The position numbers and the translations under genes are program-made. A DNA stretch of 64,000 nt from Eledone cirrhosa (Eukaryota), in NCBI GenBank assembly GCA_964016885.1, contig OZ024747.1:24738001-24802000 (forward strand), in the 5' to 3' direction. Each line of letters starts with the position of its first letter. The stretch's first letter is position 1. This document shows, piece after piece, positions 1 through 64,000 of the stretch. The notes beneath the pieces were generated by a model. The model did not search any database. It saw only the letters and a list, made by a program, of their open reading frames with translations, and was not told where the DNA came from.

Positions 1-710
1 TGCATACCAGTGCCACGGATGAGATAACTCGCCCTAACATGTTTGGATTCCTTTCCAACAGTTCATAACTTTGAAGTTATGAACTCATTCCCCAAATTTC
101 ATAACTTCAGTTATGAACTCGTTTCCAACAGTTCACAACTTCAAAGCTAGATGGGTTACTAGTTTATTGATGTGACGTTTGTCAATCAAAATAGTCATTT
201 TACTGAAAAGAAAAACTGGCACAGCAACTGTAGCTGTGTAAAAATACGCAGCAGTCAACAGGTTAAAAATTTCCCCGAAGGTAACAATGACATTCCTTGT
301 GACAGTGTGTAATGCAGGGATTCGCTATCATCTGTGATAATGGCATGGGTGTCTTGATTTGCCTGAAACATATTTACAAAGCAAGACCAACATTTTATAT
401 TGTTGTATGTAACTGAATGTAAATATCTTCTCTTTTTTCTTTCTGATTCTTTTTTTTTTTTATTGATTTGTTACTTTTATAAATGTAGATTTCTTGCATC
501 AGATTCAAGGAGGAAGAGATAATTGGACATCGATTGCAATGTTTAAATTTTCCTTAGGAAGCATTGACCTCATGAAGAAGATCAGTTATAAGTAAGAGTA
601 TATTTACCCACTCGGACCAGATAGATCTTTGAAAAAAATTAAATGGTGAAAGTTGAGCTTTGGAAAAATATTAAATAGCAAGAAACCATTACTTAACATA
701 AGATTTTAAA

Positions 711-930
711 TAATTGTTTCTACTTTAGGCACAAGGCCAGGAATTTGGGGGCAGGGAAAAGTTGATTAAATTGACCCCAGTGTATTACTGGTACTTTATT
801 TTATCGACCCCATAAGGATGAAAGACAAAGTTAACCTCAGCGGAAATTGAACTCAGAACATAAAGGGTCATAACTCTATGCTGCAAAGCATGGTGTCTGA
901 CACTCTATCAATCCTACCCATCCACCACCC
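711..930 (-). mobile_element. tRNA-derived SINE, family A
   Basis: Reverse complement of the 26735-26923 copy: B-box-like GAGTTCAA, core CTTTCATCCTTATGGGGTCGATAAAATAAAGTACCAG, 3' end GTGCCTAAAGTAGAAACAATTA. Confidence 0.8.
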
Positions 931-1189
931 TTACTTAAAATAATAAGAATGTGAATACCTTCTTATCAACTAATTTCTCTCTAGAATAATTATAATTTAG
1001 CTTTGCTATCACTTACAGTAATACTGTGAGTGTTTTGGGTTGCCTCAAAAATTTCTAGAGGCAACACTAACATTCTCTGTTGCAACATGTAACTGAGCAT
1101 GCATATTTTCTGCATTATTTTCTATAATTAATTTCTATCAATTTCTTTTTTTTATTTCTTTTTTTTTCATGTAAATCCTATTAAGTGGA

Positions 1190-1415
1190 CGCCACTACAC
1201 TCTGTAAAGTGGCAGAATAAAATGCACCCAGTACACTCTGTGAAGTGGTTGACATTAGGAAGGGCATCCAGCTGTAGCAATCAAGCTAAAATGGAATGTA
1301 TGAACAGGATGTGTCTCTCCAAACTATCTAGTCTTGAACTGTGACAAACTGTCCAACCCATGCCAGCATGGAGAGCAGATGTAAAACACTTTTGATGATG
1401 ATGATGATGATGATG
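1190..1415 (+). mobile_element. RTE-type 3' tail (SINE or 5'-truncated LINE) ending in (GAT)n
   Basis: Contains CACTCTGT(A/G)AAGTGG...TTAGGAAGGGCATCCAGC and CCAACCCATGCCAGCATGG followed by (GAT)n, the same 3' end as the RTE copies at 13250-13443 and 39140-39324. Confidence 0.7.
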
Positions 1416-1908
1416 AATGTCAACTAGAAATATATATATATATTTTTTTGTTAAGAAACGAAAATTAATGTCAGTAAAACCTAATGAAGTTAATACTTGG
1501 TAGCTCATGTCACAATGGACATTGTAGTGCTCATGGAAGTAGAATACTAACAGTATTAAATTAATATAGACAACTGTACAGAGTCACTAATGTACTTAGA
1601 ACTTCATGTCTACCTTAGCTTTACCTTTTATCTAATTACATTATATATTGGAGATGTTAGTGGAAATTTAATAATCTTAAAAACTTAGTGATCTTTATAT
1701 AAATAGATAGAAAAATGTACTGAATTAAGGTCAGGTGTTTGTAAATACAGTGAGCTTGTATCCTATGTGGTCAACTGGTTCTTAACAATCCTGCATTATT
1801 CAAAAATCTGTATGTTTTTTTTAAACACTGAACCTCACAGAGGAGATGAAAGAACACAATGGGTGGATGGCTGGAGTGGAGCTGTGCTGGAAAAGACAAG
1901 TCCAACAC

Positions 1909-1947
<39 letters not shown>

Positions 1948-1989
1948 TACATACATACATACATACATACATACATACATACATACATA

Positions 1990-4450
1990 GGAAGAGACAT
2001 GCATACATACACCAGGAAGAGACATGATTGTCAGCTACTGGTACAAAAAACTAATATTCTATCGGAGGTATCTTACTGACCTCTACCAACAAGTTCTTAA
2101 GGGAGATACACTTATACCAGAATGATTGACATTAGCACAAAGGTACTTGTCCCCAAGAACAAAGACACCCACTTGGCAAAAAACTACCGACCCATTGCAT
2201 GCCAGAACCTGATGTATAAGATGTATACAGCCTGCCTGAACCTATTCCTCCAAGATCACTGTGAAAATAATAACATCATCACAGATGAACAAGCAGCTGG
2301 AAAGAAAAGGGTTTGGGGATGTGCTGAACAACTCCTAATCAACAAAACTGCGATGTCGGAGGTGCGACAACTTAGGAGGAATATGACTACAGTCTGGCTG
2401 GACTACAGGAAAGCTTTCGATTCTGTTCCCCACTCTTGGATGATAGAGGCCCTCCAACTTGCTAAAGTCCCAGACATTATTGTGCTACTATCCTAAGGTT
2501 AAAGACAGAGAGGGGGGACTCTATTTTCACTGATAACATAAAATATTGCAGGGGTATATTTCAAGGGGACAGTCTCTCTGTGATATTTTTCATCTTGTCA
2601 TTAAACCCCTTGTCCTTTCTGCTCAAGAAATGTGAGGGATACATCATTGGCTCACAGGAGGACAAAAATATGAACCTAACCCATTACTTCTTTGTGGACG
2701 ATCTGAAACTCTATGCCAAGAACATGGATGGGATGAAGAAAAATCTTGACCTGGTTACAACGTTCTCAAAGGATATAGGAATGGAGTTTGGCCAAGATAA
2801 ATGCTCATACATGACTGTAAAGCGGGGAAAAACAACAACCCAATCTAGCAACATTGTCATCAATGGTCTAACTGTTTCACCGATATCTGATGAGGACTGC
2901 TACAGATACCTGGGGATAGATGAGAACATATCCTATAATGACATCTGTAATAAAGATACTACACCCGATTAAGAAAGATCTGGTCATCGGAACTCTCTGC
3001 GCAAAACAAAAACAGTGGCTCACAATGTGTTTGCTGTGCCTGTCCTAACACAACGTTTGGAATACTCAATTGGATGATAGACGAAATCTGAGCAGTTGAT
3101 GTTGGAACTCGAAAAATACTGAACAATACCGGAAACTTCCATATCAACAGTGACATAGACCGCCTTTACTTGAAACGTAAGTAGGGAGGCAGAGGCCTAA
3201 CATCAGTCCAGACAACATTTGAATGTCGCATCATATCTCTCCGACAACATCTACAAACCTCGAAGCGTAGGAGTCCGCTTCTTGAGCAAGTCTATCTGCA
3301 TGAAACAGATAAGATCATGAGAGTTGGGAAGGAACTCCTTGAGAGATATTCCCTGTGTGATAATCAAAAACTCATACCCAGGGATGTCACTCAGCAGTAT
3401 CGCAGTGAATCCATGGATGAAAAACTGCATACCTATCAGCAAAAAATCATGCATGGATATGTTGCCAGGAAGCTCCAGAGTGATAGTAATATAGATAAGG
3501 AAAGTAGTCTATCTTGGACCAACAACCGCTATATTGGCTCCCACTTTGAAGGATACGCTTTTGCAATCCAAGAACAGGAGATTAGCACGAAATACCTGAT
3601 TCACAAAAGAGATAGGGATGCAGGCAAAACACCTAGATGTGATAACAAGTGCAGACTCTGCAGAACTAACATCGAGGATATCACCCATGTCATCAGCAGC
3701 TGTCCAAAGATGTCATCGCGGTACTATCTACCTATGAGGCATGATGTAGTGGCCAAAACACTGTACAATGCAGTTCGTAAAAAAGATAGCCCCGATAATA
3801 AACACATTAAAAGCTACAACAATGTTGAAGACATCCATGTACATAATATGAAAGAGTACTGGTGGAATGTTCCAGTAAAAACCCCAATAAAATGCAGGCA
3901 TAACAGACCAGATATTATGATATGGGACAGGGAGAAGAAAACATGCACAGTAGTGGAAATTAGCTGCCCAGCAGATGCCAATATAATATCAAAGATTAAT
4001 GAAAAGGAGAACATTTATGCAGAACTGATGAGAAATCTGCAGATACTCCACCCTGATTACACCTTCAGATTTATGCCTGTGATTGTTGGGGCACTGGGAC
4101 AGAAAGAACACAGGCTTCACAGGAACAGAAAGAACACAACTAGTTAGGAAACTACAAGTACAATCCATTAATGGAACAGTAAAAATATGTAAAACATTCC
4201 AAAAATTTTGCATCTAATTTTGGCATATACACATGTACAGATACAAAGCATATACACATGCACACATACAACTCAAAACATACACATACAATAACATCCA
4301 TATCTACACATGCATACATACATATCTACCTAGTTGATGTTGTGTAAATTCCAATGAGAGAGTCTTGTGTCTATGTTAGAAACCGACTCTCTCTCTCTAT
4401 TGGTAAAACTTTGTGAAATTATAAAACCAGAAGAACATACATACATACAT
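1990..4450 (+). mobile_element. 5'-truncated, degenerate R4/Dong-like non-LTR retrotransposon (RT + CCHC knuckle + restriction-like endonuclease)
   Basis: Fragmented ORFs at 2122-2496, 2580-2972 and 3317-4147. RT motifs NYRPIAC, WLDYRKAFDSV, GIFQGDSLS, FVDDLKLY, YRYLG; CCHC CRLC-x8-H-x4-C; RHD motif; RLE motif RPDIMIWD...VVEISCP. Internal stops and frameshifts. (CATA)n lies on both sides. Confidence 0.9.
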
Positions 4451-4671
4451 ATATATATATACACCCACACACCCACACACATATGCCTTTATTTTATATA
4501 GAAATTACTTCTACAGGTCTAGAACTGTTTCATTCATATAAAATCATCAGCAATAAAGATGCCTATACTTCTTTTATTGCAGTCACCTCCTGATACCCAT
4601 TAGGAATCTGCCCATAATTCTATATAAAAATAATAATAATGAAATTATTGTGTACAGTGCTCAGGTGCACT

Positions 4672-4765
<94 letters not shown>

Positions 4766-4789
4766 GAGAGAGAGAGAGGTTTCTACAGA

Positions 4790-5090
4790 GGTTTTCTATG
4801 GTAAATTTCACTCACAGGTACAGTCCATCTTGTATTATGGTATATGTGGCCAAGTATTCCACAGAGACGTCCACCCTTAACAAAGTTCTCAAGAAGATTC
4901 AGTGTGACATAATGTGTGGGAAGACTGACCCTTTGAATTACAGGTTACAACTCATTTTTACCAGCTGAGTGAACTGGAGCAACGTGAAATGAAGTGTCTT
5001 GCTCAAGGACACAATGTGCTGTCAGGAATCAAACTCATTACCTTACAATTATGAGCTGAACTCTTTAACCACTAAGCCACATTCCTCTAC
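4790..5090 (-). mobile_element. tRNA-derived SINE, family B
   Basis: On the minus strand: TGGCTTAGTGGTTA A-box-like head, GAGTTTGATTCC B-box-like motif and GTGTCCTTGAGCAAGACACTT core, matching 63436-63556. Confidence 0.7.
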
Positions 5091-5652
5091 CCTCAAAATT
5101 TATAACCTACTAAACTGCTATAGTTATAGTACCGAATCAATGGTACTTTAATTTGATCATTTGAAAGCTCAATAGAGAATGGATGAAAGAGCACTGAAGT
5201 ATTAAGAGGTCTGTTCACCATACAAATTAACAATAATTCCTTGTAAGAATCTACAGTAGAAGATGGTTAGTAGTTAGCGTGACAATCCACACAGTGGTGA
5301 TTTCTTAGTATTGATTTTCAGAGGATTTTTCACTTGAAGAACTCAACTGGATTATAAAGATTATTGACAGAGAAGTAATAATTAGTTCTTCACAATAAAA
5401 CCAACAACGGGAATGGGGCGAGGAGAGGGTTGAAGGGGAAAAAAAATCAATATACATTTTCATTGCAGTTCCGTAACTTTTATATGAAACAATGACATAT
5501 TTGGATCAATCGTTTAACGATAGCCATTTTGGTATAACTACTGTTTAGTGCAACCAACCAACCCCACACAACCATCGTCAAATTTGTTTCCTCATAACTT
5601 TCCTAATAATGCATATTTTTAATGAAATTTTACAGCGATACATTTTCATGCT

Positions 5653-5707
<55 letters not shown>

Positions 5708-6436
5708 GTGTGTGTGTGTATTTATATACACTGAAGTGGGTGTTTTAAATACTAGTGTACATAAAATGTTTAAACATTAACTGAATGATCACTCAATACA
5801 TGAGAGCATAATGTAAAATTTATTTTCATGTGTGTATATATATATGTATGTGTTTATATGTTTGTGTATGTGTATATGTGCGTATGTGTATGTGTGTGTT
5901 TACTTTTACTGTTTGTTTATGTCCCATAATTATTTAGCAATTTGCCAACAAAAAGATGATTGATAAAATACCAGATTTGAAAAGCTTAAAAACTAAGTAC
6001 TGGGACTTTATGATCAACTAAATCTCTTCAAGATAGTACGCAGGTATGACCACAGTCTAATGACTGAAAAGAGTAATAAAAAAAATACTAGGGCCTATAC
6101 TATCACTTACATCTCATCAGATTTAGTTGATAGTATAGGTTGAATAATACTGACTGAAACCAGAAAAAGAATTAAACAACAGAACTAAACAACAGTAGAT
6201 AAAACATCTAAATAGTTCTCTTACATAGCAGTTGTTATTGACTTTCATGGCTGAAATATATTTATTTTTCTAATTCATCTTATCAATTTTTATGTCACGA
6301 TTCTAGAATAGGTCTGATGAAATATTTTTTCTTTTTATCAGAAGATATATATTCTAAAAATCATGTATGGCAGCAATATATATATAAATGTATACATGCA
6401 ATGGTGTATGTGATTGTGTATATATACATATACATG

Positions 6437-6479
<43 letters not shown>

Positions 6480-6659
6480 GTAATGTATATCCTCATCATC
6501 AATGTCTTGATTCTCACCATTTAATGTCTATTGTCTATGCTTGCATGGGTGAGACAGGTTGGCACGTTCTGAGGTAGACTAGTCAAGTGACGGTGTCTTG
6601 CTCAAACATTCCATTATTGGCTCGATTTTTACTGCTGGATGCCATTTGTAACACCTAAG

Positions 6660-6950
6660 TTGTGGTGTGAAGCAAAGAAGGCTGAGATGGTATGGACATG
6701 TGGTGCGCATGGAGGATGACCGCTGGGTAAAGAAGTGCCAAGAAATCCCAGTTGATGGAAGACGCAGTAGAGGTAGATCACGAAAACCATGGGCGGAGGT
6801 GGTGAGAGCAGACCTCAGATCGCTGAAACTCACGGAGGAGATGACGAAGGACCGTGACAAGTGGAGAGATGTTGTGCTGAATAGGACCCGTCCAACCCGT
6901 GCAAGCACGGAAAAGCGGACGTAAAATGATGATGATGATGATGATGATGA
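6660..6950 (+). mobile_element. RTE LINE 3' fragment
   Basis: Translates to RLRWYGHVVRME...GRRSRGRSRKPW, the RTE ORF C-terminus, followed by a (GAT)n tail. A more decayed copy lies at 7130-7312. Confidence 0.85.
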
Positions 6951-6958
6951 TATATAAA

Positions 6959-7128
6959 TACTCGAGGGTCGGCTGAAAAGTTCATAGGCTGACTATGAAG
7001 GATTGATACTAGAATTGTGAAATCTTGCATGCATTAATCTCTTCTTATTGATAACTGCATTTTAGCTTTCCAGGGACTATGTTGAAAAATAAATCTCATT
7101 TTGTCATTCAATGTGAGTATCTTGGTCA
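6959..7128 (+). mobile_element. Partial Tc1/mariner-like MITE
   Basis: Left end GAGGGTCGGCTGAAAAGTTCATAGGCTGAC matches the complete copy at 27230-27638. Confidence 0.6.
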
Positions 7129-7459
7129 ACCTGTGGATGGAAACTGCAGTAGAGGTAGACCAAGAAAGACCTGGGCAGAGGTGGTGAGAGCTGACCTCAA
7201 TTTGCTGAGACTCACAGAGTAGATGACAAAGAAATGGGGCAAGAGGAGAAATGGTGTGCTGAAAAGGACCCGTCCAACCCATGAAAAAGGGATGTAAAAA
7301 CAATGATGATATGTATATGGAGATCAATAAAATTAGTACTACCTTAAAGTATGTATATTTTCCTACATATTGTTTGTTCTAGATATGTATACAAAATGCT
7401 ATGTGCTTCTCAAAAGATATTTGCCTCTTTCTCCTCTCTCTAAATATATCTTTTAAATT

Positions 7460-7498
<39 letters not shown>

Positions 7499-7752
7499 AT
7501 ATATTTGTATATGTATATATACAGGGAGACACAAAACAGGCTTTGTTTACAAATGGCTAGCGAATTTGAAAATTAGGTAGTAAGGTGTGGTTACACTGTA
7601 TTTGACTAAGTAGAATTAGTCTGTTAGTCAGGGTTTAAAAAAAACGTCTGAATGAAAAAAAAGGATGAGTATTGATGTACATGGGAAACAAACCTACATC
7701 TTTGGTTTGCCGGACCAGTATATTTGTATATATATATATATATATATATTTG

Positions 7753-7798
<46 letters not shown>

Positions 7799-7809
7799 TA
7801 TATAGATAT

Positions 7810-7839
<30 letters not shown>

Positions 7840-7841
<2 letters not shown>

Positions 7842-8158
7842 TTCGTTTCTGAATTTGGATGCGCAGACTGAGCACACAACACACACACAGAAACAAAATG
7901 GCGTAGGACAGAACAAAGGAGAGGCACAGAAACAAAGAAAGGAATCCCCAGTCACTGAAGAGGTCACAGAGTGTGTGACGAAAGAACTATGACTATATAT
8001 AAGCAACTATCTGGTTGTGGAACCAACCAACCAACCAACCAGAAATTTATAAATTTATAAATTTATAGGTTTATTATAAATTTATTATAATAAATTGAAG
8101 TGAAAGCAACTGGTGCGTGTGTTTCTTATTGGCAACATGACCCTCCCAAAGTATAACA

Positions 8159-8160
<2 letters not shown>
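7840..8160 (+). mobile_element. Solo PLE pseudo-LTR (PLE-2 family) with a short inverted terminus
   Basis: 7860-8160 is nearly identical to 46488-46760. 7840-7858 is the reverse complement of the PLE-2 extension end CAAATTCAGAAACGAAAT. (TA)n on both sides. Confidence 0.85.
7950..7994 (+). ncRNA. Type I minimal hammerhead ribozyme (family A)
   Basis: Stem I AGTCA/TGACT; core CTGAAGA; stem II GTCACA/TGTGAC; GAAA; minimal stem III; NUH triplet CUA. Confidence 0.8.
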
Positions 8161-8214
<54 letters not shown>

Positions 8215-8489
8215 GTATATATATGTATATATGTATATATATATATATATATAGATATATATATATATATATTGTTATATTTGGATAGGGTCATATTTGC
8301 GTAATATTGCCAGAATTAATAACAGAACACACTCACTGTTTGGTTGGTTTTCGCTTCTCGCTGTCTTTGATATATATATATCTGCGATCTAACTTACTCG
8401 GTCCTCAACGTTGCCATTGACTGACCGGCGGTCAAAAATAATACAGATACAATATAGACACAAACACATATATATAGTTTACATAATTT

Positions 8490-8530
8490 ACATAAATCTT
8501 TCGTTGCACATCTGCAACATCGTCAGTGGT
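8490..8530 (-). ncRNA. Hammerhead ribozyme motif (family B)
   Basis: Reverse complement of 12204-12244. Confidence 0.6.
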
Positions 8531-8796
8531 GTTATATTCATTGTTCCTCCTGTTGTGTTGTATGTCTACGCCATTTTTTTTTTGTTCAGTCTGTCTATAT
8601 ATTTATTTATTTATTTGCTTGTTTGTTTATCTTATTTTATTTTGTCTTCTTTGCGCATGCGTTTGCGTGTGTGTATAGTGTTATGTGTGATGTGTGACTA
8701 GTGTGTATAGTGTTGTGTCTGCTGGGTGACTAGTGTGTGTTTATGTGCTTGTGTATGTATTTATTTATCTTATTTTATTTTATTTTATTTACTTAT

Positions 8797-10973
8797 TTAT
8801 ACTTCTCTTAGGTCAGTGTTGTTTGTTTGGGTGTTGTTGTTGTTCCACTCATTCTTTCTGTTTAGCTTTGGTCTTCTAATTTCTATTTCACTGGCCTCTC
8901 TGATTTGCCTATCTGCTGGGTCATTCCTATGTTTAGATATTATTCTAATTTCTATGTTGTCTATGTTACCGTCATGTTGTTGTCTAGCATGTTCGTATAG
9001 TACTGACCCGTTTTTTCGTCCTTTCAGTTCCCCCCAGTGTTGGTCTATCCTTTCACCTATGCTACGAGCTGTCTCACCTATGTATGTTGTTGTCATGTTT
9101 CTGCAAGTACCCTCTGTACATCTTATGCTATAGACTACGTTTCTAGTTTTACAGTTTATCCGGGGGTTCACCTTACATATGATACATTTCCTATTGGTAC
9201 AGTGGGTTTTCTTAAAAGGGTAGGTTTTGCTGATCAGGGATTTTATGGTGGTTCCTGGCTTTTCTACCACCTTTATTTTTAAGTGGGTCTTTCTCAGGGC
9301 CTTTCTACACTGGTTAGCTAATTTCCCTCCAGGGGTGGCGTCCACAAACATGACACTCTGATATCTCTGGTTGTCGTACCATGATGTGGCCTTCCCTATC
9401 TTATGTCTAGCCCTATCTAAGCTATTCCATGATTTGCTCCTGTATAGTGGGCAAATTCCTTTCATGTCCAGTTCTATGAGGGTCTTATACTTTTCCATGG
9501 CTCCTTCGTATACTCTGACTCTGTCTCTTTGGTTGTAGCCAGAGAACTGCATGCGGTTGATGAAGTGTTGGATGTGTCCTTCCATTTCTGTTGGGTCGCA
9601 CATGCTGGACACATTCTTCATCACTCGTACCAAATCTGCGATCAGAATATTAAACTTAGCACTACTGGACATTGCTGAGTTTTTGAGTATCAGGTATTTG
9701 GAGGCCATGGGTTTAGCATAGTGTGAGTGGAGAATTTGGGCTCTCTCGTCTATAGTGTTAATCCAGAGTTCTGTGTCTAATACAGGTAGTCTATTGTTAG
9801 GGTGTTTGGAAGGGAAGTCTATAGTTACAGTTATACTCTGGTGTATGGAATTAGCTATCTGCTGGATGCTTTCCATCGTGCTACGTTCTAAATCAAACTT
9901 GTTAGTGCTCTCTAGTGGGGGTGTTCTTATAACTATATTGATATCGTCTACATAACGAGAGTACATGATGAGGTCTATGGAGCTTTCATTAAGGAGATCT
10001 TTAAGTCTCCTTTCCCACCATACCATGAAAAGGTTGGCAACATCACCAGCTATGCTGACACTGATGGTTGCTCCCTCATTTTGGGTGTAGATTTTCTCAT
10101 TGAACTTAAATATGTGGCCCTTTAGGGTAGTTTTGATACTAGCCCCTATTGCATGTGCGACCATTTTTCTTACCTGATCAGTGTTTTGGGGGGTCCGTAT
10201 AGCTTTGGTCCACCCAATCCACCTTCCTATGGGAGTCTTTTTAGCCATTGAGGTTATGGTGGGGGGTCTACCTCTGATAGGTCTACTAGGGCAGAAACAT
10301 CTAAGGTCATGGCTGTCTAGGTAGTCAGTGTCGTAGGTAAGTCTAAGTAGGAGGCCCAGTTCGTCTGTGTCGACGTCGCAGAACTCCACCTCACTCTCAA
10401 TGATCATCTCCACACATCTTTTCACAGCAAAATCAATGTTAATGGATGGGTACAGTGACACCACATCCATGCTGCCTATTATGCAGTTGGATAGGCTCCT
10501 GTTTTTGTTGCACTCACTGATTCTGCTGAGGAGGTCCTCTGTACTTTCACATACATCTGGGGACATCTTGATTATGGGGCGCATAACCATTGAGAGGAAG
10601 TAGGAGATCCTGTAGTTGCTAGCTATATTAGCTCCGCATACGGGTCTTGTTGGTGGTCCTGTTGTCGGGTCGTCGACTGTCTTGTCGTCTTTGCGGAGCC
10701 CATACAAGGGTGGTATGCCATTGTTAGACGCCTGGAAGTTGTTGGCAGTGCGTCTGCTTGGCTTTAGGATGTCAGTCCACATCATCATGTGAGCGTTGAG
10801 GATTTTTTCTCTCCCATCGTGTGTTAGTTGTGCAACTTCGCTCGTGTTGGTGATGTGGGGTTGCATTCCCTCGATGTAGTTCGGCATGCTATCTATTGAC
10901 ATCCTACCAGACTTATCTGTGGGTAGACACACTACCTCACCATCCCTTGTGCGCTGCTTGAGGCTAACCAAGC
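8797..10973 (-). CDS. PLE reverse transcriptase + GIY-YIG endonuclease (5'-truncated, frame open)
   Basis: PTDKSGR; RT motifs GSMDVVSLYPSI and YSRYVDDI; Cys-rich linker CTNRKCIIC; GIY-YIG NVVYSIRC...YIGETAR. The first ~11 aa of the listed ORF come from the inversion junction. Confidence 0.9.
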
Positions 10974-11025
10974 TAACACTATAGACGAGAGAGCCCAAAT
11001 TCTCCACTCACACTATGCTAAACCC

Positions 11026-11937
11026 ATGGCCTCCAAATACCTGATACTCAAAAACTCAGCAATGTCCAGTAGTGCTAAGTTTAATATTCTGATCGCAGAT
11101 TTGGTACGAGTGATGAAGAATGTGTCCAGCATGTGCGACCCAACAGAAATGGAAGGACACATCCAACACTTCATCAACCGCATGCAGTTCTCTGGCTACA
11201 ACCAAAGAGACAGAGTCAGAGTATACGAAGGAGCCATGGAAAAGTATAAGACCCTCATAGAACTGGACATGAAAGGAATTTTCCCACTATACAGGAGCAA
11301 ATCATGGAATAGCTTAGATAGGGCTAGACATAAGATAGGGAAGGCCACATCATGGTACGACAACCAGAGATATCAGAGTGTCATGTTTGTGGACGCCACC
11401 CCTGGAGGGAAATTAGCTAACCAGTGTAGAAAGGCCCTGAGAAAGACCCACTTAAAAATAAAGGTGGTAGAAAAGCCAGGAACCACCATAAAATCCCTGA
11501 TCAGCAAAACCTACCCTTTTAAGAAAACCCACTGTACCAATAGGAAATGTATCATATGTAAGGTGAACTCCCGGATAAACTGTAAAACTAGAAACGTAGT
11601 CTATAGCATAAGATGTACAGAGGGTACTTGCAGAAACATGACAACAACATACATAGGTGAGACAGCTCGTAGCATAGGTGAAAGGATAGACCAACACTGG
11701 GGGGAACTGAAAGGACGAAAAAACGGGTCAGTACTATACGAACATGCTAGACAACAACATGACGGTAACATAGACAACATAGAAATTAGAATAATATCTA
11801 AACATAGGAATGACCCAGCAGATAGGCAAATCAGAGAGGCCAGTGAAATAGAAATTAGAAGACCAAAGCTAAACAGAAAGAATGAGTGGAACAACAACAA
11901 CACCCAAACAAACAACACTGACCTAAGAGAAGTATAA
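11026..11937 (+). CDS. Inverted duplicate of the PLE-1 C-terminus (thumb + GIY-YIG)
   Basis: Identical to the C-terminal 303 aa of the 8797-11007 ORF except GICPL>GIFPL and VNPR>VNSR. Confidence 0.85.
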   Translation: MASKYLILKNSAMSSSAKFNILIADLVRVMKNVSSMCDPTEMEGHIQHFINRMQFSGYNQRDRVRVYEGAMEKYKTLIELDMKGIFPLYRSKSWNSLDRARHKIGKATSWYDNQRYQSVMFVDATPGGKLANQCRKALRKTHLKIKVVEKPGTTIKSLISKTYPFKKTHCTNRKCIICKVNSRINCKTRNVVYSIRCTEGTCRNMTTTYIGETARSIGERIDQHWGELKGRKNGSVLYEHARQQHDGNIDNIEIRIISKHRNDPADRQIREASEIEIRRPKLNRKNEWNNNNTQTNNTDLREV

Positions 11938-12203
11938 ATAAGTAAATAAAATAAAATAAAATAAGATAAATAAATACATACACAAGCACATAAACACACA
12001 CTAGTCACCCAGCAGACACAACACTATACACACTAGTCACACATCACACATAACACTATACACACACGCAAACGCATGCGCAAAGAAGACAAAATAAAAT
12101 AAGATAAACAAACAAGCAAATAAATAAATAAATATATAGACAGACTGAACAAAAAAAAAATGGCGTAGACATACAACACAACAGGAGGAACAATGAATAT
12201 AAC

Positions 12204-12244
12204 ACCACTGACGATGTTGCAGATGTGCAACGAAAGATTTATGT
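12204..12244 (+). ncRNA. Hammerhead ribozyme motif (family B)
   Basis: CTGACGA-T-GTTGCA-GATG-TGCAAC-GAAA-GAT-TTA. Stem II is perfect but stem I is weak. Occupies the same position in the 3' repeat as family A does in PLE-2. Confidence 0.6.
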
Positions 12245-12551
12245 AAATTATGTAAACTATATATATGTGTTTGTGTCTATATTGTATCTGTATTATTTTT
12301 GACCGCCGGTCAGTCAATGGCAACGTTGAGGACCGAGTAAGTTAGATCGCAGATATATATATATCAAAGACAGCGAGAAGCGAAAACCAACCAAACAGTG
12401 AGTGTGTTCTGTTATTAATTCTGGCAATATTACGCAAATATGACCCTCCCCAAATATAACAATATCTGTTTCGACACACGATTTCATATAAAAAACCTCG
12501 CAAAACTAATTCATCGCCGCTATATATATATAAATATATATATATATATAG

Positions 12552-13443
12552 ATGGAAAAAGTTCAGAGAGCTTATACCACTATTAGCTGCTAAAGGGTTC
12601 TCACTAAAAATGAAAGGCAGGTTGTACGATGCCTGCATACGAACAGCAATGCTGCATGGCAGTGAGACCTGGGCATTGTGTGCAGAGGATATACGCAGAC
12701 TAGAGAGGAACGAAGCTTGCATGCTCCGCTGGATGTGTAACAGTAATATACGTGAACGGCAAAGCATAAACGAACTAAGGAATAAATTAGAGATAAGAGG
12801 GATCAGATGTTGTTTACTCGAGAGAAGGCTACGTTGGTATGGACACGTGATGCGCATGAAAGTCGATAGCTGTATAACAAAGTGCAGGGCAATAAAGATA
12901 GACGGTAGTCACGGAATAGGCAGACCTAGAAAAACCTGGGACGAGCTGATAAACTCCGACATCACACACTTACACCTCTCCAAGACAATGTCACTGGACC
13001 GAGACCTTTGGCGGTACTCAGTAACAGAGAAGACCCGCCTTACCTAAATATATAGTAAAACCTACTCCAGCCAGTAGGCATCTCTAACAAATACACCCCG
13101 TCCCACCACCCCCACCCGATCCACACCACCCCGTTCTATGTAAAGTTATGTTGGTGCCGCGCCATCGAGGCCGAAACAAATGAGATCGTGTAGGTGTCAC
13201 GACAAAAAAAACACACAGTCCACGCTGTAATGTGGCCGTGTAGGCAACACGGTAAAAACCTCCCAGACCCACACTGTAAATGTGGTTGGTGTTAGGAAGG
13301 GCATCCAACTGTAGAAAACCTGCCAGACAGTCCTATGCGAGCAAGACAATCACTCTTGCCTCAAGTGGGACTACCCCCGTCCAAACCCATGCAAGCATGG
13401 AACACGGACGTTAAACGTTGATGATGATGATGATGATGATGAT
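12552..13443 (+). mobile_element. RTE LINE (PHD-finger family), 3' part
   Basis: ORF 12610-13047 has MLHGSETW, RLRWYGHVMRM and GRPRKTW. 3' UTR ends in (GAT)n. Homologous to 38447-39324. Confidence 0.88.
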
Positions 13444-13500
13444 ATATATATATATAAATATATATATATAGATATATATATATATAAATATATATATATG

Positions 13501-13697
<197 letters not shown>

Positions 13698-13879
13698 ATG
13701 TATTTCTAACTGAGGAAGTATGTTTGTCAGAGGTCATTGTTATTTATACCCAGGTCAGTTGCTGATCACAAGCATTCCAGCTTTGACCACCCCATCTTCT
13801 ATTTTCGTGTTTTACTATTCTTTATACATAGAGTGACTAGAACAACAACATTATCCAACATGTCTTTCCTATGTTCATT

Positions 13880-14780
13880 TTAAATCGTCATCGTTGTTTT
13901 CTTCTTCTTCTTTGCCCACTTTTTCTTGAGAGGGTCGTAGGAGCAGAGTCCCCAAACACTCCTTCCAGCAGTTCCTGTCAGAAGCAATCGTTTCCAACTG
14001 ATCTGCCTGGATTGCCAAGCGTGACCAGCCAAGCTCATGGATGTTATCCAACTATCTTGCTCAGGGTCTACCTCTGCGTCTCCTGCCAGTTGGTTTTGCC
14101 TGTAAAATCTGTCCCGCGATTTTTTCTTGAGACATTCTAACCCCATGCTCAAAGTACCGGAACTGTGATCTCTCAATTTGGAGAAGTAGCGGCATTACTT
14201 AGAGCGACACTCTGATTTCCAAGCTACACAATCTATCAAGTAACGTTACCCTAAAGACCCTTTGGAGGAACCCCATTTCAGTAGCTTGTATTCATGGTCA
14301 CCTTCTTTCTGTCATTACCTAAGATTCATGACCATAGGTAAGGTTTGGCACAATTACCAAATTGAAAATAGGAAGTTTGGCTCTTACATCTACCTTCCTT
14401 CTTCTGATTACCAAATGCTGAAGCTGGTGCATTAATGCATCAGCTCCTATAATTCTTGCACTTAATTCAGCCTCCTGCTTTCCATCACTTGTGAACACAG
14501 CTCTGAGATACTTGAACTTCTCCACCTGCTTCAGTAGAGCTCTCTTCACATGTAGGGTGCACTACACAGGCTTCCTTGAGAGGAGGAGTGTCTCAGTTTT
14601 CGCAACACTGATTTTCATTCCCGCAGTCAGCATCAAACCTATCAAGTGCAAGTCAGAGATCAGTTTTTATCAAGTTAAGTAATAACATGCCATATGCAAA
14701 TTTAAGCTAACTGATTCTATACTTGCCAGTCATGATAACACTTCCAGCTTGGCTGCGCATGTCAATCCTGTTCATGAAAA
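13880..14780 (-). mobile_element. Old RTE LINE remnant
   Basis: Minus-strand peptide QVEKFKYL...FTSDGK...ELSARI...PNLTYGHES, followed by a decayed C-terminus and an (AAG/GAT)-like tail. Confidence 0.7.
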
Positions 14781-14949
14781 TAAAGAGAGCATCCGTGGTT
14801 CTTCTACCTGGCACAAAGACAAACTACATTTCATCTAGATAATCGGTCTCTAATTAGTTGTGCAATAACTCTTTCTGTGACCTTCATGACCTGGTCAACT
14901 AACTTAATGCCTCTATAGTTTCCATGGAAACTATGGAGTGGGTAGACCC

Positions 14950-15197
14950 ATGACAAAAAAACACCCAGTCCACACTGTAAAGTGGTCGTGTGGGAGACAT
15001 GGTAAAAAGGCTCTCAGTCCAAACTGTAAATGTGGTTAGCATTAGGAAGGGCATCCAGCCATAGAAAACCTGCCAAAAAGAGTTCTATACAAGCAAGACA
15101 TGGTCACCCGACCAATCTTGCCTCAAGTGGGACAAACCCGTCCAACCCATTCTAGCGTGGAAGATGGACGTTAAACGATGATGATGATGACGACGAT
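14950..15197 (+). mobile_element. RTE-type 3' UTR fragment with (GAT)n tail
   Basis: Matches 13200-13443. Confidence 0.75.
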
Positions 15198-15266
15198 GTG
15201 TGTGTGTGACCAGTGGCATACTAATTGTTTATTTGTACACTAAGACTACATTCATACTTTACTAAA

Positions 15267-15450
15267 TAATTGTTTCTACTTTAGGCACAAGGCTAGCAAT
15301 TATCCAGTGCATTACTGGTACTTTATTTGATCGACCCCGTAAGGATGAAAGGCAAAGTCAACCTCGGTGGGATTTGAACTCAGATCGTAAAGGGACGTAA
15401 CTATGCGTCAAAGCATGGCGTCCGACCCTCTACCGATACTGCCAATCCAC
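15267..15450 (-). mobile_element. SINE family A with TSD
   Basis: Target-site duplication ATACTTTACTAAATAA at about 15254 and 15453. Confidence 0.85.
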
Positions 15451-16259
15451 AATATACTTTACTAAATAACAGGAGTTGTTATTAAATCATTCCATTTGCC
15501 ATACTTCTGTGAACAAACTTTCTTGATATTGTTTACCATTTCTACATAGGGACACTTCTTAAGGGGTTTGCTTCACAAATACATAATTGTGGGTTCAGTC
15601 CTATTGTGTGGTACCTTGAGTAAGTGTCTTCTATTAGAGAAAAGTGTATAAGAACAAATAAAAGTAATTTTGTTACTGAACAATAAACTTTCTTACCATT
15701 TCTACAAAGAGGCAGGCATGGCTGTGGGGTTAAAGAGTTTTCTCTGCTGCTGTGTAGTTTAAATTTCAGTTGTATTCTGTGTCACCTTGGGAGAGTGTCT
15801 TTTCCTATAGAAGAATAAAAGAAACAAGTGAAATAATTATTATATTCAACATAACCAAAAAAATGGAAGAAAAAAAAAAGATAAAACAAGTCTAAATATT
15901 TAAATGGAACAAACTACCTGCATCAGTTATTAGCTGTCAGGGCACTGTATCCTTCAAAACTTCCATGCTTCCCAAAATTAGCCAACACTACACCTGATAT
16001 CCCCACTCCATACACATGAGTGCATGTATCTGTGTGTATATCATGACTGACTCATACACTGTTCACTTTCCTGACATTTTTACATTATTCTATATACTAT
16101 ACATGCACCTTTAATAAGTTGTAGTGCACCTGAGCACTGTACACAATGATTTTCATTATATTATATTAGATATTTCTCTTATTCGTTTTTTTTTATATTG
16201 ATTTACTTTCTACTACATATTAGACATGCACTATAACAATATAGCAATTATATGCACAA

Positions 16260-16605
16260 CGATATATACTACACCTATATCCAGCTATATTCACTAGAAC
16301 GTATAGGGATTATATATACATCTATATACACTAGAACTCTATAGAAATTATATATACACCTATATACAGTAGAACTCTATAGAAATTATATATACACCTA
16401 TACATACTCTAACTCTGTAGAAATAATATATGTAGCTATACACACTAGAGCATATAGAAATCCTATACAGCTGTATACACGAGAACCTATACAAATTATA
16501 TACACTAGACTACCTACACAACTATATACACTAGACTATATAGAAATCATATATACAGCTATATACACTATAGGAATATAAAAAGTATATAGAAATTATA
16601 TACAC
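16260..16605. repeat. Degenerate ~36-bp minisatellite
   Basis: Recurring TATATACACCTATATACACTAGAACTCTATAGAAAT-like units. Confidence 0.65.
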
Positions 16606-16778
16606 AATGTACTGAATAGCTTCTATCTGTAGTCAGAGTGATAATGATAATTCAATTTAATAATTTTGTGGTTTAAACCATGAAAAAACAAAAGATGAGA
16701 GGAGATAATTATAGATATCATCATTCAGCATCAGAATATTAAATTTTGAAATAACAACCCACTATTTGTTGATTGCAT

Positions 16779-16836
<58 letters not shown>

Positions 16837-16858
16837 TAACATCCTCTTTCTCTCTCTA

Positions 16859-16911
<53 letters not shown>

Positions 16912-17735
16912 TCCTCTCTCTCTCTCACACACACACACATACAAATCCTCTCTGTCTCTCTGTCTCTCTCACACACACACACATACACACATGCATATAT
17001 ACATTCTCAACCTCCCCCTCTTTCTTACACATACATATACATACACACACACACCCGCTCTCTCACACACACATAGACTCTCTCTTTCACATACATAGAC
17101 ACACATACACACACACTCTTTCTCCCTTTCTCTTTTCCACTCTTTGTTATAGACACACACACACTCACACACACACACACACACTCACACACTCATATAT
17201 ATATATGGACGTGTGCACTCATATTATGACACTTACTCTCTCTCTTTCTCTCTCTCTCCCTCTCTCCCTCTCTCCCTCTCTCCCTCTCTCCCTCTGTCTC
17301 TCTCTCTCTCTCTCTCTCTTTCATCAGTGAAACCACATGTTTTAACATAAGCAATGAATATGTACATGTAGCCCACACTAAAGTACTTGTTCACATGTCT
17401 GGATTGTTGCTATGGTTACAAACATAAACATCCTCGCTATCACCATCATTACATTATCATCACCATCATCACCAATAATACCACCACCATCACCATCCCC
17501 ATCATCATCACCATAACTACCATCAACATCATCAATACTATCACCATCATCACCATAACTACCATCAACATCATCAATACTATCACCATCATCACCACCA
17601 TCATCACAATCATGATCCCCAACAACTCCATCATCACCATCATAACCACCAATAGTACCATCACCACCACCACCACCATCATGACCACCATCATCCACCC
17701 CATCACTATCATCACCATCATCACCACCACCACCA

Positions 17736-20700
17736 TTAACACCTGTCTAAACACCTCAATTATACACAGCACCTCCTACACACATACTCAGCCACCCAGT
17801 TAACACCTGTCTAAACACCTCAATTATACACAGCACCTCCTACACACATACTCAGCCACCCAGTTAACACCTGTCTAAACACCTCAATTATACACATCAC
17901 CTCCTACACACATACCCAGCCACCCAGTTAACACCTGTCTAAACACCTCAATTATACACAGCACCTCCTACACACATACCCAGCCACCCAGTTAACACCT
18001 GTCTAAACACCTCAATTATACACAGCACCTCCTACACACATACTCAGCCACCCAGTTAACACCTGTCTAAACACCTCAATTATACACAGCACCTCCTACA
18101 CACATACTCAGCCACCCAGTTAACACCTGTCTAAACACCTCAATTATACACATCACCTCCTACACACATACCCAGCCACCCAGTTAACACCTGTCTAAAC
18201 ACCTCAATTATACACAGCACCTCCTACACACATACCCAGCCACCCAGTTAACACCTGTCTAAACACCTCAATTATACACAGCACCTCCTACACACATACC
18301 CAGCCACCCAGTTAACACCTGTCTAAACACCTCAATTATACACATCACCTCCTACACACATACCCAGCCACCCAGTTAACACCTGTCTAAACACCTCAAT
18401 TATACACAGCACCTCCTACACACATACTCAGCCACCCAGTTAACACCTGTCTAAACACCTCAATTATACACAGCACCTCCTACACACATACTCAGCCACC
18501 CAGTTAACACCTGTCTAAACACCTCAATTATACACATCACCTCCTACACACATACTCAGCCACCCAGTTAACACCTGTCTAAACACCTCAATTATACACA
18601 TCACCTCCTACACACATACTCAGCCACCCAGTTAACACCTGTCTAAACACCTCAATTATGCACAGCACCTCCTACACACATACCCAGCCACCCAGTTAAC
18701 ACCTGTCTAAACACCTCAATTATACACAGCACCTCCTACACACATACTCAGCCACCCAGTTAACACCTGTCTAAACACCTCAATTATACACAGCACCTCC
18801 TACACACATACTCAGCCACCCAGTTAACACCTGTCTAAACACCTCAATTATACACATCACCTCCTACACACATACCCAGCCACCCAGTTAACACCTGTCT
18901 AAACACCTCAATTATACACAGCACCTCCTACACACATACCCAGCCACCCAGTTAACACCTGTCTAAACACCTCAATTATACACAGCACCTCCTACACACA
19001 TACCCAGCCACCCAGTTAACACCTGTCTAAACACCTCAATTATACACATCACCTCCTACACACATACCCAGCCACCCAGTTAACACCTGTCTAAACACCT
19101 CAATTATACACAGCACCTCCTACACACATACTCAGCCACCCAGTTAACACCTGTCTAAACACCTCAATTATGCACAGCACCTCTTACACACATACCCAGC
19201 CACCCAGTTAACACCTGTCTAAACACCTCAATTATACACAGCACCTCCTACACATACTCAGCCACCCAGTTAACACCTGTCTAAACACCTCAATTATACA
19301 CAGCACCTCCTACACACATACCCAGCCACCCAGTTAACACCTGTCTAAACACCTCAATTATACACAGCACCTCCTACACACATACCCAGCCACCCAGTTA
19401 ACACCTGTCTAAACACCTCAATTATACACAGCACCTCCTACACACATACCCAGCCACCCAGTTAACACTTGTCTAAACATCTCAATTATACACAGCACCT
19501 CCTACACACATACCCAGCCACCCAGTTAACACCTGTCTAAACACCTCAATTATACACAGCACCTCCTACACACATACCCAGCCACCCAGTTAACACCTGT
19601 CTAAACACCTCAATTATACACAGCACCTCCTACACACATACCCAGCCACCCAGTTAACACCTGTCTAAACACCTCAATTATACACAGCACCTCCTACACA
19701 TACCCAGCCACCCAGTTAACACCTGTCTAAACACCTCAATTATACACAGCACCTCCTACACATATCCAGCCACCCAGTTAACACCTGTCTAAACACCTCA
19801 ATTATACACATCACCTCCTACACACATACTCAGCCACCCAGTTAACACCTGTCTAAACACCTCAATTATATACAGCACCTCCTACACACATACTCAGCCA
19901 CCCAGTTAACACCTGTCTAAACACCTCAATTATACACAGCACCTCCTACACATACCCAGCCACCCAGTTAACACCTGTCTAAACACCTCAATTATACACA
20001 GCACCTCCTACACATACCCAGCCACCCAGTTAACACCTGTCTAAACACCTCAATTATACACAGCACCTCCTACACATATCCAGCCACCCAGTTAACACCT
20101 GTCTAAACACCTCAATTATACACATCACCTCCTACACACATACTCAGCCACCCAGTTAACACCTGTCTAAACACCTCAATTATATACAGCACCTCCTACA
20201 CACATACTCAGCCACCCAGTTAACACCTGTCTAAACACCTCAATTATACACATCACCTCCTACACACATACTCAGCCACCCAGTTAACACCTGTCTAAAC
20301 ACCTCAATTATATACAGCACCTCCTACACACATACTCAGCCACCCAGTTAACACCTGTCTAAACACCTCAATTATACACATCACCTCCTACACACATACT
20401 CAACCACCCAGTTAACACCTGTCTAAACACCTCAATTATATACAGCACCTCCTACACACATACTCAGCCACCCAGTTAACACCTGTCTAAACACCTCAAT
20501 TATACACATCACCTCCTACACACATACCCAGCCACCCAGTTAACACTTGTCTAAACACCTCAATTATACACAGCACCTCCTACACACATACCCAGCCACC
20601 CAGTTAACACCTGTCTAAACACCTCAATTATACACAGCACCTCCTACACACATACCCAGCCACCCAGTTAACACCTGTCTAAACACCTCAATTATACACA

Positions 20701-21129
20701 GCACCTCCTACACATATCCAGCCACCCAGTTAACACCTGTCTAAACACCTCAATTATACACAGCACCTCCTACACATACCCAGCCACCCAGTTAACACCT
20801 GTCTAAACACCTCAATTATACACAGCACCTCCTACACATATCCAGCCACCCAGTTAACACCTGTCTAAACACCTCAATTATACACATCACCTCCTACACA
20901 CATACTCAGCCACCCAGTTAACACCTGTCTAAACACCTCAATTATATACAGCACCTCCTACACACATACTCAGCCACCCAGTTAACACCTGTCTAAACAC
21001 CTCAATTATACACATCACCTCCTACACACATACTCAGCCACCCAGTTAACACCTGTCTAAACACCTCAATTATATACAGCACCTCCTACACACATACTCA
21101 GCCACCCAGTTAACACCTGTCTAAACACC
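17736..21129. repeat. 64-bp tandem satellite (~53 copies)
   Basis: Unit TTAACACCTGTCTAAACACCTCAATTATACACAGCACCTCCTACACACATAC(T/C)CAGCCACCCAG. Period 64, with some 62-bp variants. Confidence 0.97.
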
Positions 21130-21210
21130 GTGATTATATACAACACCTACATACACCTGTTGACACCTTTCTAAACAACAGTCATATACAACATTCACAT
21201 GCACCCACCC

Positions 21211-24200
21211 TTTTAACACCTGCCTAAACACCCACATACAAACACACTGTCACCCTTTTAACACCTGCCTAAACACCCACATACAAACACACTGTCACCC
21301 TTTTAACACCTGCCTAAACACCCACATACAAACACACTGTCACCCTTTTAACACCTGCCTAAACACCCACATACAAACACACTGTCACCCTTTTAACACC
21401 TGCCTAAACACCCACATACAAACACACTGTCACCCTTTTAACACCTGCCTAAACACCCACATACAAACACACTGTCACCTTTTTAACACCTGCCTAAACA
21501 CCCACATACAAACACACTGTCGCCCTTTTAACACCTGCCTAAACACCCACATACAAACACACTGTCACCCTTTTAACACCTGCCTAAACACCCACATACA
21601 AACACACTGTCACCCTTTTAACACCTGCCTAAACACCCACATACAAACACACTGTCACCCTTTTAACACCTGCCTAAACACCCACATACAAACACACTGT
21701 CACCCTTTTAACACCTGCCTAAACACCCACATACAAACACACTGTCGCCCTTTTAACACCTTCCTAAACACCCACATACAAACACACTGTCACCCTTTTA
21801 ACACCTGCCTAAACACCCACATACAAACACACTGTCACCCTTTTAACACCTGCCTAAACACCCACATACAAACACACTGTCACCTTTTTAACACCTGCCT
21901 AAACACCCACATACAAACACACTGTCACCCTTTTAACACCTTCCTAAACACCCACATACAAACACACTGTCACCCTTTTAACACCTGCCTAAACACCCAC
22001 ATACAAACACACTGTCACCCTTTTAACACCTGCCTAAACACCCACATACAAACACACTGTCACCCTTTTAACACCTGCCTAAACACCCACATACAAACAC
22101 ACTGTCACCCTTTTAACACCTGCCTAAACACCCACATACAAACACACTGTCACCTTTTTAACACCTGCCTAAACACCCACATACAAACACACTGTCACCC
22201 TTTTAACACCTGCCTAAACACCCACATACAAACACACTGTCACCCTTTTAACACCTGCCTAAACACCCACATACAAACACACTGTCACCCTTTTAACACC
22301 TGCCTAAACACCCACATACAAACACACTGTCACCCTTTTAACACCTGCCTAAACACCCACATACAAACACACTGTCACCTTTTTAACACCTGCCTAAACA
22401 CCCACATACAAACACACTGTCACCCTTTTAACACCTGCCTAAACACCCACATACAAACACACTGTCACCCTTTTAACACCTGCCTAAACACCCACATACA
22501 AACACACTGTCACCCTTTTAACACCTGCCTAAACACCCACATACAAACACACTGTCACCCTTTTAACACCTGCCTAAACACCCACATACAAACACACTGT
22601 CACCTTTTTAACACCTGCCTAAACACCCACATACAAACACACTGTCACCCTTTTAACACCTGCCTAAACACCCACATACAAACACACTGTCACCCTTTTA
22701 ACACCTGCCTAAACACCCACATACAAACACACTGTCACCCTTTTAACACCTGCCTAAACACCCACATACAAACACACTGTCACCTTTTTAACACCTGCCT
22801 AAACACCCACATACAAACACACTGTCGCCCTTTTAACACCTGCCTAAACACCCACATACAAACACACTGTCACCCTTTTAACACCTGCCTAAACACCCAC
22901 ATACAAACATACTGTCACCCTTTTAACACCTGCCTAAACACCCACATACAAACACACTGTCACCCTTTTAACACCTGCCTAAACACCCACATACAAACAC
23001 ACTGTCACCCTTTTAACACCTGCCTAAACACCCACATACAAACACACTGTCACCCTTTTAACACCTGCCTAAACACCCACATACAAACACACTGTCACCT
23101 TTTTAACACCTGCCTAAACACCCACATACAAACACACTGTCACCCTTTTAACACCTGCCTAAACACCCACATACAAACACACTGTCACCCTTTTAACACC
23201 TGCCTAAACACCCACATACAAACACACTGTCACCCTTTTAACACCTGCCTAAACACCCACATACAAACACACTGTCACCTTTTTAACACCTGCCTAAACA
23301 CCCACATACAAACACACTGTCACCCTTTTAACACCTGCCTAAACACCCACATACAAACAGACTGTCACCCTTTTAACACCTGCCTAAACACCCACATACA
23401 AACACACTGTCACCCTTTTAACACCTGCCTAAACACCCACATACAAACACACTGTCACCTTTTTAACACCTGCCTAAACACCCACATACAAACACACTGT
23501 CACCCTTTTAACACCTGCCTAAACACCCACATACAAACACACTGTCACCCTTTTAACACCTGCCTAAACACCCACATACAAACACACTGTCACCCTTTTA
23601 ACACCTGCCTAAACACCCACATACAAACACACTGTCACCTTTTTAACACCTGCCTAAACACCCACATACAAACACACTGTCGCCCTTTTAACACCTGCCT
23701 AAACACCCACATACAAACACACTGTCACCCTTTTAACACCTGCCTAAACACCCACATACAAACACACTGTCGCCCTTTTAACACCTGCCTAAACACCCAC
23801 ATACAAACACACTGTCACCTTTTTAACACCTGCCTAAACACCCACATACAAACACACTGTCACCCTTTTAACACCTTCCTAAACACCCACATACAAACAC
23901 ACTGTCACCCTTTTAACACCTGCCTAAACACCCACATACAAACACACTGTCACCCTTTTAACACCTGCCTAAACACCCACATACAAACACACTGTCGCCC
24001 TTTTAACACCTGCCTAAACACCCACATACAAACACACTGTCACCCTTTTAACACCTTCCTAAACACCCACATACAAACACACTGTCACCCTTTTAACACC
24101 TGCCTAAACACCCACATACAAACACACTGTCACCCTTTTAACACCTTCCTAAACACCCACATACAAACACACTGTCACCCTTTTAACACCTGCCTAAACA

Positions 24201-24658
24201 CCCACATACAAACACACTGTCACCCTTTTAACACCTTCCTAAACACCCACATACAAACACACTGTCACCCTTTTAACACCTGCCTAAACACCCACATACA
24301 AACACACTGTCACCCTTTTAACACCTTCCTAAACACCCACATACAAACACACTGTCACCCTTTTAACACCTGCCTAAACACCCACATACAAACACACTGT
24401 CACCCTTTTAACACCTGCCTAAACACCCACATACAAACACACTGTCACCCTTTTAACACCTGCCTAAACACCCACATACAAACACACTGTCACCCTTTTA
24501 ACACCTGCCTAAACACCCACATACAAACACACTCTGTCACCCTATTAACACCTGCCTAAACACCCACATACAAACACACTCTGTCACCCTATTAACACCT
24601 GCCTAAACACCCACATACAAACACACTCTGTCACCCTATTAACACCTGCCTAAACACC
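21211..24658. repeat. 45-bp tandem satellite (~76 copies)
   Basis: Unit TTTTAACACCTGCCTAAACACCCACATACAAACACACTGTCACCC. Period 45; the last three units are 47 bp. Confidence 0.97.
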
Positions 24659-25465
24659 TCAATTATATACAATACACCTTTGACAATACACTTCTCTTCC
24701 TAGTGTTAATAAATAACCACTTCTTAAAAACACCTGCCTTCCACACCTGCCTAAGTACCTCAATTATATATATAATACACCTCTGACAACATACTTCTCA
24801 TTCCAGTGTTAATTAATTGCTTTAACACACCTGTTGATGATACCTAATTAAAATACCTTCTTCTTTTTATTTCTCAATATATTGCTACCATTAATTGCAG
24901 TAACATCCATCTCCTCATCACTATCTCCACTACTATCATCTCCATCATCACCAGCAGCAGCAGCAGCACTAACAATGCTACCACCACCACTACCATCATT
25001 ATTATCAGCATCACTTTCATCAGTACCACCATCAACAGCATTATCACTGTCATCATTATCACCACCACTGCCATCATCATCCTCCATTATCATCATCATC
25101 ATCATCTTCATAATCATCATTATCACTACCATCAGCAGCATTATTCATCATCGCCATCATCATCATCATTATCATCATCCTTATCACCACCACTGCCATC
25201 ATCATCATTATCATCATCATTATCACCACCAGTGCCATCTCCATATCAACGTCATGCTCATCATCATCATTCTCCTCGAGTAAATATTTGATCTCAGTTA
25301 CAACAGTAGGAAATGCAGTAGTATGTACTATCACTGACAATTGTATAGAATCTCATAATGACAAACTATATTTTAGTTAATTAATGAAGAATTCGCAAGG
25401 ATTTACTAAGATTATTAATTATTTCATTATTAAAATAATATTTCTAACATCACTTAAGAAAAAAC

Positions 25466-25647
25466 TCTTTTATAAAATTGTGTTGGAAGATTTTAATTTA
25501 AATAGGAACCCTTGTTTCAAAGAATTAGAGCTTACTTTGGAGTATGTTGGTATCAAAAGGGTCACTTTCAGTTCTATTAAGCAAGGCTTAAATTTTAAAA
25601 GGGTTCCTGTTTAAATTAAAATCTTCCTGCATAATTTTATATAAGAA
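25466..25647. repeat. Inverted repeat, probably a MITE remnant
   Basis: GGAAGATTTTAATTTAAATAGGAACCCT pairs with AGGGTTCCTGTTTAAATTAAAATCTTCC. Confidence 0.55.
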
Positions 25648-26734
25648 CCTTTCTAATGAAAATAAAAAGGAATCAATTGTCAGCTCAGACCTATGTTTCC
25701 ATTGTTAATACTATTAGCTGGTTGCAACTGCTAGTAGAAGGTGGTGCGATTTGAACTCAGAATTCAATAGCAAAATATAATATTTTAATCTTAGTGAAAG
25801 CACCAAAAGTTGTGATAATGCTGTCAGTCACAACCTGTACATAAGCACACAGATACTTGAGCTATAAAAAATTACAGCTTTTTTTCTGGTCCAGTGAACA
25901 GCTTAACTCTTCTAATACCACGAATTTGTAAGAGTTCTTACTTAAATTAAAATCTCCCAACATAACTTTGTATAATATCATCTTAATTTTATTAAATCTC
26001 TCTAAATTAATTCAAAAGATATATATTTCATTATAAATATGGTAATAGGAGAATAAAAGGTGTATGAAATTGGCACATTCTTCTCTAATGAGATATACAA
26101 TATTCAGTTTGGCAGCACCAAATGACAAGAAGCTCCGCAGCTTTCCTAATAGTTAAGGTGGCTTTAACTTTCAAGTAGATACGGTGGCCTTGACATTCAG
26201 ATAGTTACTGTGGCCTTGGATTTCAGTTCCCTGTTATATTGGCATTGCCAGCATTGCTTTCCTCACTGGTCTTCTGATGTACCTTATCAACAAGGTTCTC
26301 CACAGTGCCACAAAGTACTCGCTATACAGAACCATTTTGTGACACTGAAGTACATAACACAAATCACAGAGCACATACAAAATATATTTACCACCTAACA
26401 AAATAACACAACTCATATTGTAGCAACCTCATTTTGTTTTGTTAAAACATTATCTCGTACAATGAGCTCAAGACAAGCTATCAAACTTCTGTTATGCTAC
26501 GCAAGTACTCCATTGGGAGGGGAGTAATGTAACAACCTCATTTCATTTCATTAAAACATTTCAGTTCAAACTTTTTAATTCCAAGTTGGATAACTCTTAC
26601 TACTTCCTTTTTTTTGTCGTTCCTAGACACGTAAATGGACACAAACACAGGTCATGAAGAAATGCTCTGCCTATTCACCGAACTACAACAGATATTGTAT
26701 TATATTGTATTATCATTATTTTTATATGTGAAAA

Positions 26735-26923
26735 GGGCGGTGGATTGGCAGTATCGGTAGAGGGTCGGACGCCATGCTTTCCAGCATAGTTACGTCCCTT
26801 TACGATCTGAGTTCAAATCCCGCCGAGGTTGACTTTGCCTTTCATCCTTATGGGGTCGATAAAATAAAGTACCAGTAATGCACTGGGTAATTGCTGGCCT
26901 TGTGCCTAAAGTAGAAACAATTA
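26735..26923 (+). mobile_element. Full-length SINE family A with TSD
   Basis: A-box-like TGGCAGTATCGG and B-box GAGTTCAAATCC. TSD ATTATTTTTATATGTGAA on both sides. Confidence 0.9.
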
Positions 26924-27229
26924 TTTTTATATGTGAATAAAGATATTCCAAATCATCCTGCCCGCTGTTAAGTGTCAGCGAAATCTTACAATATTATCAT
27001 CGTTCTACACAATAGAAGAAACACTAAACTAGCACCAGAAACAAGAAGCTGAACTCCATTACAAAGCAAAACAGATGTAGTTATACTAACACAGACTTAT
27101 AACTCCAAAACACATGATACTGCACATACCTCAGTAACTCAGAGGCACACCTAGAGTTAATAGCAAAAGGGTGAAACTGTAGCTAAAGACAACAACATTC
27201 CTAGCAGTAATCTGTGATGGCTTTAGAGT

Positions 27230-27638
27230 TATGAGGGTCAGTTGAAAAGTTCATAGGCTGACTATGAAAGATTGATGCTAGAGCTGTGAAATCCTGCATG
27301 CATTATTTTCAATTCTTCAGGGCAGTGGATTGATAGTATCAGTAGAGCATCAGACACCATGCTTTGCAGCATAGAGTTATGGCCCTTTAAGTTCTGAGTT
27401 CAAATCCTGCCGAGGTTAACTTTACCTTTCATCCTTAAAGGGTCGATAAAATAAAGCACCAGTAATGCACTGGGGGTAATTACTGGCCTTGTGCCAAAAG
27501 TAGAAACAATTATTTTCAACTCTTCTTATTAATAACTCCATTGTTTCTTTCCAGGGACTATGTTGAAAAATAAACTTCATTTGGTCATTCCATGAGAGTA
27601 TCTTGGGCAGTCTATGAACTTTTCAGCTGACACATGTA
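27230..27638. mobile_element. Tc1/mariner-like MITE interrupted by a family A SINE (27320-27512)
   Basis: TIRs GTCAGTTGAAAAGTTCATAG / CTATGAACTTTTCAGCTGAC with TA at the ends. The nested SINE has TSD ATTATTTTCAA(T/C)TCTTC. Confidence 0.75.
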
Positions 27639-27689
27639 TAAAGGATGTGGTTGATTTTTGTACTTCCATCAGTTTTGACAACAAGTCCT

Positions 27690-27972
27690 TCAGTTGTTTC
27701 AACAGAACAGACTACTCAAGATATTTCACATGTATGTGACTGAGTATTCCACAGATATATACACTCCTAACGTAGTTCTTGGCACAGTGTGTAAGTGACA
27801 CAGTGGGTAAGTGGCACAGTGCGTAAGTAGGCTCATTTTTGCCAGTTGAGTAGACTGGAGCAACATAAAATAAAGTCACTTGCTCAAGGACACAATGTGC
27901 TGTTAGGAATTAAAATCATGACCTTGTTATCATGAGCCAAACACCCTAACCACTAAGCCGTGCACCTTCACT
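27690..27972 (-). mobile_element. SINE family B
   Basis: Homologous to 4790-5090. Confidence 0.65.
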
Positions 27973-28576
27973 AAAGGATGTAAATAATATATTCACAATA
28001 CGCAGTTGTAGAAGCTTTAGAAAACATTAACCATTAATGGCCATATATTTCGAAGAACCTTGTGCTCAATATAATCTGGGTTGGAAGTCTATTAGCCGTA
28101 TCTTTATTCCTGTTTGTGTATTTTAGTAAAGTAATTTGATTGATCTGTAATCTAGTCACGTTGCATTGGTCTACTTTCTATCTAGTTTCTATTGAAATAG
28201 AGAAAACTGACTTCAGTTGTACAGATGTTGGAGAGTGATGTGATGTGTGTAGTTTTACAGTCAATCTACTCTTCTTTATAGTTCAGTAATTTTCAACATG
28301 AAAAGGTGAAATTAAGGATGACACTTCAATAACATTGATTGCAAGTTTGCTTCCAGTAGTCTACAGCTCTAAAGATAGCCTTGTATATTTAACCTTTATC
28401 ACTACGACCCTTGTTTTCAACAACATATACTTGTTAGAATACTGAATGGTCAAGAAGTTCGCTTTGCAATCCTAAGATCAAGGGTTCGATCCTATTGCAT
28501 GGTATCTTGGGCAAGTTTCTGTACCATAGACATATGCTCACTCTATACCTCTCGTTTGGGGCAGTATTTATGTTTG

Positions 28577-28984
28577 TTAACCATTTAACATTTGCATTAC
28601 TCTATATTTACTATACGAGGTTGACTTTGCCTTTCATCCTTACGGGGTCGATAAAATAAAGTACCAGTAATGCACTGGGTAATTGCTGGCCTTGTGCCTA
28701 AAGTAGAAACAATTAATATTGTATTTTTGTGGTATTGTTCTCAAAATAAAAAGTATCAAAAGCTCATAGATTTGATATTATGTGAGATGATTATGTATTT
28801 TCATGGCAAAGGCTTTACCTCACATAATTATCTCACATAATATCAAATCTATGAGATTTTGATATTATTTATTTTGAGAACAATACCTTAACAACAGCAT
28901 GAGTGGCCAGTTACAGCTGATTTGAACAGAAAGAGGTGAGAGAATTCTGGCTTGATACGGCCAGTTTAAATGCTAAAGGCTTAA
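28577..28984. mobile_element. TTAA-flanked piggyBac-type MITE with nested SINE A 3' half
   Basis: TTAA at both ends; degenerate TIR matching 29111-29339; internal palindrome at 28734-28884. Confidence 0.65.
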
Positions 28985-29110
28985 GACATAAGCATCGCTG
29001 GGTAGTTGAGAAGTTTGCTTCACCATCATGAAGTCCCGAATTTGATCCCACTGTGTGACATCTTGATCAAAGTTTCAAGATAATACTATAATCCTTATTA
29101 TGAACATAAC

Positions 29111-29339
29111 TTAACCCTTTAGCATTTACATTACTCTATATTTACTATTATATTTTCACAGTAAAGACTTCATCTCACATAACTATCTCCCATAATATCG
29201 AATCTATGAAATTTTGATATTATTTATTTTGAGAACAATACCTTAATGTAAATATGAGCAGCCAGTTATGGCTGGTTTGAACAGAAAGAGGTGAGAGAAT
29301 TCTGGCCAGATATGGCCGGGTTAAATGCTAAAGGGTTAA
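29111..29339. mobile_element. piggyBac-type MITE
   Basis: TTAA-CCCTTTAGCATTTA ... TAAATGCTAAAGGG-TTAA: perfect 14-bp TIR and TTAA target site. Confidence 0.85.
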
Positions 29340-30717
29340 TATTTGTTAGAATGCAGGCATGGCTGAATGGTTAAGAAATTCACCTCACAATCCCACAGTA
29401 GGCAAGTGTCTTTACCATAGCCATGAACTGACATATGTCTCATGGATGAATTTAGATAGACTGAAACTGTGTGGAAGCCTGTTAGATGGATTGTACCTGT
29501 AATTTAAATATCCAGCCTTGTCATATGTTATGTCACACTGATTTGACTTCAGAATTACATTAAGGGTACACGTGTCTGTGGAATACTCAACCACTAACAC
29601 ATTAATTCAGAAGTTGGATGTCCAATCGATCAATTGATTGGAATAGTCATCATTAAAACTAACAGGGAACCCATCAATATTATCATCATCATCACCATCC
29701 ACATCATCATCAACAACATCTTTGACATCATCAACATTATAACCATCATCACCAATATCATCACCATCATCACCACCACCACCAAAATCATCATCACCAT
29801 CACTATCATCATCACCATCACCAAGTAGCAGTGATGATAGTGATAGCAGTGACAATGGCAGTTGTTGTGGTGGTGGTGGTGGTGGTGGTGGTGGCAGTTA
29901 TGGTGGTGATGTTGATGGAAGAGATAGTGTTGGTAATGGTGATAGGAGCCTTAGTTTGAACATGTGGACACATATTGTGAGAGCCTCTTTTCATTTAATT
30001 TCTTACCATTTTCCGGTGATTCATAGACAACATAAGATGTTTAATGGAAACTCAATTAAGAAATGCTATTCTTGTAAAAAATGTTCAAGATCCATTCAAA
30101 TAATAATAATACAATCTTTTTTTCTTACTTGTAATTGCATTGCCCATAACAATTGTCTTTTGTAATACCCAACCATGTAACAACAGTGTACTCAGAAATT
30201 ATATTGAATTAACTGAAGACTGCTTTAAAGTTTGCCTTCATCAGCATATTCATACATTCAAGAAATTATAAAAATATTTTCCACAAGCCTCTCCAAGCAC
30301 ATTTGTTTATTTTTTTAAGAAACAGTATCGACAGCATCTAAAATTCAATGGTCTATTCTTAGGCACATCATTTTATATAACCACGGCAATTTTTGGTGAA
30401 ATTTATCCTGTAAACGATACTTAAGCCAGAAATTAAATTATTTCAAGACAACTACAGATTAAACAAAAGACCAGAGATGAGATACTATTATAGACATGCC
30501 TTGAATTATTTACTTTGTAGTTATGTACCTTGAGCTGGCTGGTGGAAGCAGCAATATGTAATTTGTTTGGTTGAATAGTCAGAAAAATATGTATGTATAT
30601 ATGTATGTATATATATATGTATATATGTATGTATATATATATGTATGTATATATATATATGTATATATGTATGTATATATGTATGTATATATATATGTAT
30701 ATATGTATGTATGTATG

Positions 30718-30751
<34 letters not shown>

Positions 30752-30756
30752 TGTAT

Positions 30757-33426
30757 GAGTGCTGGACGGACCACCGCCTGGTACGCGCAAAAGTGAATCT
30801 AATCACCAAACGTAAAATCCGGGCTCCTGGTGTTACCCTGCCCAAAAGATTGAATGCTGCTCGTCTTAAGGATAAAAATGTGAAGAGGACATTGGAAGAA
30901 GAGATGCAGGCTGCAGATCTTGGTGAGGATTGGCCGACCCTTAAAAAGTCGGTTTATGATGTAGGCAGACGTGTTCTGGGATTGGTGCAGAGAAAACATC
31001 AGGACTGGTTTAATGAGAAAGATGTGCATATAGATGACTTGTTGGCTGATAAGAGGCGCGCTCTGTCACGCTACTTGACGGCAAGACCACAGGAGAGGAA
31101 TACGTTGCATGAGGAGCTCAGGGATGTAAAATCACGTGTTAGGCGGAGTCTTTCTCAGATGAAGGATCAGTGGTGGAGTGAGAAGGCTGGTGAGATACAA
31201 ACTGCGTCTGATTGCAATAACACAAAGCTGTTGTACAGTCTCTTGCGTGAGGTTTATGGACCGTCTTCTTCTCTGGTGACACCGATTCGCAGCAAGGATG
31301 GCAAAGAACTTCTTCGTGACTCACAGGGAATTCTACGAAGGTGGCGAGAGCACTTTGATGATCTTTTGAATCAGCCGTCTGTCGTCAGTGAAGATTTCCT
31401 CAATCTCATTCCGGAAAGTCCTGTGAAAGTAGCTCTCGCAGAGCCTCCGACACTTGTGGAGGTTGCAGTGGCTATTTCGAAGCTGAACAGTGGAAGATCT
31501 CCAGGTATGGATGGCATACATGCTGAGCTCCTACAATATGGTGGTGAGAGACTCCTGCAACATCTTCACTCTCTGTTTGGAGGGATATGGGCTAATGAAT
31601 CTGTGCCTGAGGACTGGAGAGATGCAGTAATGGTGGTCTTGTACAAGGGAAAGGGTAACAGGAATGATTGTGGGAACTACAGAGGTATATCATTGCTTTC
31701 TGTCGTGGGGAAAGTTTTATGTAGGGTGCTTCTGGACCGTCTGCTGACACACATTGCAGATTGTGTCCTTCCTGAAAGTCAATCTGGTTTTCGTGTTGGA
31801 CGCGGCACTACTGATATGATCTTCTCAGCTAGACAGCTCCAGGAGAAGTGCATTGAACAGGGCTTGGATCTGTATCAGGTTTTTGTCGATCTGACAAAGG
31901 CTTTCGATACTGTCAACAGAGATGCATTATGGAAGGTTCTCCAGAAACTTGGTTGCCCTGATAAGTTCCTTGCTTTAGTTAGGTCTTTCCATGACGACAT
32001 GAAGGCTTGGGTTAATGTCGGAGGTAACATGTCGGAGCCTATCTCAGTAAAAAATGGAGTGAAACAGGGGGATATTCCAGCACCGACCCTGTTTGCCATA
32101 TACTTTGCAATGGTTTTCTGTATTGCATTCAGGAATTGCGAGCATGGTGTTTACATCCGATATCGAACCTCAGGCAGCATATTTAACATCAGGCGCTTTG
32201 CTGCGAAGACAAAAGTATTTACATCAGTCATAAGAGACCTCTTGTATGCAGATGATTGCGATCTTGTAGCGCACACAGAGAGTGATATGCAGCACATTTT
32301 GAATGTATTTTCTGACGCTTGCACTGCCCTGGGTTTGACTGTCAGTGTCAAGAAAACCGTCGTCATGTACCAACCTGCACCTGGTAGGCAGTACACTGAA
32401 CCAAACATCTATGTGTATGGCAAACGACTTGGAGTGGTTGATCAGTTTGTCTACCTGGGAAGCACTGTCAATCGATACGGCAACCTTGACAGTGAAATCT
32501 CACTTAGGATTAGGAAAGCAAGTGATGCTTTCGGAAAGCTAGAAAGGCGTCTCTGGGGTCGGCGAGACATATGCAGGAGGACAAAGGTAAGGGTGTACAG
32601 GGCATGTGTACTCTCTTGTCTTCTTTATGCCTGCGAGACCTGGGTCACATATCGACGCCACCTTAAGCAATTGGAGCGTTTCCATCAGATGTGTCTCAGA
32701 CGGATACATGGCGTTCGCTGGAGGGACCACATCAGTGATGTCGAGATTTTGGAAAGCTCTATGTGTGACAGTATAGAAGCTCTTGTGCTTAAGCAGCGAC
32801 TCCGTTGGAGTGGTCACCTTGCCAGGATGAAGGATTCTAGAATACCAAAACAACTCTTCTATGGAGAGTTGGTTAAAGGAAAACGACCGCCACATAAACC
32901 AAAAAAGAGGTATAAGGATTCCTTGAAAGCCTCTCTGAAAGACGCTAACATCTCTGCTGATACATGGGAAAATATTGCTGCTGATCGTAATAAATGGAGA
33001 AAGACTGTATATGAGGGAAAAGTTGCCTTTGAGGCATCTCGAATCGCACACGAGAAAGTAAAGCGGGACGTGAGGAAGGGTATTGCTGTTGCACTTCCAG
33101 ACGGCGAGGGTCCTCCTATGGTGCTGACATGCAGCGTCTGTGCGAGACTCTGCCTAAGCAAAGCTGGACTCGAAAGTCATCTTCGCAGTCATAAAGTATG
33201 ACCAGTGGTTGACTACCAGGCTGCTGTTGGAGATGCTACTCATCATGCTTGCCAAACATGTGGTAGAGAATGTAAATCAGCAGGAGGACTCAAGCGACAT
33301 GCAAAAGTACATGAACTCCAACCACAGCCGACTATTCCCAGTAAATGTTTTGGTTGCCGACTCTGTGCAAGACATTTTAGATCATTGGCTGGGCTAAAAA
33401 GCCACATTCGATCGCAGCACTGTTAG
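30757..33426 (+). CDS. RTE ORF (RT + 3 C2H2 fingers) with one internal TGA at 33199-33201
   Basis: ORFs 30571-33201 and 33205-33426 are in the same frame. The first ~62 aa of the listed ORF are microsatellite. Confidence 0.85.
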
Positions 33427-33545
33427 TTGCTATCGTGTGTTTGTGTGTGTGTGTGTGTGTAGATATGCTTATGTGCGTGCGTGTGTGTGTATATATATAT
33501 GAATATGTATATTATTATTGTTGTTGTCGTTATTATTATTATTGC

Positions 33546-33594
<49 letters not shown>

Positions 33595-33714
33595 GTTATT
33601 AATGTATGTGTGTATATATGTGTGAGTGTATGTGTATGTATGTGTGTGTGTATATATGTATGTATATGTATGTATGTGTGTGTATATATATGTGTATATA
33701 TATATGTATGTATA

Positions 33715-33751
<37 letters not shown>

Positions 33752-33757
33752 TTTCCC

Positions 33758-33828
<71 letters not shown>

Positions 33829-33915
33829 TATTTATTTATTTTTTTTTTTTTTATTTTTATTGTGCAATGGCCATACTCGATAACGAGGGGGCAGCCATCA
33901 TCATGTATGTATGTA
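30757..33915 (+). mobile_element. 5'-truncated RTE-clade (BovB-like) LINE with C-terminal C2H2 zinc fingers
   Basis: APE end motif WTDHRLV; RT motifs [33 protein letters not shown]; RLRWSGH; three C2H2 fingers. The 3' terminus runs into (ATGT)n. Confidence 0.93.
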
Positions 33916-33949
33916 TCCCAGTATGTATATATGTATGTATGTATGTATG

Positions 33950-34540
33950 CATTATCCCAGTACAACCTGTCTCATGGGCGGGTCGTTGGCGACTAAACTG
34001 GCAACCCCACCAAGGTTTCTTGGTGAGGAGGGTGACTTTGGACATCCTGCAGGACTAAAAACAAAACCTGTCAAAGAGCAAAGGAGCTCTTAAGAGTCAA
34101 TGGCCTTCCAAAATCACCAGGAGAGATGACCCCTTAGCCTTTGTCAAGGCAGAATTCTAGGAGAAGGAAAACTCTGATATAACACCTGCAACCCTGATGG
34201 TATCCAATGATGTTGACTTGTTCTTCTTTTTGGTAAATATCATCTTGGTTAAGAGAGTGGGACTGGCTTTGTGCAGTGCCTTTGCTCACTATAAAAGCTT
34301 CACGGCACAGGCATTGCTTTATATCTGGAGATCTCTCTGCACTTGTCGTCATATGGTACCATGGGCCCAGCACTATGTGTCAATAATTGTCACAAGTGTA
34401 GTGTTTGTACCAGAGTTTTCAAGTCGCTGGCTGGACTAAAAAGTCACACTCGTTCAGCGCATCGGTAGAGGTTCTCCTACATGGATATAAAGTAGTGGCC
34501 GTACTCGAAAACGAGTTGGCAGCCACCATGTATGTATGTA
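33950..34540 (+). mobile_element. Short, internally deleted RTE-derived element
   Basis: A GC-richer 5' block is followed by a decayed zinc-finger remnant ([19 protein letters not shown]) and the same 3' hairpin and (ATGT)n tail as the upstream LINE. Confidence 0.65.
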
Positions 34541-34599
34541 TGTATGTATATATATATCTATGTATGTATATATATATGTATGTATGTATATATATATGT

Positions 34600-34630
<31 letters not shown>

Positions 34631-34808
34631 TATATATATGTATGTATATATGTATATATATATGTATATATATATATTTATATATATATATTCATTAGTT
34701 TAGCAAAACAAGACCACAAATTTCACAAGGAAGACATTATTAAAAGATTGTCAACATATTTTAGTTTGATGTAAGGAATGTAGAGAATAATAATAATAAT
34801 ATTAATAA

Positions 34809-34992
34809 TAATTGTTCCTACTTTTGGCACAAGGCCAGCAATTACCCAGTATATTACTGGTACTTTATTTTATCGACCCCGTAAGGATGAAAGGCAAAGT
34901 TAACCTCGGCGGGATTTGAACTCAGATCGTAAAGGGACGTAACTACGCTGGAAAGCATGTCTGACCCTCTACCGATACTGCTAATTCACCGC
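34809..34992 (-). mobile_element. SINE family A
   Basis: Reverse complement of the family A sequence. Confidence 0.85.
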
Positions 34993-36188
34993 AATTAATA
35001 ATATTAATAATAATAATGTCCGTTTACAATTGTTTCGCTACTCCATATAATATTTCTGGATCAAATGATTATATATCATTATTGATCTGGTTCAGTTCAA
35101 AATATGTATATATATATATATATGTATATATCATTTCATGATCATTTCATCATTTCATTTTACATCTGCTTTTCCCTGCTTGCAAGGGTGGGACGGGAAC
35201 CTGATTCTGGCTTGATTTCTACAGCTGAATGTCCTTCCTAACACCAACCTCATTTACAGTGAGTGCTGGGTGCTTTTTTTCCGTGGTGCCTGCATGTCCA
35301 CTTTGCAGTGGAATGATAGAGACCCCAGTCCCTATCATCTCATTTCTACAGCTGAGTAAACTGGAGCAATGTGAAATAAAGTGTCTTGCTCAAGGAAACA
35401 ACACATCACTCGGTCTGAGAATTGAACTCACAACTTTTCGATTGCAAGGCCAATGCTCTAACCACTAAGCCATGTGCCTCCATATATATATATGCATTAA
35501 TATCAGCATATCGTGTAGTCTTCTTAGATCCGTTGAAGTGAAAGGTACAAATTTTCCTGGAGACCCGCAGATGAGCACAGGAATTCTGGCTTTCACCTAA
35601 TAATTCACTTAATAATTTCACTTAATAATTCTTGGTCTGTCCGGGTATCAAAGGCTATTGCCCAATATAGGTTTGTTATTTTTATTGATTTATTACTTTA
35701 AATCGAGTCAGGCAAACCATATTGTTTTAAATTAGTATTTTTTCAACCTAGCTAACTTGGTCATTTGCAATTGGAACACATGTATACTTATATTTGTGTT
35801 TATCCCTCTCATATATCTATTTATATTACACGGCTTGGAAAGATTCTCTTCTTTGAGCTATTTAATTGTAAAAGACTATTTTGAGTTTATAACTCAATCT
35901 ATGTTATATATATATATAATTCAAGAAATAAGAGTAACATGGTTGTCTGTACAATAAGGGCTTTATTCACAGTGCTGACAATTGTTTCTTTGATCTGGTA
36001 GGTCTAGAGTTCGCTAATCGTTAGATGTTGCATCAATCGATCTCCAATACTTTGTTTATAACCACTTAATTCATCAGAGCGAGCGAATGTGAGGATAATA
36101 CGCAAAGCATGGCTTTTATAGAGGAGTGGTATTAGACCAGAACAATAATATCAATAACAAAATAACTAGATACTGAGTAGTTAAACTA

Positions 36189-36378
36189 ATAACTGTTTCT
36201 ACTTTAGGCACAAGGCCAGCAATTACCCAGTGCATTACTGGTACTTTATTTTATCGACCCCGTAAGGATGAAAAGCAAAGTCAACCTCGGCGGGATTTGA
36301 ACTCAGATCGTAAAGGGACGTAACTATGCTGGAAAGCATGGCGTCCGACCCTCCACCGATACTGCCAATCCACCGCCC
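36189..36378 (-). mobile_element. SINE family A with TSD
   Basis: Reverse complement of family A. TSD AGTAGTTAAACTAATAAC at about 36176 and 36403. Confidence 0.85.
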
Positions 36379-37295
36379 TATTAAAAGTTAAAGTAGTTAA
36401 TTAGTAGTTAAACTAATAACATCAATATAAGTGAGACATAGAATATAATGATAAAATGATAAAACTAGCATGGTAACCGAACTGATATGATACAGATGTA
36501 TGAAATTGACATGTGAAAACTACTATAGGTTACTTTAGATGTACCCAGAGTCAGATTTTTGGAATCTGCCCCTTTAAGTGATCTAGATACAAGTGAGCTG
36601 TGGGTCTAAAGGCACGCTAGCAATAAACCGGAGATTGATTTATGGTCTGACAGATAAATATTTTCGTTGTATTAACTTAGTTATATTGATAAAGTGAGTG
36701 TATAAAGATATATGGTTCTTAGGTAGTATTAAGTGAAATTGTAGATTCAGTATTTTAAGGTTTAGGTGGCTTATTCTAAATGTTGGTATTGCTAGTTCGA
36801 ATCATGGGGATTTAGTTTTCACAACTTCGATGACAGATAGCGTATAATTAAGACAATAAATCAACAAAAAAAATGCATGGTAAATAGATAGAGAACATGA
36901 TGAATAAAATAAGGGATAGGGTACATTGAGATGATCATAATATTAATAAGAAGAAAATAAGAAAATAAGAGTTTCAAGGAGTGTCAGGGTAATAAGATAA
37001 TGTACTTAGAATTAATTTCATCTGTTAGAGATCATGGGTGCTAATATAAGATATGTAGATATAATTGCTTGGTCCGAAAGAATAAACAACAGCAAAGGCT
37101 AGATTGATTTATGGGCTGACATGATTATTGGTAGATGTTTGTAGATATTACTGCCCCATCTTGGTGGTATAGATGTAGGGAGGCTGGAAGATGTTTATAA
37201 AAGATTATGGTTCTGAGGTGGGCTGTGTGAGAATGCAAATTTTATATCTTAAATTCTAAGTGATTTTCCATTAATATAGGGGATGCTGGTTCGAA

Positions 37296-37620
37296 TCACG
37301 GTGGTTTAAATCTCGTAAATTTAGTAGCAATCCTATGTCTGCAGAAAATTGACTTTTCTATTTGGCTGTTAAGCAGCATTTTATTGTACCTTAATATATG
37401 TAGCAATTCAAGGTTGCAGAGCCCGCAATGGGACATACCGCTGCTATAGGCCTTTGCGGCTACTAATTTCAACCAGCTAATCAAGGAGTACTTAGCTTTG
37501 ATAAGCACACAAAAAGTACGAAACAGAGCTCTGTCAGCTTTATCTCTCCTGTTTGCTGAAAATTAAAGTAAGTGAGACTGTCACTAATCTAAAACAATAG
37601 CGTATGGTCTTCGAAATGCT
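37296..37620 (-). pseudogene. C-terminal remnant of a Naiad-like PLE GIY-YIG domain
   Basis: ISW...AKAYSSGMSHCGLCNLELLHIL...LLN...FCRH aligns with LHW...ARSYNGNKRPCDLCAAEALEIL...ILN...ACKH at 50237-50533. Confidence 0.7.
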
Positions 37621-37679
37621 TTTAATTAAGCATACAGTGTATTGCAAAATACACTATATATACATTCATATATATATAC

Positions 37680-39324
37680 CAGGAGAAGTACCTAGCTAAA
37701 AGTAAACCTTTCTACTTAGCTTTTGTAGACCTGGAAGAAGCCTTTGAGAGAGTCGCCCGCTCCATTATCTGGAGGGCTCTTAGAAAACTAAGTGTAGATG
37801 AATGGCTTGTGAGAGCTATACAAGCTATGTATAATGAAACAGTCAATAAGGTTAGAATTAACAATGAATATTGTGAAGAATTTAGTGTAAAAGTTGGTGT
37901 TCACCAAGGCTCTGTCCTTAGCCCCCTCCTATTTATTATTGCCCTTCAGGCTATAACAGAGGAGTTCAAGACCGGCTACCCATGGGAACTCCTATACGCA
38001 GATGATCTAACGCTCATAGTTGAATCAATGGCTGAACTAGAAAAGAAATTCCAAACATGGAAGCATGGCCTAGAATCAAAAGGCCTTAAAGTTAACTTGT
38101 CTAAGACTAAAGTCCTAGTTTGTAGAAAGGAAAATAAGGCACAGGTACCCTCAGGGAAATGGCCTTGCTCAGTGTGTAGGAAAGGAGTAGGCAGAAACTC
38201 CATTTTATGTCCCAAATGCAAAGTATGGGTACATAAAAGATGTAGTGGGATCACAGGTAAACTATCTAAGAATGTAGACTTTATATGTGGCCAATGTTCA
38301 GGTGCAATAAGTAGCAAGTGTCCACAGGATACTAGCCCCTTCTATTGCCCAGATGGTTCTATAGAAATAGTAGACACTGTCCGTTACCTGGATGACAAAA
38401 TCAGCAGTGGTGGAGAGTGTTCTGAAAGTACAGCCAGAGTCAGAACGGGATGGAAAAAGTTCAGAGAGCTTATACCGCTGTTGGCCACAAAAGGTTTCTC
38501 TCTAAAAATGAAAGGCAGATTGTATGATGCTTGTATACGAACAGCAATGCTACATGGCAGTGAGACATGGGCATTACATGAAGAGGACCTGTGTAGACTG
38601 GAAAGGAACGAAGCATGCATGCTCCGTTGGATGTGTAATAGTAATATACGTGAATGCCAAAGCATAAATGAACTGAGAAATTAGGAATAAGAGGGATCAG
38701 ATGCTGTTTACTCGAGAGAAGACTACGTTGGTACGGTCACGTGATGCGCATGAAAGACGACAGCTGTATAAAAAAGTGCAGGGCGATCAAAATTGATGGT
38801 AGTTTCGGAGAAGGTAGACCCAGAAAAACCTGGGACGATCTGATAAATTCCGACCTTACACACTTGCACCTCTCTAAAACAATGTCACTGGACCAAGATC
38901 TTTGGCGCTACGCAGTAATACAGAAGACCCGCCTTGCCTATGTACAAAGCGAAACCTACAGTCAGTAGGCATCTCTTAACCAAATATACTCCCCAATCCA
39001 CTACCCCTACCCTATTCTCCCACTCCCACCAACACCACCCTCTCTCTATAAAGTTGGTACCACAACATCCAGTCCAAATAAATGAGATAATGAGATTGAG
39101 ATCGAGATCGTGTAGGTGTCACGACAAAAAACACACAGTCCACGCTGTAATGTGGCCATGTAGGTAACACGGTAAAAAGTTCCCAGTTCCACACTGTAAA
39201 TGTGGTTGGTGTTAGGAAGGGCATCCAGCCATAGAAAACCTGCCAGATAGTCCTATAGTGGGACAACTCCTGTCTACCCATGCTAGCGTGGAAATGGACG
39301 TTAAAACGAAGATGATGATGATGA
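37680..39324 (+). mobile_element. 5'-truncated RTE LINE with a PHD finger inserted after the RT core
   Basis: GVHQGSVLSP and LLYADD, then CSVC...CPKC...HKRC...CGQC (C4HC3), then MLHGSETW and GRPRKTW. Ends in a (GAT)n tail. Confidence 0.9.
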
Positions 39325-39330
39325 TATATG

Positions 39331-39393
<63 letters not shown>

Positions 39394-39418
39394 GTATATA
39401 TATGTATATATATATATG

Positions 39419-39509
<91 letters not shown>

Positions 39510-39623
39510 GTATATGTTTATGTATATATGTATATGTATATATATGCATGTATATATATATAGATGTATATGTGTATATATGTATATATATATATGTATA
39601 TATATATATATGTATAGATATAT

Positions 39624-40958
39624 ATCATCATCATCGTTTAACGTCCATGTTCCACGCTTGCATGGTTTTGGACGGGAGTTTTCCCACTTGAGGCAAGAGT
39701 GGTTGTCATTGCTCGCATAGGACTATCCGGCGGGTTTTCTACAGCTGGATGCCCTTCCTAACACCAACCACATTTACAGTGTGGGGCTGGGAGGTTTTTA
39801 CCGTATTGCCTACACGGCCACATTACAGCGTGGACTGTGTGTTTTTTTGTCGTGACACCTACACGATCTCATTTGTTTCGGCCTGGATGTTGTGGCACCA
39901 ACATAACTTTACATTGAAAGGGGCGGTGTGGATGGGGTGGGGGTGGTGGGACGGGGGTGTATTTTGTTAGAGATGCCTACTGACTGTAGTAGGTTTTACT
40001 TTGTATTTAGGTAAGGCGGGTCTTCTCTATTACTGAGTACCGCCAAAGGTCTCGGTCCAGTTACATTGTCTTGGAGAGGTGTAAGTGTGTGAGGTCGGAA
40101 TTTATCAGCTCGTCCCAGGTTTTTCTGGGTCTGCCTACTCCGAGGCTACCGTCTATCTTTATTGCCCTGCACTTTGTTATACAGCTGTCGTCTTTCATGC
40201 GCATCACGTGACCATACCAACGTAGCCTTCTCTCGAGTAAACAACATCTGATCCCTCTTATTTCTAATTTTCTCCTTAATTCGTTTATGCTTTGCCATTC
40301 ACGTATATTACTATTACACATCCAGCAGAGCATGCAAGCTTCGTTCCACTCTAGTCTGCATATATCCTCTGTACACAATGCCCAGGTCTCACTGCCATGC
40401 AACATTGCTGTTCGTATGCAGGCATCATACAACCTGCCTTTCATTTTTAGGGAGAACCCTTTAGCGGCTAATAGTGGTATAAGCTCTCTGAACTTTTTCC
40501 ATCCAGTTCTAACTCTAGCTACTGTACTTTCAGAGCACCCTCCCCCACTGCTGATTTTGTCACCCAGGTAACAGAAGCTGTCCACTATTTCTATAGAACC
40601 CTCTGCGCAATTGAAAGAGCTAGTATTTTGTGGGCACTTGCTGCTACTTATTGCACCAGAACACCGGCCACATGTAAAATCTATGTTCGTAGTTAGCTTA
40701 CCTGTGATCCCACTACATCTTTTATGCACCCATACTTTGCATTTGGGACATAAAATGGAGTTTCTACCTACGCCTTTCCTACACACTGAGCATGGCCATT
40801 TCCTACAAACTAGAACTTAGCCAGGTTAATTTTAAGGCCTTTTGATTCTAGGCCGTGCTTCCATGTTTGGAATTTCTTCTCTAGCTCGGCCATTGATTCA
40901 GCTATGAGCGTTAGATCATCTGCGTATAGGAGTTCCCATGGGCAGCCGGTCTTGAACT
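39624..40958 (-). mobile_element. RTE LINE (PHD family), tail-to-tail with the previous copy
   Basis: ORF 40061-40786 is homologous to 38175-38885. Tail appears as (ATC)n on the plus strand at 39624. Confidence 0.9.
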
Positions 40959-40965
40959 ATATATG

Positions 40966-41108
<143 letters not shown>

Positions 41109-41118
41109 GTATATGTAT

Positions 41119-41166
<48 letters not shown>

Positions 41167-41316
41167 TGTTATACTTTGGGAGGGTCATGTTGCCAATAAG
41201 AAACACACGCACCAGTTGCTTTCACTTCAATTTATTATAATAAATTTATAAATTTAGGAATTTATAAATTTCCGGTTGGTTGGTTGGTTCCATAATCAGA
41301 TGGTTGTTTATATATT

Positions 41317-41360
41317 GTCAAAGTTCTTTCGTCACACATTCTGTGACCTCTTCAGTGACT
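41317..41360 (-). ncRNA. Hammerhead ribozyme (family A)
   Basis: On the minus strand: GTCA-CTGAAGA-GGTCACA-GAA-TGTGTGAC-GAAA-GAA-CTT-TGAC. Confidence 0.75.
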
Positions 41361-41934
41361 GGGGATTCTTTTCTTTGTTTTTGTGCCTCTCCTTTGTTCT
41401 GTCCTACGCCATTTTCTTTCTGTGTGTGTGTTGTGTGCTCAGTCTGCACATGCGCCACATCCGGGTGTCTGTGTGTGTTTATATTCGTTTATTTATTTGT
41501 TTATTTACATGTTATAGGTTGGTTGTTTGTTCTATGTGCGTGTGTGTTTTCATTTTGTCCTTAATTGTAAGTTGTGATGTTGCTGTTCCACTCATATTTT
41601 CTATTTAATTTTGGTTGTAATTCTTTTATGTTTATTGCCCCTGTGATTTGTCTAAACATTGCGTCTTTTCTGTGTGTAGATTCTATTTTTATTTCTGTTC
41701 TCTAATTTACCCTTATGTTCTATTTTAGCATGTTGGTAGAGTACAGATGATTCTTTACTATCTTGAAGGTCTCGCCAGTGTTCATTTATCCGTTCCCCTA
41801 CACTACGAGCTGTCTCACCTATGTACACTATATTTTTGTCTCTACATTGTCCTTCAGTACATCTTATGCTATATACTACATTTCTAGTTTTACAGTTAAT
41901 ATGGGGGCTTAATTTACAGGTTATACATTTCTTA

Positions 41935-43773
41935 TCATTTGGTTCTGGCTCCTCTATACACTCTGATTTTATCTCTCTGATTGTAACCAGAGAACTGCAT
42001 ACGGTGGATGAAGTGTTGTATGTGTCTCTCTAGTTCTTCGGGGTTGCACATGCGGAACACGTTTCTCATCACCCGTACCAAATCCGCAATCAGTATGTTG
42101 ATTTTGGTATGGTCCGAAACAGCTGAGTTTCGGTGGATCAGATATTTGGAAGTCATGGGTTTGGCATAATGGGAATGGAGGATTTGTTTTTTGTTATTAA
42201 TGGTATCTAACCAGAGCTCTGTGTCTAGTACAGGTAATCGATGGTTGGGGTGTTTACTTGGGTAGTCTATAGTAACTCTAATACTCTGGTGGATGGAGTT
42301 AGCTATTTGCTGGATGCTTTCCATTGTGTTTTTCTCTAATTCCTGACTGTTCTCTAGTGGGGGTGTTTTAACTACGATGTTTATATCATCAATGTAGCGG
42401 GAGTACATTATCAGGGTTAAGGGGTCTTCTAATTGTTCTTTAAGTTTAAGTTTAAGTCTACTGCCCCACCATACCATGAATAAGTTAGCTATGTCGCCTG
42501 CAATGCTAACACCAATGGCTGCTCCTTCCTCTTGGGCATATGTTTTTCCATTAAATTTGAACATATGTTCCTTAAGGGTTAATTTTATGCTGGCCCCCAC
42601 CGCATGTGCAATCATTTTCTTCAGTTCATCGTGGTTTTCAGGTGTCCGTATGGCTCTGGTCCACCCGTTCCATCTATCTGTGTGGGTTTTCTTGGCCATT
42701 GAGGTAATGGTAGGTGGTCTGCCTCTTGCTGGTCTTGTAGGGCACAGGTTGCTAAGGTCATATGTGTCTAGGTAATTATTACTATAGGTAAGTTTAAGTA
42801 GGAGTCCCAGCTCACCGGTGTCAATCCCACGGAACTCAACATTGCTCTCACTGATCATTTCTACGCATTTCTCCACAGCAAAATCCACATCAATAGATGG
42901 ATACAGGGACACAACATCCATACTACCTATTATGCAGTTTGTTAGGTCCCTAGATCGGTTACTCTCGCCGATTCTGTTGAATAGGTCCTCCGTGCTGTCA
43001 CATACATCTGGGGACATTTCAATGATGGGGCGTATGATCAGGGAGAGGAAGTAGGACAGTCTGTAGTTACTAGCAATGTTAGCTCCACAGACTGGCCGTG
43101 TTGGTGGTCCCGTGACAGGGTCACTGTCCATTTTATGGTCTTCTCGAAGCCCATACAACGCCGGCACGTCATTGTTCCAGGCCTGGAAGCTGTTGGCAGT
43201 CCTTTTGTTGGGCTGCATTATATTCGTCCACATCACCATATGGGCATTGAGGGCTTTTTCTCTATCCTCATGCTCCTGTGGTGTTACTTCTCTTGTGTTG
43301 GTGATGTGGGGTTGCATTGCCTGGATGTAGTTTGGCAGGCTGTCAACCGACATTCTGCCAGACTTGTCTGTTGGAAAGCATGCTATATCTCCACTATGCG
43401 AGCACTGCATGAGCTTACGCAAGCCATTTGCAGACTTTTCTGCCAGTTGCTGGGCCTCCATTCTATCATGCTTCTTGCTATACTTTTCTATAATATTTCT
43501 AAGTTCGGATCTAGCTATACTAAATTGTGCTTCTGTTTGTTCATCGACCTGCGACGGCAATTGAGTGCGTTTGTTAAATGGTAAAATCGTGGCGTGGACT
43601 CGTCGCAGGTCGAACGACTTATCGGAGGGATTATAAAAAGTAGAGTTCCAGGCTGCTGCTTTATGTGTACTAGTGCTATTATTATTGTTAGTTGTGTTGT
43701 TTCTATTTCTATTTCCACCAACAGCCTCATGGTTGTTTCTATGTCTCTCATTATTACTCCTGTCTCTTTCCAC
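41935..43773 (-). CDS. PLE-2 reverse transcriptase (truncated by a ~300-bp deletion near 41937)
   Basis: PTDKSGR, GSMDVVSLYPSI, GAAIGVSIAG, YSRYIDDI. Close paralogue of the PLE-1 ORF. Confidence 0.88.
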   Translation of the reverse strand: MERDRSNNERHRNNHEAVGGNRNRNNTTNNNNSTSTHKAAAWNSTFYNPSDKSFDLRRVHATILPFNKRTQLPSQVDEQTEAQFSIARSELRNIIEKYSKKHDRMEAQQLAEKSANGLRKLMQCSHSGDIACFPTDKSGRMSVDSLPNYIQAMQPHITNTREVTPQEHEDREKALNAHMVMWTNIMQPNKRTANSFQAWNNDVPALYGLREDHKMDSDPVTGPPTRPVCGANIASNYRLSYFLSLIIRPIIEMSPDVCDSTEDLFNRIGESNRSRDLTNCIIGSMDVVSLYPSIDVDFAVEKCVEMISESNVEFRGIDTGELGLLLKLTYSNNYLDTYDLSNLCPTRPARGRPPTITSMAKKTHTDRWNGWTRAIRTPENHDELKKMIAHAVGASIKLTLKEHMFKFNGKTYAQEEGAAIGVSIAGDIANLFMVWWGSRLKLKLKEQLEDPLTLIMYSRYIDDINIVVKTPPLENSQELEKNTMESIQQIANSIHQSIRVTIDYPSKHPNHRLPVLDTELWLDTINNKKQILHSHYAKPMTSKYLIHRNSAVSDHTKINILIADLVRVMRNVFRMCNPEELERHIQHFIHRMQFSGYNQRDKIRVYRGARTK

Positions 43774-45100
43774 TGGCTCATTGTTATTATCTACTCTATT
43801 TTGTGTGTCTGTGTTCGTCTTGGTTATTTTCTTTGTCCATAGTCTCCCTTCTCCTTTTAATCCTATTACCTTCCCTTATTTCTGTGCTACTGTCATTACT
43901 TGTTTTCTGTGTCTGTGTGTTTGTTAAGATTGTGGTTGTGGTGAGAGGCATTGAATGTGTGTGTGTTGTTGTTGTTGATGTGTGCTGTTGTTGATGTGTG
44001 TTGTTGTTGTTGTCTCCGTGTGTGTTATTATTGTTGTGTGTGTTGTTATTGTTGTGTGTGTTGTTATTGTTGTTTGTGTCTACGTGTCTGTTGTTGTTGT
44101 TTCTGAGTATGTTATTATTGTTGATGTGTGTGTTCTTGTTATTGTTGTTTGTGTATGTGTGTCTGTTGTTGTTGGGATGTGTGTTGTATATGTGTGTGTG
44201 TGTGTGTGTATGTTGTTACTTTTGTTTTTGTTTTTGTTTTTGAGGCTCCAACGTAATTTTGTAAATGATTTTTCTATTTCTGACAAACAACTAATCATAT
44301 TTACCTTCTTGAATGTCGCATATTTCGGTGGTAGATGTAATACAGATAATTCATCAGGATCTACTGCAGTGTTGCCGTATATATTTGTGTTGTTGTTGTT
44401 GAACTCATCTGTTAATGAGATGTCGGCCATATTTATACCGTCAATTTTGTCGGGATATCTATTGGTATTCTCTACAGTATCCTGATTTAGTTTTATCTGC
44501 TTAAGCCACTTTAGTTTCTTGTTACAGTGCTTATCACATTCTTGAGCAATGTACTGTTCTTCAGGACGTATAAGGCTGATAAATATAGTTTTTCTCTTGG
44601 CGTGGTGATCTTAGTTACTTCTTGTATTAGGTTACAGTTATGTTTTTCTTGATGACTTAATTCTCTATAGATCTCCTTTTTTATGTTTAGAATTAGTGTT
44701 CGTTTTAGCCTATCTGCTTGCTTTTTGGTGAGCTGTAATCTTCTTACATCGGTGTTGATAGTGTTGGTGTAAACTCGGGACGAGGCACATTCTTTTATGA
44801 AGTGCAGTTGTCGAGATGTTATTGTTTTTCGTAGCCAACAGAACATGGTGGTTTTCAGTATCTTGTTAGCCTGGCTAAGGCTTACGATATTTCGTTTCAG
44901 AATTTGTTTGGCAAGATTCTTTATCTGAAAACGTGTGTTGAAACCGATATTGTTATACTTTGGGAGGGTCATGTTGCCAATAAGAAACACTCGCACCAGT
45001 TGCTTTCACTTCAATTTATTATAATAAATTTATAAATTTAGGAATTTATAAATTTCAGGTTGGTTGGTTGGTTCCATAATCAGATGGTTATATATATATT

Positions 45101-45144
45101 GTCAAAGTTCTTTCGTCACACATTCTGTGACCTCTTCAGTGACT
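45101..45144 (-). ncRNA. Hammerhead ribozyme (family A)
   Basis: Same motif, in the 5' pLTR upstream of the ORF start. Confidence 0.75.
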
Positions 45145-45166
45145 GGAGATTCTTTTCTTTGTATTC

Positions 45167-46378
45167 ATGGTATGGTGGGACAGTAGACTTAAACTTAAAC
45201 TTAAAGAACAATTAGAAGACCCCTTAACCCTGATAATGTACTCCCGCTATGTTGATGATATAAACATCGTAGTTAAAACACCCCCACTAGAGAACAGTCA
45301 GGAATTAGAGAAAAACACAATGGAAAGCATCCAGCAAATAGCTAACTCCATCCACCAGAGTATTAGAGTTACTATAGACTACCCAAGTAAACACCCCAAC
45401 CATCGATTACCTGTACTAGACACAGAGCTCTGGTTAGATACCATTAATAACAAAAAACAAATCCTCCATTCCCATTATGCCAAACCCATGACTTCCAAAT
45501 ATCTGATCCACCGAAACTCAGCTGTTTCGGACCATACCAAAATCAACATACTGATTGCGGATTTGGTACGGGTGATGAGAAACGTGTTCCGCATGTGCAA
45601 CCCCGAAGAACTAGAGAGACACATACAACACTTCATCCACCGTATGCAGTTCTCTGGTTACAATCAGAGAGATAAAATCAGAGTGTATAGAGGAGCCAGA
45701 ACCAAATGGGAAAAAATGGTAAATAATGACACAAATGGGACCTGCCCATTGTATAGGAGCAAATTTTGGAATAGAATAGAAAGAACTAGGAATAAGACTA
45801 ATAGAATAAACTCATGGTATGATAGCAATAAATACCAGAGTGTAATGTTCATCGATACAACCCATAGAGGTGAATTAGCTTTCAAATTTAGAAGGGCCCT
45901 AGACAAAGATAAACTCAATATTAAGATAGTAGAAAGACCAGGTATCTCCGTAAAAACACTTATTAGCAAGACATACCCTTTTCAAAGACCCCCCTGTATA
46001 GATAAGAAATGTATAACCTGTAAATTAAGCCCCCATATTAACTGTAAAACTAGAAATGTAGTATATAGCATAAGATGTACTGAAGGACAATGTAGAGACA
46101 AAAATATAGTGTACATAGGTGAGACAGCTCGTAGTGTAGGGGAACGGATAAATGAACACTGGCGTGACCTTCAAGATAGTAAAGAATCATCTGTACTCTA
46201 CCAACATGCTAAAATAGAACATAAGGGTAAATTAGAGAACATAGAAATAAAAATAGAAACTACACACAGAAAAGACGCAATGTTTAGACAAATCACAGAG
46301 GCAATAAACATAAAAGAATTACAACCAAAATTAAATAGAAAATATGAGTGGAACAACAACATCACAACTTACAATTAA
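45167..46378 (+). CDS. Inverted PLE-2 C-terminus (RT end + GIY-YIG), frame intact
   Basis: YSRYVDDI, CIDKKCITC, NVVYSIRC...YIGETAR. Confidence 0.88.
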   Translation: MVWWDSRLKLKLKEQLEDPLTLIMYSRYVDDINIVVKTPPLENSQELEKNTMESIQQIANSIHQSIRVTIDYPSKHPNHRLPVLDTELWLDTINNKKQILHSHYAKPMTSKYLIHRNSAVSDHTKINILIADLVRVMRNVFRMCNPEELERHIQHFIHRMQFSGYNQRDKIRVYRGARTKWEKMVNNDTNGTCPLYRSKFWNRIERTRNKTNRINSWYDSNKYQSVMFIDTTHRGELAFKFRRALDKDKLNIKIVERPGISVKTLISKTYPFQRPPCIDKKCITCKLSPHINCKTRNVVYSIRCTEGQCRDKNIVYIGETARSVGERINEHWRDLQDSKESSVLYQHAKIEHKGKLENIEIKIETTHRKDAMFRQITEAINIKELQPKLNRKYEWNNNITTYN

Positions 46379-46578
46379 GGACAAAATGAAAACACACACG
46401 CACATAGAACAAACAACCAACCTATAACATGTAAATAAACAAATAAATAAACGAATATAAACACACACAGACACCCGGATGTGGCGCATGCGCAGACTGA
46501 GCACACAACACACACACAGAAAGAAAATGGCGTAGGACAGAACAAAGGAGAGGCACAAAAACAAAGAAAAGAATCCCC

Positions 46579-46623
46579 AGTCACTGAAGAGGTCACAGAA
46601 TGTGTGACGAAAGAACTTTGACA
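46579..46623 (+). ncRNA. Hammerhead ribozyme (family A)
   Basis: Same motif, in the inverted pLTR. Confidence 0.75.
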
Positions 46624-46808
46624 ATATATAAACAACCATCTGATTATGGAACCAACCAACCAACCGGAAATTTATAAATTCCTAAATTTATAAATTTATT
46701 ATAATAAATTGAAGTGAAAGCAACTGGTGCGTGTGTTTCTTATTGGCAACATGACCCTCCCAGCACACGTTTTCAGATAAAGAATCTTGCTAAACAAATT
46801 CAGAAACG

Positions 46809-47821
<1,013 letters not shown>

Positions 47822-48110
47822 TTATAAAATAATTACTAATGAAGTAATCAATTTTCTGTGATCTTCGGTAGGCACCCAGAAATTAATCTGCTCCTACGGT
47901 GAGCTGAATTCATAATCACATATTCATGGCTGCTATTTCTAGCGCCATGGATATGAGCCAGAATGCTGAGAAGGTCGTGTGCAAAAGCACATGTATTAGG
48001 CTTGCGACAGATCAGTCTTAAGATATTATCTTAGGATAAGTGATTTTAATTTCTGGGTGCCTACCGAAGATCACAGAAAATTGATTACTTCACTAGTAAT
48101 TATTTTATAA
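47822..48110. mobile_element. MITE-like element with ~65-bp inverted repeats
   Basis: 47822-47886 (TTATAAAATAATTACT...GGCACCCAGAAATTAA) is the reverse complement of 48046-48110 with one mismatch. Confidence 0.7.
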
Positions 48111-48829
48111 ATAGTGGTTCCGTAATTAATTAATTATTTCATTAGTATAACATCCCTTGTGAAAAAGGTTTATGTTTTGAAGTTCCGCCCGATCTGCTGA
48201 AAAGGTTTGAATTTTGAAATTTAAACTTGTCTAGGCACCAGGCAGTTGCCATTTTACGTCTGTAAGTATAGATTTAATATTTAATATTCTCTAGATCAAT
48301 ACAGACGGACTATATGTACTTGAATTAAGGTATTTCTATCTGGCTAAAAGATTATTGTCATTTTGCAAAAATAAAACACAGTAGTGTTGATCATATATTT
48401 TTTTTAATTATAATGTAATGCTCAGAAGTATTTTCTTAGAGCTTAATATTTGTAACTGACTACTAAACTGAAATATGTATATATATATATATGTATATAT
48501 GTGTATATATATATATGTATATATATGTATATATATATATATGTATATATATGTATATATGTATATATGTGTATGTGTATATATGTATATATATGTATGT
48601 ATATATATGTATATATATATATGTATATATATGTATATATGTATATATATGTATATGTATATATATGTATATGTATATGTATATATATATGTATATATAT
48701 GTATATGTATATATATATGTATATGTATATGTATATGTATATATATATGTATATATATATGTATATGTATATATATAAGTATATATATATGTATATGTAT
48801 ATATGTATATGTATATATATATGTATATA

Positions 48830-51605
48830 TCAATGAAATCAACGATGCTGGGTTTAAAATCACATCTGATCTCAACATCCTGGACCGGACCGAACCTCTG
48901 GACCCTATTTCTCCCCACTTTACCCTGAAGGATCACAAATCCAATTTTCCGAACAACCCCTCTATTCGGCTTATTAACCCTACGAAGTCCGATTTAGGTA
49001 GACTTAGTAAAACGATTCTTGATAGAATTATACCTGAAATTAGAAGTTTGGCCCCTCTCGCACTGTGGAACAACTCTTTCGCGGTGATTGATTGGTTCAA
49101 CGGCATATGTAACAAGGAACATTGCCGTTTTATCCAATTCGACATCAACAATTACTACTCCTCCATCACTTTACCACTTCTCCTTAGAGCTATCAATTTC
49201 GGTAAAACACTCACAGTGGTTAAGGATTTCGAAGTTGATGTCATCCTCAATGCCCGAAAGTCGGTGATTAATTTCGACGACTCTATTTGGATAAAAAAAT
49301 CCAATAGTACCCCCATTCGACGTGAGTATGGGCGCCAGTGACTCTGCGGAGGTTACTGATCTTATTGGCCTTTTCCTTCTTTTCTCTATCAAGGACGAAT
49401 TCCCCAACGCGGGCGGTGGTTTATACCGTGACGATGGTCTTTTGACCATGACTAAGTGCGGACCTCGTGCTTGCGACAGGTTCAGAAAAGAACTCACAGC
49501 CTTCTTTAAAGGCTTCAACCTCTCTATACAGGTTGAGGCCAATCTCTCGGTCGTTAATTACCTCGACGTTACCCTCAATTTATTGAATGGGTTGTATTAC
49601 CCGTATAGAAAGCCGAATGATACGCTTAATTACATAAGTAAGCATTCCAACCATCCTGCCAGCATAACCAAGAACCTGGTAAGAAACGTTTCGTTGAGGC
49701 TTTCCCGTCTTTCCACCTACGAGCGTATTTTCAACGACCATTCCACTTATTACAATGAAGCTCTGGCTCGAAGTGGATTTGTCGATAAGGTAGCATATAC
49801 AGAGTACGAAAATAGACCTAGAAGAAATAGATCCCGTCGCATTTGTTGGTATAACCCACCATATAATATGGAGGTGGCCACACCATTAGCTAAGATCTTT
49901 CTTTCCATTATCACGAAGCATTTTCCCCCTACACATAAATATAGTAAAATTTTAAATAGAAATACTATTAAAATTTCTTACTCTACGACTCCTAACCTTG
50001 CACATAACATCACAGCTTCAAATTTAGCTAAACTACCTAGCCGTAGGAATACGTGCAACCCTGTAGTTAGTACCAACTGTAATTGTAGGAATCGGGCTGA
50101 TTGCCCCCTATCCGGGAAATGCCTCTCTAGTAACATTGTCTACAAATGTAAGGTTGTAACACCCACGTAGGGTTGTAACACCCTATGTAGGCCCTACATA
50201 GGGTTAACCGCCAATAGTTTCAAGCAGCGTCTTTACATGCATACCCATTCTTTTCGATACCCTCTAAGAAGGAATATGACGTCACTTTCAGCTTATATCT
50301 GGAGTCTAAAAGACAACCACACCCAATATAAGTTACACTGGGAGATCCTAGCTAGGGCTAGATCGTATAACGGAAATAAAAGACCATGTGACCTCTGCGC
50401 CGCTGAGGCCTTGGAAATACTCTACGCCGCAAACCACATCTTAAACAAAAAATCTGAGGCAATTTCGGCTTGTAAACATAAATTGCACAAAACTTTCCTG
50501 TATTACAGCCCCACGTTATACCCTAACGGATAGTACGATCTATACGTGGATATTTTACGTCTTGATGTGGGAGCTAAGTATATGTTTTGTTTATTCCTTT
50601 ACTTATTTTTATAGGTAAGTATATACTACCCGTATGTTTTGTGAAGGTACGTATACCTTCTCGTACGTATATTTGATTGCTATGACGTATAATTTTATAT
50701 ATTCTGGTACATAGGGTTTGGCTATGTGTATACGGGAGTTTTTGCGTCTGTGTGATTATGTAGGTTCGTACGTATGGTGGGTGTGTGTATATGTGTACTT
50801 CTTGTTTTAGTTGACTTACGTCGTGTATTTATATGTAGGTATGTGTGTGCGCTTGTTATATACGTATTTATTTATTTATATACGTTTATATAATTATTTA
50901 TTTATTTGTATACACGCATACACACACACACATATTTATATGTGCGTGGTTTTGTATACCTATGGTAAGGTTTTGCGTATGCTTGTGTATGTACGTATCT
51001 GTTTGCGTGTATCTATTTATTTATTACTTCTGTATTGTATTTATTTACTTTGTTCTTAACTCTGTAGCGGAGATTCATTTGGTCTCCTAGTTAGAATTTT
51101 AGTCTACGACTTCTGCTATACCATTTACGTGGTTTTGTCTTTGCGTGCTATTGTTCTCCACGCTCCACATATGACCTATTATCTTCGTTTTTTCGTTCAT
51201 TGCCAGAGAACGTCTCTATGAACCACCTAAGAGAACATTAGTCTACGACCTCTTTTATACCATAAACGTGGTTCTGTCTTTGCGCGTAATTGTTTTTCAC
51301 CACTCCTATTAATGACGTATTATTCGTTTTTTCCCGTTCTTCGCCAGCGAACGTTTCCACGAACCAAAGTATCGTCTTCCTGTCTTCCTCCGGTTGCAAG
51401 GTTTTTTTAAATATCCAGTTCTGCGTTTACAGATTGACTTTGTTAGTTTCAGAAGATCCCGTTAAGGGTGAAAGCAGCGATTCTTTGCTTAAACTTTAAT
51501 CTGTTATTTTAATAAATATTTGCTCTACGGTTCTTATATATTTGATATATATTTATCCTTATCGAGCCCACTTTGGATTTTAGTCTTCAAATTTATTATT
51601 ATTAC
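48830..51605 (+). mobile_element. 5'-truncated Naiad-like PLE (RT + GIY-YIG), frameshifted
   Basis: [32 protein letters not shown]; linker CNCRNRADCPLSGKC (CxCx5C); IVYKC...YIGLT; CDLC...CKH. Both ends lie in (TA)n. Confidence 0.88.
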
Positions 51606-51915
51606 TATATATATATGTATATATATATGTATATATATATGTATATATATATATGTATATATGTATGTATATATGTATATATATATGTATATATATATGT
51701 ATATATATATGTATATATATGTATATATATATGTATATATATATATATGTATATGTATATATATGTATATGTATATGTATATATATATATGTATATATAT
51801 GTATATGTATATGTATATATATATATGTATATATATGTATATGTATATGTATATATATATATATATGTATATATATGTATATGCATATATATATATATGT
51901 ATATGTGTATATATG

Positions 51916-51965
<50 letters not shown>

Positions 51966-52077
51966 TAAGAGGAATTCCAACTTTGTCTGATTTACTCGTT
52001 TTATTTACAATCCTTTAAAATATATAATGGTATTATAATGAAATAGTATGATAGAATATTAAATTCTAAGTGTTAAT

Positions 52078-52154
<77 letters not shown>

Positions 52155-52635
52155 GTATATATATATATATGTACATATATATATGTATATATATATGTAT
52201 GTATATATATGTATATATATATATGTATATATATGTATATATATGTATATATATTTGTATATATATGTATATATATATGTATATATATATGTATATATAT
52301 ATGTGTATATATATGTGTATATATATGTGTATATATATATGTATATTTATATATGTATATGTGTATATATATATATATGTATATTTCTATATGTATATGT
52401 GTATATGTATATATGTATATATGTATATGTATATATATGTATGTATATATGTATATGTATATATATGTATGTATATATGTATGTATATATGTATATATGT
52501 ATATATGTATATATATATATGTATATATATATGTATATATTTATATATGTATATGTATATATGTATATATATGTATATATATATATATGTATATATGTAT
52601 ATATATGTATATATGTATATATATATATATATGTA

Positions 52636-52680
<45 letters not shown>

Positions 52681-52681
52681 G

Positions 52682-52730
<49 letters not shown>

Positions 52731-53068
52731 GTATATGTATATATATATGTATTTATATATATATATGTATATATGTATATATATATGTATATATATATGT
52801 ATATGTATATATGTATATGTATATATATATGTATATATATATATATATGTATATATGTATATGTATATGTATATATATATATATGTATCTATATATATGT
52901 ATGTATATATATGTATATATATATATATATATATGTAGATAAATCTACCAAGAGTTTACGGTAGTGTCCAATCCGTATGAAGAACTCAATGTATTCCGGA
53001 TATCATGGAAAGAAGAGATGTAATGAAAAACCACTTTCGGTGAAAGATAAACGGTATACAGAGTCAAG

Positions 53069-53486
53069 ATAAAATATTAAACAAATAATGAATAAACAAT
53101 TCCTTATATTAAACAAAAAAAGTTCATTATTTAACGATCGTTTCTAGGATATATATGTGTTAGAATTGGTATGCATATTCAACAGATCTATGTACAAAAT
53201 TATACAAAATTATACAAATTATCAAGATTAAATATACATACCAAACACATATATAGGCCGTCTTCAGAAATATTTCTTTCATTATTTCTGAAGACGGCCT
53301 ATATATGTGTTTGGTATGTATATTTAATCTTGATAATTTGTATAATTTTGTATAATTTTGTACATAGATCTGTTGAATATGCATACCAATTCTAACACAT
53401 ATATATCCTAGAAACGATCGTTAAATAATGAACTTTTTTTGTTTAATATAAGGAATTGTTTATTCATTATTTGTTTAATATTTTAT
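53069..53486. repeat. ~420-bp near-perfect palindrome (inverted pLTR-like pair)
   Basis: Arms 53069-53272 and 53283-53486 with a 10-nt spacer. The mirrored ORFs 53160-53384 and 53171-53395 reflect the symmetry. Confidence 0.95.
53280..53430 (+). ncRNA. Type I hammerhead with a very long stem II (family D); mirror copy at 53125-53272 on the minus strand
   Basis: Stem I CATTATTT/AAATAATG (8 bp); CTGAAGA; long hairpin TATATATGTGTT/AACACATATATA and TGGTATG/CATACCA; GAAAC-GATC-GTT with palindromic ACGATCGT. Confidence 0.7.
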
Positions 53487-53583
53487 ATATATATGTATAT
53501 ATATATATATGTACGTATATATATATATGTATATATATATATGTATATATATATATGTATATATGTATATATATATATGTATG

Positions 53584-53688
<105 letters not shown>

Positions 53689-53821
53689 GTATATATATAT
53701 GTATATATATGTATATATATGTATATGTATATATATATATGTATATATATGTATATGTATATATGTATATATGTATATGTATATATGTATATGTATATAT
53801 ATATATGTATATATATATATG

Positions 53822-53928
<107 letters not shown>

Positions 53929-53930
53929 AC

Positions 53931-53989
<59 letters not shown>

Positions 53990-53993
<4 letters not shown>

Positions 53994-54692
53994 GGAGGTG
54001 AGTTTTATTGTAGTACAATAAAGCAATGCAGATATCGGATAAGAAGCACTCTACAGTTTGTAGGACTGGAGTATACATAATATATAAGATCAAAAGATGG
54101 TTAAAAGAGTTCCATGTATTATTTTATGCGCATTTCAAAAACAAATATCATCATGCAATAACATTTGTGTTTTCATCAGATAAAATAGGAAGACATGATA
54201 TGAAGGTTAAAAACACTTGTGGATAGTGCAGTTTTAAATTAACATATGAAAAGTAGTTTTAGATTGATGTGTGATATTGGGGTGGGGTGAAAGGATGAAA
54301 AAGAGGAGATGAGCGTAAAAAGTGGAGGGGGAGGAGTATAATGAGGAAGGATGTGATAGGAGGAGAGATGGGTGATAGAGAGAGAGAGATAGCTTTTATA
54401 ACTGAGAAAAATATATTGTTTTACATAGAGAGGTTGAAAAACCGTTGGAAGATAATGAATAAATTAAAAGAATTTGAAAATTAACGAAGAGAAAAATAAT
54501 GTAAAGTTAAGGTTTGTATATTGAAGGATTTAATAATATGTGCGATGAAAAGAAATTGTTAATATGTATTAAGAATAATATTTAAGGGTTTAATAATATG
54601 TCCGATGGAAAGAAAATGTTAATATGTATTAAGAATAATATTTAAGGGTTTAATAATATGTGCGATGGAAAGAAAATGTTGATATGTATTAA
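53990..54692 (-). mobile_element. Inverted pLTR of the Naiad-like PLE at 54693
   Basis: Reverse complement of 61050-61790 plus an extension that also appears at 62660-62747. Contains a 60-bp tandem repeat and a hammerhead at 54117-54187. Confidence 0.85.
54117..54187 (-). ncRNA. Hammerhead ribozyme (family C)
   Basis: Reverse complement of 61682-61752 with an altered stem I. Confidence 0.7.
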
Positions 54693-57040
54693 ACCTGGTA
54701 AATCTGAATTCACCAAACTTCTAATTGAAAAAAACTGACTCCTTTTTAAGAAGACTTAGATGGATAGCTTATTTCTATGACCAGCGCCTAAAACGGAACT
54801 TCTATACCAAGGAACCTAACTTCCTCGATCATCTATTTAATTCTAGAAGAAATCCTCCTTCCAACAAAAATCTAGTGCAATTCGAGGAAGAGTTAACAAA
54901 TATAAAAAATATTAAACTCAAGAGTTACCCTTACAAAGGACAAGAGCACCTTGTAAATCTCAAGAACACAATTTCGAACCTAAATACCTCAAAAAATGTT
55001 TTAGTCCACTCTGACAAAACCAATAATTTATATGGTATTTCCAAGGATAATTATAACAACCTTATCCTAAAGGAACTTAGGAAAAAATATCGTAAAACCA
55101 ACCATGATAATTTAGAATCCATAAACTTTGAAGCCTCTGAGATTATGTCAAAACTTGGCATCGGAAAAAAGACCGAACCATTCCTTCCAAGAACTCCGAG
55201 GATAAATCTCAAGGATCACAAAAACAATTTTCGCACTGAACTACCTGTTAGATTAATCGCCCCCTCTAAATCAGATCTGGGGGTTGTTCGTAAAGCCATC
55301 TTGGATAGAATTATCCCACAGGTTCGTTCTAATTGCTCTTCTTTGAACTTAAATTTATGGTTTGGTACTTCTGAAGTGATTGGCTGGTTCAACAAATTGA
55401 ATAAGAAAAACAAACTAAAATTTGTTCAATTTGATATTGCCAGCTACTATTCTTCTATTTCGCCCTCACTTCTCAACAATGCTCTTTCGCATTTAAATAT
55501 TCTGACATCACCACAGATGAACATCACATCATTCTCACCGCACGTAAAACCATCCTCTAACAACTTCGACATCACAATGGGAGCATCCGATTCATCCCAA
55601 TTGACATATTTAATTGGTATCTTTATTTTGAACTCTTTGAGTCGGAAAATTCCTCAACTTCGCGGTGGAATTTATCGGGACGATGGACTCTTTACTATCT
55701 TAAATTGCAACATAGTTAACCTTAATATTATCAAGAACAATATACGTAATCTCTTTAACCAACATAACCTAAAAATTGAATTTGATAACAGCATCAAACT
55801 AGCTAATTTTTGGATGTATCTCTTAATCTTGACACTGGCCTATATTACCCTTACCATAAAAACAATGAGAACCTAAATTATGTTAATTTTAAATCTAACC
55901 ACCCTACTAATATTAAGAATGCTATAGTTAGTAATATTGGAAAAAGAATATCTAACCTATCTTCTAATAAAACATCTTTGATGCTAACACCAATTACTAT
56001 AATAACGCGCTTTCTAAAGCCGGCTATCCTGATAAAATCAAATATAATAAAGAAACAAATTCTAGAAGATCTTACAGTAGAATAATTAATCATGATCATT
56101 CCAATAACTTTAATAAAAGACCTAGATACAAAAACATAATCTGGTATAATGCTCCTTTCTCCATCTCTATTAATAATAATATTCCTAAATTATTCTTTAG
56201 TGCCTTAAATAAATGCTTCCCTCCCTCACATATCTATAGTAAAATATTTAACAAACACACTATAAAATTTTCCTATTCAACATCCTCCAACATTTCCAAC
56301 ATTATCTCTAAACACAACAATAAAATACTAAATACTAAATCTCTTCCTTCCAACACTGAATATCATAATAATAGTAATAGTACTCCCGACGTCATTGTAA
56401 ACTCTAGGCTAATTTCTGTAAACCCAAATACAACGTCAAACACAACTTCGCTAAATGTTCTTAATCCCATTCTAAATCAAGAAACTATTATTCCTATCGC
56501 AAATAACTTCTCCAATCCAATTCCTTCTATAGATAACACTAGGTCACTCGTTAATAATCTCTCTAATCGCAATTGCAATTGCCCTGCTAAAAATAAATGT
56601 CCTCTCAACAACCATTGTCTTGATAAAAACTTAATCTACGAATGTAAAGTTATAACTGACACCAATTCCTTCACCTATTTTGGCTCCACTTCCACCTCCT
56701 TTAAAGTTCGTCTTTATAATCATCATTCGTCTTTTAAATACCAACTTAAAAGAACCAACACGGCTCTCTCAGAACTCATATGGTCCTTGAAAGACAAAAA
56801 TATTAAATATAACATCTCTTGGAAAAAGGTTTCTTCTGCTTCTTTATACTTGAACAGTTCTCTATCCAAGACTTGCAATCTCTGTCTAAATGAAAAATGT
56901 ACCATTATATCTAATTTAGATTCTATAATAAATAGACGCACTGACTTGTTTTCTATCTGCTTGCATAAATTCCACAGAACATTCCATAAATATACAGCTA
57001 ATATCCTAAACTTTATCAATTCAGAATCCTTTTCTCAAAG
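54693..57040 (+). pseudogene. Naiad-like PLE ORF (RT + GIY-YIG), frameshifted
   Basis: SDKTNN (DKT), LKDHK, QFDIASYY, MGASDS, GIYRDDGL, CNCPAKNKCPLNNHC, LIYECK...YFGST, CNLC...CLH. Confidence 0.88.
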
Positions 57041-57270
57041 GCACATATATATATATATATACTTCTTTAAAAATATACCCATCTTTCTACCTTATTTCAA
57101 AGTTATTTATTATACTTTATATAATACTTGTTACTCATTCTATATCACTCCTATTTATCACTTCCCTTTCTTCCTTTTCCTTTTCTTTTCTTTTTCTTTT
57201 AATTTCTAACCCCTAATCTGAACCTTTTCTCGCTGTGCCTAACATAGAAACAATTATTACACAATACAAT

Positions 57271-58367
57271 ACCAGATAGAAAAATGCGTACAGCAAAAAA
57301 AAGTAATATTGTTGGAATATAAACCTTTACAAATACAGGACAAGAAACTAAAATAAAACTTTAAAAGAATAGGACAAGGAACTAAGATAAAACTTTAAAA
57401 GAATAGGACAAGAAACTAAGATAAAACTTTAAAGAATTGGACAAGAAATAAAAAAATTTTACAATAATATTAGTGGCAAAATTTTTATTGGTAAAAAATC
57501 GAGTTCCACATTCATAGGCTCTGGGTTCCACATTCAGAGGTCGTCGTCAGACCGGGGGGATCATTTGATCCTGGTTTGAACACCAATTGGGCCATAACTA
57601 TACCCATATTTCATCATTCGGCGACACGCCTCATGTGTCATGCATAATGTGAATGGACCCATGGGCCCATGAGCACAGATCTTGAGCAGCAGCGGACGGT
57701 CTTGTCGTCCCGCTCATCCTTGATCTTGACCAACCCGTCCATCTTCTCCTTGCATCTTGTCCTTGAGTTCAAGTCCGGCAGTCCAGATGAATGCGTGCCA
57801 CAGCTTTCTGGTACAGGAAGGGGGAGCAGGAGGACTGGAGGGATGACGGGACAGAGGGAGGGAGGACCGGTGGTTGAGGGAGGTGCCGTAGTCGGTGGTC
57901 AGAGTCGACATCTTGTCCCGGTCGTCTTCTCCATCTTCGTCTGGTGTTGCGGGACCAGAAGTGCATTCTTGGAGGAGACCTGCAGCTGCATCGGCCAATT
58001 TTTCTTGCAATGGTCATTCTGACGGAGCAGAACTGCTCAGCCAACCAACCCCAACCAGAACCAACCGCTCAGGGGCAACGCACAATGAGAGCATGACAAT
58101 TATTATGCACTAATCAAGAAGATACTGGGGCATAGCAGAGGAAACGAATAAAAAAATGTTGCCACTAATATTATTGTAAAATATTTTTATTTCTTGTCCA
58201 ATTCTTTAAAGTTTTATCTTAGTTTCTTGTCCTATTCTTTTAAAGTTTTATCTTAGTTCCTTGTCCTATTCTGTTAAAGTTTTATTTTAGTTTCTTGTCC
58301 TGTATTTGTAAAGGTTTATATTCCAACAATATTACTTTTTTTTGCTGTACGCATTTTTCTATCTGGT
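57271..58367. repeat. ~220-bp inverted repeats flanking a GC-rich ~660-bp core
   Basis: 57271-57489 is the reverse complement of 58147-58367. Each arm has internal GGACAAGAAACTAAGATAAAACTTTAAA subrepeats. Confidence 0.9.
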
Positions 58368-58640
58368 CTACTATTTTTTAAGGCAATGCAAGCAACAACT
58401 ATCTAATAATTAAATGATCATAGTGAATTACTGACAAGTGATTGACATTTTAAAGTTCTTTTGAGTATAATTGCAATCTAGTTGAGGCAACTGGCTTAAT
58501 GACAAAGCTAGTAAATCATGAATGCATTTGAGATGATTAGTGCATAATAGTGAATTGGTGAAACTTGTGCATTTCAATGGTGTTACAACAATAGATTTAA
58601 GTTATATAGTAGTAATACTTTATCATTTTAACTTTTTAGA

Positions 58641-59000
58641 ATGGACAAAAACCCATGCAAAGAAATGACTTTGACTGCAGTGATTCTCTCCAATTTACTT
58701 ACAAAGCAAAACGTGGTCAAATACCTTATCATCTCTGATAAAATGCCCATTGAATCACTGAAAATCGGATGCATGGAATTCCTCATAAAATGCACCTATG
58801 AATCGGAAGCCATCACATATATCAATGGATATAGGGAGTTGTTCACACTGGAAGACCATCACTTCATTTGTGACTTCATCAGTTATCTCCACGATTATCT
58901 CAGACACCCAATGCCATTGATGAGAGGTGATCCAATGTGTGAACATGTAACTAATCTTATAGAAGTTGTTATCGACAACCTGGCTTTTAGTGACATTTGA
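58641..59000 (+). CDS. Orphan 119-aa ORF of unknown function
   Basis: Non-repetitive, globular-looking composition. The ATG directly follows an acceptor-like TTTTTAG-A. Converges on the SGNH gene. Confidence 0.45.
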   Translation: MDKNPCKEMTLTAVILSNLLTKQNVVKYLIISDKMPIESLKIGCMEFLIKCTYESEAITYINGYRELFTLEDHHFICDFISYLHDYLRHPMPLMRGDPMCEHVTNLIEVVIDNLAFSDI

Positions 59001-59179
59001 CTGATTGACTGATAATGATGTATTTTTAAAAAGTATGTGTACATTCTTGTTACTATTTTAAGGCAATGCAAGCAACAACTATTTAATAAAATTCAAATTT
59101 AAAAATGACCATTGTGCATTACTAGTATGATGACATTTTATTAAGTCACAAAATTAGTCAGTCAGCCATAGAACAAGGA

Positions 59180-59975
59180 TCAGGTGGCAAAAACATTGGC
59201 AAAAATTTGTGTCAATTTTAGATTTCCAACATTGTTCAAATTAATCATATTTGGTTTGAAGTCAGATATGTCAAATTTTGACCAATTTTCAATGTTGTGA
59301 AGATTGGGCAAGTTCAATTTTTGAATCATTTCTTTCATGCAGTAATTAAACTTTTCCAAACGAGAATTTCTCTTGCCCAAGTCATTTTTATTTTCAATTA
59401 CACTTTGTGGACGTGGAATGACACCACTGTAGAAAATGGGTGTACAGTGGTGCTTTTCCGCTATTTTCTGTAGCCTTGCAAAGAGACTCTTCCCCTGTTT
59501 TTCCGGTTTTGTGCCTCGAATGGGCACTTTGTCCTTAATTTACAAATAAATTATTAATAAAAAATACTTGGGCAAAAATTATTGTATTACTTTTCACAGC
59601 TTTGTAGTGCCAACGGTGCGACGAGGATTCAGATCATTAGAGCCGACATGAACCACCAATACTTTCACAAAAGGACAACAGATAACAATATTGGCGATTA
59701 ACATTACCTGGCCCTGACGGGCCCCAGGTATACAAAATATCTAAGTATTTTTGTTGGTATGATAAGTAAATACATTTGAATTAACATTTTTATACCTTCT
59801 GGTCATTCGATTTCGCCACATTTCTAATTATGGATTTGTAAAAACTGGCATGAATGTGAATTTGATCAGTCCAATTGCCCGATTTTAGTGAAAAGTTTTG
59901 ATTCGAAATGGAAATACTCCATTTCCGTGCCATGGAAAAAATGAATAAGCCGATCAAAAAGCCGCGAAACATCAT
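59180..59975 (-). pseudogene. Three-exon SGNH/GDSL hydrolase-fold gene (exons 59975-59796, 59740-59591, 59533-59180) with one in-frame TGA
   Basis: Two phase-0 GT-AG introns (55 and 57 nt) join KSIIRNV (block I-like), FCIPGAR (block II), VLVVHVGSNDL (block III), YSGVIPRP and NMINLNNVGNLKL (block V-like). TGA at 59596-59594. Confidence 0.72.
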
Positions 59976-60884
59976 TTTTAATTAAGCGAAATTAGTGGAT
60001 GCAAATCTCAGAAAATATTGTACACTATTCGCACCTATCGCACTATTCGCACCTATCGGTACAAAAAATCGCACGACTGTTAATAATACTAGAAGTGCAA
60101 ACTATCTGTTGAATACCTGGTATATGAAGAGCAACCGATACGATCGGTCGGCGATCGGTCTTAATGAAGAATGAAGTGAAATTTTGGTCTGGTTGTTGTC
60201 ATCGGTGTTTCGCAGAGATGCCGGCACGAACAAAGGTGTCAGTGACACAAAGTTGTCCGCTTGAACAAAGGTGTCGGTCCGACAAAGGTGTCAGTCAGAC
60301 AGACAGTCAGACAGTGCCACAGTCGGTGCGACAAAGCGATCGATGCGATTTAAAAAAATTTAACTCATATGTTTACCTATATTTTCGCAAACTATTGATA
60401 GATTGGTACAAAAAATAGCTTTGATAATAAACATAAATTTTTAACGAAGTATTTAAAAAGCATTTTAGCAGTGAAAAGTGAAGTAATGTTTCACACTGAC
60501 GCAAGTAGGGCCGTTCAGAAATGACGTAGTCAATTAGGAGGAGGGGATTCGGCGATTTGACTACATTTGACTAACGTAATCACAATCACAAGAGTTCCGC
60601 CGAAAAAAATTCGTCATTTCTGGATTACCTCCCCTGGCGTCACGCTTACTACTCACTCACTTGAACGCAAGATTTATCAGCAAACTTTGATTATAAACTT
60701 TTTCCCGCTGGACCAAATTTCTAGATTTTTAAGCCAAAAGATGCGTAATGATCTACTGTTCATGATCATATAAGTTTTATCTCAGTTAAATAAAGTAGAG
60801 CCGCGCTGTACTGTCGTAAACAGACGATTGCCAACGAAAACACGACCACAACAATATTACTAAACGGACTACCGTCCGTTTAGG

Positions 60885-61790
60885 ATATTCTTACTTTATA
60901 TCACCTTCAAAAAATCCTTCGTAAACATAAACATTTTTTTTTGACGTTAGATTATTCATCCTCAATTCATTATTTTTTTCTCACTTTCATCTAACTTATT
61001 CATGCTCATCTCACAATATATCCTTACTTACATTACTTTTGTTTTTTTAATAATACATATCAACATTTTCTTTCTATCGCACATATTATTAAACCCTTAA
61101 ATATTATTCTTAATACATATTAACTTTTTCTTTCCATCGCACATATTATTAAACCCTTAAATATTATTCTTAATACATATTAACATTTTCTTTTCATCGC
61201 ACATATTATTAAACCCTTCAATATTATTCTTAATACATATTAATATTTTCTTTCCATCGCACATATTATTAAACCCTTAAATATTATTCTTAATACATAT
61301 TAACAATTTCTTTTCATCGCACATATTATTAAACCCTTCAATATACAAACCTTAACTTTACATTATTTTTCTCTTCGTTAATTTTCAAATTCTTTTAATT
61401 TATACATTATCTTCCAACGGTTTTTCAACCTCTCTATGTAAAACAATATATTTTTCTCAGTTATAAAAGCTATCTCTCTCTATATATCACCCATCTCTCC
61501 TCCCATCTCATCCTTCCTCATTATACTCCTCCCCCTCCACATTTTACTCTCATCTCCTCCTCTTTTTCATCCTTTCACCCCCCCCCCCCCAATATCACAC
61601 ATCAATCTAAAACTACTTTTCATATGTTGATTTAAAACTGCACTATCCACAAGTGTTTTTAACCTTCATATCATGTCTTCCTATTTTATCTGATGAAAAC
61701 ACAAATGTTATTGCATGATGATATTTGTTTTTGAAATGCGCATAATAAAATACATGGAACTCTTTTAACCATCTTTTGATCTTATATATT
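60885..61790 (+). mobile_element. 3' UTR/pLTR of the Naiad-like PLE
   Basis: Pyrimidine-rich UTR, about five copies of a 60-bp repeat (61050-61340), a hammerhead, and an end in (TA)n. Inverted homologue of 54085-54692. Confidence 0.8.
61682..61752 (+). ncRNA. Type I hammerhead ribozyme (family C)
   Basis: Stem I TATTTTAT/ATAAAATA; CTGATGA; stem II ACAAATGTTAT/ATGATATTTGT; GAAA; palindromic ATGCGCAT; AUA triplet. Confidence 0.85.
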
Positions 61791-61979
61791 ATATATGTAT
61801 ATATGTATATGTATATATATGTATATATATATATGTATATGTATATATATATATATGTATATATATGTATATATATGTATATATATATATGTATATATAT
61901 GTATATATATGTATATATATGTATATATATATGTATATGTATATATATGTATATATATATATGTATATATATATGTATA

Positions 61980-62034
<55 letters not shown>

Positions 62035-62075
62035 GTATATATATATATGTATATATATGTATATATATGTATATA

Positions 62076-62747
62076 TAATATAAGATCAAAAGATGGTTAA
62101 AGGAGTTCCATATATTTTATTATGCGCATTTCAAAAACAAACATCATCAAACAATAATATTTGTGTTTTCATCAGATAAAACAGGAGAACATGATATGAA
62201 GGCTTTTTTTCATCCTCTCCACCCCCCCCCCTCCCTAAATAAAATATTTTTTCCTCGCACATATCCTCCCTTCGTTAATTTTCAAAATTTTTAATTTATA
62301 CAGTATCTTCCAACGGTTTTCAACCCCTCTATATAAAATATATCTCCTCTCAGTTATAAAAACTATCTCTTTCTCTCTATCACCCATCTCTCCCTCTCAT
62401 CTCCTTCCCTTTTCATCCTTTTCTATCCCCCCCCCCTCTCTAAATAAAATATTTTTCCCAATATCACACATCAATCTAAAACCACTTTTCATATGTTGAT
62501 TTAAAACTGCACTATCAACAAGTGTTTTTTAGCCTTCATATCATGTTCTCCTGTTTTATCTGATGAAAACACAAATATTATTGTTTGATGATGTTTGTTT
62601 TTGAAATGCGCATAATAAAATATATGGAACTCCTTTAACCATCTTTTGATCTTATATTATGCATACTCCAGTCCCACAAACTGTAGAGTGCTTCTTATCC
62701 GATATCTGCATTGCTTTATTGTACTACAATAAAACTCACCTCCTACA
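62076..62747. mobile_element. Non-coding head-to-head pLTR pair (family C) with two hammerheads
   Basis: 62076-62203 is the reverse complement of 62532-62660. Hammerheads at 62113-62183 (-) and 62552-62622 (+). (TA)n flanks. Confidence 0.85.
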
Positions 62748-62937
62748 TATGTATATATATATATATGTATATATATGTATATATATATATATGTATATAT
62801 ATATATGTATATATATGTATATATATGTATATGTATATATATATGTATATATATATGTATATATATCTATATGTATATATATATATGTATATATATGTAT
62901 ATATATATATGTATATATATATATATGTATATATATG

Positions 62938-62996
<59 letters not shown>

Positions 62997-63160
62997 GTAT
63001 ATGTATATATATGTATATGTATATGTATGTATATATATATATATGTATATGTATGTATATATATATATATATATGTATATGTATATATATGTATATATAT
63101 ATGTATATGTATGTATGTATATATATGTATATGTATGTATATATATATATGTATGTATAT

Positions 63161-63191
<31 letters not shown>

Positions 63192-63435
63192 TGTATATAT
63201 ATATATATATGTATGTAAATATATATATATATATGTATGTATATATATATATGTATATATATATATGTATGTATATATATATATATATATATGTATGTAT
63301 ATATATATATATATGTATGTATATATATATATATGTATATATATATATGTATGTATATATATATATATATATATGTATGTATATATATATATATATGTAT
63401 GTATATATATATATATGTATGTATATATATATATG

Positions 63436-63556
63436 TGAAGGCGTGTGGCTGAGTGGTTAGGCAATTGGTTTCGCAATCGTAAGGTTGTGAGTTCGATTCC
63501 TGGACGAGGTGATGCGTTATGTCCTTGAGCAAGACACTTTATTTCACGTTGCTCCT
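63436..63556 (+). mobile_element. SINE family B, 5' part
   Basis: tRNA-like head TGGCTGAGTGGTTAG and GAGTTCGATTCC, followed by GTCCTTGAGCAAGACACTT. Confidence 0.75.
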
Positions 63557-63675
63557 TCTACCTGGAGTTGCGACCGATAGATAGTATTAGCAATTGGATA
63601 GATAGTATTAGCAATTGGAAAGACCAACGGAAACATTGTTCCCTCGGTCCGATTTGACGAAAGTCGATCGTTCCT

Positions 63676-63707
<32 letters not shown>

Positions 63708-63730
63708 GTATATATATATATATATGTATG

Positions 63731-63817
<87 letters not shown>

Positions 63818-64000
63818 ATATATATATGTATGTATATATATATATGTATGTATATATATATATGTATGTATATATATGTATATATATATGTATGTATATA
63901 TATGTATATATATATATATGTATGTATATATATGTATATATATATATGTATGTATATATATGTATATATATATATGTATGTATATATATGTATATATATA

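Follow-up and report, generated by a model that had tools for sequence, protein, structure and literature searches.

The window, a stretch of 64,000 nucleotides of Eledone cirrhosa (assembly GCA_964016885.1, contig OZ024747.1, positions 24,738,001 to 24,802,000), contains a Penelope-like element (PLE) whose 3′ UTR is interrupted by a block of 3,614 bp. The features discussed below are the following (window coordinates, strand, description).

54725–57271, plus: host PLE, a frameshifted RT/endonuclease-type ORF and the first part of the 3′ UTR (family type read by eye).
57272–60885, minus: non-autonomous HLE2 (Helitron group 2) element, 5′-TC...CTGG-3′, delimited by the A/T junction and by other copies.
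57272–57486, minus: terminal arm with 34-bp tandem repeats (57319–57469), a repeat (57302–57314), the GCATTTTTC motif and the CTGG end, read from the sequence.
57487–58151, no strand: GC-rich foldback loop of 665 bp, unrelated to the loops of sister lineages.
58152–58366, plus: inner arm, an inverted copy of the last 215 bp, CTGG being followed by T and a motif (arm match).
58632–59000, plus: orphan open reading frame of 122 codons from stop to stop, convergent with the SGNH gene.
59180–59833, minus: broken SGNH-hydrolase gene with an exon remnant ending at 59796 and exons 59740–59591 and 59533–59180 (longer copies).
59820–59834, minus: junction of a ~9-kb deletion with short microhomology (comparison with longer copies).
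59834–60848, minus: CpG-rich region (predicted promoter/UTR) and the first Rep-helicase codons, ATG at 59975 (Rep copies, CpG content).
60849–60861, minus: subterminal repeat of 13 bp following the hairpin; the inverted partner lies at 57302–57314 (sequence).
60860–60885, minus: 5′ end, TC and directly after it a hairpin of 10 bp whose loop is GGTA (fold z −4.5; 317 exact copies).
60886–61790, plus: remaining 3′ UTR/pLTR of the host PLE with a hammerhead motif (other PLE copies, pattern scan).

Compared with empty sites, the block lies between an A and a T of the PLE 3′ UTR without target duplication. It is absent from all 19 other loci of this UTR; 18 of these differ from the empty junction by at most 4 edits, and one lacks 5 nt. 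The original prediction had recognized a distinct block here; its limits (57257 and 60884) are replaced by the exact ends 57272 and 60885. The UTR break that it placed at ~57234, followed by a SINE 3′ tip, is withdrawn: the tip (57234–57258) does resemble seven SINE ends in the window, but it belongs to the PLE UTR in other PLE copies. The hammerhead expected in the 3′ repeat was recovered as a type I consensus motif (61685–61749) by pattern scan but had no match in Rfam, which gave nothing at gathering level over the whole window and only microsatellite-driven and sub-threshold matches in 54000–62800. The host PLE ORF has no Pfam match. Selenocysteine at the in-frame stop of the other PLE (50168) was considered and dropped, the stop being TAG. 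The block contains no perfect microsatellite, in agreement with the prediction.

A search of the species' own genome with the block gave 818 candidate loci; 40 were scored and the best 30 kept, 29 besides the window. Copies at these best 30 of 818 loci are 95–98% identical, and all 29 of the other loci fetched have unrelated flanks. PLE flank occurs at none of 109 5′ ends and none of 95 3′ ends of other copies (137 fetched stretches). The family has hundreds of copies in the genome: the exact 26-mer of the hairpin end is present 317 times, that of the arm end 802 times (two per element) and the inner-arm junction 396 times. The ends read TCCT...ATCTGG on the minus strand. The base before TC is A at all 60 loci selected through the hairpin, and the base after the 3′ end is T in all 44 of those loci with a 3′ end in the stretch. 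Internal deletion classes of ~3.6, 2.3, 2.0 and 1.5 kb recur, and one of 3.9 kb was also found.

An autonomous type of partner was recognized at one fetched locus, where a Rep ORF starts from the same hairpin as the block. The partner comprises, in order, the 5′ end, a transposase (DUF6570, E = 1.9e-14; Helitron_like_N, 7.7e-24; PIF1, 4.1e-26; UCH, 7.9e-13), a predicted spliced NADAR-SGNH gene, the orphan ORF and the foldback. No Exo_endo_phos match indicating a C-terminal apurinic endonuclease was found; UCH follows the helicase instead. The partner's Rep stretch matches 24 loci at 95–100%, two at 85–86% and four at 64–69%. In one family copy both ends are present, at a distance of 12.6 kb. 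All of the family's own Rep copies that were examined have an interrupted ORF, with 1,174 aa as the longest frame. A protein search of the genome showed three related lineages: a sister lineage with 88% identity in the Rep piece and a 1,904-aa frame, lineage C with ~67% Rep identity and lineage B with 58%. In lineage B, frames of 2,134–2,245 aa are open in 8 of 8 copies, and since near-identical copies with open 2,230-aa frames exist, it provides a natural candidate for an assay. DUF6570 was found in the transposases of three lineages (E from 2.7e-13 to 4.8e-18), while the family's Rep is ~25–38% identical to other Helitron_like_N loci of the genome. In a quick tree of 63 rows, from which 21 of the initial 84 had been removed as near-duplicates or for short Rep coverage, the four lineages form one clade (SH-aLRT 99). 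Among the rows sampled, which include no named HLE2 reference, the family falls with DUF6570-bearing relatives and far from one HLE1 row.

Rep (HUH) and PIF1 in a partner with the same ends, together with insertion without target duplication, place the block in the Helitron superfamily; DUF6570 and the asymmetric 13-bp subterminal inverted repeats (57302–57314 and 60849–60861) are HLE2 characters. Two traits depart from canonical HLE2, namely the A|T rather than T|T target and the position of the hairpin on the 5′ side of the ORF. That the block derives from an HLE2 Helitron and is non-autonomous is hardly in doubt. Very probably it is a deletion derivative of the ~12.6-kb element, likely copied in by the family's Rep-helicase in trans. 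The original prediction's second option, a nested piece of an uncharacterised DNA element or virus, was right about the element, and the genome comparison it proposed gave unrelated flanks and a Rep-helicase partner instead of the PLE. Nothing points to a virus, and that half of the option was rejected.

The predicted terminal hairpin was confirmed (stem-loop 60860–60883, z −4.5), and in the sister lineage it carries a compensatory pair change. All four lineages begin with TC and a hairpin from base 3, with a GGTA loop in three, and end with GCATTTTTC..CTRG before T. The 3′ end has no strong local hairpin (74 nt fold, z −0.77); the right subterminal repeat lies 30 nt before the CTGG end. The CpG-rich block (CpG o/e 1.41 in 59834–60885 vs. 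0.49 for the window) had been taken for promoter-like. The enrichment holds, and on the evidence of sequence matching the block is the transposase 5′ region, 59834–60848 sharing 91–98% identity with the 5′ portion of copies that encode Rep. Through the ~9-kb deletion, Rep-helicase-UCH and NADAR were lost and the leader became fused in frame to the catalytic Ser of SGNH.

The convergent SGNH-type gene was correctly foreseen, with three predicted exons and predicted GT-AG introns of 55 and 57 nt, but it is broken in the window copy: it lacks its start and the G-D of block I, carries a TGA in exon 2 (59740–59591), and reads NMIN in block V instead of the DMIH of most copies. In longer copies all four blocks, I (GDS), II (G), III (GxND) and V (DxxH), could be read, and GDS is intact in 5 copies. 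The last exon of another copy matches Lipase_GDSL_3 with E = 0.0032, below the Pfam cut-off; searches with this exon gave no longer relative and no meaningful PDB match. In the partner, three successive frames match the NADAR profile PF08719 in order (4–67, 82–116 and 118–162; E = 0.0032, 0.075 and 0.0095, each below the cut-off), and in longer copies the last of these frames runs in frame into SGNH block I. Contigs of four runs compared with the partner's NADAR region gave no joints.

The orphan 119-aa ORF was also as predicted, counted from Met. It is flanked by direct repeats of ~85 bp (58369–58452 and 59051–59140, 76% identity). Its atlas scores of 0.75–0.78 give a weak lead to a BTB/BACK-like protein; it has no Pfam match under E 0.03 and no relative in sequence searches. 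The SGNH, NADAR and orphan genes are proposed to be passengers of the Helitron, not needed in cis. SGNH cargo of a Helitron is known from platyfish (PMC4021074) and NADAR has been reported in Gypsy and Tx1 retroelements (PMC12477816), according to the available parts of these papers; a literature search at the level of titles and abstract beginnings gave no paper tying NADAR to Helitrons.

The GC-rich core flanked by inverted repeats was real (a 665-bp loop with 52% GC between arms 57272–57486 and 58152–58366, which match at 96.5% over 230 nt), but the prediction had missed that it includes a duplicated terminus, which is what is most unusual about the block. To judge from the alignments, this structure is the element's 3′ end with an inverted internal copy of the same end. 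A protein encoded by the core found no support, as its ORFs have no match. The inverted 3′ copy is present in 2 of 2 sister, 7 of 8 lineage B and 3 of 4 lineage C copies fetched, with arms of 135–220 bp across the clade; one of the 8 lineage B copies has lost the inner-arm copy. The lineages' loops are unrelated, with one 19-nt match between B and C, and a short motif just outside the inner arm is common to all four. Every deletion class found at no fewer than two loci (that is, at least 2) keeps the first ~250–275 bp and the whole foldback; the 1.5-kb derivatives have lost all genes and retain 1.1 kb of foldback. The inner-arm motif is missing in 5 of 44 complete-ended copies, four of them single copies with deletions of different breakpoints and one full-length copy as judged by alignment. 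Because of these 5 copies and the lineage B copy, the inner arm may be dispensable.

Between the window family and the sister lineage, 16 arm sites are split by family and none by arm, and in 85 two-arm copies no column differs between the arms by majority. The same substitution appears in both arms in 31 events in these 85 copies, against a permutation mean of 8.3 (maximum 18; 0 of 1000 permutations reach 31), for variants that could partly reflect assembly polishing across arms and copies that are not independent. Outside the tandem repeats, 17 such events were counted against 7.7 expected, and in an earlier set of 47 copies 13 against 4.3. Substitutions in one arm only number 363 and make up most of all arm substitutions. 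The arms, as far as their substitutions indicate, are evolving in concert, exchanging sequence. The literature search, with Repbase, Dfam and subscription journals outside its scope, gave no description of the conserved 3′ foldback of this clade. Among 80 distant metagenome relatives (~30% identity), many on contigs that stop too early, none has a downstream inverted repeat ending in CTRR; three that reach the UCH part end 212–1,412 bp beyond it.

A role of the foldback as a functional terminator is moderately favored. Rep would nick at the TC-hairpin end and peel off a strand. Once the fork had moved beyond the 3′ end, pairing of the last 215 nt with the inner copy could give a long stem with a loop of ~665 nt, which would replace the short 3′ hairpin of canonical Helitrons as the stop signal and expose CTGG to the second cut. 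The arms would be kept alike by mismatch repair or conversion within the stem. In Helraiser, the TC end is described as the origin, the 3′ hairpin as the terminator and double-stranded circles as the active form, and two models are offered for how the displaced strand becomes double-stranded (available part of PMC5876387). Self-priming of the second strand from the foldback is conceivable because the terminal CTGG would pair with template continuing into the element, and is put forward tentatively. If so, the second strand needed by Helitron intermediates would be made without primase, and the loop would serve as a slot in which captured DNA can be exchanged.

Alternatively, the foldback of the same Helitron derivative could be a neutral relic of one ancestral inverted self-insertion, its arms kept alike by ordinary gene conversion. 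The T after the inner CTRR looks like an insertion junction, opposite-orientation self-insertion was proposed for FoHelis (PMC5148889, as far as its available text goes), some copies lack the inner arm, and 1 of 57 copies carries an inverted loop, which shows recombination between the arms. This explanation is considered unlikely, though not negligible: the foldback persists in four lineages whose Rep identity falls to ~58% and whose loops have been replaced, the motif just outside the inner arm is conserved, and the 1.5-kb derivatives shed their genes and not their foldback. The likelihoods given to the terminator, to the neutral relic and to the reversed polarity considered next overlap in part.

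In the case of opposite polarity, the foldback end would be the origin (a doubled left end), the subterminal repeat and hairpin would be the terminator, and the transposase ORF would be reversed. On the plus strand, the element indeed finishes at its right with a subterminal repeat followed by a hairpin, the canonical HLE2 3′ end, and reversed ORFs were reported for Helentron-Da-40 (PMC4067079) and for Helitron-2_CRe as well as Helitron-1_DR (PMC3627910) in the available parts of these papers. Truncations occur on both sides; the truncation ends leave polarity unsettled. This reading is doubtful, since along the ORF, which runs from TC to CTRR, the polarity of TC, CTRR and the A|T target is in each case that of Helitron1, and since a self-insertion composite combines two hairpin ends with a single foldback end. 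This composite, in which the TC-hairpin end is doubled and the 3′ end single, was found at two loci, and element sequence follows none of 97 3′ ends. This arrangement fits copying that begins at TC and halts where a 3′ end is first reached, as in the model outlined in the accessible text of PMC5148889, the polarity argument drawing on one composite event.

A cut-and-paste MITE (CCAG...CTGG, 215-bp TIRs) nested at the Helitron end is suggested by 57272–58366, which alone resembles a TIR element. It is very improbable and was rejected: there is no target duplication, exact copies of the inner junction number 396 against 802 arm ends, each of the 20 loci selected through the inner junction runs on into element sequence, element body always lies beyond the inner arm, and in four lineages the arm is the CTRR end of the Helitron itself. 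Solo copies with target duplication were not seen among loci, which were chosen on other grounds than finding such copies. The Terminon-like composite of the original prediction, with the block as cargo carried by the PLE, accounts for its position between the PLE ORF and the hammerhead-bearing repeat at this one locus, but it was rejected as practically excluded, because 0 of 19 other PLE loci carry the block, 0 of 204 ends sit in PLE flank, and the block has Helitron ends and a partner of its own.

The terminator reading, and the placement of the family, can be set against known systems as the available parts of the cited papers describe them. In HELIANO, DUF6570 is an HLE2 marker and UCH occurs in subgroups c and d (PMC11417382); these subgroups, mostly from lungfish and axolotl, share with the present family DUF6570 and a C-terminal UCH on the Rep-helicase. 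For cephalopods, the HELIANO table lists HLE2 elements called automatically in small numbers (5 and 21), and an Octopus repeat paper gives Helitron counts only (PMC13282606). The accessible parts of PMC13085455, PMC11934779 and PMC12273014 contain nothing on this end layout, and the term "HLE2-reverse" was met in one paper only in the literature search.

That term covers FoHeli3-5 of Fusarium oxysporum (PMC5148889, PMC11417382), the comparison being one by description. They likewise have an HLE2-type Rep with DUF6570, a 5′ hairpin ahead of the left short inverted repeat with none at the 3′ end, and a right repeat 20–40 bp from the end (30 nt here). Their ends, TGCCT...CTCCTGT, without an established target, are similar but not identical to TCCT...ATCTGG, and the clade has TC...CTRG in A|T; the present family differs also in its animal genome, UCH and the 135–220-bp inverted 3′ duplication. 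The proto-Helentron of Phytophthora infestans (PMC4067079, PMC11417382) resembles it in an HLE2 transposase without endonuclease, a 5′ stem-loop, a 3′ CTAG/CTRR and A|T insertion without duplication. Unlike the present family, it begins with TT and not TC, its left 12-nt repeat lies 3.6 kb inside and not behind the hairpin, its cargo is SET/TIR, and no long foldback is described in these sources. HELIANO reports nothing like it in 404 sampled genomes (PMC11417382).

Canonical HLE2 elements insert in T|T and end in a repeat and hairpin (PMC11417382, PMC3627910, PMC4067079). Helentron/HINE/DINE-1 elements and the SGNH Helitron of platyfish share subterminal inverted repeats, many deletion derivatives and the SGNH passenger (PMC4067079, PMC4021074). 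Compared with these, the present family has no APE endonuclease, uses A|T instead of T|T, carries the hairpin on the 5′ side of the ORF and has an SGNH that is predicted to be fused behind a NADAR domain. Canonical Helitron1 (Helraiser)/HLE1 elements share 5′-TC, CTRR-3′ and the A|T target without duplication, but the present family has no short 3′ hairpin and contains DUF6570 in Rep.

Annotators that pair TIRs would cut such elements wrongly or label the foldback a MITE. In this clade an HLE2 transposase is combined with Helitron1 end motifs, an arrangement reported, in the available sources, only from Fusarium and Phytophthora, and the clade's conserved self-homogenising 3′ foldback bears on how HLE2 Helitrons start and stop.

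In the 3.6-kb class of HLE2 Helitron copies, the transposase leader is joined in frame to the SGNH gene (window 59975-59180, minus strand). Since the later SGNH motifs are unbroken in about 26 copies of this class, a chimeric transposase-leader/SGNH protein could, judging from sequence, be produced from it.

Lineage B is a related HLE2 lineage of the same genome (loci L156-L171). Its copies are ~12.9 kb long, share about 99% mutual identity and carry open Rep-PIF1-UCH frames of 2,134-2,245 aa. This lineage looks very young.

Lineage B loci (genome G000, contig:position)
C3:72.98M
C5:5.37M
C14:27.66M
C2:253.9M
C1:200.49M
C13:18.83M
C3:255.63M
C27:17.63M

Self-insertion is observed at A|T directly downstream of the Rep HUH motif, and the same junction is found at two loci (L069:5252; L124:4884). 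Truncation points in the foldback are grouped where the inner arm meets the loop (L055, L062, L256, L262, L278, L293, L027-L029), and the inverted repeat may have a breakage hot spot there.

The following features accompany the Helitron copy in the window.

57234-57258, SINE-like 3' tip
49295-50533, plus strand, further Penelope-like RT/endonuclease remnant, the second in the window
62555, plus strand, hammerhead motif
62180, minus strand, hammerhead motif
16000-25500, GC skew close to -0.8 over about 9 kb

The tip is a fixed component of the 3' UTR in the window's Penelope-like family. The remnant is interrupted by a single in-frame TAG at 50168. The two additional hammerhead motifs, inverted relative to each other within 62130-62700, are another pLTR pair. 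The skewed stretch is probably a tandem array. Elsewhere in the genome, near-identical Helitron_like_N loci are repeated every ~100-300 kb on several small contigs (C19, C20, C27, C16), and this spacing suggests large tandem units carrying another Helitron.

The loop of the sister lineage's foldback contains a 205-aa frame (L137:5471-6085), whose Cys/His pattern resembles, by eye, the PHD finger of LINE ORF1 proteins; the Pfam search of this frame gave no PHD-finger match. The transposase N-terminus (L120:1307-2275) contains 'LLIIGCVELNPGP', which may be similar to the 2A-like peptides of non-LTR elements.
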